Positions 1 to 64,000 of a DNA stretch of 64,000 nucleotides are shown in pieces; within the stretch, counting starts at the first letter, position 1, and every line of letters starts with the position of its first letter. The notes under the pieces were generated by a model that was not told the DNA's origin, made no database searches, and saw only the letters and a list, made by a program, of their open reading frames with translations. Origin of the DNA: Octopus vulgaris (taxonomy: Eukaryota); the NCBI GenBank assembly GCA_951406725.2, contig OX597819.1, forward strand, positions 134,292,001 through 134,356,000. The letters are read 5' to 3'. The translations under genes and the position numbers were made by a program.

Positions 1-979
1 TTTTTCTTTTTAATTATTGGTCCAAAATTCTTCCTGTTTTTCTTTTTGTAAAAATCTTTATGAACTACTCAGCAGCCTTGGTGAGACTGCTGATGGAATC
101 TAATTAGACTGAAACATGTCAAAAATTATGACCCTTGCCTACAAATAAGGGTCACCACTCACTAAACATGCAACTTTGGGAGATGAATTGATCTCTTCCA
201 ATTACCTCCATTGTTTCTTGGATATTCACAACTACTGCTAGGTTTTCGTTTACTTTCTCCTATTAAATTTTGATTAATTACGAATATTTTGTATATAGCT
301 TTTGCTGTCACCCTTCAACATAATTTATTTCATGTTGACAGTCCTATAATGTGTAAAAAGTGCACTAAAAGTACTTCCATCATTACTTCCATAAACTAAT
401 TTTTATTCTTTTCCACATTGGATGAAAATATGGACCATTATCTATCACATGATAGCAAAGGGTTTCAAACACAAATTACGGTAAAAAAAAAATTAAAAAT
501 ATACATTTAAAAGCAACTCCAGTGGTTGATATGATTTCATCAAAAATACTTGAAAGTCTAGCTCATTATTTTGGAGAGAAAGTTTACAATTCATATCCAG
601 GTCAATCTCTGGCTGTCTCTAATACACCAGCAAATTTTAAGTTCTTTATTTCAAAGATATTTTCAAAAAACTTGCCTATAATAATAAAACACAAAAATAA
701 ATTTCTTAAATTTTTGATTCTCTTTTTGCATTCTTATTCTTGAAGGACCATTGCCTCATAAAAACTCCCTCTGTCAGTCCTTCCTCTGTCAGTCCTTCCT
801 CTAAAGCATTCACCTAAGACTAGTTTCATTGAACACTGTTTTTTCTCTTCTATTTTAGGTTTAATGTCTTTACTACTTCTCTCTCTGTCTATCTCACTCT
901 TTTTACCTCTCTCTCTCCCCCTATACATACCTAGGGTGATATAAATCTGCAACACTTCTCTCTTTACAAACTAGAGAAT

Positions 980-1207
980 CATGTACATCTTCCCTTACAG
1001 CAAAGCACCTGTTCTTACCTTTCCATCATACTTTAACCATTCATCACCTGAGCATAAAGCCATCTCCTTCAATATTATAACCTGCAAGGTTGTGGGACTT
1101 GTGAGTTACCTGGAGACCTCACTAATGCCAGGCATTAGGTAGAAAACCAAACCAAAGCAGGCATCAACCAGTGCCATCACAGAAAACAAGTGTTAAATGG
1201 TAATGAT
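980..1207 (+). mobile_element. Decayed retroposon 3' region (pyrimidine-rich segment plus truncated shared tail)
   Basis: cacctgttcttacc...catactttaacc...gcataaagcc...gtgagttacctggagacctcactaatgcc resembles 34750-35063 and 44220-44540 (+) and 29101-29420 (-). Confidence 0.45.
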
Positions 1208-1505
1208 TTTTTATACATATATTTTTTCAAATATTAATTAGAAGCCACTCAAGGTATGTAAACAAAGTCAAACACACACCTACACAAGATGTGTGTGTGT
1301 ATTGTTTGTTGGGTGGCTGCATTTTTTAAGTGTAAGGGAAAATAGTCTCAATACCTTTAGTGTAAAACCACCTTTTTGTGACTTGCTTTCACCTGTTTTT
1401 ACACCAACGACATTGAGAATAAATTCTCTTATGACTAAAAAAAAAAAACCACAGCCACCCAACGAATTAACAACACACACATCTCGTGTATATGTGTTCA
1501 GTTTT

Positions 1506-1508
<3 letters not shown>

Positions 1509-1560
<52 letters not shown>
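1509..1560. repeat. (TA)n(GA)n microsatellite
   Basis: Directly visible. Confidence 0.95.
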
Positions 1561-1924
1561 ACATTATAGCAATGCAAAAACCCATTTGAGATCTTGCCAC
1601 TGACCAAGCAAGCAGTTTATATTCCACATTGATTACAGCAATATACTTTCTCAACATGGCCATCTGTTGAATGAGGAACTCTTCTGCCAGTGTTCGGAAT
1701 AATTCTCGCTGGTACATAGAACAAAGTAATAAAAATCAGCCTAACTATTAAGAATTACATTGCAGATGAATTCCTAGTGGAAGCGATAAATGTATTATCA
1801 GCCAGGCAGGGGGGGGGGAGACGTTTCTAACTGATAATACAGAAATATCTATAAGCTGCTAGATTTTATTTTTCCTTCTTTTTGCATAATATTGTAATTT
1901 CAACTCCATATACAAATATACATA

Positions 1925-2488
1925 CAGGAGGTGCCCAAAACAAACTGTGTACACACTTTAACAGCTAATAACTCAATTTTCATTTCTTTTTTCAATTTAA
2001 CTCATTAGAACTAATGAAAAGAGGAAAATTTACTCTCAGGTGCTAATGAAGGTTTGAAAATGCAGTGAAAGTGCAAAGACAGAAAGGAGTTTCAAACCGG
2101 TTTCAAACCTATGCGACTTTACTATCATTTGAATTAGAGATAAGTTTGAAGTAGATGGAACTGTTCATAATGTCCACAAGGAACATTCTGGGAGAACTTT
2201 TTTTTTTTTTTATGGGGTTACTAAAGGACAAAGTTTATGGTACAAAAGCAGTGACAGTCAATGAACTCATTCATTGAATGAGAATGCACACAAATACCAA
2301 ACGAAATATTTCTTGAGGTTTGCAATTCCATTTGCTCCACATTATCAGAAGTGGAACAGAATGGTCATTCATAAAAAAGTTAAATCATCTCTAGATTCTA
2401 TTAAGTTTTGAAAATGAAATGCATTTTAATAAACACTGACTTTATAGTCATTCAATGTATGTATACACTTCGGGGGTAATCCCCTATG
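1925..2488 (+). mobile_element. Internally deleted Tc1/mariner-superfamily DNA transposon
   Basis: TA-flanked degenerate termini (TA-CAGGAGGTGCCC... / ...GGGGGTAATCCCCTATG-TA). Internal remnants translate to DKFEVDGTVHNVHKEHSGRT (N-terminal part) and, across a frameshift, FFLWG.LKDKVYGTKAVTVNEL (C-terminal motif of Tc1-like transposases). Confidence 0.7.
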
Positions 2489-2994
2489 TATTCATATGTG
2501 TGTGTGTGTGTGTGTGTATATTTATATAAAATTAATGCAAATACACACCCACATATATATATATATCTATATATATTAGTTGTTCAAAACCAAAGATCAA
2601 TAAAGTTAGTTCATGTCAATATCATCAACAATACCTTTTAAAGGAGTGCTCCAGTATGGTCAAAGATTGAAAGCATTAAAAGACTGTGTGTATGTGTGGG
2701 CATATGCATCTGTCTGTCTGTATGGTTAATTTAATAGCATAGCGAGTTGATTGAGCTGTTGAACTCCATAGCTTTAATGTTAGACTTGCCTTACCAGACA
2801 AATAAGCATCCAATGAAAGACAGCCAAGCTTTACCAAACATGTGAAGAGGCAAGTTGTTACCCGAAACAACTGATGGACAAATTCTTTGAAAACAAACTA
2901 AAAAAGGAAATACATTCTAATAAATGTCTTAGATATATCTTCAATGACTGCATATTTCAGGTGACAGAAATACTCTTTTACAAATATATTCTTA

Positions 2995-3117
2995 CTATTC
3001 CTTAGCAGCAACATTTATTTGCCAGCCCAAAACTTGACGATCAAATCCACATGAGAAGAGGTGGCACAAAGAGCTTTCTTCAGCCCAGGTTACGGAACAA
3101 ACCATTCGACTGTGACC
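2995..3117 (-). CDS. WDR37: Terminal coding exon of WD repeat-containing protein 37 (last WD40 repeat plus stop)
   Basis: Translates GHSRMVCSVTWAEESSLCHLFSCGFDRQVLGWQINVAAKE*, closely matching my recollection of the vertebrate WDR37 C-terminus ([35 protein letters not shown]...). It is preceded on the minus strand by a polypyrimidine tract and acceptor (tttctatttttgtttctttacag|GGT), phase 0; 123 nt = 40 aa + stop. Confidence 0.9.
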   Translation of the reverse strand, partial: GHSRMVCSVTWAEESSLCHLFSCGFDRQVLGWQINVAAKE

Positions 3118-5427
3118 CTGTAAAGAAACAAAAATAGAAAATAAGGAATATTGTAAGTACAATTCTACAATTAATAAAGTAAAATTTATTTCCAACATCA
3201 ATTAAATAATAAAAAATGTTGATTGTAGTAACAACGGCCACCAAGTTATACTCCAGAACAGCAGAAAAAAAATTTAAAACAAGTTCTAATAACTTTTTTT
3301 ATGTCCAGAAAATTCACCACAAACATTCTTGCTAGGGTAAAATTTCCTACAGCAAATTTTCCCATAAACGAGGCACATAAGCAGACTATAAACTAGAGAA
3401 CTCATTTTAAAGAAATTATCTTTCTCTAATTGGTAGATTAATTGAGGAAGTTGCAATTTTAAGAAAACAGCCTTTTTTTTTTTTGTCAGTATATTTTTTT
3501 CACAGCGAATTTCCCTACAACAAAAATGATAATGGCAAAATTTCCTACAAGCAGAACCTTTAGCAAAAAAACTGCCAGTGTAGTTTGTACAGATGGCAGT
3601 CCCAATCGACACAGGTTGAGTAAAGTTTCATCAGCCTGTTACAGAAGTAATGTTTGGATCTATATTCTTCCTCTAAAACCATAAATAAGCTATGTGAACT
3701 GGACATAAATGGGTTTGGCAAGATCTGTTGAAGGACCACTTCCTTCAAGTTACCAGGTTTTAATTGCTGTGAAATTTCTTTAAACACCAAAGCATCTCTT
3801 TTAGAAGTATTCCATTTCTTACAAAAGACTGACCTACTTAGTGTCTCTGATCTTCTGCCATTGGTTCTATTCTGACCAAACTCATTGAAGGTCAAGAAAT
3901 ATTTACTGGTATAAAACAGAAAACATTTGTTTTTTTGCTTTAAGTTTCAGTCTAAGGACTGTGGCCATGCTGGTGCATTGCCATTACTTTGCAAATTACA
4001 TGAGTAATTAAAACTATGAAAGATTAATCTAATTACTTGAAATGGGTTAAAATAAGATGAAATTTTAAAATAAAGCCGGCTATGCCAGATGGATCTCCAA
4101 TCTGCCACAAACCAATTTCTTATGCTGAGTGAAGTATTAATACTCGTAACTGCAAATAACCAAAATGATTAAAGGCTAAACAGTGACATTCACTGCAATA
4201 ATCTGTTAAGATGTGGAATTAAAATGCTGAATATTTCTTTTCTTTCAGTATATATGAAGTTTGAGTAAAGTACAAAGACTTGAATTCCGAATATTTGAAA
4301 ATAATCTGTGTCAACAGGAAAGTTTTCTTTTGAATAAATAATAATAATAATGTGAAGAGGCAAAAGTGGTAACAGTTAACTTGCTTTCATTGCCAGGAAA
4401 TAATTCGAACAAGAAATACAATTAACTTCTCTCTGGTACCAATTCAAAAGAAATGTTTGATGCATCTAAAAAAATATATAGTTTAATGTAATTGAAAAAG
4501 ACAGGACAAGTTGAATTTCACTATTCAATCAGTTTCTGTAGGAAGGGGTCAGAGCAGAAGCAGAAGATATTAAGACAACAGAAAACTTCTCAAACTATGC
4601 AAATAGAATAAATTGTGAGAAAAAGCAAAGAACAGCCATGACAAAACATTTATTTGATGTGAAAATAGTTCAATTTAAAATACTTTTTGACTAAGACCAG
4701 ATGTAATTAAATAAATGATAGAGCACATGTTAACAAAAGTCAAATATATTGAAAGTTGCTCTCCATATTACTCCTGTTGAATAGATTGAAAGTTTAAGAA
4801 TCAGATTTTAATAAACTTGTTTGAAAAGCTTTGCAAAATACTAAATAGTAATGAAAACTTTGTATTTACCTATTTTGATTTGTTTGGGTATATTCTAGAT
4901 TATATTAAAATACTTAAAGCAATAATTAGATTTTCTAATAAAGTGAAGTGTATTCTAAAACTGTTGCTGCTGAGTTCAAAGGAAACTAATAAAAGATAAT
5001 GATACTAACATAAAAACAGATTAAGAAGCCAGAGAGAAAAAAATTATCATTTTTATGGCAATTTAAAATAAAACCATTTGACTCTGATAAGCTAACACTT
5101 GAGATAGAGGGGGGGGAATGTTAAGTGAGCAGAGAAGAGGATTGACTTAAAGACTTTTTGCAGAGAAAAAGAAAAGTTTTCAACTTGAAACATAGAATTA
5201 AATTAATAGATGTTTTCTCATTATTGCAACCTAACAAGAAGTTGGACAAGAGACAGTTTGATAAAATAAAATTGTCAATAAGATATGACTAAATAATTAA
5301 TGGCATGTTGCAAGTGAATTGTATCATGTGAATATTTCCAAATTAGAATCCTAATCAAAAGGGAGAAAAACATTCTTTAGTCTAGAAGAGAAACTAATAA
5401 AACTGCTGATAAGTGTGAAATCAAGTC

Positions 5428-6457
5428 TAAACGAGGGCACTCAGAGAGCGCAAACCTCTGCCAAGGCAACACCAATGTCCTCGCAATGATTAGCCGGAAA
5501 TGATAATTAAAATGAGAATATCTGAAATAAAATTGACTGCTCTCACAAACAAGAATACTAAAAATGAATCTGACCGTTCTCAAAAATGAATTAAAAAAAA
5601 AAAATGGAAAAATATGCCAGAATCGTTGTCCGGTACCTGATCAATCCTAATGGTAGTCAGGGAATGTGAAGGTGGGTGTGCAGGCCATGTTTGTAACGGT
5701 GTGTGTGTGTGTCATCTGCAGTGGGAACAGGGACAGTTTTCTCTGTGAAGGCCTTTTTTTAGTCTATCCACTAATATAATGTCGTTACAACCATTAAAGT
5801 CTATAGTGAAAAATTTATGCATGAATGAAAGTGGAAAGGTGCTGTTAGCGGAGGTTGAACAACATCATTGCACAGAAAAACGCGAGTCCAAGAAGTAAGG
5901 CTTCCTTCAAGGCAGAGCTAGAAATGCGATTGTCAAGCAGGTAAGAGGTTTTAAACAGAAGCGATATATTCAAAATTGGCAAAACTAAAAATTGTTGAGG
6001 ATAAATTAAGTCTATTATTGTTACTGAATATGTTAGTGTTATTTAATTTCTGAATGGTTTTGCTACCGTTTGTTTATGTAGTTTGATTTCTTTATCCTCC
6101 AGTTTCTACTAAGATAGAGACGTGAGTAAAATGAATAATAGAGAAACAAAAATAAAACTTTGAAAACAGCAACGCCACCACATCTTACATGGAAACGATG
6201 AGCATGCTTTCAAGGGAGATAATCAGAGAAAGACTTGAAAGTGAACATAAGACCAATAATCATATAAAGTAAATAATCCAGAATTCTTGTCCGGTACCAG
6301 ACTGATCTCAAAATCTAATCAGTTTGTGCCAGTCACGAGGCCAAACACCCCTGAAGGTTTCATCCAAATCCATTCGGCAGTTCTTGAGATATCTTGACCA
6401 TGGACAAACAAACATGGGTAGAAACAATATTTCCACCTTCGCTAAGGTGGAGGTAAT
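5428..6457 (-). mobile_element. Non-autonomous Helentron-like (HINE/DINE-type) element
   Basis: Minus strand starts TTATTACCTCCACCTTAGCGAAGGTGGAA (subterminal palindrome) and ends GGCAGAGGTTTGCGCTCTCTGAGTGCCCTCGTT (subTIR followed by a 3' hairpin). Internal duplicated motif ccagaat...ttgtccggtacc near 5616 and 6278. Confidence 0.7.
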
Positions 6458-7261
6458 AAAACAAAACATTCACATATTTAAAAAAAAATCAAACAGCCTC
6501 ACCAGGTTCACTAAAAACTATTCCTTTGCACTGAATTTTGAACAGAACCTTCCAGCAGGTGGCATTAGATTCTAATGATTAGAATACAGAAGGAATGCAC
6601 TGCCAATAACCAAAACCCGTAAACATTAACAAAGCCACTAACAATGATTGATTAAGTTAATATAGTAACATATTGTTGGCTATTAACACGTGTTACTCCT
6701 TATTAATGATTGCATTTTCAAACTCTGTTTAGGTTTCCAAGTCTTTAACTTAACCCTGTAAAAGACACTAAAATCCACTCTTGAACTGTCAATAGGTACA
6801 AAATGGCCATCTACAGCCAGGCCCGGCCTTGACCTTTGCCTTTTATTTTTTGGATCAAGATTTATGGTTAAATGTTTACTTCTCAACAAAAGTGTGATTA
6901 GCCCAATTCCCCAACGACAAACACCCAAAAGATCTCTGATCAACCAAACAGCAAGTAGGGCAATGTACAACAACAACACAACAATAATAATAATTAGTAG
7001 TAATGATAATGATGTAGATACTATACTATAAAAGCCAATTTACAAATTTATTGTAATGATTAACAAAGTTTGGTCTTTAAAGCTAATCCAATTTAAATTG
7101 AATATATTTGATGGAATTTATTTCCAGTTGATTCTTACATTAAAAATCAAAAACTTTTTAGGTGAAGTCAAAGAACAGCAAAAATAATTTTATCAAGTAA
7201 TTACTGCAGAACTGTACATATGCTCTAATTATTTTAATGATATTTTGAAAATTAATATTAA

Positions 7262-8045
7262 CTGGCAAAACCCATGAATATTTCATGGAATTAAACTCAT
7301 TGGGTTATTTTTGAAAACTTTATCCAAAAAGCCCTGAAAGCGTAGCCTGTGTTGTGTCTGTATGAAAAGAGAGTCACTCATCTGCCACTCATTAAAAAGT
7401 GAAGGAAATTGGAATGAGACGATTATTTAATACACTTTATATACTTTATGCACAATTCTATAGACTTAATACACAGCAATCATAAAATAAATATTCACTC
7501 TTATTTTACCAGTTTTCCCATAAACAGAAAAAAATTACATTTTAAAATTTACATGGTCACAATTTCATATCAAGAAAAAAGGTTTGAGTAAAAAAATTAT
7601 TTTATATGTAAAATATAGGGGGTCATAATTTCATGGGGGTAAAAATTTAATGCCACATGGCATACTCTGGAAACCACATCGTAGTTAACTTATAAGCCAA
7701 ATTGATGGGTCAGAGCCAATACACATCTGAGTTTGCGTACACCTTTCAATCCAATACTTCTTTGCAAACTGTTCTTTGTGCAAGTTCTCCCTCTTCTTTT
7801 CCCTTGTTTGTCAGTGTTGATAACTTTATAACTCTCACATCAGATAATTTGCGAGCCCTTGAGAATGCAACATATAGATGACCATCGCCGAATACAGGTT
7901 CAGGCAAGAACAGCCCCACTTTATCAAATGTCTGCCCTTGTAACTTATTGATAGTCATTGTATATGACAGGCAAACAGGAAACTGGTTTCTTTCTAAGGT
8001 GAATGGCAAGTTTGGGATGCATGTGTGTAAAGTGACAGGTGATAT
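7262..8045 (-). mobile_element. Helitron 3' fragment: RepHel PIF1-like helicase C-terminus plus 3' terminus
   Basis: ORF 7746-8009 contains QFPVCLSYTMTINKLQGQTFDKVGLFLPEPVFGDGHLYVAFSR (Helitron helicase motifs V-VI). Downstream on the minus strand there is a hairpin CCATGAAATATTCATGG followed by ...CCAG|T at ~7262, resembling the CTRR terminus. Confidence 0.85.
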
Positions 8046-8324
8046 AAAAAACTTGGTTCAATTAAAAAAATTTTACTTTTTACTATGCACTCACCATTGC
8101 CACCACCACCACCACCACCATCTCTCTTCCTCTCTCTACGTTTCTTTAATCTCACCATCAGAACATCACCCTTCTGCTAAAGTTATATTCCTAACTCTCC
8201 TCTATATTCCTACCTTCAACTAACTTTTTTAACCACATAATAAATATTACGTTCGGCCTCCCACATGCCATGGATGCTTGTCACTCCATCTTTTCTCTCT
8301 CCCTCTGCCTCACTCTTCACCTTA

Positions 8325-8330
<6 letters not shown>

Positions 8331-8392
<62 letters not shown>
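8331..8392. repeat. (CT)n microsatellite
   Basis: Directly visible; it generates the spurious RERE/LSLS ORFs. Confidence 0.95.
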
Positions 8393-8395
<3 letters not shown>

Positions 8396-8526
8396 TTCTT
8401 GCTCTCTCTCTCTCTCACTTCTTTCTTGCTCTTTCTCTCTAATCATGCCAAAGTATTACCAACAGGCTAAGTAATGCAATGACAGGCAGAATCATTACAA
8501 GATCTTATTTCCTTCTATCCCATTCA

Positions 8527-8745
8527 AATCATCATCATCGTCAATTAGAATCTGCTTTCCATGCTGGGAAGGGTTAGATGGTTTCACTGGAACTGGTAAG
8601 CCAAGGAGCTACACCAGGTTCCAGTCTGATTTGGCAGGGTTTCTACGGGTTGATGCCCTTCCTAATGCCAGCTAATTCAAGAGTGTAACGGGTGCCACCA
8701 GCATGGGTGCCAGTCACATGACACTGGCATCAACCATGACTATGA
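8527..8745 (-). mobile_element. Retroposon shared 3' tail (GGAAGGGCATCC motif ... (GAT)n)
   Basis: Reverse complement of the tail seen at 12090-12350; starts with (ATC)n on the plus strand. Confidence 0.75.
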
Positions 8746-9219
8746 AGCTTCATGGCTGAGAAGCAAGCTTTTTACCACACAGCCACACTTGTGCCTCAAT
8801 ACAAAGATTGGAAAATAAAAATTACAAAGAAACAGCTTCAGTTTACCAATTATATATTTATGGATTCAACAAGACAGAGAACAGATCTATAAGTTGACTA
8901 AAATTTATATAGCATTTGTCTGGAGCCAAAAGACCGTTTTTAAAAAGCATGGACATCTCTGCCATACTTTTCTGTACATCAGTTTCTCTAACATTTAAAA
9001 TATCATCATCAATGTTTTTGTATCAACTTTCCCATGCTGGCACTGGTGAGATGGCCCCTTCTTTTGAGGCACAGTTTAACATTTGGACACCCTTCATGAT
9101 ACAAACTGTTTTGAATACTTCTTATAACATACAGGAATATCTTGCTGCATGTATAGATAAACACTTCAACAGAAAATACTGAGGGTTTTCATATTAAAAA
9201 GGTAAATCCTTTCAACATA

Positions 9220-9432
9220 TAATCTTTTCTACTCTAGGCACAGGGCCCGAAATTTTGAGGGAGGGGGCAGTCGAATAGATCAACCCCTGTAAACAACTGG
9301 TACTTAATTTATTGACCTCGAAATGAAAAGCACAGTCAACCTTGGTGGAATTTGAACTCAGAACATAAAGACAGATGAAATACCGCTAAGCATTTCGCCC
9401 AGCATGCTAACGTTTCTGCCAGATCACTGCCT
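9220..9432 (-). mobile_element. tRNA-derived SINE family A, full length, with 13-bp target-site duplication
   Basis: Minus strand head GGCAGTGATCTGGCAGAAACGTTAGC (A-box-like) and GAGTTCAAATTCC (B-box-like). Flanked by an exact direct repeat TCCTTTCAACATA at 9207-9219 and 9433-9445. Confidence 0.9.
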
Positions 9433-9494
9433 TCCTTTCAACATAGAATGTAAAAGGAGAAATGGAAGTCACTTTGGGACAACCTATTGAGAGC

Positions 9495-10037
9495 AACAGA
9501 TCAAATCTGTAGCTAGGCAAAGTCCTAACCAAACCAAGGGTGATATGGTGGTAGAACAGCAAAATAGACAGAGCCACAAAAATGAAGAGACATGCTTGAG
9601 AAGATGGGAAGAATGGGTGGAGCAGAGAAATAAAGCCAAGTGGCGAGAAGGGAAACTAGGTGACAAGTCTATCTAGGAAGGAGCAGAAAGGAAGAAGTTT
9701 GCCAATATTCTACAGTGTAGGGAGTAGAGGCATAAGATTGCAAGACAATGCAGGAGAGATAATGAAAATGTTGAGAGAGAGAAGTGGTTAATGGTATGGT
9801 TGCACCTTGAGATTCCAAGAAAAAAAAAGAGGCATGGAGGTGTTACTATGAAAAGCTATTAAATGTGGAAAATGCAAGGGAGAAGCAGAGTTTTCCTAAC
9901 ATGGACAGAACTAATCACAAGAAATTGTTGGAGCAGGTCATGGAAGTTACTTAATTAGCCCAACTAATTTATGAAGAGAGATAACTCGAATGAGATACAA
10001 TTTGATTTTTGTGCCAAGGAGAAGCACCACTGATACA

Positions 10038-10073
<36 letters not shown>

Positions 10074-11270
10074 TAAGACAACTGCAGAAATATTTAACCA
10101 AAAATATTTAGTCCTACTTGACATTTGTTGATATGGAAAAAGCCTTTGATAGGATCCCTTCTCCCCTCTTTCATCTGGTGGTCACTACATAAACTAGGGG
10201 TAGACAAATGCCCGGTGTGACTGTCCAAGCCATATTCAACAGCACTGTCAGTAAAGTGAAAGTCAGCAATGAGTATAGAAGTGGATTTAGTGTGCAGGCA
10301 GGAGTTCACGGGGGCTCACATCCCAGTACCCCCCACACCTTATATGTTATAGTTCTCTAGGCCATAGCAGAAGAATTTAAAACTAGTTGCCTGTGAGAGC
10401 TGCTCTATGTCGATGGCCTCATTCTTACAACTGAATCTGTAGCAGAATTAGAAAAGATATTCCAGATGTGGAAACAAAACCTGGGATCAAAGAGCTTTGA
10501 AGTTAACTTAACAAAGACCAAAATTTTAGTAAGCAGGGAAATAGACAAATCACTAATCCCTCCAGAAAAATAGCCCTGTTCAACATGTAGAAAAGATGTG
10601 GGTAGAAATTCCATATGATGTACCCAGTCCAAACTGTGAACACTGAAGAAGTGCAGTAAAACCAGAGGAAGATTAAGAGAGAGGTAAACCTAGTGGTCAA
10701 CTACCTGGGAGCAGCAGATGGTTTCTGTTATCTTGGTGACCTAATTGGCAGAGGAGGAGGAGGAGGAGGAGGATGCTCTGAAAGCAGTAGATAAAGGCTA
10801 GAGAGTGTGTGGAGAGCAATTACTTTTGTTGGTAATAAAACCAGAATGAAAAGAAGCAAATGCTTGTGTATGGACAGCCATGCTACATGGAGGTGAGACA
10901 TGGGTCACAAATGCAGAGGTTATGCTAAAACTAGACAGAAATAAAGCTAGCTGCTCTGCTGGGTGTGCAACGTCAGTGTGTGCATAAGCAACAAAGCGTA
11001 AATGTGTTGAGAGAAAACTTAGGCATAAACAACATTAAATGCAGTGAACAAGAAGGAAGACTTTGCTGGTTTGGTCAGGTGATGTGTGGGGATGAGGAGA
11101 GCTGCATAAAGAAGAATTGATCACTAAAATGTGACTGGAATCTATGAAAGAGGAAGACGTGGGATAAGAGACTGGAGACTGACCTCCAGATGTTGAGCCT
11201 CACAACAAAGATGAAAAAGGACCAAGATGACAGGTGATTTGCTACATTGAAGAGAGCCCCTTATATTGAA
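9495..11270 (+). mobile_element. Heavily decayed RTE-clade LINE reverse transcriptase region
   Basis: Broken frames give DMEKAFDRIP (~10133), GVHGGS (~10300), LLYVDGL (YADD-like, ~10400), FCYLGD and LHGGETW. Same family as 61040-61740. Confidence 0.8.
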
Positions 11271-12089
11271 GCATAAACGTGGCCTTGCTGTCCCTGACAC
11301 ATCTCTCTCCAACTCATCTTCCTAACACCCACTCTTCTGACCAGGGCACTAATCACTCAGCTGCCATAATTATGAGAGCAAAACTAGACATATTTTAGTT
11401 TAATGCTACTCTAATAGTCCACTCCTTGTTAGTGATCTGATTCTTGGTAAATAAGTGAAGAGTTCCCCTCCTCACATAAGACATGGCCAAAGATGAATTA
11501 CAACCCCTTCAGCTAATTGGAAAATGTATAACTCATCTGTTTGTTTCAATACCATAGTTTTTCATGATTATATTTAAAATAAGGGAAGAAAAAAAGGAGC
11601 TTGCATCGGCAACTGACTCATTCTAACAGAAACACAGTCAACATTAAACACAAAGGAAAAAACTGGAGCATCAACTGACAAAACATTTCCCAAGAACATC
11701 TGTTAATCCTAATGATGTTGCCAATGAGTCAACCTCACCAGCTTCTCTATCTCCAGTAAGGTCATCTCTTCATCATATGCTCTACTCTAGTAATAATGGA
11801 TCTGATGAGTGAACATCATCAATTTCTCCTCCTACTACTCCTCTTATAATAATTATTCCGTCTACAATACGGCCAAAATTACTCATGCTAATCATCACAG
11901 CAACTTAATGAGGAACCAACATCACCGTATACAGGAACCACAGAATCACAAAGAGGGGATAAAAAAGAAAAACAGCACCACATGGAAGTTGCAGAATTCA
12001 GAAAAATACAATCACTAGCAGCATCCGTCTTTTGTATTTGGGTGAATGTTTCTAGTAAAATAATTGTAGTTTGTTCGTTATCATATATA

Positions 12090-12350
12090 TGCCGGTGGCA
12101 CATAAAATACACCAATCCGACCGTGGCCGTTGCCAGCCTCGCCTGGCACCTGTGCAGGTGGCACGTAAAAAGCACCCACTACACTCACAGAGTGGTTGGC
12201 ATTAGGAAGGGCATCCAGCTGTAGAAACATTGCCAGATAAGACTGGAGCCTGGTGCAGCCTGGTGCAGCCTTCTGGCTTCCCAGATCCCCAGTCGAACCG
12301 TCCAACCCATGCTAGCATGGAGAACGGACGTTAAACGATGATGATGATGA
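12090..12350 (+). mobile_element. Retroposon shared 3' tail, young copy
   Basis: GGTTGGCATTAGGAAGGGCATCCAGCTGTAGAAAC...GTCCAACCCATGCTAGCATGGAGAACGGACGTTAAAC(GAT)n. Confidence 0.85.
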
Positions 12351-12356
12351 TATATA

Positions 12357-12731
12357 TTTGTTGTATTTGAGGATGATCATGTTGCCAGTTTAGCCAATAA
12401 AAACATACACACTATATATTTGGTGTTTCACTTCAGCCTTATTTTATATTAATCGTATTTCGTTCAGTTCTTTCGTCACACTTCTGTGACCTCATCAGTG
12501 GTCCTTTGCTTTCTTCTTTCCTTTTTGTGTCTCCTTGATCATTAGTAAGGAGAGACACACAAAAAAAGAAAGAAGAAAGCGAAGGACCACTGATGAGGTC
12601 ACAGAAGTGTGACGAAAGAACTCTGACCGAAATACGATTAATATAAAATAAAGCTGAAGTGAACACCAAATATATAGTGTGTATGTTTTTATTGGCTAAA
12701 CTGGCAACGTGATCATCCTCAAATACAACAA
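12357..12731. repeat. Near-perfect inverted repeat (~180 bp arms, 10 nt spacer), probably Penelope pLTR-derived
   Basis: 12357-12536 is the reverse complement of 12547-12731 with few differences; spacer gatcattagt. Each arm carries CTGATGAG-GTCAC...GTGAC-GAAA. Confidence 0.9.
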
Positions 12732-12799
12732 TATCCGTTTCAACACACGAATACACATCAAGAATCTTGCAAAACGAATATATAAACATATATATAAAC

Positions 12800-13349
12800 A
12801 AATCCAAATCAAAATGAAAATCAAATTCGATGACTGGCATCCGTGCTAGCGGGGTACAAAGAGCACCATATGGGGGTGATCGTTGACAGAGCGGCTGACC
12901 GGCTTTCGTGCCAGTGGCACATAAAAGGGCACCATTCGAGTGTGATCTTTACCAGCGTTGCCTTACTAGCACTTGAGCCCGTGCCAAGAGCACCATCCGA
13001 GCATGATCGTTGCCAGAGCAGCCAACTGGCTCCGTGCCGGTGGCATGTACAAGGGCACCATTCGAGCGTGATTGTTACCAACGTTACCTTACTGGCACCC
13101 TGTGACGGTGGCATGTGTAAAAAGATTTGAGTAAGGTCATTGCCACTATCGCTTGACTGGCCCTGTGCCGGTGGCACGTAAAAAGCACGCACTACACTCT
13201 CAGAGTGGTTGGCATTAGGAAGGGCATCCAGCTGTAGAAACTCTGCTAGATCAAGATTGGAGCCTAGTGCAGTCGTCTGGTTCACCAGCCCTCAGTCAAA
13301 GTCGTCCAACCCATGCTAGCATGGAAAGCGGACGTTAAACAATGATGAT
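12800..13349 (+). mobile_element. Retroposon shared 3' tail with internally repeated GTGCC-NNN-GGCAC modules
   Basis: Several gtgcc(a/g)gtggcac...aaaa(g)gcacc units followed by the GGAAGGGCATCC tail and (GAT)n. Confidence 0.85.
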
Positions 13350-14307
13350 CTATATGTGTGTGTGTGTGTGTGTATGTATATATTGTTTTTTTTAGATTTG
13401 TCATTTCTAATAAAAAAAAAAACTATAAAAAACACACATTTGTTCAGTCTGCAAATCACTGCAAGTTTTCTACTTTCACTTTTGCCCATTTCTCTCTCAA
13501 TACAACAAACAACTTTTTTATGGAATATACCTTGAATTTAGATACACAAGAGAATTTACTAATTCAAATGAAGTTTTCTTTCAATAATGAAATTCATATG
13601 CATGATAAATTTTAACAAGTTTATGTTAATGCATAAACTTCTTATCTGAATATTGTGTCTACAGACTGAAGGAGGTTTATTTATAAATGTTAATTACAAT
13701 AACAACTTTTTCAGTTGATGGATGTGGACATTTTGGTTACATGACACAAATAGAACTACTCAGAAATGATGTGTTTTTATTGGTGAGGGAAGTAAATTAT
13801 GTAAATATAATTCTTAATATTTCCTTGATTACAACTTTGTAAAGAGGATTGATTGTGTGTTCATGTTAAATGAGTTTGAAAACAACGAAAGAATAGATTT
13901 GTTTTAAACAGCAGGAAGAGAGAGCAGGCAACTGAGACAGAGAATTAGATAACAATTTTAGTGAAATGGTAGCATTGGTTTGAGAGACTGACAGAAGAGG
14001 AAAAAAGACACCAATAAAACTAGGTGGATTACACTCAATTGGGGACAAAGATGGGGAATTGTATATCCTGGAGTACAAAGGCTGAGGATGGGTCTGGCAT
14101 TTTGTCAGTAAGTCATGTCTGTGTATATATAAATATATACACACACACACGTATATAACCACTTCCAGTGATGCATTTCTACACTTTTCTCCTACAAAGA
14201 AGCTTCTGGGACTATCTGCTCACCCATAGACACCACTGCCATCTCACATTTGATGCTGATTCTCAGTTCTTTAGAATACTTATATATGTACATACTTATT
14301 CATTCAT

Positions 14308-14580
14308 GTTTACATCCATTTTGCCCCTGATAGCATAAGGTTAGACGTATATTATTGAGGCATTGTTTTATGGTTGGATCCCCTTCCTGTCACTAACCCT
14401 TAACTGTTTTTCAAAAAATGGATCTTTCATTTTAGATGCCTTTCAAAGTGCTGATCCAGCGGAGAATTTGTTAAGAAGAAAATAATAATAATATACTTCA
14501 CCACTTAAAGCTCAGAAATTTTTTATGTGAAGCACACAGAATGCAAGCATTCACTCAAACACACACACACACACACATAT
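14308..14580 (-). mobile_element. SINE 3' fragment (family B-related)
   Basis: Similar to 57090-57350 (tagcataag..tagac/t..attgaggca.tgtttta..g.t.gat.ccctt). Confidence 0.55.
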
Positions 14581-16224
14581 TTAATAACAGTTTGACTTAG
14601 CTCCACAAAGTTTCATGGGTAAAGAACACATCTACATTATCAGATATAAGAAGCCAGAGTAAAGAGAATCTAAAAGAAATCTAAAATGGCTTCTGGAGGA
14701 GTGGATTTTGGCCTTCGTTGGTCAGCTCAGACCATACCGGTTGCTTTAACTTAGTTTTTTTCATTTGATGCTCCACATGCTATAGCAGACTCTTAACAAT
14801 ATAACCATCTTTGTATCATAATGTACATACAGCACTGAGAAAAGGCCCATTTAGGCCAAAATGCATCTAGCATATCTTATATCATCATAATTGTGTCATA
14901 GTGGTCACAGTTACCGTTTAACACACTCTTTTTATAATTATGTATACTTTCATTAACCCATTTCCTTTTAAAGCAGTATAAATCCTTCACTGAGATACTG
15001 TACCATAGAATATTACTAACCAGATTTTAAATTGGTACTAAAAGACTTTGATACTTCATATTACCCCAAAAAAATGTATAACAGCCTACATGTGATTTCT
15101 AAGAATAAGGTGAAATTGCCACATCCTTTTCTCTTTAAACTCACTTTTTTTTTTTTTTGCAGTTTAAGAAGAAACTCTCTTTTGATACGGGGAACGGGGT
15201 TATCACTGATGCTTCTTAGGTTGGGTTTGTCATCTAAATTTCTAACTTTAGGATGGCAAAATATTGTACAGTGAAAATTATATTCCAGTTTAGGTAACAG
15301 TTTTCATTTGTGATTATCATCTATCTTGAAGATTTCAAAAGTTTATATTTAGTTCTACAAAAGAAAAAAAAACCCAAAGCTTCAATGTATTTGGTATTTA
15401 TACAAGTGACACTATTGTAGTTGGCTACTATTCATTAGTATTGCTGAGGTAAAGATTTATTTTCATTCTTTGAATGCTGAAAAAATAATATAAACACACT
15501 TTGGTAGAAGAAGAATTTAATTTCCCGCATGAATGATTGTGTTATACTGAAGATAAGGAAATAAGGGTGGGAGGGTAGCTATGGGTGAGCAGGGTTTCAG
15601 GAAATTAAACTATTGTTAAACACAGTATTCCTTACAAGTACAAGGAAGAGACAGCAGCATCTTGTGCCAAAATGGGAGGATAAAGAAAAAGATGTACATT
15701 GAAGATGTGGGTAAGAAAGAAAATCGAAGCCAGTGACAGATTATTTCATTGATGTTGATACATGTGGAATTGGTTGTGAATCGATTCAGGTATCCTTAAT
15801 TGGAACTATGGTTAAATGAAATTACATATTACTTGTGGAGATATTTTACAAGTTCTATCCCTAGAAGAGAAAGAACTTGTAGCTTAAAGCTTGATGATTG
15901 ATATAAAAACAATGACAAATATATTTAATAATCAGACGTTAGAGAAGAAACTTTTATCTGGAAACACAAACATTTGAAATCCAGAATAAAATGAATGGAT
16001 TAAAAAGATAAGAAGGAAATGATTTGAAAGATTTTACAAGGAAGATGTCAGCATCCCCTTTATATGGTGAATCCACAGTTGACTGAGTCAGGTGGTAAAA
16101 CTGTTGGGTTCCACTATCAAAATTCAGCTGTTCAATCAATTGGCTGACGACATATATGCACCCTTAATGACTGACACACTCGTACCCTTAAGTGAGTGCT
16201 TTTCTGTTTGTACAGACTAAATTT

Positions 16225-16570
16225 CTTGCATCAGTCAGATGGAATTTGGTTGAGGCAGATTTTCTGTGACTGGGCACTCTTCCTGTCACCAACCTTCACC
16301 TGTTTCCAAACAAGGGAATTTCTTTCTCAGATATATTTTCCATGAAAGCTTGAAAATGAACAACATGGTGATGCACATTTGTAACTGTTGTATGATGTCA
16401 ACAGAAGAGTATCCACACACATGATGGGATTCTTTCAGTTTCCATCAACCAAATCCACTCACAAGGCTTTGGTTTGGCCAGGGCTATTGTAGAATACATT
16501 TACCCAAGCCCTGGAAATGAACCCAAGACCACATAGATGGGAAGCAAGCTCCTTAACCACAGATGTACCC
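16225..16570 (-). mobile_element. tRNA-derived SINE family B
   Basis: Plus strand tttcagtttccatcaaccaaatccactcacaaggctttgg...gaagcaagctccttaaccac, the reverse of the head at 40385 and 26590. Confidence 0.8.
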
Positions 16571-16896
16571 ATCATTCTTTCACGAAAACTAAAACAAATA
16601 TCTTAAATTATTTTTCTCACCTGTCATTCTTAAGAGAATTCTCTTGATACAACAAAAGCACTTTCAATCGTCTTTCACCAAAGATTTTTGCTTCTTACAA
16701 TGAATTTTTTTTTCTCATTAGCCCCCCCACACACACACACATTATACTACAAGCAGTAGAGGACTAAAACAAATGGTTACACACATCAATTTCCATCAAA
16801 TGCCAACTTTTTATTATTCAAATTGATTATTAAATTCAATGGCTTCAGTTTGTTTTCCTAGGTTCATCAAGGAACACTTTTACCCTTTCAATAACC

Positions 16897-17150
16897 ATCA
16901 TCATCATTATCATCATAAGCAACATTTTACATCAATTTCCATGTTGGCGTTGGTTGGGTGAATCAGCAGACAGAGCTAGTAAGAATTCAAAGGATTTTCT
17001 TCCCCTGGACAAATTAGGGGACCTCATCTCACTCCCATTTCCTTTTAGGTCTTGGTTTCTATAGCTGGATCCACTTTTTAACACCAGCCATGTTACAGAG
17101 TGGACTGGGCTCCAGCATTAGAGAGGTAACCATGTCCTTGATAAACTCAC
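16897..17150 (-). mobile_element. Old copy of shared retroposon tail
   Basis: (ATC)n followed by tttccatgttggc...ggtttctatagctggat. Confidence 0.55.
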
Positions 17151-17228
17151 AACCCCACACTTCTACTCTCTAGTCAACCTCTTTGCAGAGGGGGAATATT
17201 TGACATGGAGAGGATAGTAAATATAATT

Positions 17229-17433
17229 GGTTCCAAATTTTGGCACAAGGTCAGCAGTCTTGGGGGAGGAGGAGGAGGAGGAGATAAGTCAATTACATTG
17301 ACCCCAGGGCTCAACAGGGACTTGTTTCATCAACTCCAAAAGGACGAAAGGCAAAGTCGACCCTGGTAAAGTTTTAACCCAGAATGTAAAGAAGGATTGA
17401 ATACTGTTAAACATTTCACCCAGCTCACTGCCT
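17229..17433 (-). mobile_element. SINE family A
   Basis: ggcacaagg...gaccccag...gaaaggcaaagtcgacc; approximate TSD agta(a/t)atataatt on both sides. Confidence 0.8.
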
Positions 17434-18504
17434 TTAGGAGTATATATAATTAAAATCTAATTAGATTTTTGGTTTACATGTAGTAAAGATATTTCTGAGA
17501 CATTATAACAAATAGTATAAGATATTAACATCTCGATAAAGAATGTGGGGGAAAAAGAATAAGAAATAGAATAAAGTATGACTGTATGAAAAGTATGGTT
17601 TATTGAAGTGTCGAAATAGTTAGAGACTAGAATAAAGAAATCTTTAATTTACTTCAAACAACAACAACAACCACCCTTTGACTACCAAAACAAAGTATAT
17701 TCCAGAGCAGCTAACAACATGATTAAATATGTGGAGTTGATTTGAATAAGAAAAGCAGGATAGCAAGGTAACAATTCAACATTAAAATAAGACACTAAAG
17801 TAGGAAATGACTTTCATAACAATTGCCGATAAGCTAATCTCGTTGTATCAGAATGGTACAGCTTATATTCTACAAGATTAATGTGTGTGCATGTGTGTAT
17901 GTTGTGATTGCTGTGTTTGTGATGTAAAAGTTAATCTTATTGTTGTCAATTAAATGATGTCTTTGATGAAAATACTTCAAATTGTCGTAACCCCATAAAC
18001 TGGTACCCCGCCTTCCTGATTAGCATTTATTATTTTACTGATCAGCACCATTAAATTGATCACAGCTTGTAATTCTAGTTTAATATAATCTAACCTAGTC
18101 ACAGTTAAATAAAGCAGAACAGTCTTGTTTATCAGGCAGCTTAATGTAAATTAGCAATATCTAACTTCTAGATATAGTAAGATGTTTATCTTCACTGATC
18201 TATAAAAATTATTTAGAAATTTATTGAGTATCATTTTCTTTTGTAATTTTGCCATTCACTTTTCAGTAAAAGTGTTGGAACCAAGCCAAATTCATTTATC
18301 TCAATAATAATAATAATAATGATGATGATAATTACTAAAGCACATCAGTGATAATTAGGAAGACAAAGCTGAGATTATCAATAGCGTATGTTAGTAACAC
18401 CATCAAAACAATATCAAATGTCCATCTTTGACATCTTTGAATGAATTCGATTGTTACTTTTGTTATCGATTAAGATTGAAAATAAATCTTTAGCAACAAA
18501 TTAA

Positions 18505-18727
18505 AATAATAATCCTTTCTACTGGAATCACAAGGCCTTAAATTTGGGGGAAGGGAGCAAGTCAATTACATCGACCCCACTGCGTAACTGGTACTTATTT
18601 AATTGACCCTGAAAGGGTGAAAGGCAAAGCTGACCTTCACAGAATTTGAACTCAGAACATGAAAAACGGATGAAATACCGCAAAGCATTTTGCCCAGCTT
18701 GCTTATGATTCTACCAGCTGACCACCT
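18505..18727 (-). mobile_element. SINE family A
   Basis: Collinear with 9220-9432. Confidence 0.85.
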
Positions 18728-18854
18728 TTGAAATTAATAATAATAATAATAATGTAACCATGCAGGCTCCTCTACAAGAACCTGGTCGGCACCCACCATC
18801 TTGTTCTTCTCATCTCCTAGAAGACCAACCCCACCACCCCACCAACTCTATCAG

Positions 18855-19080
18855 GGTTCATAGTCTTGCAAGTTTTATGGCAACCTCACTAGTGATGGTG
18901 GAATGACAAAAGCACCCAGTACACTCTGCTAAGTGGTTGCCACATTAGGAAGGGCATCCAGCCATAGAAATCCTGCCAAAGCTGACATTGGAGTAGAATG
19001 CAGTTTTCAAACCCAGGCAATTATTATCAAACCATCCAACCCATACCAGGATAGAAAGCAGACTTCAAATGATGATGACA
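18855..19080 (+). mobile_element. Retroposon shared 3' tail
   Basis: agcacccagtacactctg...attaggaagggcatccagccatagaaa...ccatccaacccat...(GAT)n. Confidence 0.8.
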
Positions 19081-19298
19081 GTAATAAAAAATAAAAGACC
19101 AACCACAAATGGTAGGACACATACTTTTTGTAATATTTCATATTTGTTGGCACCTCAGCTTAATAATCCTGCTTACCTTCAATAAATTGTTTTGATAAAA
19201 ATGAAAAGAAAAATGTGAAATAGTGACATAAAGACTTCACTAGTTAATCAGAATAGAAACAACATGTTTATCATTATTATACTATAATGACAACACTC

Positions 19299-19533
19299 CC
19301 ACATAACAATGACAGTCTTCCATGGAACCACATAAAAATTACAGTCTTCTGTGGTACTACAAAACAATAACAGTCTCATATGGTACCACATAATGACAGT
19401 CTTCTATGGTACCACATAACAATGACAGTCTCCTATGGTATCACATAATAATGACAGTCTTCTATGGTACCACATAACAATGACAGTCTTCTATGGTACC
19501 ACATAACAATAGTCTTCTATAGTACCATATAAC
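19299..19533. repeat. 29-bp minisatellite, about 8 copies
   Basis: Unit CACATAACAATGACAGTCTTCTATGGTAC repeated head to tail with small deletions and no spacers. Confidence 0.9.
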
Positions 19534-20381
19534 TACAAGCAAAATAAACTCAGTATATATATATATATGAAGGTTCACAAATGCAAAGTGAAACCATATT
19601 GAAATAAACAATTAGGTTAGCAGCAAACGATGTTGGTATATAAGAACGATTTGTGACAAAAATCAATATCAGATTCTTAGCTTAGTATTGAAAAGTTGTA
19701 TACTTTATTATAGATCTCCACTACTAGAAATCAATAGATTCATGGCGCAGCTGCTTCTATGGGCCACTGGTTTGACTAAGTCACTACAATGGCAAAATTA
19801 TTTTTAACTTAAGAAATATGGCCAATTTAACAAGAATACAAAAATGTTGAATTCAAAGAATAATCCATTGGAAAAGTTGCTAATTCTCCTTCTCTATAAG
19901 CAACTTTATTTGTTCCAAGAGACCCTAACAACAAAAAAGAACAACAAATGATCACTTTGAAAGCAAAATAAACTCCAGTTTATGTGTTTGATTGTTTTCT
20001 ATAAATTATTTTCAAATTTCCCTAAATCAATCTTCAATCAACCCAAATTCATTCCAATGAAAACTGAAAGTGATATTACTGATGGAAAGAATGTTCCACA
20101 CTAAACAAACCAACAGCTGAAGCCAGATGCAAACCATAAACATTTGCAGGCAATTTTTTTGAAAACTATTTTTTATCTGAGCATATTTTTGTTTACTTCT
20201 TTGCAGAAAATCTGGTTCAATTAAGAAATGATTTTGTTATGACTAATCAGATATATGGATTGTGTGTGATTATTTCATAATTAATGTGCAAGCCATCTAA
20301 ACATTCTTCAACAAGTATTATACAGAGATGCTTAGAAAAGAAATAAAACAACCAAAATTAAGGAAATATTGGTGGTTCAGC

Positions 20382-20575
20382 CATCATCATCATCATCATC
20401 ATCATCAACATTTAATGTCCTTTTTCCATATTGGCATAGGTTGGATGGTTTGACTGGAACTGGCAAGTCAGAAGACTGTGCTAAGCTCAACTGTCTGCTC
20501 TGGAATGGTTGGCCGATGCCTTTCTTCCTTACACCAACTGCTTTACAAAATGTACCAAGTGATTTTTACATGGTA
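20382..20575 (-). mobile_element. Retroposon shared 3' tail
   Basis: (ATC)n...tttaatgtcctttttccatattggcataggttggatgg. Confidence 0.7.
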
Positions 20576-20879
20576 GTTAAAGTAAAAACAATGTGAAGAT
20601 ATTTTTACATTAAAGTGATTCAGATTGACAAATATATTCCCATATATATATAATTTGAAGACATTTCTTTTTCAGAATAGGAATTATGAAGACATGAGTA
20701 AAATTAACAACAAATTTTGGATTGTTTCCAAAAATTGTTTTATCAACAAAGGTTTCAGTTGTAGACGATTTACAATTTTGTGTTTTGATTATATTTCAGA
20801 TTCAGTCAATCAACAAAAAATATGTCACAATTCTTAAGCAAATATGCAAATTAAGTAGAATGATTGATAGGCTTATTGC

Positions 20880-21465
20880 ATTAAAATATGGTTTCTGATT
20901 ACAAATATCTTGGGTCATACATATCATCATCAGAAAAAGATTTTCTAACTAGAAAGGGTATGGCCTGGCCAGCTTGTAATGATATGCATAAGATCTGGTC
21001 ATCAAATTTAAGTAGAGATTTCAAACTTGAAATCTTCAAAGCCACAGTCAAACCAATTCTAGTATATGGCTCAGAAACCTGGACGTTATCAAAGAAGCTT
21101 GAGAGGCAGTTGGATGGAACCTACACTCACCTCCTTATAACAGCTCAAAATTTCTCGTGGAAGCGTCATCCAACCAAAGTACAAATATATTGGAAATTAC
21201 CACCTGTATCATCTCTTGTGAAAGGTAGAAGAGTTCAGTTTGCTGGACATTGTTGTTGAGCTGAAAACGTGGTAATTTCTACTCTTCTCCTCTGGAAGCC
21301 CTCTGCTCGTGATACCAGAGGGTGCACACTCTCCTACCCTGATGTAATCTCCAGGGATACAGGCATCCAGCAACAGGGCCTCCATAATGCTATGATGGAC
21401 TGTGAAGTCTGGCGTAACATAGTAAATTCCATTGTCTCGACCACGGTCGAACAATGATGATGATG
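20880..21465 (+). mobile_element. 5'-truncated RTE/RTE-X LINE 3' fragment
   Basis: ORF 20888-21259 YKYLGSYI...FKATVKPILVYGSETWTL...RRVQFAGHC (RTE post-RT region); ends in a (TGA)n tail. Confidence 0.85.
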
Positions 21466-21675
21466 AAAAGTTTGTGATGTTAGATATAAATCCTCAACAT
21501 CCAATTGCCCAACAGTTGATTTCTTTCATCTCACAGAATCCATGGAATAGAAGCACAAGTCCAAAATCTAGAAGCAGGGCCTACAATCCTAGGTTGACTA
21601 ATATCATGCAAGGTTTTAATTATGAGTTGTTGATGAACAAAGACAACCAGGTATTGTGTACTACCTTGATATATA

Positions 21676-21752
21676 CCATATTTTCCAGTCTATGAGACAC
21701 ACCCCAACTTTACAAGTATATTTTATGAAAAAAAGAAATTTAATATGTTTCA

Positions 21753-21798
<46 letters not shown>

Positions 21799-21896
21799 GG
21801 AACAGCAACCGTAATATGGTCACATTAGATTCATGACAATATTTTGTTACATTTAAGAATAAAAAAGCACATCTTGTACGCCACCAACGTACACAG
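21676..21896. mobile_element. Possible pogo/Tc2-type MITE remnant containing (CA)n
   Basis: TA-CCATATTTTCCAGTCTATGAGACAC on the left; degenerate complementary end catcttgtacgcc...cag-TA on the right. Confidence 0.4.
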
Positions 21897-22199
21897 TAAT
21901 TATTCTTGGTGATGTTGAAACAATCTTTCCCTATTTATGACTTAACTACTTAAACCTATGTAAACACTCAACAGTGTCTTCTATACTACAAAAGAGCAAC
22001 TGCTCTGGTTCACATTTGTAAATATTTATAAGGTGTTTGTTCAGGGAACATGCACAAGTCTGATGTGAGGGATCTAAGTTGCAGATAAATAATGACCAAA
22101 AGTAAAAGCTAATCATGGAGTGGAAGGTCATACCGTTAGCATGATTGTGTTTCAGTGGAAGTAAAATTGCGCAGAAGAGTGAGGGAAGCATGACTAATC

Positions 22200-22650
22200 T
22201 CATTAGAGGACACACCCTGCCGGATAAACCTGACAGTAAATGTCTTGTCTTAGGGACGAGAATGTTTTCAACAACATTATCCTGGATGAGTGACCATTAT
22301 GGACGATGTAGAGCAGAAGATGTTGGTTTGCCAAAACAATAATGGCATCAGTGAAAAGAGGAAAAAAATGATGATAACAAACAGAGGGGATCGTTTACAG
22401 TCGGTTACTTTCAAGACTTTGACAGTGAGACGAGTGGTTATTTAGTTGGCAAAATCAAAGAGATTGTCGTTCTGCAGGATAGGAATTATTGTTGTGTGTT
22501 TGCAAAGATTTAAACAGATAACTTTAGAGAGAACCCATTAAACAGTTTGGTGAGGGCAGAGCTCATCTTCTGAGTACAGAGATAAGAGGGGAGAGTAGGG
22601 ACACAACTAGGTCTAATACTGTTCTTGGGGGGAAATTTTCTACACTTGTC
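22200..22650 (-). mobile_element. Highly decayed LINE RT N-terminal remnant
   Basis: Minus strand reads LTKLFNGFSL followed by KHTTIIPIL..., resembling the KLFNxSL...IIPI.K...NYRPISL region. Confidence 0.4.
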
Positions 22651-23479
22651 AGCAGTATGAACAAAAAGAGAACACAGTTTTTGGATTGTGTGTGGAGACA
22701 AAGAATTTGCAAATAACATTCTATTCCAGACATTTAATAAGGTTTTGTTAATTTTCAAGATAAACTTATCCACTTTGTAAGGAATCAGAGGACCAACTTG
22801 AAGCCAAATACCATTTCAAGTTTTAATCAAAGAACTCTAAATAATAGAAATGGTAACACTTTAATTCAATGACTTTAAAATATTTAAAGCAACCAAAGAT
22901 AAATTATTTTTATTTTCTAGTTTAATCAAAAGTAATATTTCTCTTTAATATTATAAATATTCTAAAACAGGTCTTTCAATAGAGAATGGCTAATCTTGGA
23001 TAAGCTTTAAGGAAATATCTTTTGGAATTTTTACATTGGAAAAAATTGTTTGGATAAAGAATAATACAGATAAACTTGATAAATTTTGCTTCATATTTTC
23101 TAAGAGCTAACTATTGAGTAACATTTCTTAAGGCCTCTGAGGAACTGAAGAAATATGAACTTTAGGAATCAGTTATCTACAGAGAATTCCAATGCTATGA
23201 TAAAATAGGATCAAATCAAAATATTCCTATGAAATGATGCCAAGAGACATTACATATTCCTAAACCTGCCGTTCTATCAAAACAGTCTGTGAAATGTTTT
23301 ATTGCAAAATATTGCTTAAAACAAATTGCAAAACAATAAACTAAAACATAAGTTTAGAATATAAACAGCATTTTATTGATTGATTTTGCTGCTGAAGTGA
23401 TTGATACTCACTAATTTTACTGTTGTAATCGTGACAACCACTGCCAACCTTTTCTTCCCACAAACTAACAACAAAATAG

Positions 23480-23675
23480 AAATAATCCTTTCTACTAAAG
23501 GCACAAGGCTGGAATTTTGGAATAAGGGGTCTCATTGGTTACATTGACCCCAGTGTTCAACTGGTAATTATCCCCAAAAGGATGAAAAGCAAAGCTGACT
23601 TTAGTGGAATTTGAACTCAAAACATAAAAACAGAAGAACAGCTACAAAGCTTTTAGTCTGGCAAGCTAATGATTG
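23480..23675 (-). mobile_element. SINE family A
   Basis: aatcctttctactaaaggcacaagg...gaccccagtgttcaactgg...ggaatttgaactc. Confidence 0.8.
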
Positions 23676-24399
23676 ATTTCAAGGGCCACAAGGGCCAAAG
23701 GTGTTGGGGGACAGCACAAAGGCAAAAGACATATGAAAGCAACAAGACTATTAAAAACACAATGATAAATCACAATAAATACTAACAAAATGGAGTGGTG
23801 GTGGGGGGGTTAATTACATCAGGTGATTCAAGGGACACAAAACTATGGATTACCCTAACATGTTAAAGATAAGCACTTTCCCCCAGTCCTTGCTGCCAAC
23901 CTACAATCAGAAAAGTTAGTGCTAAGCCTTTCATCCACACTAGTTTCACATCTCACCCTCGCTTTCCCCTTTCATGGAATTTACTGGAAAGTAACACCTT
24001 CCTCTCTACCCTACCATTCTCCTTAAGTTGTATTTGACCTGAGAGGAAAACCATTATCACAAGATATACTATTTGATGGTCCAGTCAAAAAGAAGGTGGT
24101 TGGCTGAATTGGAGCCACCAGCAACATAGCTATTAGTTGCTGGCACCCCACTCCTGGCCATGGCTGAAGAGTTTATCCCAAGCAGACAAATCTATCCTGT
24201 AGCTTGGCCAAGCAATTGTGGAAATTGTCAGATACCCAACCTGAAAATTCCCCAGAAGAATCTAAGCAAACAGCCCTTTTTGACATCCAGAATCATTGTC
24301 AGACCATCATTGCTCATATCTTCCACTAACTCCCTAAGAATACCAGAAGTGATTGACCACAAGCTCTGGCTGGTTGAGTAGCAGTAAGGGCCTAACAAC

Positions 24400-24960
24400 A
24401 TTCCAAATACCAAAGGCCCCAAGTTTGGCTTGTGCTTAATGCAACATCATGGAAACCTGTTACATGGATAGTGGCCATAGCTAGTCACCATTATCAAGGA
24501 AACTGCACAGATGTGCTGGCTTCAGTGTGTTTGAACATCGTGTAAACCCTTTGTAATGGCCATTGGTAACAGAAGAACTTCCTGACCACAGAAACCTAAC
24601 CCCTCTACATAAGTAAAAGAACACAGGCTTCTGGGGGTGTCTCTAAATGGCTGAAGAAATCCTGTCTGTCAGGGACTAAACACCACTCATTGATTGCACT
24701 ACTGCCCCCACTACAACTGATGTCTTGGACTCACTGTGAACTCAGTAGCCAAATCAAGAGAGGTCGTGTTTATCTCTAGATCCTTGCCTTTCTGCAACAG
24801 TACTGCCACACCGCTCAATCTGGCTGAAAGATGTGTAGAACTCATAGAAGACATAATGAGTATCTCTGAAATTCTGCCCTTGCTGAAGGTTACTACATCT
24901 TTATTTAGTGACCTGAGATCGTTCAGCAGGTGCCCCTGCTTCTGTGCTGACACCAGACAC
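24400..24960 (-). mobile_element. Possible L1/Tx1-type endonuclease remnant
   Basis: ORF 24711-24953 KQGHLLNDLRSLNKDVV...SGVAVLLQK resembles APE-type endonuclease N-terminus; heavily decayed. Confidence 0.35.
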
Positions 24961-25334
24961 GAGCATAATATTTACAACTCCTGCAATAGAGATATAAATA
25001 ATAATAGCAATACTTCTTTGAATATCGCTGTCAGTAAGATTACAATATTTTTCCTCCTCAGTCTCCAGACAATCTTCAAAATAACGACAAAATAACATCA
25101 TGGCACAAGGAGTGGTCTTTATTGCCGAACCAGGACTTTTTCATTTTACAACATAATTCCTACAAAGCACTCACTGCCACTCTAAAATAATGGTTTGGTT
25201 CCAATCACATGGAATCAATAGAGGTGGTCAAAAGGATTATGTTAAGTAAAGCTTAACAGGTCACACACTCCCCCACCCCTCTCAAAGAGACACAAACATG
25301 GCAAAGAGATACAGAGAGAGGGAACAATGCATGT

Positions 25335-25628
25335 ATCATCATCCTCCTTGAATGCCTATTTTCCATGCTGGCATGAGTTGGGTGGTTTCAACAGGAAGCT
25401 GGAAAGCCAGAGGGCTGCAGGGCTGCACCAGGCTCCAGTCATCTATTTTGGAATGGTTTCTATGGCTGGATGCCCTTCCTAATGCCAACCACTTTACAGA
25501 GTGTCAGCTGGGTGCTTTTTGTATGGTGTCAGCTTGGGTGCTTTTTACATGGCACCAGCAAAGGTTGCTAAGTAGCTTGCAAGACAAGGACATCTCAGCG
25601 GGGAGAGGTCGACGACCCAACACAAGTG

Positions 25629-25697
<69 letters not shown>

Positions 25698-26050
25698 ATA
25701 CACACATGCATACATATGTGTATCATCATTGTTTAATGTCCGTTTTCCATGCTAGCATGGGTTGGACAGTTCGACTGGGGTCTGGGAAGCCAGGAGGCTG
25801 CACCTGGCTCCTATCTGATCTGGCAGTGTTTCTACAGCTGGATGCCCTTCCTAATGCCAACCACTCCGAGAGTGTATTGGGTGCTTTTTACATGCCACCA
25901 TCATGGGGAACCAGTCAGGTGGTGCAGCCACAACTACAATTTCCATTTGATTGTGGTTTGATTTGATTTTGACTTTACTTGACTCAATAGGTCTCCTCAA
26001 GCATGGCATCTCGCCCTACGATCCAAAGCTACTTTTTTCAGTGGGCTCGT
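25335..26050 (-). mobile_element. Two tandem copies of shared retroposon tail separated by (TA)n(TG)n
   Basis: ggatgcccttcctaatgccaaccact at ~25468 and ~25840, each preceded by tcatcat...tttccatgct. Confidence 0.85.
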
Positions 26051-26589
26051 TATGTGACACTGGTGGAGGCTACAGCTGTGTGTATATACATATATATATG
26101 CAGTCATAGAGTGACCAGTGGCTTCCCATCCATAAACGGCCGATCCCCTTGGACGGCTTGTCAAACTCTAAAGCCAAAGACAAATATAATACTGTAACTC
26201 TGGGTGGCAGGAATCCATAACAATCAGTCAGTTGGTCGGTAACCAAAGAATAAACAATCTGGGTGAGGACAAGTTATCACCCTTAGACCAGTTTATCTGG
26301 ACCAAAAGAGGGGGAACAGGAAATATCGCCCTTAGGCTGCTTTTAGTTTGTAAGGACCTTTCTGGATCTAATCAGAGAATAGGAAACCCCATGCTTGTAG
26401 AAGGTAGCATTTGAAATGGATACAGGGACTGTAACTCTCCTGGTAAGAATTCCATAATCCTAGTTTCAGGGAGTCTTTGGGGATCCTTACTCATTCAGCT
26501 ATGCAAAGCTTGCAGCATCTGCTCCTGTTAATGTAGAATCCCGGCCACTCTGTGGTCCTCCACTTGATACCTCTTTGAGGCACCACACA

Positions 26590-27032
26590 TGGCTGGCCAG
26601 GGGTTGGTGTGCAGTTAAAAAGTCTAACTCCTAACTGTATAGTTTCAGCAGTTCCACTGCATGACACCTTGGACAAGTTTTTTTTCAAGTAACACTCTTG
26701 GCCAACCAAGGCTTTGTGAATGGGTTTTGCTAGGTGAAAGCTGAAATAAGAACTAGCAAGCAGGCAGGCAGGCAGGCAGGCATGTGTGTGTGTGTGTGAG
26801 TGAGTGTGTTTGTGCCTCCCTTTTCACATTGAGGGATTGTTGTAAACAAGCAGCACAGCAGTCAGACAACTGGTGCTGGTCGTTTCCAGTGTTGTGTGAA
26901 AACATATCCAGGCATGGGAAACAATTGAGAATTAGTGATAGGAAGGGTGTCTGGCCACAGATAATCTGGATCAGTGAATTACATCCAACCTATGCAAGCA
27001 TGGAAATTCAGATGTTAAAACAATCCTGATGA
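26590..27032 (+). mobile_element. tRNA-derived SINE family B with internal microsatellite and shared tail
   Basis: Head with caccttggacaag (CORE-like), (GCAG)n/(TG)n, then ggaagggtgtctggcc...atccaacctatgcaagcatggaa. Confidence 0.7.
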
Positions 27033-27865
27033 GTTACACACACACATCTAATTACAAGCCTATATTTATGCATATGTATATTTATTTATATATGTTCATG
27101 CAAATATTTATGCTTATGTATTTAAATCTGTGTAACACACACAATCAGCACACCCTAATATATCCCCAAACAGTAAAACATACAGAGCTTCTCCTCCTAA
27201 TAAAAACATTCTAACGAAAACTGTGACTAATTTTTTTTTTCAATTTCCTCCAATGTAAACTTTATTTAAAACTAAAATTAACGGATTACAAAATGAATTA
27301 ATTGATAAGTTCCTCTTATTCCCCCTTTTGTTATCAACCAACTTGATACTGCCCTTCTTCTTTGGTAAACACTTCCTATTGTAAAGTGATGTAAATTAGC
27401 AATTAGCATGAACATTTTATATTAATTTGTTTCAAACATCAGTTTTAATAAAGACAAAGTTATTTCACCCTAGTCATCATTATTTTGGAAATCAATTCCA
27501 ACAAAGAAGAGTATTTCAAGAAAATATAAAAGGTTTAAGAAACAATTCTTAACCACAGGCAAGAATGATAACAACCATTAAAAGAAAGAAATATCTAGAA
27601 TATACAAAATTCATGACCAATTTGTCAAAGTCATCTACAATAGTGCAGTCTTTTAGAAATAAATAGCAGAACACTTGGAACTGCTTAGCAAAATGCAAGC
27701 CAGAAAATAGCTCCAAGATTTTTGAAGAATTGAAGTACATTAATTCCAAATTCAATTCCATCCAACTTTAAAATAGTTTAAAACGACACCCAATGTTAGC
27801 ATTGAATGAAGTAGAAATATTTTTATGACTGACACCCAACATCAAAGAACTGATATCCCTAGTGA

Positions 27866-28042
<177 letters not shown>

Positions 28043-28155
28043 TGTAAAACCTATATTTCCATATTAAATTTCACCTATAGCATGATTATTGTATTTTCAA
28101 GGAAAAAAATGAATAAATAAAAAGTTAAAAGAATTCCAAAAATTGTTGGATTGTT

Positions 28156-28251
28156 TATTTTTTTCTTTTACCTTTTGTTTGTTTTTTTTCTTTTACCTTT
28201 TGTTTGTTTTTTTTCTTTTACCTTTTGTTTGTTTTTTTTCTTTTACCTTTT
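28156..28251. repeat. Tandem repeat, ~26-bp T-rich unit, 4 copies
   Basis: tttttttcttttaccttttgtttg repeated. Confidence 0.85.
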
Positions 28252-29050
28252 ACACGGGTGGTAAATATTAAAGATTAAAATTCACTTAAGTTATTTGAGA
28301 AAATATGAAAATATGAAAATATTTTAAAAAACAAAAAAAGGCATTTTGATCTATTTTCTGGATGATGAAATTATGAAAATGGAAGCTGATATTACAAAAT
28401 AATAGAACAATGGATGGAATAAAGAAATAATGATGGGGAAGGAAGAGAAGGAGGATGGCAGCAATGGTGGTGCTTAAATTTCAGTTTTCCTGTTTTTTTC
28501 TTTTTATTTAGAAACAGCTAAAAATGATAGCAATAACATAAATATATCAACTTTTTCAATGTGAATGGGGAAAAAAGAAAGAAGCAAAACGGAAAGCACC
28601 ATGGAAATTTCATACTTGGAGGGAATCCCATCAACTTAAACATCTTTTTCCAGGGAACATTTTTTCCTATATGCTCCTTCCTCGTTTCCTTTCCCATTCT
28701 GCCTATTTTCTGCATTTTCCCACACTTCTCAACCCTGGCTTACATTTAGATATGTGAATCAAACAGCAAACAACGATTTATTTATTGTTTTAGTTAGCTA
28801 TTTCATTATTAGTGCAAATATAACAAACTTACTCCATTGAAAGTAACTCGAGGAATATATATCAGCAAAGAGAAAACATAGGAAAGAATTAAAGCAGCGT
28901 TCAAACAACCCAACATAATTGAGTATTATTTTCATTTAACGGACTTTAATTTGGTATTTAGAATTTCATAAAATACAAAGAAAATCTTTTCATTTAAGGT
29001 ATTCCGGGATATTTATACGTGCATATACATATAGATGGATAGATATACAC

Positions 29051-29094
<44 letters not shown>

Positions 29095-29100
29095 TCGCAC

Positions 29101-29420
29101 ATCATGTTTTTATAGGGCAGAGATTAGACAATTTGGCAGAATCCAACAAGTCTAAAGACTGCATCATGCCCCAGTGTCTTCTTTCACATGGTTTTCTATG
29201 GCTGGATGACTTTCCTAATGCCAGCCACTTTACCATATATTCTGGGTGCCTTTTTCTTTTTGTTTGTGCTAGCAGCCCTAGTGAGGTTACCATTTAGCTC
29301 ACAAGTCAGGGTCCCCCACCCTTGACAGTGTTTGGCTTCAGTTGAATGGGGGTTGGCTTTATGCTAAAAGATAAGAAGTTAAAGTAATGCAGAAGGGGTC
29401 AGAACAGAAGAGATTTTTTT
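29101..29420 (-). mobile_element. Shared tail plus adjoining retroposon 3' segment
   Basis: ggtttttctatggctggatgactttcctaatgccagccac followed by the reverse of the segment at 980-1100. Confidence 0.6.
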
Positions 29421-29814
29421 GGTGGACTTGAAAAGTGAGATAAAATAGTGGTGACAAGGTTTCAGGTTGGTATGTATGAAAGGTCAGTATATATGAAAGT
29501 TCTAGACAGGGAAATTCACAGGATGATCAACGTAAAAAGTGGAAGGAGAGGAACAAAATAAAGAATGAAGAAAGGATATGAAGCCAAATGGTTCCGGATA
29601 GTGAGAAAGAGGAGCAATAGCAGTGAAACTGCTGATGAAACATGCAGTTCTGCTTACATTTCATTAAAGCAGAAGAAATGCTATAGTTAGGTGGGTGATG
29701 GAAAGGTCAGTGATAGAGCAATGACAAGTGGTGCAAAGGGCTTGAAGAAATTGTACATGGTGTGTGTGCGTGTGTGTGTATGTGTGTGAGAAACTTCTTT
29801 GATGAAGATATTTT

Positions 29815-29898
29815 ATTCCTGACGAAGGGGCCATTGCCAGTTTGTTGTTTTAATGTGTTAATGGATTGTGGCAGTGGCTCTCGAAACGACCGTGGATT
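29815..29898 (+). ncRNA. Hammerhead-ribozyme-like motif (Penelope pLTR type), degenerate
   Basis: CTGACGA (29819), then a 13-bp stem II GGGGCCATTGCCA/TGGCAGTGGCTCT with G:U pairs, GAAAC (29883), GACC loop and GT. The cleavage triplet reads GUG and stem I is weak. Confidence 0.55.
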
Positions 29899-29997
29899 TC
29901 AATTCCTGCTTGCACCTTACGATGGACATTATTCTGGATTCCTTCTACTTTTAATAGTTTAACTATCTTTTGTTTTTTTTAATTTTTAGTCACTTTG

Positions 29998-30044
<47 letters not shown>

Positions 30045-30413
30045 CATTCATATTTTCTTCATTTGCTTTCATTACCATCGTTCTGTTTTTATGTGTGTAA
30101 ATAGTAAGTATTGTTCAGAGACTGTTGGTTTGTAGTGGTTGTCGATGTTGATGTCCATGTCTTATTTGATGATTAAAATGCACAAGAAGGATAATTGACT
30201 TTGCATTCCATTGTTTAGAAACCCTTAAAAATCCAAAAATCTATAAAAAGCAAAGTGATGCCACTCTCATTCTGATAACAGTTATTCACAGAAGTAACAC
30301 TGCAAACACCTTCACAGCTACAACAGATGCATCATACACTAAGACCACACTCAATAGCAACTGTTCGCACCAGAGTTCATACTCAAGGTTATACAGTGTA
30401 TTACATAAATTAA

Positions 30414-30946
30414 CAATGTCAAGACCAGTTTGAATATGCAAAAGCAGATTTGGACTTGTAAACAAACCATTCACCATGTCTTGTCGTGTTTTCCACTGAG
30501 AAATTTTCTCCATGACAAAACATGGTGAGTGGCTTGTTTACAATTCCAAACATGCTTTTAGCATATTAGAACTGGTATTAACATTGCATTTTTCTCATCA
30601 TTGCTTAACACACTCACCCTGTAATTTAATTACAATCAGCCATCAATTTGCACTTCCGGCAGACATATGTTGACTGGAAAAACATAAGAGATTGTCTCTC
30701 TCTGATCAGTTCAGATTTCTGTGACCAAAGAGGAGATAACTACTCTGAAAGACCAGCATCTCACAGTCTGCATAGGTGGCACTGCAAGCTGATTTGGGTG
30801 TATTAACACCACAATATCTACAGCAAGAAATTTTCTCCATGGCAAAACATGGTGAGTGGCTTGCTTACAAATCCAAACATGCTTTTAGCATATTAGAACT
30901 GGTGTTAACATTGTATTTTTACTTGTCACTGCTTAGCACGCTCACC
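30414..30946. repeat. Fold-back repeat plus a direct copy of one arm
   Basis: 30414-30488 is inverted relative to 30511-30586; 30499-30618 is repeated directly at 30827-30946. Confidence 0.85.
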
Positions 30947-32668
30947 GCATGATATAAATTTATTTTGCCATGCATATCAATGTGAAAACATCTTCAGCAA
31001 TATGTGTCTACAGGGTGGGGGAGTATTACACATGGGCTTTTGAAAGGAAATACACTATGATATTCTAAATAGTAAACACCACTGGATAATTAGGGGTGAG
31101 TATCATAGGAAGGCTATGAAAGTTATTTTGATTTGAAAAGCAAACCGTATTCTCACTAAGCAGACAATAAATAAGTAGAGTTTTTATAAAGAAGCTTTCG
31201 TAACACACATGCAATGCGAGCACACAGGGAAATTGTGTTGGTGTGGTAAATAATATTGTTGTACACATCAAAAGATCTGTGTGTGTGTTGGTGAGTATGA
31301 ACACAAAGATATTTATCTTTCTCCATAAATCTGCTTGCTCTATAGATGCCACATATCTATTGATTAAACAGAATTTGATTCAAACCAACACAGACTGTAC
31401 AAAGACGAGAAAGCAAAGCTACATCAGATCTGTATTTCACATTGGAATCAGAGGAATGAGTGGTGAAAGAAGAACAGAGATTGTTTTACAGAATTTCAAA
31501 CATACAATAAAATACCGGATCCATAAAACTGAAAAACTGTTATTTTTTTAATAGTCAGGTTATAAGATGACATTTTTTTATATATATATTTTTTATATAT
31601 ATTTTTTTATATATTTTTATATAAATATTTTTTTTATATATATTTGGAAAAAGTGCCACTCTTCATTTAAAGAGAGAGAGAGAGAGAGAGTGTGTGTGTG
31701 TGTGTGTGTGTGTGTAACATGACCGAGGATAAGGAATGGTTGCATATCTTGGATTGTGATTGGAGTAGATTTATGCAAAGGTCTGAGATGGCAAGGTAGA
31801 AGTTGATGAAGCAGAACAGTCTTTAGGATGCAGATATAAAATAATAATTTCATTATTACAAAATGTAATCAATAAAGTGATTTATAGCAGAAATGTATAA
31901 CCTGCTTCAATAATTTATAATTTATTTTAAGCAACTTCCATAGCGTGAGAGAGAGAGAGAGACTGTGTTTGTGTGTGAAACACGTATATTGTGTGTGCAA
32001 AGCTGCTATTGTGTTAAAAAATGATTAGCTTTTGTGTTTTGGAGAATAGACTTTCATTGAAGGTAGCTTTTCCGAAACAAGTGACTTAAACAATAGAAAT
32101 ACAGAGAAAGAGACATTATTTGTGGTGGTTACAGGAATGGAGAAAATGATAGGATAATAAGCTTAGGTTTTTAGAATGCCAAGCTATTAATAAAACATTC
32201 TGGAGGCTTAGAAATCAGTGAATTCAATAAGTTCTCCAATAATAATTTTCTCTGTCTGTCTGTATGTGTGTGCACATACACGTGTGTGTGTGTGTGTGTG
32301 TGTGTGTAAGTGCATGTGCCCTTATCTTTTCCATTTCAATATCCATCTGATTGATCTATCAAGAAATAGAAAATAAGTACTTAGGTTTGAATTAAACTAA
32401 CCCCACAAAAGCTATCAGAAGAATACGATTTTAAAATGCTATCAGTAATTCACGAGAAAGTTTTTTAGGACATCTTTTAAAGCTTATTGAAGGATTATTC
32501 CAAAAGAGAAAATCATAAATCATTTTTATACTTATATGTAGAGTAAATATCCACATAAAGACTAAACTCCATTTGTGGCATGCCGGCAATGTGAACTTGC
32601 AACCACAGATTTACTCGGTGACCAAATTAGTTCATCTAAATAATCAATCAGAAATTAGTAGACAATTA

Positions 32669-33998
32669 CAAGGGGGTAACCAAAAGAAACCAGAATTTTG
32701 CAATATTACTTTATTCAGTAAGTTTTACATGTTTACATTTTTATTACCTTCAAAGTATTCTCCATTTCAAGCAATGGATCAGTCCAGACACATTTTCCAC
32801 TATTTGAAACGGTCCTGGAACTCTTGTGAAGTGAGGCTTTTTAATGCCTCCATCGTTTTGTTCTTCACCTCTTACACATCTGCAAAACGTTTTCCTTTAA
32901 AGACTTTTTTTTATTTGGAGAAACAAAAATAAGTCGCATGGAGCAAGATCATGTGAATAGGGTGAGTGGGAAAGCAGGGTGATACCATTTTTGGTCAAAA
33001 ACTGTCTCACACTCAGGGCAGGGTGCACTAGTGCATTGTGTCCTTCAAACACTTCAGAATTGCAAAGTAAAATGTCTGGTGAACAGTTTGACCAGGAGGA
33101 ACAAATTTTGTGTGGACAACCGTCCAACCCATGCTAGCATGGAAAGCGGATGCTAAATGATGATGATGATGATGATGAATTCCTTTTGCATCAATGAAAT
33201 AAATCCGCATTGTCTTGACATTGGATTTCACTTGACATGCGTTTTTGGAGCATGGTGACATTGAATGCTTCCACTGACTTGGTTGCTGCTTTATTTCTGG
33301 GTCACAGCCACAGCGCCAGCTTTCGTCACCAGTGATGACCTTCAAAGAAAGGGTACAGATCATCTTCTAACTCTTCTTCCAGTTCACAACATGCATTCAG
33401 TCATGACAGCTTTTGATCTTCTGTGAGCAAAAGAGTCACAAATTTCGCTGCAACTCTTTTCATTCGCAATTCCTCGCCCAAAATTCGTTGGCAGGAGTTC
33501 CTGGACACACCAGTCATATCAACAAGTTTCTCAACTGTTTGGCAACTGTCCTCCAAGATCAGTTCATGAATTTCCATAATGTTTTCATTCATTTGGGAGG
33601 TTGACAGTTGCCCTGAACAAGGTTGGTCATCAAGCGCCAATGACCATTCCTAAATCGTGAAAACCACTCGTAAACATGCTTTGCTCATGGCAGCATCCTT
33701 GTAAGCTGTTTGAAGCATGACAACTGTTTCAGCCACCATTTTCCCCATCAAAAAATAGAATTTCACAGAAGCATGCTGTTTCTTCATTTCAGCCATTGCA
33801 AAAATCAACAAACGAAGGTGGAGGGGTGGGCACTGCAAAACGAAGACACACAAAATGACAGTATGACTTCACCTGACAATGCAGGTTGGCATACTGATGC
33901 CTGAGGGCTGCATCAAGTGGCCTCTAGTGGTGGATGTCTGAACTACAACTGGCTTGCCCCACAGAAAACGCTTCTGATTATTTTAGGGTACCCCCTCA
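32669..33998 (-). mobile_element. Full-length decayed mariner transposon (transposase pseudogene)
   Basis: TA-flanked TIRs (CAAGGGGGTAACCAAAAGAAACCAGAA versus reverse complement TGAGGGGGTACCCTAAAATAATCAGAA). Fragments MAEMKKQHASVKF..., VAAKFV..LL, ITGDESW and HSPYSHDLAPCDLFLF (YSPDLAP-like). About 1.27 kb without the nested insertion. Confidence 0.95.
33120..33177 (+). mobile_element. 58-bp retroposon tail nested in the mariner transposase
   Basis: ccgtccaacccatgctagcatggaaagcggatgctaaa(tga)n flanked by AA; removing it restores DAKGIVHTKF on the minus strand. Confidence 0.85.
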
Positions 33999-34749
33999 TA
34001 TATCAACATCATTGCATTTAGTGATGATACAAATGACCAGGAGTTAAAAGCTCTGGTTACTATGGTTTCGGCATCCCCACCCTCACAGTTAAATAGTTTA
34101 CATAACTAACAGCCCCTTCCATACAACATTGCTGAAACCACCCCAGTCTACACAGTCTGGAATCAACAACAAAACTTCATTACTCTCCATGTCTTTTTCA
34201 TACTGAAAGCATGTAATAACCGAGATATTCACATCACAAATGTACACACACAAATGTATAGATATACACCACCAGCATTCACATAGAATACCACAGTCAC
34301 TTCTATTCCACTTTCAAGTGCCATTTCCTGACAATTTTTATCTTGCCACTTAAATTTCTAATAGTCAAAGTATCTTGTTAATGGTAAGTGGAGAATATAT
34401 ATTTCCATTCTGCATTTATTACAGAATAAAATAATGTTTCATTGTATATCACATCTTTTCTATCTACAGTACATTTCATCTTCTGTTTGGGGTTAAATAT
34501 CATCATCATCATCATCATCTTTACATCTATTTTTCTTTTCCATTCTTGCATGTGTCTTGCCGCTTTTTATTCTCTTCTGTCATCTCCTTCATACAGACTA
34601 GCAGTCACCACTTCTTCCTCATCCCTCATCAAGCTTGCTTCTCTTCAGCTTCCTTCCAAACTCTCTCTGCCATATACATCACACGTTGACCTTAGTGCCG
34701 CCGCCTTCCCCCGGGCACATTACATCTGATTCCTATTAGACAAAGGGGT

Positions 34750-35063
34750 TCCCTCAGCTCATCTATGCTCTGTCATTAACACTTGTGCTTGTCCCTCTTT
34801 CATACTTTCAACCTATCCCAACACTTGGCAGAAGGCCACATCTCCTCCCCCCACCCCCCACTTTAACCATGGGAGGTTTTCCCTTTCCCTTTCTTGTCTT
34901 TCAACCTCACTGTACACACTGTAAAGTAGTTAGTGTTAAGAAGGGCATCCAGCCATACAAACCATGCCAAAGCTAACAGTAGGGCACAGTGCAGCAGTGT
35001 GGTCTGCCAAATCCGGTCAAACCATCTGAACTATGCCAGCATGGAATTGATGATGATGATGAT
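34750..35063 (+). mobile_element. Retroposon 3' segment plus shared tail
   Basis: acacttgtgcttgtccctctttcatact...aagaagggcatccagcc...(GAT)n. Confidence 0.7.
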
Positions 35064-37164
35064 TAAGGATCCAGTGAAGCAGACTCATCTACTTTCTTTC
35101 CAGCCTTTTATACATCCTTGGTATTCAACATCCAAGTTCTATTACTTTACATCACATTTTATACACAGAAACCAGGCAATTTGTCCTTCACTAAAACTTC
35201 CTTGTTTCTAGCAAATGAAATAGCTCCTTTTACCCACTTGCTCCCTGTTTTTACCAATTTAAGTCAGACTCAGTCAACTACTTCTAGAAATGCTTCTTCA
35301 AGGAATTGCTATCACATGAACATTTACTGTCAACCACTTTTACGGGTTTCATATAATGAATAAAGTATAAAGTGTAAAGTAGGACTTGAATAAAATGTAA
35401 TGTTGGACTAAAGAATAAAATATAATGTTGGACTAAAGGATATATAAAATTGATAAATGAATATACAGACAATTTTATTGAAGAATCATTAATTGTTGGA
35501 AGAAGTTTTCTAATTATGTTTGAGAACAAAGTGAAGAGCTTCACCTTTTTGGTGCCAACCCACCAAAGACCATTCCTGGTTCTCTGATACAAACTTCCTG
35601 TTTTAAAATGATCGAAATTAAAATTCTTCAGTCAAAATCCCAGGTTAATTTCATGTCTCAATCACCAGTTTAATAACAACAATCTTATTTTACTAAATTC
35701 ATTGTTATTTTCAAAATTAATTGAAACAAAAAGAGGAAATGCTACAACATGGAGGACGATTGAAAACTGGACAGTGGCCACACTCTCACTTAATAAATTT
35801 CTTAATAACTGGTCAACATATTACCCATGATTCAGCTTTTATGAATGAAATAACATTTGATACATTTGGCTATTTCTTCATTTGTGCCACAGATGATGCA
35901 ATCTCACAGAAGCATCATTTCCTTTCTCATAAAAGAACATGTTTCTTATTATGATTTAGAAGAGTATTCAGCTTCAACAGCTTCTATAACCATTATTGTT
36001 GATATTATGGATATTATTATTGATATTTTTAATTTACCTATTCTTTTCTAACAAATCCAATTAATTTTCTTTCTCACTTTCAAATATATCAAACTCAAAT
36101 AGCTACTTCTCATGGCCAATTCTTTTAAAATGGCACCTATTCTGAAATGAGACACAAACTGGGGATTTAATTTAAATCATTTAATTGAAACACATTATAA
36201 CACTTAATAAAATGATTGAATGAATTCTAAAATATCAAAAATCGAATCTTCCTGTCTCTTTGCATGGTGTCTACAGAGATCCACCCCCTACAATGGACAC
36301 TGGTCAATGTCAGTATTACCTCATAACCAACTGAGAAGATAAGACAAGTTGAAGAGAGGCAAACATCAAGATGGCAACGATTTCATTGTTTAGCTTCGTC
36401 AAGAACCTTATTAATAATATTAATTGAAGTGATACTTCTTTGCCTTCAAAATTTCTCTAATTGCAGGTTAGAAGAGTTAATATATCATTAATAAAACTGT
36501 AATTGTTTCAGATTTACAACTGAATAATTAAAACAATTATATCGATAATTTACATAAATCAAATTTTCTTTATTTTATTTAATTATAGGAATTTGGCAAA
36601 CTAGGCTCACTTGGTTAATATATGTTTATATATAGACTTTTTATCAGAATCTTATGCAGGAATTGAAATTAAATGTGAGCATACGTGAAAAATGAGAGTT
36701 TGGTGGGAATCAAATCTACTTCTCCTTTGTCAGTACCATAATATGGCAGTGCTCCTCCCTCTTGCATACTTTGCATCTAATTCAAGGGCTTTGTATTTCT
36801 TTATACATCTTTCCTCATGTGCCAGTTTTCTCTCTTGCACATGACAACTGAATCCTCTAATATCTAGTTTTTCTCTCAGCTCAGATGTACTCTATCGCCC
36901 ATACACATACACACACATCATATACAAATTTGAAATGGATGTACATTTATAAACATGTCTCTAAGTCAACAAGGAGCCTTTATGTTTTCACTTGATCAGT
37001 TAGTAATACAAATCACACCCTACAATTTTTTTAAAAGGATATTTGGATAACGTATCTCAAGATATACTGTGACTGAATGAAAGTCAGGATAGCCATGGTT
37101 GGAATATTTTAACCATAAATCTATTTAATGAAGGTTCACTCACCTGTAGCTAATCAGAAAAAAT

Positions 37165-37368
37165 AATAATAATGGTTTCAATGTTTGGCACAAGGTAAGC
37201 AATTTTGAGGGAGGGGGCTAGTTGATTACATCAACCCCCCAGGGCTCAAATGATACTTATTTGATTGACCCCAATTGGCCTCAATAGAATTTGAACTCAG
37301 AACATAAAGACAGATGAAATGCTGCTGCTAAGCATTTTGCCCAGCATGCTAACACTTCTGCCAGCTCA
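37165..37368 (-). mobile_element. SINE family A
   Basis: Collinear with 9220-9432; (AAT)n on both flanks. Confidence 0.8.
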
Positions 37369-38477
37369 TCATCACTTTAATAATAATAACAATAATAATA
37401 ATAATACATCTATAAACATATCCAGATCTTTGGCTTGGAATTATTAACAACTTTTATGTTTTAAATGCAAAACATTAACTGTCAGTAAAATAAGATCTGA
37501 AAAGGCATTTTCAGATTCTTTTACCAGGAATATGGTACAAGCGAGTTCTAAATTCTTGTCTTTAGAGGCACAAAAGAGTTAATGATGATGTGTGTATGTA
37601 ACATACAGTATTTGTGATTTTTACTCTCAAGTCAGTATTGAGTACATTACTATAAACTTATAAAATGCTTGTCTGAAAATTATACAAAAAAGAATAAATA
37701 TTCCATATGAAAATCTGTTATTTGGCAGGTTTCGCTTCTGTTCAATGCCATCTTGAGTCTCTTCTGGCTAATTTCCGACTCATTCATCTATATTGCTCTT
37801 TCATGTTTCAGACAATTTAAACATGAAAAACACAGCAAAGGTGATATTTTAATACATAATATTAATAATTAATAAAGATGGATCTCATAAAACATATTTT
37901 ACTACAGCTATAAAAGATGGCTATGGGGAAAAAATGATCAGGTTTTGCAATTATTTCACAGAAAAACTATCTTTGTATGCCATCAAAATATATAATGGTT
38001 CACTTAATATCTTGTGAATTAAATATTAATTGCTCTGCTACTCTCTAACAACATAATGGCGATTAAAACAAAAATGATCAGTTGTGGTGATATACTTTCG
38101 TTTGTACGCTGCCAACTGACATAAATGCTTACACTGGAATTTATCATCTGAACTCAAAGCACTCCATCAATTAGAAGCTGAATGAATGATATTTTTGTCA
38201 GAGGCTTCCAAACAAAGCTTTTAATTACCATATTTATTAGGATATCACAAGCACTTTTTCTAAAATTCAAACTTAAACATTAACTATTGACATTATACAT
38301 AAGAAATGTTTCCCATTTTTTAGTAAGTAATCATATTTGGAACAGCATGACTACAAGTTATGCACACACACACACACACACGCGTATGTATGTATATTGT
38401 CCAAGTTACTCAGTGTGCAAAGCAGAGCTTAATTTACTATAATAATGTTACCTTTTCTACATGATAGTGAGAATATA

Positions 38478-38704
38478 TTAACCATTTACATAGCAACACA
38501 TTCAGACTATTTTGATAATGAGACAAACACCATGTTTTAAAGTGATCTAGATTAAAACTAGCCATCAAAATCTCAAGTTAATTTGTATCTCCAAACCCCA
38601 GCTTAATAAAGACAAACCTATCATAATAAATTCTTCATTATTTTCAACATGTATTGAAACCAAAACAATGTATTGCAACAGAATTATGATAGTAAAAGGG
38701 CTAA
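38478..38704. mobile_element. TTAA-type (piggyBac-like) MITE
   Basis: TTAACCATTT ... AAAGGGCTAA termini; internal sequence shared with ~35540-35735 and ~27380-27540. Confidence 0.55.
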
Positions 38705-39002
38705 ATGCACATTAAATTTCATACATGAACCATTTTGTAGATGGTCAAAGTTGCTTCCTTTCTAACAAACAAAGAATACAAACCAAAAGCAAAGTGCAAA
38801 CAGCCAGAGAAGGAAATGGACTTCGGTCAAAAATATTTCCTTCTTATTTTATTGGATAATTTTAACATCATATTAAATATTATGCATAATTAAGATCTTT
38901 ATAATTAAAAACCAAAAATTGCCCAATTCTGAGTATCTGATATTCAAATCAAAACAAAGATCTATAAACCATTTTAAAATATGCACAATAAAAACATAAG
39001 AT

Positions 39003-39068
<66 letters not shown>

Positions 39069-39407
39069 ATTTACTTTTCCATTAAAAAAAAAAAAGTATT
39101 CCATCTGGTGAGAGATAAATATTGTTTAATGTCCACAGTATATAGTTATGAGCTACTAATAGTTGCATATATAGAAGATATTATCTAGGCACGTTTTAAA
39201 ACATGTCTCCAAGTAATCTTCAGGCTCTGGGAACATGGCCTATACAAGTTACAAATCAGGACAGAACAAGAGAAATCATGAGAAAAAATTAGATGAAGGT
39301 TGGTTCAAAAAGTGGAATGGTGAGAAAAACAGAAAAAGGAATTAGAGTCATCAGATGAGATGGTGTGGAATTAACAGAAGGAGGTCTAAAATCTGTGATT
39401 CAGCTGC

Positions 39408-39655
39408 TCAATCCATAGAAGGTAGTATTCTCCAATTCACCAAAACAAACTTGTCCTTATGTTTGCATTTGCTGGAAATCTCTGATCTGGAATTCAGCAC
39501 TGTCGTAGAATTCTTAGATCTAAAAAGGATATGCAACCTTTCAGCTACACATAACAGGCATTTTGTTGATCCATTAACATATGACACAGATTTTTCTATT
39601 ATTTTCCACTTGATTGTATGTGATGTGGAGCAACTTCAAAAGCTGCCAATGCTAA
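39408..39655 (-). mobile_element. Penelope-like element GIY-YIG endonuclease C-terminal fragment
   Basis: ATG-less minus frame 39614 to 39408: IKWKIIEKSVSYVNGSTKCLLCVAERLHILFRSKNSTTVLNSRSEISSKCKHKDKFVLVNW, with the IKW...CxLC..E...LNxRSE..SKCxH pattern of PLE endonuclease ends. Preceded across a frameshift by WQLLK...Y. Confidence 0.8.
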
Positions 39656-40384
39656 CCACCAATCTTCTTTCCAGCACATGGACAAAAGTAAAGCCACTAA
39701 ATTGGCCAGCCAGACATGGGGTTTGAAAAACCAATTTCACACCACATACAGTAACATACAATTATTATACTTTTCTTTTTTCCTTTCTTTTCCTCTTTTT
39801 TTACATCATTCGACTTCTTGAACCTCGCATCCGTTCGTCCTTTCTCATGATTTCTCTTATTCTATTGTCCTGCTTTCTAACTTGTGTGCCCAGAACCTGA
39901 AGACACTGCACATACTATATAAGCCACAATAAGAAACAAAGTCTGTACAGTCGAACGGTTGCAGTCAACATTCTTATCATTCATCATCATCATCATCATT
40001 ATCAAAGTTAATTTCCAGAAGCGAGAGTAAAACACGAAATAGCATTGGCTGAGATTGAATATTGTAAACGGATTTAGTGCAAAGTTGAATGTGTTGTTTA
40101 TGATAAGATGTAGGAGTGATGTCTGGTGAAGGAAGAAGAAGATAAAACAAGCAACATCAAACCAGAAGAGATAATATTGGCTTGAATGATGACACTGAAT
40201 GAAGTAGACATGTTTCGTTTAACAAATAGAAAGACTTTGAGAAAGAAGAGTGAAATAGCATGAATGGAAGAATAAGGTAGGAGAAAAGACATTGGTGGGA
40301 TGTCATTGGAATGTCAGGTTTTAATATTTCATAGGCACAAGGTGAGTTTATGGAAATCAATGAAGCAAAAATTTATGGAGAGAG

Positions 40385-40810
40385 GGGCATGACTGGAAGG
40401 ATAGAAAGTTTCCTCCCCAAGCCACATGGCTTTAGGGTATAGACCCAAGGGTGACACCTTGGGCATGTTGTCTTCTACTATAGCTCTGGGCCAGGCAAAG
40501 CCTTTTGAGTGAATTTAAGAAATAGAAACTTAAAGAAGCCTCGTGTGTGTGTGTGTGTGTATCTCCTTGTTCTGACATCAACCGATGGTTATAAATGAGG
40601 ATCACTATTGTACAAGTGGAATTGTTTCCAGTTATCCACAAAAACATGTTCGATCAAAAAGTATTATCTTGCTTAGAAACAGGCAAGTATATGCAACAGG
40701 AAGGACATCAGGCCAAAGAAAACTGGCCACAACAATTTCCGCTTGTCTCATGCAAACATACAAAAGTGGGCGTCAGAATGATGACAACAATGATGACAAC
40801 AATGATGATA
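40385..40810 (+). mobile_element. tRNA-derived SINE family B, near full length
   Basis: gacaccttgggcatgttgtcttctactatagc (CORE-like), (TG)n, caggaaggacatcaggcc tail motif, (GAT/CAA)n end. Confidence 0.75.
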
Positions 40811-41703
40811 CAATAGCGTTCTAGGAACAAACAAAACTATAAGAAATTAAGCAGGACAGTCGTTGGCAGAAAAGAGATGAGAATGTAGAGAATTAAACTG
40901 CAAGGTGTGATATCCTTCCATTATTGAACTGAAGATGTCCCAACAAATGTGAAACCAGTTCAACAACAGGGAATTGGATTGTCTTTTAAGGAATTTCACA
41001 AGGAAATAATTTCTTCAATGCCGTTTGCTAACTGCCATCCTCAAATTAAGACTCAAAAACCTTAATTCATTAAGAAAAAGGTTTCATACAAATTTAATAA
41101 AATTTTTCAAATAGACACTGGATAGAGGAACTAATTAAAATGTCATCAACCAACAGTTGATTAACCTGTTGGCATATATTTGCACAGAGAATATCTAATT
41201 AAAAAGTCGTAACATGTGACATAGATTGTTTTATTATTTTCTACTTGATTGTATGTGATGAGGAGCAACTTCAAAAGCTGCATTGGCAGCTTTTGAAAAG
41301 CCTTCCAGTTATGACCCTGTCATCGAATATTAAAACTCAACATACCAAACAACATTTAGATCCAATCCATAATGAAGATGGTGATGGTCATTATCATCAT
41401 CCCAGCTAGGGATAAATAAAATTTCTACTGAATAAAGAATTTGCATTAAAATCAAAAATTGGAGTTTCTTGAAATTTAGCAAAATGAAGTCTCTTAATTT
41501 ATCAAGAAATTATGTAAATTAGTATAAATTCTATAAGTACATTCATACATCGAATATTGCACCATATTATTGGTTAGTGGATAGCATTTGATAAAATAGA
41601 TCAATGCTAACTTTCTATTTCTTGTGTTACCAGACATCAAAAGTGAAAAAACAGGTTCTTGTTACTGGAATAAAAATGGTAACGAACAGGGAAGTCGTAT
41701 TCT

Positions 41704-41910
41704 TTAAACGTTTAGCATTCAGATTATTCTGTCAAATGGAATACTTATTTATTCATATTGCTTTGAATTAATCCTGCATTCAAGATTTCAATGATGTGAA
41801 ACCTTATATAGTTTTAGGACGACGTTAAAAGGTGGGTGTGAGGAGCTTTAAACACAAAACAGGGAGAATATTTGGGTTGGATGGGACCAGTTTAAATGCT
41901 GAAGGGTCAA
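41704..41910. mobile_element. TTAA-type (piggyBac-like) MITE
   Basis: TTAAACGTTTAGCATT ... AATGCTGAAGGGTCAA, imperfect inverted termini. Confidence 0.6.
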
Positions 41911-41954
41911 AGAGCAAAACAAATATGGTGAGAGGAGTCTGTATTCGAAGTTTG

Positions 41955-42105
41955 GGGATTTCTAATTAACAGTAATAAATGTGATGATGGTGAAAATCAC
42001 GGTGGTGATGCTTGTGGAATTTGAAATGAGAACATAAAAATAGACGAAATGCCACTAAAACATTTTTACCCAGTGTTCTAATGATTCTGCCAGCTGGCCA
42101 CCTTA
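41955..42105 (-). mobile_element. SINE family A head fragment
   Basis: ggaatttgaa...gaacataaaaatagacgaaatgcc...attctgccagctggccacc. Confidence 0.65.
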
Positions 42106-42624
42106 GCAAAAGAAATATTGAAAGATGGAATCTGATGAAGAACTCAATAGTATTTTGGTTAATAAAGGAAGCCAAGTGTTAAGTGGGATAAAGTGATGAA
42201 AGTACAGGGAGTTGGAACAGGAGAAAATAGTGGGAATTTGGCCTATCATAATAATTGATAGAAAGCATTTAAGATTCAATGAAAAGCTGGGCAGTTATCC
42301 ACTCATGGAAGGGTTACTGGACTAAATGTGAAACACTATAACAAAGAAACTATTATCACAGTTATTAGAGATAATTAATTAATTTAATTAATGTATTAAT
42401 CTTTGTTTTGTCTGTCTCCATCAATCAAAAAACACAAGCTCAGACATTTTTTACAACAATTTCTGCTTCTGACCTTTGAATATTTTTTTATAACTCAACA
42501 GGAAAATTTATTCCAGAAATTATTGTTATGTTATACAATACTGTAAAAATCAATTAAGTACTTAAATATACCTCATTAATTATTATTAAATAATTAGCAT
42601 GAGTTATGTTTTGTTTTAGTGAAA

Positions 42625-42745
42625 CTAGGAGCTAGCAGAGGATGATCTCTGCATCATGGCATTCATTTTGGCTGTCTGTCCTATGAGTTCAAACCCCACC
42701 AAAATCAACTACACTCTTTTCACCCTTTCAGGATCAATAGGGTAC
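42625..42745 (+). mobile_element. SINE family A head fragment
   Basis: gagctagcaga...gagttcaaaccccacc...tttcaccctttcaggatcaata. Confidence 0.55.
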
Positions 42746-44219
42746 TCCTCCAGGATAAAGGTTTTTTTTTTAGAAATCACTGGACTAAATGCCTTAGGTT
42801 GTCCTGTGTTTAATTCCCACCTACTGAGCTGATCCCCTGATCATGGGACCATTCCATCTAAACCACAAGTCAACCTACAGCACACTTTGATGTCTCTATC
42901 CAGCATTGCTGACTCATTTTAGCTGAAAAGAATAAAACATTCTGGAAGCATTGTCCCTATGAGTCTAGAAATACAAAAATGGCACCCACAATGCTTTCTT
43001 TTCTATATTGTGCCATTTGCACAAAACAACATTTCTTCCACAAAAACCACACCATTTTTTAATGTTGTCATATTGTCTTTCTTCCCTTAAAAGAAAATCT
43101 ATGGAAAACAAGCCATTCAAAGATGTCTCACAAGAATGGAAGAAGAGAATCCTAGAAAATGTATAAATTCCTTAAAAGATATAAATGAGGCATGGAAAGC
43201 AAAAGAAACACATATTGATTCCTAAATCATAGATTTCTTTCCTCTTTCAGCTTATATTCTTGCTATTTTGCATAAAAGGTAGGTTGCTTCTTTTATGGCC
43301 ATCCAAAAACTTTGACAAAATTTGGTTTGGCATTTTCTGTTCAGATCTAAGACTGTTGAGCTCCATCTATAAGAAAATATTACAATGTAGGAAAGAATGT
43401 CACATTGCAGTTTGGAAAAATACTTCAACACAGACTTGTGCTTACCATAAATACTTCATTATCATTATAATCATCATCGTTAGTGTTATGTCCAATTTCT
43501 CATTGTTATTCAATTGGTTTTTAATTCAATGGTTTTCCACCCAATATTGATCCTGTATCACCTCAATAGATTCCAATGTTTATAAATCAAATTGCTTCTG
43601 CACGAGTTCCCTTATCAGACTTGAAACTGATAAAAGCAGATATCACATTTAGCTGTTGGCCAACAACGGACCCATTTCCTGGTTACTTGATCCTCTGGGA
43701 AATAACAACCAGCTTCCCCTCAGTTTGTACCCTACCATCTAACAAAAGGAGGGTCACATGAATAATATACTCTTAGATGCAGTTTACCATGGAAAAGATG
43801 AGAGGGTCACAACTGGAAGGCTTTTCATTATAGTCCTGCTCAAACAGAAGCAACATATTCAGTTTCCATATATTTAGAATTGATCTCATTAATTTTGATA
43901 ATTCTCAGCTCATTTCTCACTAATCACTTTGTGCTGTGGATGATGAATATAATACCAACAATCAAAAGTTTGTGGGGGATTAATATAGCCCTGACATAGG
44001 TACAGGCTGCAGCTACCCATCAAGCCTGGCCAATTTTTATAGTTGTTACCTACCTCCCTTCCCTGCTCACTCCTCCATATACTCTTGCAAACGCCCACCC
44101 ACCCAGTCTCCTCTCCCACCAATCATTCTTACTCACCTTCCACCATGAGGGAGACACCTTATCACCCCTATTTATCTCTTTGTAGCTCCCCCTGATCTTT
44201 CTCAGCCTCCCTTCTAAAT

Positions 44220-44540
44220 GTGAGTAGCCATGTAGCTCATCTACAACAAGAACCTGCTCCTGCCCACTGTTCTTATACTTTAACCCCATAACTCCAGGCA
44301 TAAACCCAACCCATTTCCACGGGGTCTGATGAACCTTCTGATGAACTCACCAGTGCTGGTGGCATGAAAAAAAAAGGCACTGGGTAGATGCTGTTGTTGG
44401 TGTCAGGAAGGGTATCCAGCCATAGAAACCATACCAAAGAAGACACTGGAGCTCAACGTGCTCCTTGGACCCATTGAATCCTGTGAAATCACCCAACCCA
44501 AATCAGAATGCAACACGGACATTAACAAATGATGAAGAGG
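44220..44540 (+). mobile_element. Retroposon 3' segment plus shared tail
   Basis: gtagccatgtagctc...atactttaacccc...gttggtgtcaggaagggtatccagccatagaaacc. Confidence 0.7.
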
Positions 44541-44914
44541 TATCCCCCAAGGTGATGTGGACTAAGATTCTTTACCAATAAAAATGAATTCAATAAGAAT
44601 GTTCTGTGGTTTCATTTTATTCGAGTTGCTTCAAGTAATTCCAAGATTATTACTCACTCAAAACATCCCTCACAGCAGCAGATAGAATTTCTCAACTCTG
44701 CACTCAGTCTTCATGTTTAACATTACAAACTTCCTACCATCAAAACCTTTTCATTAAAATAAAACTGTGGCATTCCTTAAACAGTTCTATTAACCAAATT
44801 TCTCAAAATCATTTATTAATCTTTAATCTACCCTAATTATGAAGGTTTTGTTTTAAAACTAAATATATAACTTCATTCTATAAAGGAAATGTGTCTACTA
44901 AACTATTTAGCTAC

Positions 44915-46404
44915 ATACCTGCTTCTCAAACGTGGCAGGCACTTCCTTTTACACCAGCTTTCTATTTTCTTCCAGTACTGTCTCAACAATGGTGCTACTC
45001 CGGAGCAGTGGAAAACTGCCAGTGTCATTCCTCTGTTCAAAAAGGGTGACCGCACATCACCTGTCAACTATCGCCCAGTCAGTCTCACTAGCTGTATTGC
45101 AAAACTGATGGAATCATGTGTCAGAGAAACACTCTGGAACTTCTGGAGCTCTCACAGTCTCATCCGACCCTCACAATATGGATTTGTCCCTAACTCCAGC
45201 TGCAGTGACCAGCTTGTCGAGTTCCTTGAGGACATTACTCAGATCACTGACAGTGGCTCATGGGTGGATGTTGTCTACCTTGACTTTGCTAAGGCTTTCA
45301 ACTCTGTGTCACACAAAAGGCTTATGGTGAAACTCTCTGCAATGGGTGTGGGGGATGACCTTTTTAACTGGTTGAAATCCTTCATCCTCAGCCGAAAGGA
45401 GGTAGTCACAGTTCTAGGACAGCACTCTACACCATATGAGATGTCATCGGGTGTACCACAGGGATCTGTCCTTGGTCCCCTCCTGTTTGTGGCATACATT
45501 AATGACATAGATGCCAATTTAAAGAATGCCACAGTATTGAAATATGCAGACGACATCAAGCTGTACCTTGAAATCAAGAGGACAGATCCTGATGTCTACA
45601 ACTCTTTCCTGCAATCAGACCTAGACATAATGCAGCAATGGATCACAGACTGGCAACTGAAACTGGCTGTGGACAAGTGTACCACCATGCATTTTGGGAG
45701 AAAAAACCCTGCGTCCACATACTCCCTCCACAACACTGATATCAAGAAATCCTCTTGCGAGCGTGACCTAGGCATCACTGTCAGCAGTGATTTGCGTTGG
45801 ACAAAGCATATCTCTAAAATTGTCAAGAAGGCCGAGGGTGTCTTGGCATCACTCAGCAAGACTTTTGTTAGCCGCTCTCCAGCCATCTATTTAAAACTGT
45901 ATACAGCTATGGTACGACCACACTTGGAATTCGCATCATCAGTTTGGAATCCCTATCTTGCTCAGAACATTGACCTCCTGGAATCTGTCCAGAGACGTGC
46001 AACCAAACGCATACCCTCCATCAGACACCTACCATATTCTGAGCGCCTTGTTTCCCTGGGCATGGATTCACTGAAGCTCCGGCGTCTGGCGACGGACTTG
46101 GTAAACACCCACAAGGTTATCAACCACCTCACCAACAACAACACTGAACACCTTTTTGATCTCCATGTGTCTAACACACGTGGACATGCCTACAAAGTCA
46201 GAAAACAGCACAGCTCCCATGACTTTCGGAAACATTTTTTCACGCTCAGGGTTGCTGAAGCGTGGAATAAACTGCCTGCATCAGTTGTTGACTGCCATGA
46301 CACTGCATCCTTTAAGGCCCTCATGCTTCCCGAAATCCGTCGAAACTACACCTGATTATATATACACTTTAGATGAGTTGTAGTGCACCTGAGCACTGTA
46401 CACA

Positions 46405-46436
<32 letters not shown>
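44915..46436 (+). mobile_element. 5'-truncated CR1-type LINE with uninterrupted RT frame
   Basis: ORF to 46355 has NYRPVSLTS, QYGF, YLDFAKAF, GVPQGSVLGP, YADD, ERDLG, VRPHLEF and WNKLP. Short 3' UTR with AGTGC-ACCTGA-GCACT hairpin and (ATT)n tail; no endonuclease domain. Confidence 0.95.
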
Positions 46437-46437
<1 letters not shown>

Positions 46438-47575
46438 AATGAATGATGTCAGTGTATTTAATCCACAGCTAGAAAACTCCAGTCTTAGCAAACTAAATTT
46501 CTTCAACTGTTGCAGACATCTCATAAATAAAACTAAAAATAATTTAAACATCACGCATCTCCCTCTTTCTCTGCAGGTCTCCTAAAACAATTCAATAATT
46601 ATTTTTTCAATTTTTAAAAATCAAATATGGAAAAGAAAATAAGTTGATTAATATAAAGCATTACATTTCATATATGTCATAGGATTTTGTAATTAACCTC
46701 CTAAGAACGTAAAAACATCAAAAAAGAGGGTTAAAACTTCATAAGAGTAATAAAATTGATACAAACTTAATCTTTTAGGATTTGTATGAAATGAATAATA
46801 GAGATGCCTTTTAGTTTAAGTACAAACTACCACACTGCCATGGTAAAAGTTTAAAATCATTCAACATTATAGAATGTTTGTTAAACCATCAGAATTTTTT
46901 TTTAAATCTTCAGAAATGCTCAATTTAAAAGTGTTCTGCAATATTTTTGTTCATATTCAGCTATGGTGCCATACCAGTTAATTCAGCTATGGTGCCACAC
47001 CAGTTAATTATTGATAATTCCTTTCAATTATTTTTTTTTTTTTTTACAGACATAAATGGAATGATTTAAGTGCAACAAAGATTCTAAACAATAAATCGTG
47101 AATTCAAGCTTGAAATCTTATTTTCAAGAGCGAATACAATAAAGCTATTACATCAACTTTCAATTAAAAGTTTAAAAACAAATTCATTAAAGCCAGTGAC
47201 AGCAGCACAAAAACTCCTGACCCCTTACAATGAGCAGACTCCAAATGGCTAATGAATACAACAGGAAAAGGAAATTTCAGAGATAAGAATAACTTTCTAC
47301 TTAAGTATATTGAACAGTGGTAACAATCCAAGTAAGTAGAGTAAAATATATTAAGAAACTAATATCATTTATGGATTAACACAAATAACTTTTAACATCT
47401 ACAATATACCTTTTAATTTAATATCAGTTTATAATTAGCATGTCCTTTTAACAACAATTATTCTTTTAACTAATACAGGGTTTTAGTCCTGATTATAATA
47501 AGCTCAATAAGTTAATTAACAATTTTTAGCTCATAATACTTAAATTATTATACATTTTCTATTAATATTTGCTAT

Positions 47576-50500
47576 TGAAGTTAACATGAGTAAAAGCAGC
47601 AGCAAAGTACAAAGAAAAGAGAATTGGGGCAAGGATGTCACCCTGCTTGAAACCATTCTCTACTTGAATGGGTCCCGCCATGGCACCACCAACCTCCCAA
47701 GCCTCCATCCCATCATGAAATGATTTAATTATAGATACAAAGTGATCCGGACATCCAAGTTTGCCAAGTATTTTCCATAGAAAGGCCCTATTTACAGTAT
47801 CAAAGGCCTTAGTTAAATCAATGAATACCTGGACAAGATCCATATTCTGCTCATAGCACTTCTCCTGCATCTGTCTTGCTGTGAAAATTATATCCATTGT
47901 CCCTCTACCAGATCGGAAGCCACATTGAGATTCAGATAGGACATCATTTACGAGACACCCATTCAGACGGGTAAGAAGAATATTTGCCAGAACCTTGCCA
48001 GCAGCTGATAGTAGAGCAATACCTCTGTAGTTACCACACATTGTTCTGGCTCCTTTTCCTTTATATAGAGGAAGAATAATTGCATCCTTCCAGTCCTTAG
48101 GGATTGCACCATCCCTCCAGACTGCACTAATACGTTCATGAAGGGACTGTGTGATGCAATTACCACCAAATCGCAAGACCTCAGCTCAAATTCCATCCTT
48201 TCCAGGTGCCCTACCAAGATTCAATTTAATTATTGCTTCATCTATTGAGGGCGAGGAGTCTAAGGAGCCAATGATAGGTTTTTGTTTCATAGTATTAATC
48301 ACTGTTTCATCCACAACTGACTCATGGTTTAGGAGTTCAGAGAAATGTTCAATCCAGCGACCTGTGATTTCTGTTGATTTAGTAAACAGAGTGGAAGACT
48401 CCTTGGAAAGCAAAGGAGCTGATGTGGAGCTCTTAGGTCCATAAGCTCGCTTCATAAGATGGTAAAGCTTCTTGCTGTCATTTGCATCAGGAGTAGCCTG
48501 AGCATCACGAGCAAGATCCTCCCACCAAGTGTTCTGCATCTTCCTGAGAGATCACTGCAGTAATGATTTTACACTGTTATAGTGGGCAAGTGCTAGACTT
48601 CGCTGCACAGTAGACAGTTCTCTGTGCAGCAACACATTGTGGGCATGGCGCTTTACCACTAATAGTCGCTGAACCTTAGCATCATTCTCATCAAACCAGT
48701 CTCTGTGTCTGGCAGTAACATACCCCAGTGTTTTGGCTGCACATTGAACAACCTGGTCTCGAAAATCTTCCCATGCTGCAGTAGTTTCAATGCTGGACAA
48801 GCGAGTCTGAAGCTCTTTCCTAACCACATCATATACCTTGTGGACATTTAGACGGCGAGGAATGCTGACTGGTCCTCTTCTCTCTTTCGCCCTAATCACC
48901 ATTCGGAACTTTGCTCGCACCAGACTGTGGTCTGTCCAGCATTCTGATCCATGCAAGGACTTGACATTACAAATGTCATAAATGTCGCGCTTGTGGATGA
49001 TGATATAATCCAGCAAGTGCCAAACTTTGGACCTTGGATGCATCCATGTTGTGGTGTGATCACCTTTGTGCACAAAATGAGTACTTGCAATGTAAAGTCC
49101 ATGTTCTTCGCAAAGCTCCAGTAGCATGAGACCATTGCTATTCATTTTCCCTACTCCAAAACGTCTTAGAGAGTTCCATGTTTGCCAGTCTGTTCCAACT
49201 CTGGCATTAAAATCCCCCAGTAGAATGACTTTATCAGAATTGGGGATTTTTCTAAGTATGGCTCTCAGCTGGGTATAAAAGATTGTTTTATCTTCATCAC
49301 AGCTAGTCAAAGTAGGTACATAGGCACTTATTAGAGTAGCAAACCGCTTACCTTTCAAGTGCCACCGTAGGGTCATTATACGTTCATTTATAGGAACAGG
49401 GAGCTCTTCCAACTTCTTAAGGATATCAGATCGGACTACAAAACCAACACCAGCCTTTCTGTGCTCCTCCTTCTGCCTTCCTTTCCAAAAAAAGGTGTAT
49501 CTACCTCCTACTTCCTCAAGCTGACCATCACCTTCTATACGAGTGCAGCTATATCAATTTTATAATGGTTCAGCTCACGAGCAACAAGTGCAGTGCGTCT
49601 TTCAGGCCTACAATCATTCCTGTTGTCCAACAGAGTGCGCACATTCCAACATGAAATGTTTAAGTTCCATCCAGATTTTATAGATAAAAGACTCATTGTT
49701 TTTCGAGCACAGGGTGGACATCCGTCAGTTGCGCTAAACTGACCAGATATGGAAAGACAGGCAATTTTTGGTTCACCTTTTCTAGAACCTCCCCAGTCTC
49801 CAGGTGAGCAGTGCCCTCTCCAAATGGAGCTGCTCAGACACCCATGCAGCAACTGAATCTTACCGCTGTCTTGGGCAACAAGGAGACGACTTTAATATCT
49901 AGCATGGGCCGCCTACGTGCAGGTCGCTGATTACATGCTTCCAACCCGTCAGGTCTGCATGCTTCACCACCTTCCAATCGCCGCAGGACTTCCGAATAAA
50001 AAAAAAAATTAAAATATATACTAAAAATGAAGAAAATATATACTAAAAATAAGATAAATATATGTAGAATAAAAAAAAAGAGGTCGGCAATGCCTGTGCA
50101 GAGTTTTAGGTCCAATAAGGATTGCACAACACCTCATAGACCCTCTCCACTTTATTGACATTATCCAGAGACAAGCCGGAGCAAGATGTCTGGTGCCAAT
50201 ATGAGTCGTAGGCTCAGAGATGTGGGAGCGCCGTGATCTCTAGCACAAACTAAAGATCCCCAAAATGTCCAATGCCATTCCCTGCATAACTGGTTTTATA
50301 TCAGAGTGACCTTCTCCTAGAGACATGCTTTAACAAAAGCTGAGGGTCGCCTCACTCCCAGTGGTTTTTCAGCATGCCGGACACCACCCCGGAATTTCTG
50401 CGTACCTGTGCTAACATTTATTGGATGGCCGTTGACTCTCAAGAGGTCCTCCACCCTTTGATGGGTTTTTGTTTTTCATCCCGCAGGATGTCCAATAAAC

Positions 50501-50610
50501 ACCCTCCTCACAATGCAAGCTTGGTGGGGTTGCCGGTTTAGTCGCCGACGACCCGACCATGCAACAGGTTGTACTGGGTTACATGTTACCAGTAGTACTC
50601 GAAAGTGACC
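47576..50610 (-). mobile_element. RTE/BovB-like LINE, 5'-complete and 3'-truncated, disrupted ORF
   Basis: ~0.9 kb 5' UTR, then WNVRTLLD...RPERRTALVAREL, ILLGDFNARVG, TDHSLV (APE endonuclease), and GNYRGIALLS, QCGFRSGRGT, FIDLTKAFD, GFKQGDILAP (RT). It stops before YADD and has a few stops and frameshifts. Confidence 0.92.
50533..50610 (-). ncRNA. Degenerate HDV-like self-cleaving ribozyme at RTE 5' end
   Basis: Minus strand order: P1 GGTCAC, J1/2, P2 CCAGT, P3 ACA, L3 ACCTGT, P3' TGC, P1' ATGGTC, GG, P4 GTCG-TCGG-CGA, C-TAA, P2' ACCGG. One mismatch each in P1, P2 and P3. Confidence 0.65.
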
Positions 50611-50639
50611 TGACACATATATACATATATATTATGATA

Positions 50640-51240
50640 TGTAGAAAATTACAAACTGAGACAAGAACGCATAAGAACTTAGAAGACGATACAACAAACA
50701 CAGACAGGACATTGGAAGCCCTCAGTCTTCAGTCAAGAACCGGATCATCGTAGTAATTTCGGCTGATTAATCTTGAGATTACTAGACCCGGCCAGCCCTC
50801 CAGGAGAAACTAAGCAACGAGCATTAGAAAAACTAAGCTAGGAGTGTAGATTTCCTGGAAGAAGGATCGAATGCATACGAACACAAAGACAGCAAAAAGG
50901 ACGGTGCCACACGAATATAAAAAACAAAAAACAATAATGAAATACAAAAACGTGGAATACAAAAACAATAACAGTAAAAACAGCAAGTGTCTTACGACTA
51001 ATAACAGTGCAAACAGGTCTGGCTGGCGTATTTTGGAAAAATTGCCTTAGCGGCAAATTGCCTTAGCGGCGAATTGCCTTAGCGGCGAATTGCCTTAGCG
51101 GCGAACGAGGAACGATGTTATCACGGTGCTGGTCAGAGGCCGAAAGGCAGACTTTGGCCAGCAGTCACGTGACAGAGAAGAGAGAGAAGAAGGAAGAGAG
51201 AGAGAAGAGGGACGAAAGCAACAAGGGGGGAGAATAGAGA
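50640..51240. repeat. Unclassified interspersed repeat, possibly Penelope pLTR-related
   Basis: More GC-rich, CpG-retaining block bounded by (TA)-rich tracts. The minus strand has GGCTG...CAGCC-GAAA and a CTGAAGA motif. Confidence 0.35.
51040..51104. repeat. 16-bp tandem repeat, 4 copies
   Basis: AATTGCCTTAGCGGC(G/A) repeated. Confidence 0.95.
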
Positions 51241-51564
51241 GAAAGAAGGAATTAGAGAGGGTAGAAGGGATGGGTGTCAAAGATTGACCTGTGAGTGCAA
51301 AGAAAGACAAAGAAATGGAAGGGTAGGGGAAGAGTAGACCAAAGAATCAGAGGCAAGAGAAGAAAAAAAGAGGGATGAGTAGAGAGAAAAGAGAGAGAAG
51401 GGGACAGATCAATGTAGAATGCGAAGTAAAAACATGTATATATATATATATATACATACATAGTAAAACTAATAGAAATTAAACTATTAACATATATACA
51501 AACGTGTATATATATATGCATAGTGAAACTATTAAAAGTGAAACTATTATATATCACATCACAA

Positions 51565-51797
51565 CAGAGATGTTAGTGTTTCACTTTTGACACGTGATAC
51601 CAAAGCAGTTTAAGAGATTGCTCCGGGCTCACATTAGGCAAGAAATTGAAAAGTGTTTCGGTGCATGACACTCCATTGACCCTAAGTAAGGCATGTGCAA
51701 AATTTGAATGAAATCAGTTTGGTAGTTCTCAAGTTTTAGTGAGGCACACATACATACAGACAGACACACACACATCCTCAGTTTTATATATGTAGAT
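51565..51797 (-). mobile_element. Non-autonomous Helitron-like 5' end
   Basis: Minus strand A|TCTACATATATAAAACTGAGGATGTGTGTG(TCTG)n...ttcattcaaattttgcaca, typical of Helitron-derived 5' ends with microsatellite. Confidence 0.5.
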
Positions 51798-52187
51798 GTG
51801 TGTGTGTGTGTGTATTATATAAACTAGTGATTGTTTCGTTGGAATCAGGAAATATTTAACCAATGATGCTTTTGTTCAAACAATTCAGGATATAAAATAA
51901 AAGAAAGGCAGAAATGTCTGTTTGGCAATGGTTTGGTCTTTGATCTTAGCTGAAGCCATTCTTTGAACCAGTCTCCCGATTCCTCTGCTTTTTGCCGTTC
52001 ACTCTTTTGGTGTCCTCTTCCTGAGTCCAATGGCAGCCAAGTAGGACATCATATATTAGTTACAAACCATTATTATATATTATCTACCTTATATATTTAA
52101 CTACAAACCATTAAGCAAAATTTATATTTGCATATTATTTCGTGTCCAAATAAATTTTGTGTTTTTTATGAGTACAATACTAGTGTG

Positions 52188-52222
<35 letters not shown>

Positions 52223-52758
52223 GTAGGACATCAGTTATCAACAAAGCTCTGAGGAATGACTACAATGGGATAATAGTGAACATTTCTGGTGTGCATGTGT
52301 GTGTGTGTATATAATTTTATGAATGTTGACTATAGTTACATTATTGCCATTTTTCTGAGTGTCATGATCAATAGTTTTCATATTACAGCATGATTTTAAC
52401 AGCTGTATTCCTGATAATGTTGTGAGGGGAAAGTGTGCTTTGTACTTCTAGTGTCTCATTACACATACCTATATTTATGTGCATTCAGTCAGTCGGTTTG
52501 TCTTCATTTTGCTGTTATAATGACAATATAGAACTATGTCTATTATATGCAATGGATATGAGAAATATTTCTTTATTATTCAAATTTGATTGCTGAGTTA
52601 GAATATGCTATTTCTCAGCAATGCAGGGTTGATATTAATATGTTTATGTAGAATGGAGTGAGATTGACTGTTGGCCTTTCAATATTTAAGTGGTCCACAT
52701 GTACGTACTTTAGTTTCTGTACAAATCTTTATAAATATATCATATTATATATACATGC

Positions 52759-52817
<59 letters not shown>

Positions 52818-52850
52818 CATACATGCAAACATACATATATATATATATAT

Positions 52851-53055
52851 AAAGTTAATCCAAACATGAAAACACAAAGAGAAAACACAACGCGAGGACG
52901 TGGAACAAGTATAGTATTATCAGATGCTCAGGAAAGAAGGAAAGAAGGAGGGTTTAACGTTTTGAGTGGAGCTCTTCGTCAGAAACATAGGAAAAGGAAA
53001 GATCCAAAGAAGGGAAGACGGAGGAAAAAAAAAAATCGACAACGGTACACACGCG
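52851..53055 (-). mobile_element. Penelope pLTR-like repeat with minimal hammerhead core
   Basis: Homologous to 60818-61010; minus strand GTTT-CTGACGA-A-GAG...CTC-AAAAC-GTT-AAAC at 52952-52986. Confidence 0.65.
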
Positions 53056-53116
53056 GTATATATATATACATAGTAAAAATAATAGAAATGAAACTATTAT
53101 ATATCACATCATGTAC

Positions 53117-53166
<50 letters not shown>

Positions 53167-53174
53167 GTATGTAT

Positions 53175-54595
53175 GTAGGCAATCAGCTATCAACAAACCC
53201 TGGGAAGAGAAGAAATTTGGGAGGCACTCAAGGACCTGCAGATTTTACCTGCAAGGCAAATGTTGGCATTGGGAAGACGGCAAAAACTGGTGGTTTGCTC
53301 ACCCAAGAACCCACAAAAACTACAGGGGCCTTAAGGAGAAAAACTTCCCTGAGGAAAGACAACAATTGTCTCCAAAGAAAAAAATATACAAAAGAAGTGT
53401 GCTCTTCAGAGGTTATGCACAAGGCAGCAGCTGAGCAAGAGTCTTTTTGTACATGGCACAGAAGATTGTACAGCAGCTGACCTGGCTACACCAAGCGCAA
53501 ACAAAGAGCCTTGCCCACCACTGCGTAAGACCACCAAAGTCAACAGACACGGGATGGCCTCCACTAACGCCTGCACAGTCGTCACACCTATACTTTTACT
53601 AAATATTGGGGGCCTGTTGCATCATAACAAGAGCAAAATTTCTTTCCTGAGAGACCTTGCTGCATGCAATCAAGCCCTATGCATAGCACTTGTGGAAACT
53701 CACCTCAGCCCAAATATAGAGGATGCAGAAGTACATGTACCAAAAGATGCCATACTGCGAACAGACAGAAGGGAAAGGAGCAATGGTGGAGTTGCTGTAT
53801 ACATCCGTGACGACCTCACACCCCAGGTCTTACAGTCATACTCAAATTCGGTATGTGACACTCTAGTTGTATACATAAGACAACATAATATAGTCATATG
53901 CAATACATTTTGCCCACCGGATGCTCCAAACCACATAGGCAAGTTTGGAGATTGCCTCACAAGAATTAAAGAAATCCTCATGAATCAGGAACACCACGTG
54001 AGAATATTTCTTATGGGTGATTTCAACTTCCCCAACGTCAAATGGCCCAAAGGCCTCATGCTCTCAGGAATGACTCATTGCAAACAAGCACCAAGTGTTA
54101 CCATGTACATATTTTGTCTTGGTATAAATGAAGGGCTACAGCAAATATTCTGTTTAATACCACAGATTTGCTTGTCTTTAACCAGTTGAGCATGTCCCTT
54201 AGTGGCTGATGATATGTGCACCTCTGATCATGAGCAGAAGTAGTAGGGGAGCATCACAGCCATGTGCTGAGAGGAATTCTCTGGGGTTTGAATAATTCAC
54301 CCCTGGGTGTTTCATTCATCATCCTTATAGAAACCTTATTCATCATATTTAAACACATCTTAAACAAATCTTTTGAGCAGGATGGGCTACTTGACCTAAA
54401 GAAAATTCTAACTGGGCCCCACCGGCAAGGTCATGCACTGTGTATGGGATCACCATGTCGTGCACATATGGTTGTGATGCATGTGCCTGATGTACCCTTA
54501 TCAAACAGGTAGTCATGATGGGTATACTGGCTTAGTATATTTGTACCCCAGTGTCACTTTGATGGCATGTGCTGCTCTCTCACTCAATAATAATA
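53175..54595 (+). mobile_element. Internally deleted LINE: CCCH-like ORF1 remnant, APE endonuclease, 3' end
   Basis: CRFYLQGKC...FAHP zinc-finger-like remnant. ORF 53554 has LLNIGGL, IALVETHL, GGVAVY and MGDFNFP. It switches abruptly at ~54090 to non-coding sequence that ends in (AAT)n. Confidence 0.75.
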
Positions 54596-55194
54596 CCGAA
54601 GACAGGAGAAGGATAAAAGGGAGATAAGATGTGGGTGGATACGTTGCAAAAGTGGATAGACAAATGCAGTGTGCAAGAAAAGAGACATATAGTGATATGA
54701 GCAAGTCAACAGAAAGTGATTCAGTGGAGAGGGAGGAGAGATAAGTTAGTAGTATAGAAGGGGATGGGGTGATCAATGTAAAATGTAAATGAAGAGGAAC
54801 AATGTAAAGAATGAAGGATGGATGTCAACTGAAGTGGCTTTGGGTAATGAGAAAGATAACTGAATCAGAGAAAGGATAAAATATGTAGTCTTATATATTA
54901 TACTGATAAGGATTATATACGATTTATTGAGACAGTATTCTACAGCCTGATGCTCTTCATGCTGCCAACCCTAGCTTTTCATATAAACTATTTGAATTCA
55001 CTGGCCACAAAACTCTGAGAAATATTGTTTACATGAGATGGAAATCAGAAACCAGGAATCAAACAGTGGCAGTAATTAAGACAGAAACACACAAAAACAT
55101 GCACACACATACATGTGTGTGCACCATGTATGTGTATAAATATATATATATGCATATACATATCTTTATATCCAAACTGACGTGGATACACTTT

Positions 55195-56310
55195 GAGAGC
55201 ATCATACGACTGTGGTAGACAGGAAGCTGGATAGATTCATACACAGATCTCTGCACAGTTTCTTAGCTCCTTGCTACTGCCACCTTTCCAGTCCTTCCAA
55301 GCCTATTTCTTTGCTCTCACAGCCCTCTCAACTACACTGTTCCACCACCTCATCACCCTTGGTCTGGTTTGTACCAACCACAAATTTGGTCTGTTCCTCT
55401 CAGCAAGTTGTCTCAGAGGAACTTCCAGTTATCCTCTATACTGCAAGCCTCCTCCTCCTCCTCATTAAATGCTTCAGCTTGGACGTCTCTAAATCTCTGC
55501 CTATTCAGAGGATTCTCAAGCTTCCAGATCCTTCTTTTCCAAACTGACTTGCTTCTTGGAATCCTCTATGCTTGTAGTCTGAAATCACTAACGAATAATC
55601 TATACTGAGGGATACACTCTTCACAAGGAAGGACTTTGTATTTAACCACGAATCCCACTTTCTGGTGAGAATGTAGTTAAACTGGCTAACATGGTCACTG
55701 GATTTATAGGTTATCAGGTGACTGACTGGTTTCCTGAAGTTGATGTTGCAGAGCATTAAGTCATTTGCATCACAGAACTCTAGCAGCCTTGTTGCCTCCT
55801 CATTACAGGAACCAGTTCCATAGGCCCTATGGTCTCCATGGAAGATACCTGGCTGCTACCCAACATGTCCAATGAAATCACCAGCCACGAAGATAAGATT
55901 ACTGTCATTTGCTTTTGAATTATCCTGCAGAAGGATGCCATAAAAGTGGTCCTTCTGTTCATTTGGTAAACCTGGTTGGGTGCATAGGCAGAGATGATTG
56001 TTGCTGTGCAACTCTGCAAAACTAGTCTAAGCTTGAGTACCTTATCACATACTCTGACTACTTCAATCACCTTATTGACCCATTTTTCTGCTAGCCAAAT
56101 GGCTACACCTCCTAATCCATTCACTGAAGAGTTTATACCTATGCCTCTTGCCTGTGAGGAATCCGGCTGAGGATCCCTGACACTTCTTGAATGCAACATA
56201 CATCAACACGTCTCCATTCAAGCATCTCAACAGTCTCACCAGACCTACCTTTCAATGTGCAGACGCTGACAGTGCTGCCAACTCTGAGGGAACATGAGGT
56301 GGGGAAACTG
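55195..56310 (-). mobile_element. Decayed RTE-clade endonuclease region
   Basis: Broken frames: TLKGRSGETVEMLEWRRVDVCCIQEV, GGVAIWLAEKW, IISAYAP, CNINFRKP...QFNYIL. Confidence 0.85.
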
Positions 56311-56331
56311 CAGCTTTTGGCATCTGTAAAG

Positions 56332-56394
<63 letters not shown>

Positions 56395-56469
56395 TGCATG
56401 CATTATGTATGTGTATAAATATACAATCATACATTGTGTGTGCGTTTATGTACATTTATAATCACGCAT

Positions 56470-57000
56470 CAAGCAAGATCAGTGTCACAAAACCTTCGCG
56501 CTACACATCAAGTGGACTGACTGAGTCATCCCCAACAATGAAGTTCTGGCTCATACGCAGACAGCCGGACCCCTCGTCCTGTTGCCTCTTTTGGCTACAA
56601 CAATGCCTCTGCTGGCTGGTCCACATACATCCCATATGAGAAGGGAGAATCCTGAAAAAAACTGCTCTATGGGAAACTGGCCTCTGTCAAGAAAACACAA
56701 GAGCAACACCCCATCTTGATATGAAGACTCTTTCTATCACCATTGAAAGGTGAAGTTCAATGCAGATAACCACTTGCACAAAAACTAGAAAAAGGCAAGG
56801 TTTTTTGAAAGACAAGATAAAAGGTTGCTGATGAAGAAAAGCAAAGTTTATGGAGAAGTAACATCTGGACAAGATTGGAAGGCAGAGCCTTCAAATGCAA
56901 TCACCATCACTAGGACCATCATGCATTTGCAGTGCTCTACAATCACAACAGACACACTCTGCTCTGTAAACGAAACTGAAGCAAGATGTTCCAGTGCAGA
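56470..57000 (+). mobile_element. Decayed RTE/BovB-like 3' fragment
   Basis: Broken frames: HIKW..IPNNEVL, LCWLVHIH, GRILKK.LYGKLA, and FKCNH...LYNHNR (C-terminal Zn-finger-like). Confidence 0.65.
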
Positions 57001-57367
57001 ACTATAGTCCACTTCCAGATATATATATAAATTCATATATATATATATATACCTACACACATTTATATACATATATAAATATATATTAACTCATTCGTTT
57101 TACCATGCTAGCATAAGCTAGATAAATATAGTATTGAAGCAATGTTTTACAGCTAGATGCCCTTTCTATTGCTAACCCTTACTTGCTTTCCAAGGAAAGG
57201 GTCTCCTACTTCACATGTCCTCAAATGTACAAAACTAGCAGAGAAAGTGTTGGCAGGGAAAATGGTAACAACATCACTGTTTGTAGCTCACAAATTTCAA
57301 GAGTACATTTGTAAACAAATACCAGACATACACACGTGTACATGCACGGCCACACATAAATTTATAT

Positions 57368-57688
57368 ATCATCATCATCATCATCGTTTAACGTCCGTTT
57401 TCCGCGCTAGCACGGGTTGGACAGTTGGACGGTTCCACCGGGGTCTGGGAAGCCAGGAGGCTGCACCAGGCTCCAGTCTGATCTGGCAGTGTTTCTACAG
57501 CTGGATGCCCTTCCTAACGCCAACCACTCTGCGAGTGTAGTGGGTGCTTTTTACGTGCCACCAGCACAGGTGCCAGGGGAGTCTGGCAGCAGCCACAATC
57601 GGTTGGTGCTTTTAACATGCCACCAGCACGGAAGCCAGTCAAGGCGGCGCTGTCATCAGCCACGTTCGGATGGTGCTTTTTATGTGCC
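57368..57688 (-). mobile_element. Retroposon shared 3' tail, young copy
   Basis: (ATC)n gtttaacgtccg...ggatgcccttcctaacgccaaccact, with repeated ggtgcttttta.gtgcc modules. Confidence 0.9.
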
Positions 57689-57695
57689 TATATAC

Positions 57696-57740
<45 letters not shown>

Positions 57741-59085
57741 TGTGTGTGTGTATGCCTATGCAATGTATACATAGTAAGGGTAAACATTTTTACAAAGGTG
57801 CAGGCTGCAAGTAGGTTAGCAAAATTCTGTTTCTATAAGCTGACAACATCAAACGTGTAGACATAAACATGAAAGTATGAGGAGGGAGATGCTACGCTCA
57901 AGTCGGGGGGGGGGGACAGGAAAACCATTAATTAATTTAAATGTGTTTGAACCGACAATTTGAGAAAACTGTTTTGAAGGATGAATTCGTTCAACAAAGT
58001 CGAGAAGAGTCAAAGATACGATTGAAGGGAGGTAATTCAGTTGTCTATTTCAGGTGGTTTGATAAAATAATAAATGAAACAGTTTTTAAAGGAGAAGAAA
58101 TAGGGATTTCTTAAAATTAAATCAAGGGTTAATTAGTGCACTGATTTATATTAGTATTTATTTATTAGCGGTTAATTAGGAGTCTGGCAAGAATAATTAT
58201 TTAATTAACGATTACATCATTTCCCTGTGTAAAATTTCATTTATCAATTTATAGAATCTAATTTCATTTGGTTTATTAATCTTTTATTCATCTTTTGTCG
58301 TTTTTCTTTTACACAGTCTTAAATGGAATGTGACTTTATTTTCACCTGAGCATAAAACATCTGTCCAAACCAAAGTACATCAAATAAACCAATTATTTAT
58401 TGAAGCCTGGCAACACAAATGTCCAGATTATTTCATTGATTCACTCAGTTTCCATTCATTTCTTCTTCTTCTTCCTTCTTAATCTGCTTCAAAGTCTTAC
58501 AGAGTGGAACAACCATTTTTATAACACAAATTCCTTTTTAACTAAAATTTATCTTATGACATTTAAAATGAATTTCACTGCTTTATTTTACTAAATGGCT
58601 CATCTACGATGTCGCTGCTTCCGCTTCAATATGCAGTCTCAAATCAAGGTACTTGACAGACAAATACATCTAAATTCCTTAAACTGGCTTAGATTAGATT
58701 TCCTTATATTCTTTTATGTTATAAACATTAACCATTCCTGTATTTCTTGGATCCTTTTAAATCTGTAAACTTTTCCAAAACTCTTCTCAGTTTACAGAAT
58801 TCACATCACTTTACACTTTAGTATGCTTTTTATACCAACTTCATATCACCTTTATCTCAACTGACTATTTTACCTACCTGTAATTAAGCCTTCCCAGTAC
58901 TAAATGACTACCCACAAATGACGTGTAGGACGATTTTTGAGAAAATTATTTTCTCTTGTAGATTTTTAGTATTCAATTAATTCAAGGGAGATTAGTTAAT
59001 ATTTTCTTCTCATTTATATATGAACTTTAGTTTAACTCATTAACTTTAATTTAGTTTAGCTCATTAATTATTAGCCAACTCTCTA

Positions 59086-59596
59086 AAACCAAGAGAATAC
59101 CCTCCATCAGGCGTTTACCATATTCTGAATGCCTTACTTCCCTGGGTATGGATACATTGAAACTACGACGTCTGGCAGCTGACTTGGCAGACACCCATAA
59201 AATTATTAACCATCTTACAAACAATAACTCTGAGCACCTTTTCAAACTCCACCTGTCTAACACCCGTGGACATATTTACAAAGTCAGAAAACAGCACAGC
59301 TCCCATGACTTTCGGAAACATTTTTTCATGCTAAGAGTTGCTGAAGCATGGAACAGACTGCCGGCATCAGTTGTTAGTTGTCGGAGCACTGCATCCTTCA
59401 AAACTTCCATGCTTCCTGAGATTCACCAACACTACACCTGATTTTCTCCCCTCCATACACACGCAAGCATGTATCTGACTCATACACTGTTCGCTTCACA
59501 GACATTTGTACATTACTGCATATGCTTTATATGCACTTTTGACAAGTTGTGGTGCACCTGAGCACTGTATACAATAATTTCATTATTATTATTATT
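59086..59596 (+). mobile_element. CR1-type LINE 3' fragment, sister subfamily of 44915-46436
   Basis: ORF 59148-59441 aligns to the C-terminus of the 488-aa ORF; same gtgcacctgagcactgta hairpin and (ATT)n tail, longer UTR. Confidence 0.92.
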
Positions 59597-60517
59597 TTAA
59601 ACTACATAAAAACCAATTCATAATCTGATTAAATCTTTAAAGTACATTATTATCTAATCCACTAATTAACTAATTACATAATTTATCTGTTAATTACTTC
59701 TTTCATAAGTAATAAATGGTATTTATTATTTGTCTGACACATATTTGGCTAAATGCCTTCAATGACCTCAATCGAAATTCCATTCTGTTCTTTTATGTCG
59801 TTAACGAGGCAGCAACCTAATTAGCTCCCTTTAATCACAAATTCAATTAAATGCCACCTTGTGAATTTTTCCTATGAAAATAAAATCTCTTTCAAATTAT
59901 TCGTTCATAAATACAGTAGTGTTTGAATAATTAACTCAGAAAGGTCGACTTGATTAGTCAGTATCCTACTGGCCACTCAGTTTGTTGTGCCAGCAGGGGT
60001 GAGATTGCTTACAACTTGTAAAATAAAGGGTTTAAAGAGACGACTATAAATAGAGAAGAGGGGATACAATGATTGTAAATGGAGTGATTAAAGAGAGAGT
60101 AAAGTATGATGAGAGGAAGAGATTTATAGTTGTGAGAAGAGGGTGGTGGTGGTGGTGGCAGAAGAGTAACAGAGTAGTCATTACCAAGGGAGGGGCATGG
60201 TCGGAGAAAGGGAGAAGGAAGGTATTAGCGTAAAGGATAATGAGAAAGGAAGGCCAGAGTGATGAAGGTGATGAAGTGAATCCATAAGAGCAAGTATAGA
60301 CAGGTGTGAAAGACAGGTGAAAATGGGGGAATTGATGAGGGTAAGGGGAAAAAAACCCAAAGAAAGTCACTGAAGGAAAGAGAGATGTGGGAGGTTGTGA
60401 AGGGTCAGTTAGATGAGGAGAAAGAGAGAGTGGGAGGGGGAGATAAGAGGATGTTGAGAAGATAGAGAAACAAAGGGGAAGAGCACAACGAGAGAAAACA
60501 AAGCAGCGAGTATGCAC

Positions 60518-60550
<33 letters not shown>

Positions 60551-60585
60551 GGAGTTAAACACAGGTGTTATTCAAATACTTTTAC

Positions 60586-60669
60586 TTCCAGCACATGTTT
60601 CGAAGATATCACTGCTATTATTCCAAAGGAATAAATGGTGTAAAACAATGTAATCTTCTCTTCAGGGAA
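60586..60669 (-). ncRNA. Hammerhead-ribozyme-like motif, degenerate
   Basis: Minus strand TTCC-CTGAAGA-GAAGAT...ATCTTC-GAAAC-AT-GT-GCT-GGAA, with palindromic ACATGT stem III. Confidence 0.5.
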
Positions 60670-60817
60670 ACCTGAAGTTTCTACCTTTAAAAACAAGGAG
60701 TTACAACCTCTTTACTTGTGTGATTTTTTGCTACCCTGGTAACTACTTATCTATTTTTTCTGTGTTAATTGTTAAGGGAAAAATACACTCATCTATTTAT
60801 ATATATTATATATTATA

Positions 60818-61010
60818 TAGTGAATCCAAACAAAGAAGAACAAACAAGAAAAAGCAATAATGCAAGGACGTAGTACAAGTACTGTCTTATCAGATGCTCA
60901 GCAAAGGAAAGAAAGAGGATTTTATGTTTTGAGCAAAAGCTCTTCTTCAGAAATAGAGGCAAGTCCAAAGGAAGGGAAGACAGAGGAAGAAAATCGCCAA
61001 CAATACACAC
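60818..61010 (-). mobile_element. Penelope pLTR-like repeat with minimal hammerhead core
   Basis: Homologous to 52851-53055; minus strand ATTT-CTGAAGA-A-GAGC-TTTT-GCTC-AAAAC-ATA-AAAT at 60919-60954. Confidence 0.65.
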
Positions 61011-61039
61011 ATGGTTGTATATATATATATATATATACA

Positions 61040-62177
61040 TATAAGGATGTAGGTAGAAACCCCATAACATGTACCTGGTGTAAGTTAAAGATGCACAAGA
61101 GGAGCAGCAATATATCAGAGGAAGGTTAATGGGGAAAATAGATTTTGAGTGTGGAAGACGCACAGGTACAATTAACACTAAAAATGTACAGGAAATAGAC
61201 TCCATCAAATATCAGCAGGGAAATCTTGAAGTAGTTGATAGCATCTGTTACCTAGGTGACCAAGTGAGTAGTGGAGGTGGATGCTCTGAGAGTATAGCTG
61301 CTAGAATAAGAATAGGTTGGGCAAAGATCAGAGAGCTCTTACATCTGCTGGGTAACAAAGGGCCTCTCTCTCTCAGAGTGAAAGACAGATTGTATGATGC
61401 CTGTATGTGAACAGCCATGCTACATGGCAGTGAAACACAGGCTGTGACCACCAAGGATATGTGTAAGCTCGTAAGAGATGAAGCTAGTATGCTTCACATG
61501 ATGTGTAATGTTGGTGTTTAACCAACAGAGTGTAAGCGTTCCTAGTAGGAAAGCTGGGATGCATATGGATAAGGACAGCTGTGTGAAGAAGTGCTGCATT
61601 CTAATGGTGGGAGGAACCTGTAAAAGAGGTGGACCCAGGAAGACAAGACAAGGTGGTGAAGCATGATCTTCAAATGTCGGGCCTCACTGAGGCAATGACA
61701 AGTGACTGAGATCTTTGGTGATATGCCATGCTTGAGAAGAGCCATCAAGCCAAGTGAGATTGTAGCTGTGACCAATGCCAGTGTCACTTAACTGGCACAT
61801 AAAAAGCACCCTTCAAACGACGGGTTACATGTTGTGCTTGAGAAGACCCGTCAAGCCATGACCAATGCCAGTGCCATCTGACTGACACCCATGCCGGTGG
61901 CACACAAAAAGCATTGCTTGAGCGTAACTGTCACCTGTGCCGGTGGCACACAAAAAGCATTGCTTGAGCGTAACTGGCTCCCTGTGCCGATGGCACGTAA
62001 AAAGCAAGCACTACACATTCTTGGAGTGGTTGGTCTTAAGGAGGGCATCCAACCATAGAAACCTTGCCAAATCAGATTGGAACCTGGTGCAGCTCCCCAG
62101 CTTACTAGTTTTCAGTCAAACCGTCCAACCCATGCCAGCATGGAAAGCAGACATTAAACAATGATGATGATGATGAT
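61040..62177 (+). mobile_element. RTE LINE 3' fragment continuing into the shared tail
   Basis: LEVVDSICYLGDQVSSGGGCSESIAARIRIGWAK...MLHGSET, followed by repeated gtgccggtggcac modules, GAGGGCATCC and (GAT)n. Confidence 0.85.
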
Positions 62178-62199
62178 GTGTGTGTATGTGTGTGTGTGT

Positions 62200-62342
62200 A
62201 ACTTGCTTCTTTCAGTTTCTGTCTACCAAATCCACTCACAAAGGCTTTGGTTGGCCTGGGGCCATAGTAGAAAACACTAGTCCAAAGTGCAGTGAGACTG
62301 AACCCAAACCAAGCAGACTTCTTACTACACAGCCACGCCTGT
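62200..62342 (-). mobile_element. SINE family B head
   Basis: ttctttcagtttctgtctaccaaatccactcacaaaggctttgg...cacacagccacgcctg. Confidence 0.85.
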
Positions 62343-62379
62343 AAAAATACATATATATAAATATATGTATCGTATATCT

Positions 62380-62510
62380 TCATCATTTTTCTATCCTGGC
62401 ATGGGTTGGACAGTCTGGAAGGAGCTGGTAAGGCCCGAGGCCACACCAGGCCCCATTGTCTGTTCTGGCAGGGTTTTTATGGCTGGATGCCCTTCTTACT
62501 GCTAATCACA
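62380..62510 (-). mobile_element. Shared retroposon tail fragment
   Basis: ggcatgggttggacagt...ggctggatgcccttc. Confidence 0.75.
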
Positions 62511-63284
62511 GATGTATGACTGCTACTGTTATGTTTAGAGTTCCATGTAGATTATCCTAATCCAGTCTGCTTTAAGTAATCCTTTAAAGCATTCCTGGTT
62601 ATGAAATGCAGAGCAAATGCAGGAGAGATTATGATATGGATTAGTTCTTTGTAACTTAATGCAAATGAGTGTCTCCTGATGATCTGTTCTCGTTAAGCAT
62701 TCAATTCACTTGGAACATCATCGAATACAGGATTTCAAGCAACCATAATGGTGAAACATACATAAGAACTAATAATATAAGTGAAGAAAAAATATGGTTG
62801 AACAAAGTGCAGACAGAATTAGTTGATGTGAAAGGAACTGTTGTAGTGACGACTACAGGAGAGACAAAACAAGATGTCTGTAAGAAAGAGAGAGATTGCA
62901 ACTTCCTGGTGAGTTAATGACCTTCATTTGGTTGTAGTTTGGATACACTGTAGCTTTCTAATACAAACTTTTCCATTAACTACATCCCCATAATGTGATG
63001 CATTTAGTTAGGAACTTCATAGAAGATATTTCTAGGAAATGATTCCATAACTTGGACAGAAAGCAATGCAACTTTAATGAAGAAATATAGAATTTATAAA
63101 ATAAATGGAAAAGAAATGAAATATTTAGTTTTAAAAAAAGTATAAGAATAAAAATAAATGAGCAAAAAAATAAAAAAGAATATTCTTTCCTTTTTCAATT
63201 ATTTTTTTGATAGCAAGATGAATAACAGCACAACAGCCATAAATATAAACTAAGATAATATGATTAACCTGTGTTAATTAATAA

Positions 63285-63480
63285 GATTGTAAAAAGCACC
63301 TGTGTTAGTAACACAGAAAAAGCATCCAGAGCATTCTGTGAAGAGGTTGGTGTTAGGAGGAGCATCCAGCCGTAGAAACCATTGCAAAACAGAGAACTGC
63401 AGTTTGGTGCAGCTGTTTGGCTGACCAACTCCTGATAAACTGTCCAACCCATGCCAAATGATGTTGATGCTGATGATGGA
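63285..63480 (+). mobile_element. Shared retroposon tail
   Basis: ggttggtgttaggaggagcatccagccgtagaaacc...gtccaacccatgcc...(GAT)n. Confidence 0.75.
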
Positions 63481-64000
63481 TGTGACTAGAATCATAATAT
63501 GAGTAACATGACTAAAATAGAGATTTGGCCACCTCTAAAATATGAAAATCTTACCCAGATACCCAATCAAATTCGGAAAAAATATTTACAATTATTCCTT
63601 CTTCAGAAACTTAGTAAATTTTTTATCAAAATAGGAAAATAGTTTCTATGGTTTTCATTAATTTTATGTACTTTTGGATAAATCCCTACACTAAGTCAAG
63701 GCAATAACAAGTTTCCCCACAGTAATTAACAAGTTTTAATCTTCCTTAAAAAGTTAATAAACTCCCACCCCCCACCCCACCCAGCATCAAGTGTTTATTT
63801 CTCTGTAAATGTCATAAATAAAGACTTCTCTTTAGGAAGTTGCTCTGAAAGCAATCAACTCATTTAAATGTGCATACATATGTGCACAGTGTGTGCATAT
63901 AATATATATATAATGTGTGTGTGTATATAACATACTATATGTGTATGTATTTACCTACAGCAAATGTGTGTGAGATGCTGAAACACTGAATATAAGAAGT

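Follow-up and report, generated by a model that had tools for sequence, protein, structure and literature searches.

How does an RTE-type LINE lying in an octopus intron come by its 5' end, and does the RNA cut itself free? The question is raised by a minus-strand element in the 64,000-nt stretch of Octopus vulgaris DNA analysed here (the window), at whose 5' end an initial annotation had drawn an HDV-like ribozyme fold. Such ribozymes have been described at the 5' ends of RTE, R2, baggins and L1Tc elements (PMC6765202, PMC5786205; for R2, PMC3774820; all in excerpt).

Downstream of the region in question lie an RTE-type APE domain, frameshifted, and a truncated reverse transcriptase (Pfam APE and RVT_1), bearing out the claim that this is the 5' end of an RTE-clade LINE, and the named homologues are CFDP2-like RTE endonucleases. 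The family majority encodes one 1133-aa open frame, and full-length copies of ~4.2 kb close with CATCAT followed by a microsatellite, while the window copy reaches its 3' limit at 47585 without a tail. By sequence, membership in the RTE clade is supported by the single APE plus RT ORF, the microsatellite tail and the target site duplications of 10-14 bp found in one lineage that shares the 5' region (lineage E, below). In the 1133-aa frame the first in-frame AUG does not occur before residue 175, inside the endonuclease, and the ATG at 49693 of the window copy (region 49535-49891, minus strand) differs from the majority state. An exon at 2998-3120 matches an Octopus WDR37 at 100% identity, and the remaining WDR37 exons lie past the window on the same minus strand, so that the LINE sits in a last intron of ~61 kb, in the sense orientation that the annotation had stated. 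Two pieces of other LINEs lie on the opposite strand to the RTE element, a 494-aa RT frame at 44871-46355 (+) and an endonuclease frame at 53353-54189 (+), both identified with Pfam. The features discussed below are collected in Table 1.

Table 1. Positions of the features discussed, in window coordinates unless a copy is named; helices and folds are predicted.
Feature	Position	Strand	Description or basis
WDR37 last coding exon	2998..3123	-	penultimate coding exon just past window end
RTE LINE copy	47585..50614	-	~96% identical to family majority; frameshifted, 3'-truncated inside RT, tailless
Shared 5' head module of octopus RTE elements	50414..50614	-	~200 nt; common to three further bodies
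Two downstream hairpins	50486..50526	-	compensatory changes between lineages
Core	50532..50595	-	nearly invariant; holds both rival folds; lineage-majority comparison
Hairpin A (would be J1/2-P1.2)	50596..50607	-	length-variable, covarying
First invariant base (G of GTCAGG)	50614	-	predicted cleavage or start site; copy comparison
Drawn P1	GGTCAC 50610-50605 / ATGGTC 50560-50555	-	sequence check
Drawn P2	CCAGT 50577-50573 / ACCGG 50537-50533	-	sequence check
Drawn P3	ACA 50572-50570 / TGC 50563-50561	-	sequence check
Drawn L3, GG and C-TAA	L3 ACCTGT; GG 50554-50553; C50541-TAA	-	sequence check
Model D skeleton	50533..50614	-	script fit, predicted
Model D P1	50614-50608 / 50562-50556	-	begins at G1 with G·U wobble
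Model D P2	50592-50588 / 50537-50533	-	CUGGU/ACYGG
Model D P3	50587-50585 / 50565-50563	-	AAC/GUU
Model D L3	50584-50566	-	19 nt
Model D remainder	GG at 50554; P4; C50541-UAA	-	C precedes GG
Three-way junction	50565..50612	-	rival ground state; minimum-energy fold
Junction helices	CAGGT/ACCTG 50612-50608 / 50569-50565; hairpin A; TACTGG/CCAGTA 50594-50589 / 50577-50572	-
RTE-2_OV ORF	L265:1302-4628	-	GC-rich, 55%

The 5' region is a head shared between elements. Four bodies carry it, namely the window LINE, the published LINE RTE-2_OV, an older lineage and a non-coding element of ~557 nt, and they part ways at nt ~190-205. Most head copies sit on the ~557-nt element: a 20-mer from the 3' end of the window family occurs in 328 copies as against ~2000 heads, and of the 30 head copies that come first along contig 1 not one tracks the window LINE closely past nt ~201, while 25 aligned to the ~557-nt element with its RTE-like tail. 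That tail matches the 3' end of the window family at 78% over 40 nt. The last ~50 nt of the same element recur on another short repeat, the two together giving 3550 matches. For comparison we used the majorities of four lineages: A, the window family; B, an older lineage with a different body, whose diagnostic 20-mer has 54 exact copies that include some point mutants of A; C, an older relative of the window LINE at ~85%; and E, the youngest. The majority of B reads TGTT in one set and TGTC in another, so B is mixed. A candidate fifth lineage (ACCTGAT; 24 matches, control 8) turned out to consist of scattered point changes plus chance matches. By its sequence, lineage E is RTE-2_OV of O. vulgaris: the four primers given in the available text of PMC9115989 have perfect matches in 18-27 of the 40 E copies and in none of 40 family-A copies. 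RTE-2_OV thus has the same head as the window LINE (nt 1-194 are 87% identical), whereas the window body belongs to another lineage, with 47% protein identity and an ORF GC content of 45% versus 55%.

Sequence look-ups returned nothing resembling the head, and pattern searches for outgroup heads gave two matches in viral contigs, both unrelated, and one in metagenomes, unrelated and bacterial-looking; the corresponding protein search gave none in viral contigs and, in prokaryote genomes, one contig that lacks its 5' end. The literature searched, in which subscription journals were mostly uncovered, held no description of the shared head, of its presence on RTE-2_OV, of an octopus RTE ribozyme or of L3 insertions. 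Contigs of sequencing runs X15-X17, presumed to be RNA, cover the head in a form from which start and strand are not readable. Run X20 yielded a high-depth contig with a more diverged head carrying apparently two 1-base insertions inside the core near 50563-50564; a motif taken from it is absent in this genome. Three decayed head copies on contig 1 (5.3-5.7 Mb) have identical flanks and are part of a duplicated segment.

The segments that the annotation had assigned to an HDV-like fold are all present, in order, on the minus strand between 50610 and 50533, and that part of its reading stands; the HDV interpretation as drawn does not. Its three stem mismatches had been read as neutral decay of a once perfect fold, yet all three are the family majority among the 30 best copies aligned. 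Specifically, the 5' strand of P3 reads ACA in 1962 copies genome-wide versus the "repaired" GCA in 52, and the 52 are dispersed across lineages, so the mismatch is fixed family-wide and is not decay. Within the first 130 nt the changes private to the window copy fall at 50596, 50514, 50512 and 50488 (50604 is a common variant), and none of these lies inside the core; the fold did not decay here. The family consensus restores the pairing of neither P1 nor P3. The drawn P3 has two of three pairs in A and C and one of three in B, across the 54 copies of its 20-mer, and in E, in which TAC replaces the P3 strand in 38 of 40 copies. The drawn P1 forms 4-5 of its six pairs in the lineage majorities, 2-3 of them G·U, and half of its 5' strand lies in hairpin A, which has compensatory changes of its own. 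In the computed ensemble P1, P2 and P3 each have a probability of ~0, and L3 opens with an A where the U of the U20·G25 pair would stand. A strict HDV descriptor gave no match; a loose descriptor matching the drawn fold found five cores in the window, the drawn one included, versus 1.3 per shuffled window (12 shuffles), and when the first 205 nt of the element were shuffled it matched 40 times in 3000. Searching Rfam for HDV, CPEB3, drz, twister, hatchet, pistol and hammerhead gave nothing at E<=10, either for the window copy or for an intact RTE-2_OV copy. Hence the HDV-like letters (GG, the short hairpin and the invariant C-UAA) were correctly noticed, but the fold as drawn is wrong and, by the sequence checks that the annotation itself had set out, largely refuted.

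The exact start of the element had been placed at 50610. Homology continues past this base up to GTCAGG/TGTCAGG, with the G in 55 and the T in 59 of 61 head copies, so the family ends 4-5 nt further upstream, at G50614/T50615, and in three of the four sequencing runs compared (X3, X5 and X20) loose ends lie at 50615. Lineage E, whose insertions are more often hosted by unique DNA, has the G equivalent to 50614 in 40 of 40 copies, a T at -1 in 34 of 40 versus 40% T in the flank, and a GG start (an extra G) in just 3 of 40. When these 40 copies were sorted by their target site duplications, 10 had no 3' end, 7 had no duplication and 12 with short or low-complexity repeats were dropped, leaving 11 clear cases. 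Five of the 11 abut or overlap G50614, six leave 3-7 extra bases upstream of it, ending in T, and none starts at 50610. With no long upstream carry-over in the 11 resolved copies, something must make a precise 5' end. The uniform G, the rarity of GG and the 0-7 extra nucleotides would fit an uncapped cut end. We consider it likely that the shared head sets the start point of the RNA, and it may do so by self-cleavage in an unusual fold.

What the head conserves is a core set among variable hairpins. Across the four lineage majorities 6 of 71 columns vary in the core plus the first 7 nt versus 35 of 97 downstream (p = 2e-5), a contrast biased by the picking of the lineages by their core patterns. 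Hairpin A reads CACT/AGTG, CTCC/GGAG or a 10-bp version in different lineages, and the stems downstream comprise a CACCARG hairpin and one in which GGGTG/CACCC alternates with GGGTT/AACCC. At the level of sequence comparison, such compensatory changes in three peripheral hairpins show selection on RNA shape. The private changes of the window copy fall in these elements, a G>A at 50596 disrupting its hairpin A pair and those at 50514, 50512 and 50488 lying in the downstream hairpins. Within the core, C50541-TAA is invariant in all four majorities and has the C-N-A-A form of an HDV J4/2, in which the catalytic C follows P4; the lowest-energy fold, however, has C50541 in a pair. It should be noted that many alternative pairings arise because GGT/ACC words repeat.

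We now put forward a hypothetical HDV-type skeleton in a different register (model D in Table 1). Its descriptor was built post hoc; it fits the window copy as well as 29 of 40 copies from the family and 32 of 40 from RTE-2_OV, and it occurs in 5 of 6000 dinucleotide and 6 of 5000 trinucleotide shuffles (~0.1%, to be read with its post hoc origin in mind). Its G1 coincides with the measured boundary, P2-P3 and P3-P1' are directly adjacent, and all pairs of P2 are kept in the four lineages. Lineages A, C and E fit; a change in E turns a U·G of P1 into U-A, that in B breaks one P3 pair (to A·C, 54 copies), and one in C turns a pair of the L3 hairpin into G·A. The variable covarying hairpin A falls where HDV-like ribozymes have P1.2 (PMC4908430). 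P1 is weak, at about -2.5 kcal/mol with one G·A mismatch, and the skeleton lies ~14-19 kcal/mol above the minimum-energy fold, tertiary energy not being counted. HDV-like ribozymes are described as requiring U20·G25 and a CC-GG P1.1 (PMC3386971, PMC6326823, in excerpt), and an excerpt of the former terms U20·G25 essential, with cleavage more than 200-fold slower for non-GU pairs. In model D, as in the drawn fold, position 20 is an A, and L3 has no 5' CC for P1.1; when all registers with an L3 of 6-9 nt were searched, none with a Watson-Crick P1.1 was valid in all four lineages. R2 ribozymes, as far as the available parts of PMC3774820 describe them, tolerate mismatches in P1-P3, a J1/4 of 0-2 nt and unusual L3 spacing. 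By the tested signature the head is not a member of the HDV-like family, but it may work like one.

The explanation that we tentatively place first is that the head frees the element from read-through transcripts by cleaving itself before G50614 in the model D fold. We rank it so because published accounts have RTE elements depending on ribozymes at their 5' ends, HDV-like or twister (PMC6765202, PMC8501958, PMC5786205, in the portions available), and because the head is selected as RNA. Specifically, in a read-through transcript the head would fold as model D, with hairpin A forming J1/2 and P2 stacked on P3, and C50541 as the putative catalytic base would promote a cut just before G50614. 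Template switching could have brought the head into different RTE lineages, favoured by the defined 5' end that the head supplies. The core is intact in the window copy, so that the last intron of WDR37 would be the substrate of any activity of this kind. A wider form of this proposal, to which we give less credence, is a portable self-cleaving head with a non-canonical core, be it an HDV skeleton that has a 19-nt L3 but lacks U20·G25 or a three-way junction of a new class. Distant RTE lineages would have exchanged this head, RTE-2_OV would have captured it, and its ~2000 sites would include sense intronic copies such as that in WDR37.

Close to self-cleavage through model D in plausibility is a non-catalytic head, an internal Pol II promoter joined to a structured RNA for the RTE protein or the translation machinery, in which the uniform G would be the transcription start and the head would be swapped as L1 lineages swap promoters. 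The three-way junction agrees with this: together with a 3' rod it has the lowest energy of all folds for the A and C majorities and lies near the minimum for E, it is broken by none of the lineage changes, and it arises in 34-38 of 5000 shuffles. The lack of known ribozyme matches in the Rfam search points the same way, as do the pyrimidine-purine step that the frequent T at -1 (34 of 40) implies for E copies and the proposal that portable mollusc LINE heads are promoters (PMC4758252, in excerpt). A promoter alone, however, needs no RNA shape, yet compensatory changes are present; an extra G derived from a cap is rare (3 of 40), and an HDV-like skeleton at the exact boundary would have to be a coincidence.

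Two further explanations appear unlikely, and about equally so. The head might cleave at G1 through the three-way junction as an undescribed class of ribozyme, with invariant stems and loops held within covarying arms and a closing helix that has G1 at its foot, paired as G·U or as G-C depending on the lineage. Inspection of this fold identified no catalytic motif, and twister, hatchet, pistol and twister-sister readings, made by eye against consensus sequences, were rejected as they put the cut inside the element. Alternatively, the core might descend from an HDV-like ribozyme that once folded in the drawn register, lost its activity before the lineages split and has since been kept for another purpose. 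Its L3-like ACCUGU, the directly adjacent GG and C-UAA are correctly ordered, P2 in that register is perfect in B and E, and the drawn descriptor is infrequent in shuffles; against it, an intact version was found neither in the lineages compared nor by the outgroup search, and the GCA copies are dispersed over lineages. That the family has an active HDV-like ribozyme starting with G1 at 50610, and that decay has affected this copy only, is very improbable despite the order of its segments and the stem mismatches possible in R2 ribozymes (PMC3774820, in excerpt), given mismatches fixed family-wide, a boundary 4 nt upstream, a P3 with one pair of three in two lineages and helices of ensemble probability ~0.

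Compared with the HDV-like ribozymes of LINEs, known to us for published RTE sequences from second-hand descriptions, the octopus head has the same position at an RTE 5' end, the G start, GG, a short P4 and C-UAA, and in model D a J1/2 hairpin. It differs in that the canonical P3, L3 and P1.1 combination occurs in no octopus register, in the 19-nt L3 of model D without U20·G25 and in a stronger alternative fold. Pr77 of ingi/L1Tc and the ~70-bp LP-SINE head of molluscs are likewise single modules found on different LINEs and short non-coding elements, as described in the available parts of PMC4758252; by those descriptions the octopus head is longer (~200 nt) and has covarying hairpins. Bipartite non-autonomous derivatives of RTE elements (PMC5786205, in excerpt) resemble the ~557-nt element in joining an RTE 5' part to an RTE-like tail, but the middle of the octopus element is unlike the window family or RTE-2_OV, and its partner LINE was not found. 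The T-variant twister of the RTE element Perere-3 (PMC8501958, in excerpt) similarly sets an RTE 5' end beside the target site duplication, unlike the octopus head, which has no Rfam twister match and a twister-like UAA ~26 nt inside the element.

The octopus head is a candidate for how RTE-2_OV gets its 5' end, a point that the RTE-2_OV paper (PMC9115989), in the portions available, does not address; the word "ribozyme" does not occur in its main text. RTE-2_OV is described there as a brain-expressed LINE proposed to be active in octopus neurons, and whether the head cleaves or serves as a promoter decides whether that expression comes from its own promoter or from host read-through. Should the head cleave, HDV-like activity does not require the core signature now accepted for it, and ribozymes of this kind escape standard descriptors; should it not, the head clearly exemplifies swapping among RTE lineages and warns that HDV-like letters at LINE ends can mislead.

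The same source, in excerpt, states that a full-length genomic copy of RTE-2_OV was not found in its short-read assembly. In the present assembly three copies (L265, L280 and L283) are full-length with the 1109-aa ORF intact, beginning after ~600 nt, and two of them, L265 and L283, have clear target site duplications. Relatives of the protein occur at 70-84% identity in other assemblies, at 74% in the gastropod Nucella lapillus and at 66% in a frog, a sequence pattern that hints at horizontal arrival of RTE-2_OV followed by capture of a resident head. One RTE-2_OV copy, on contig 5 near 210 kb, breaks after ~30 nt into (TTAGGG)n close to the contig start, a junction that looks like a telomere-healed break.
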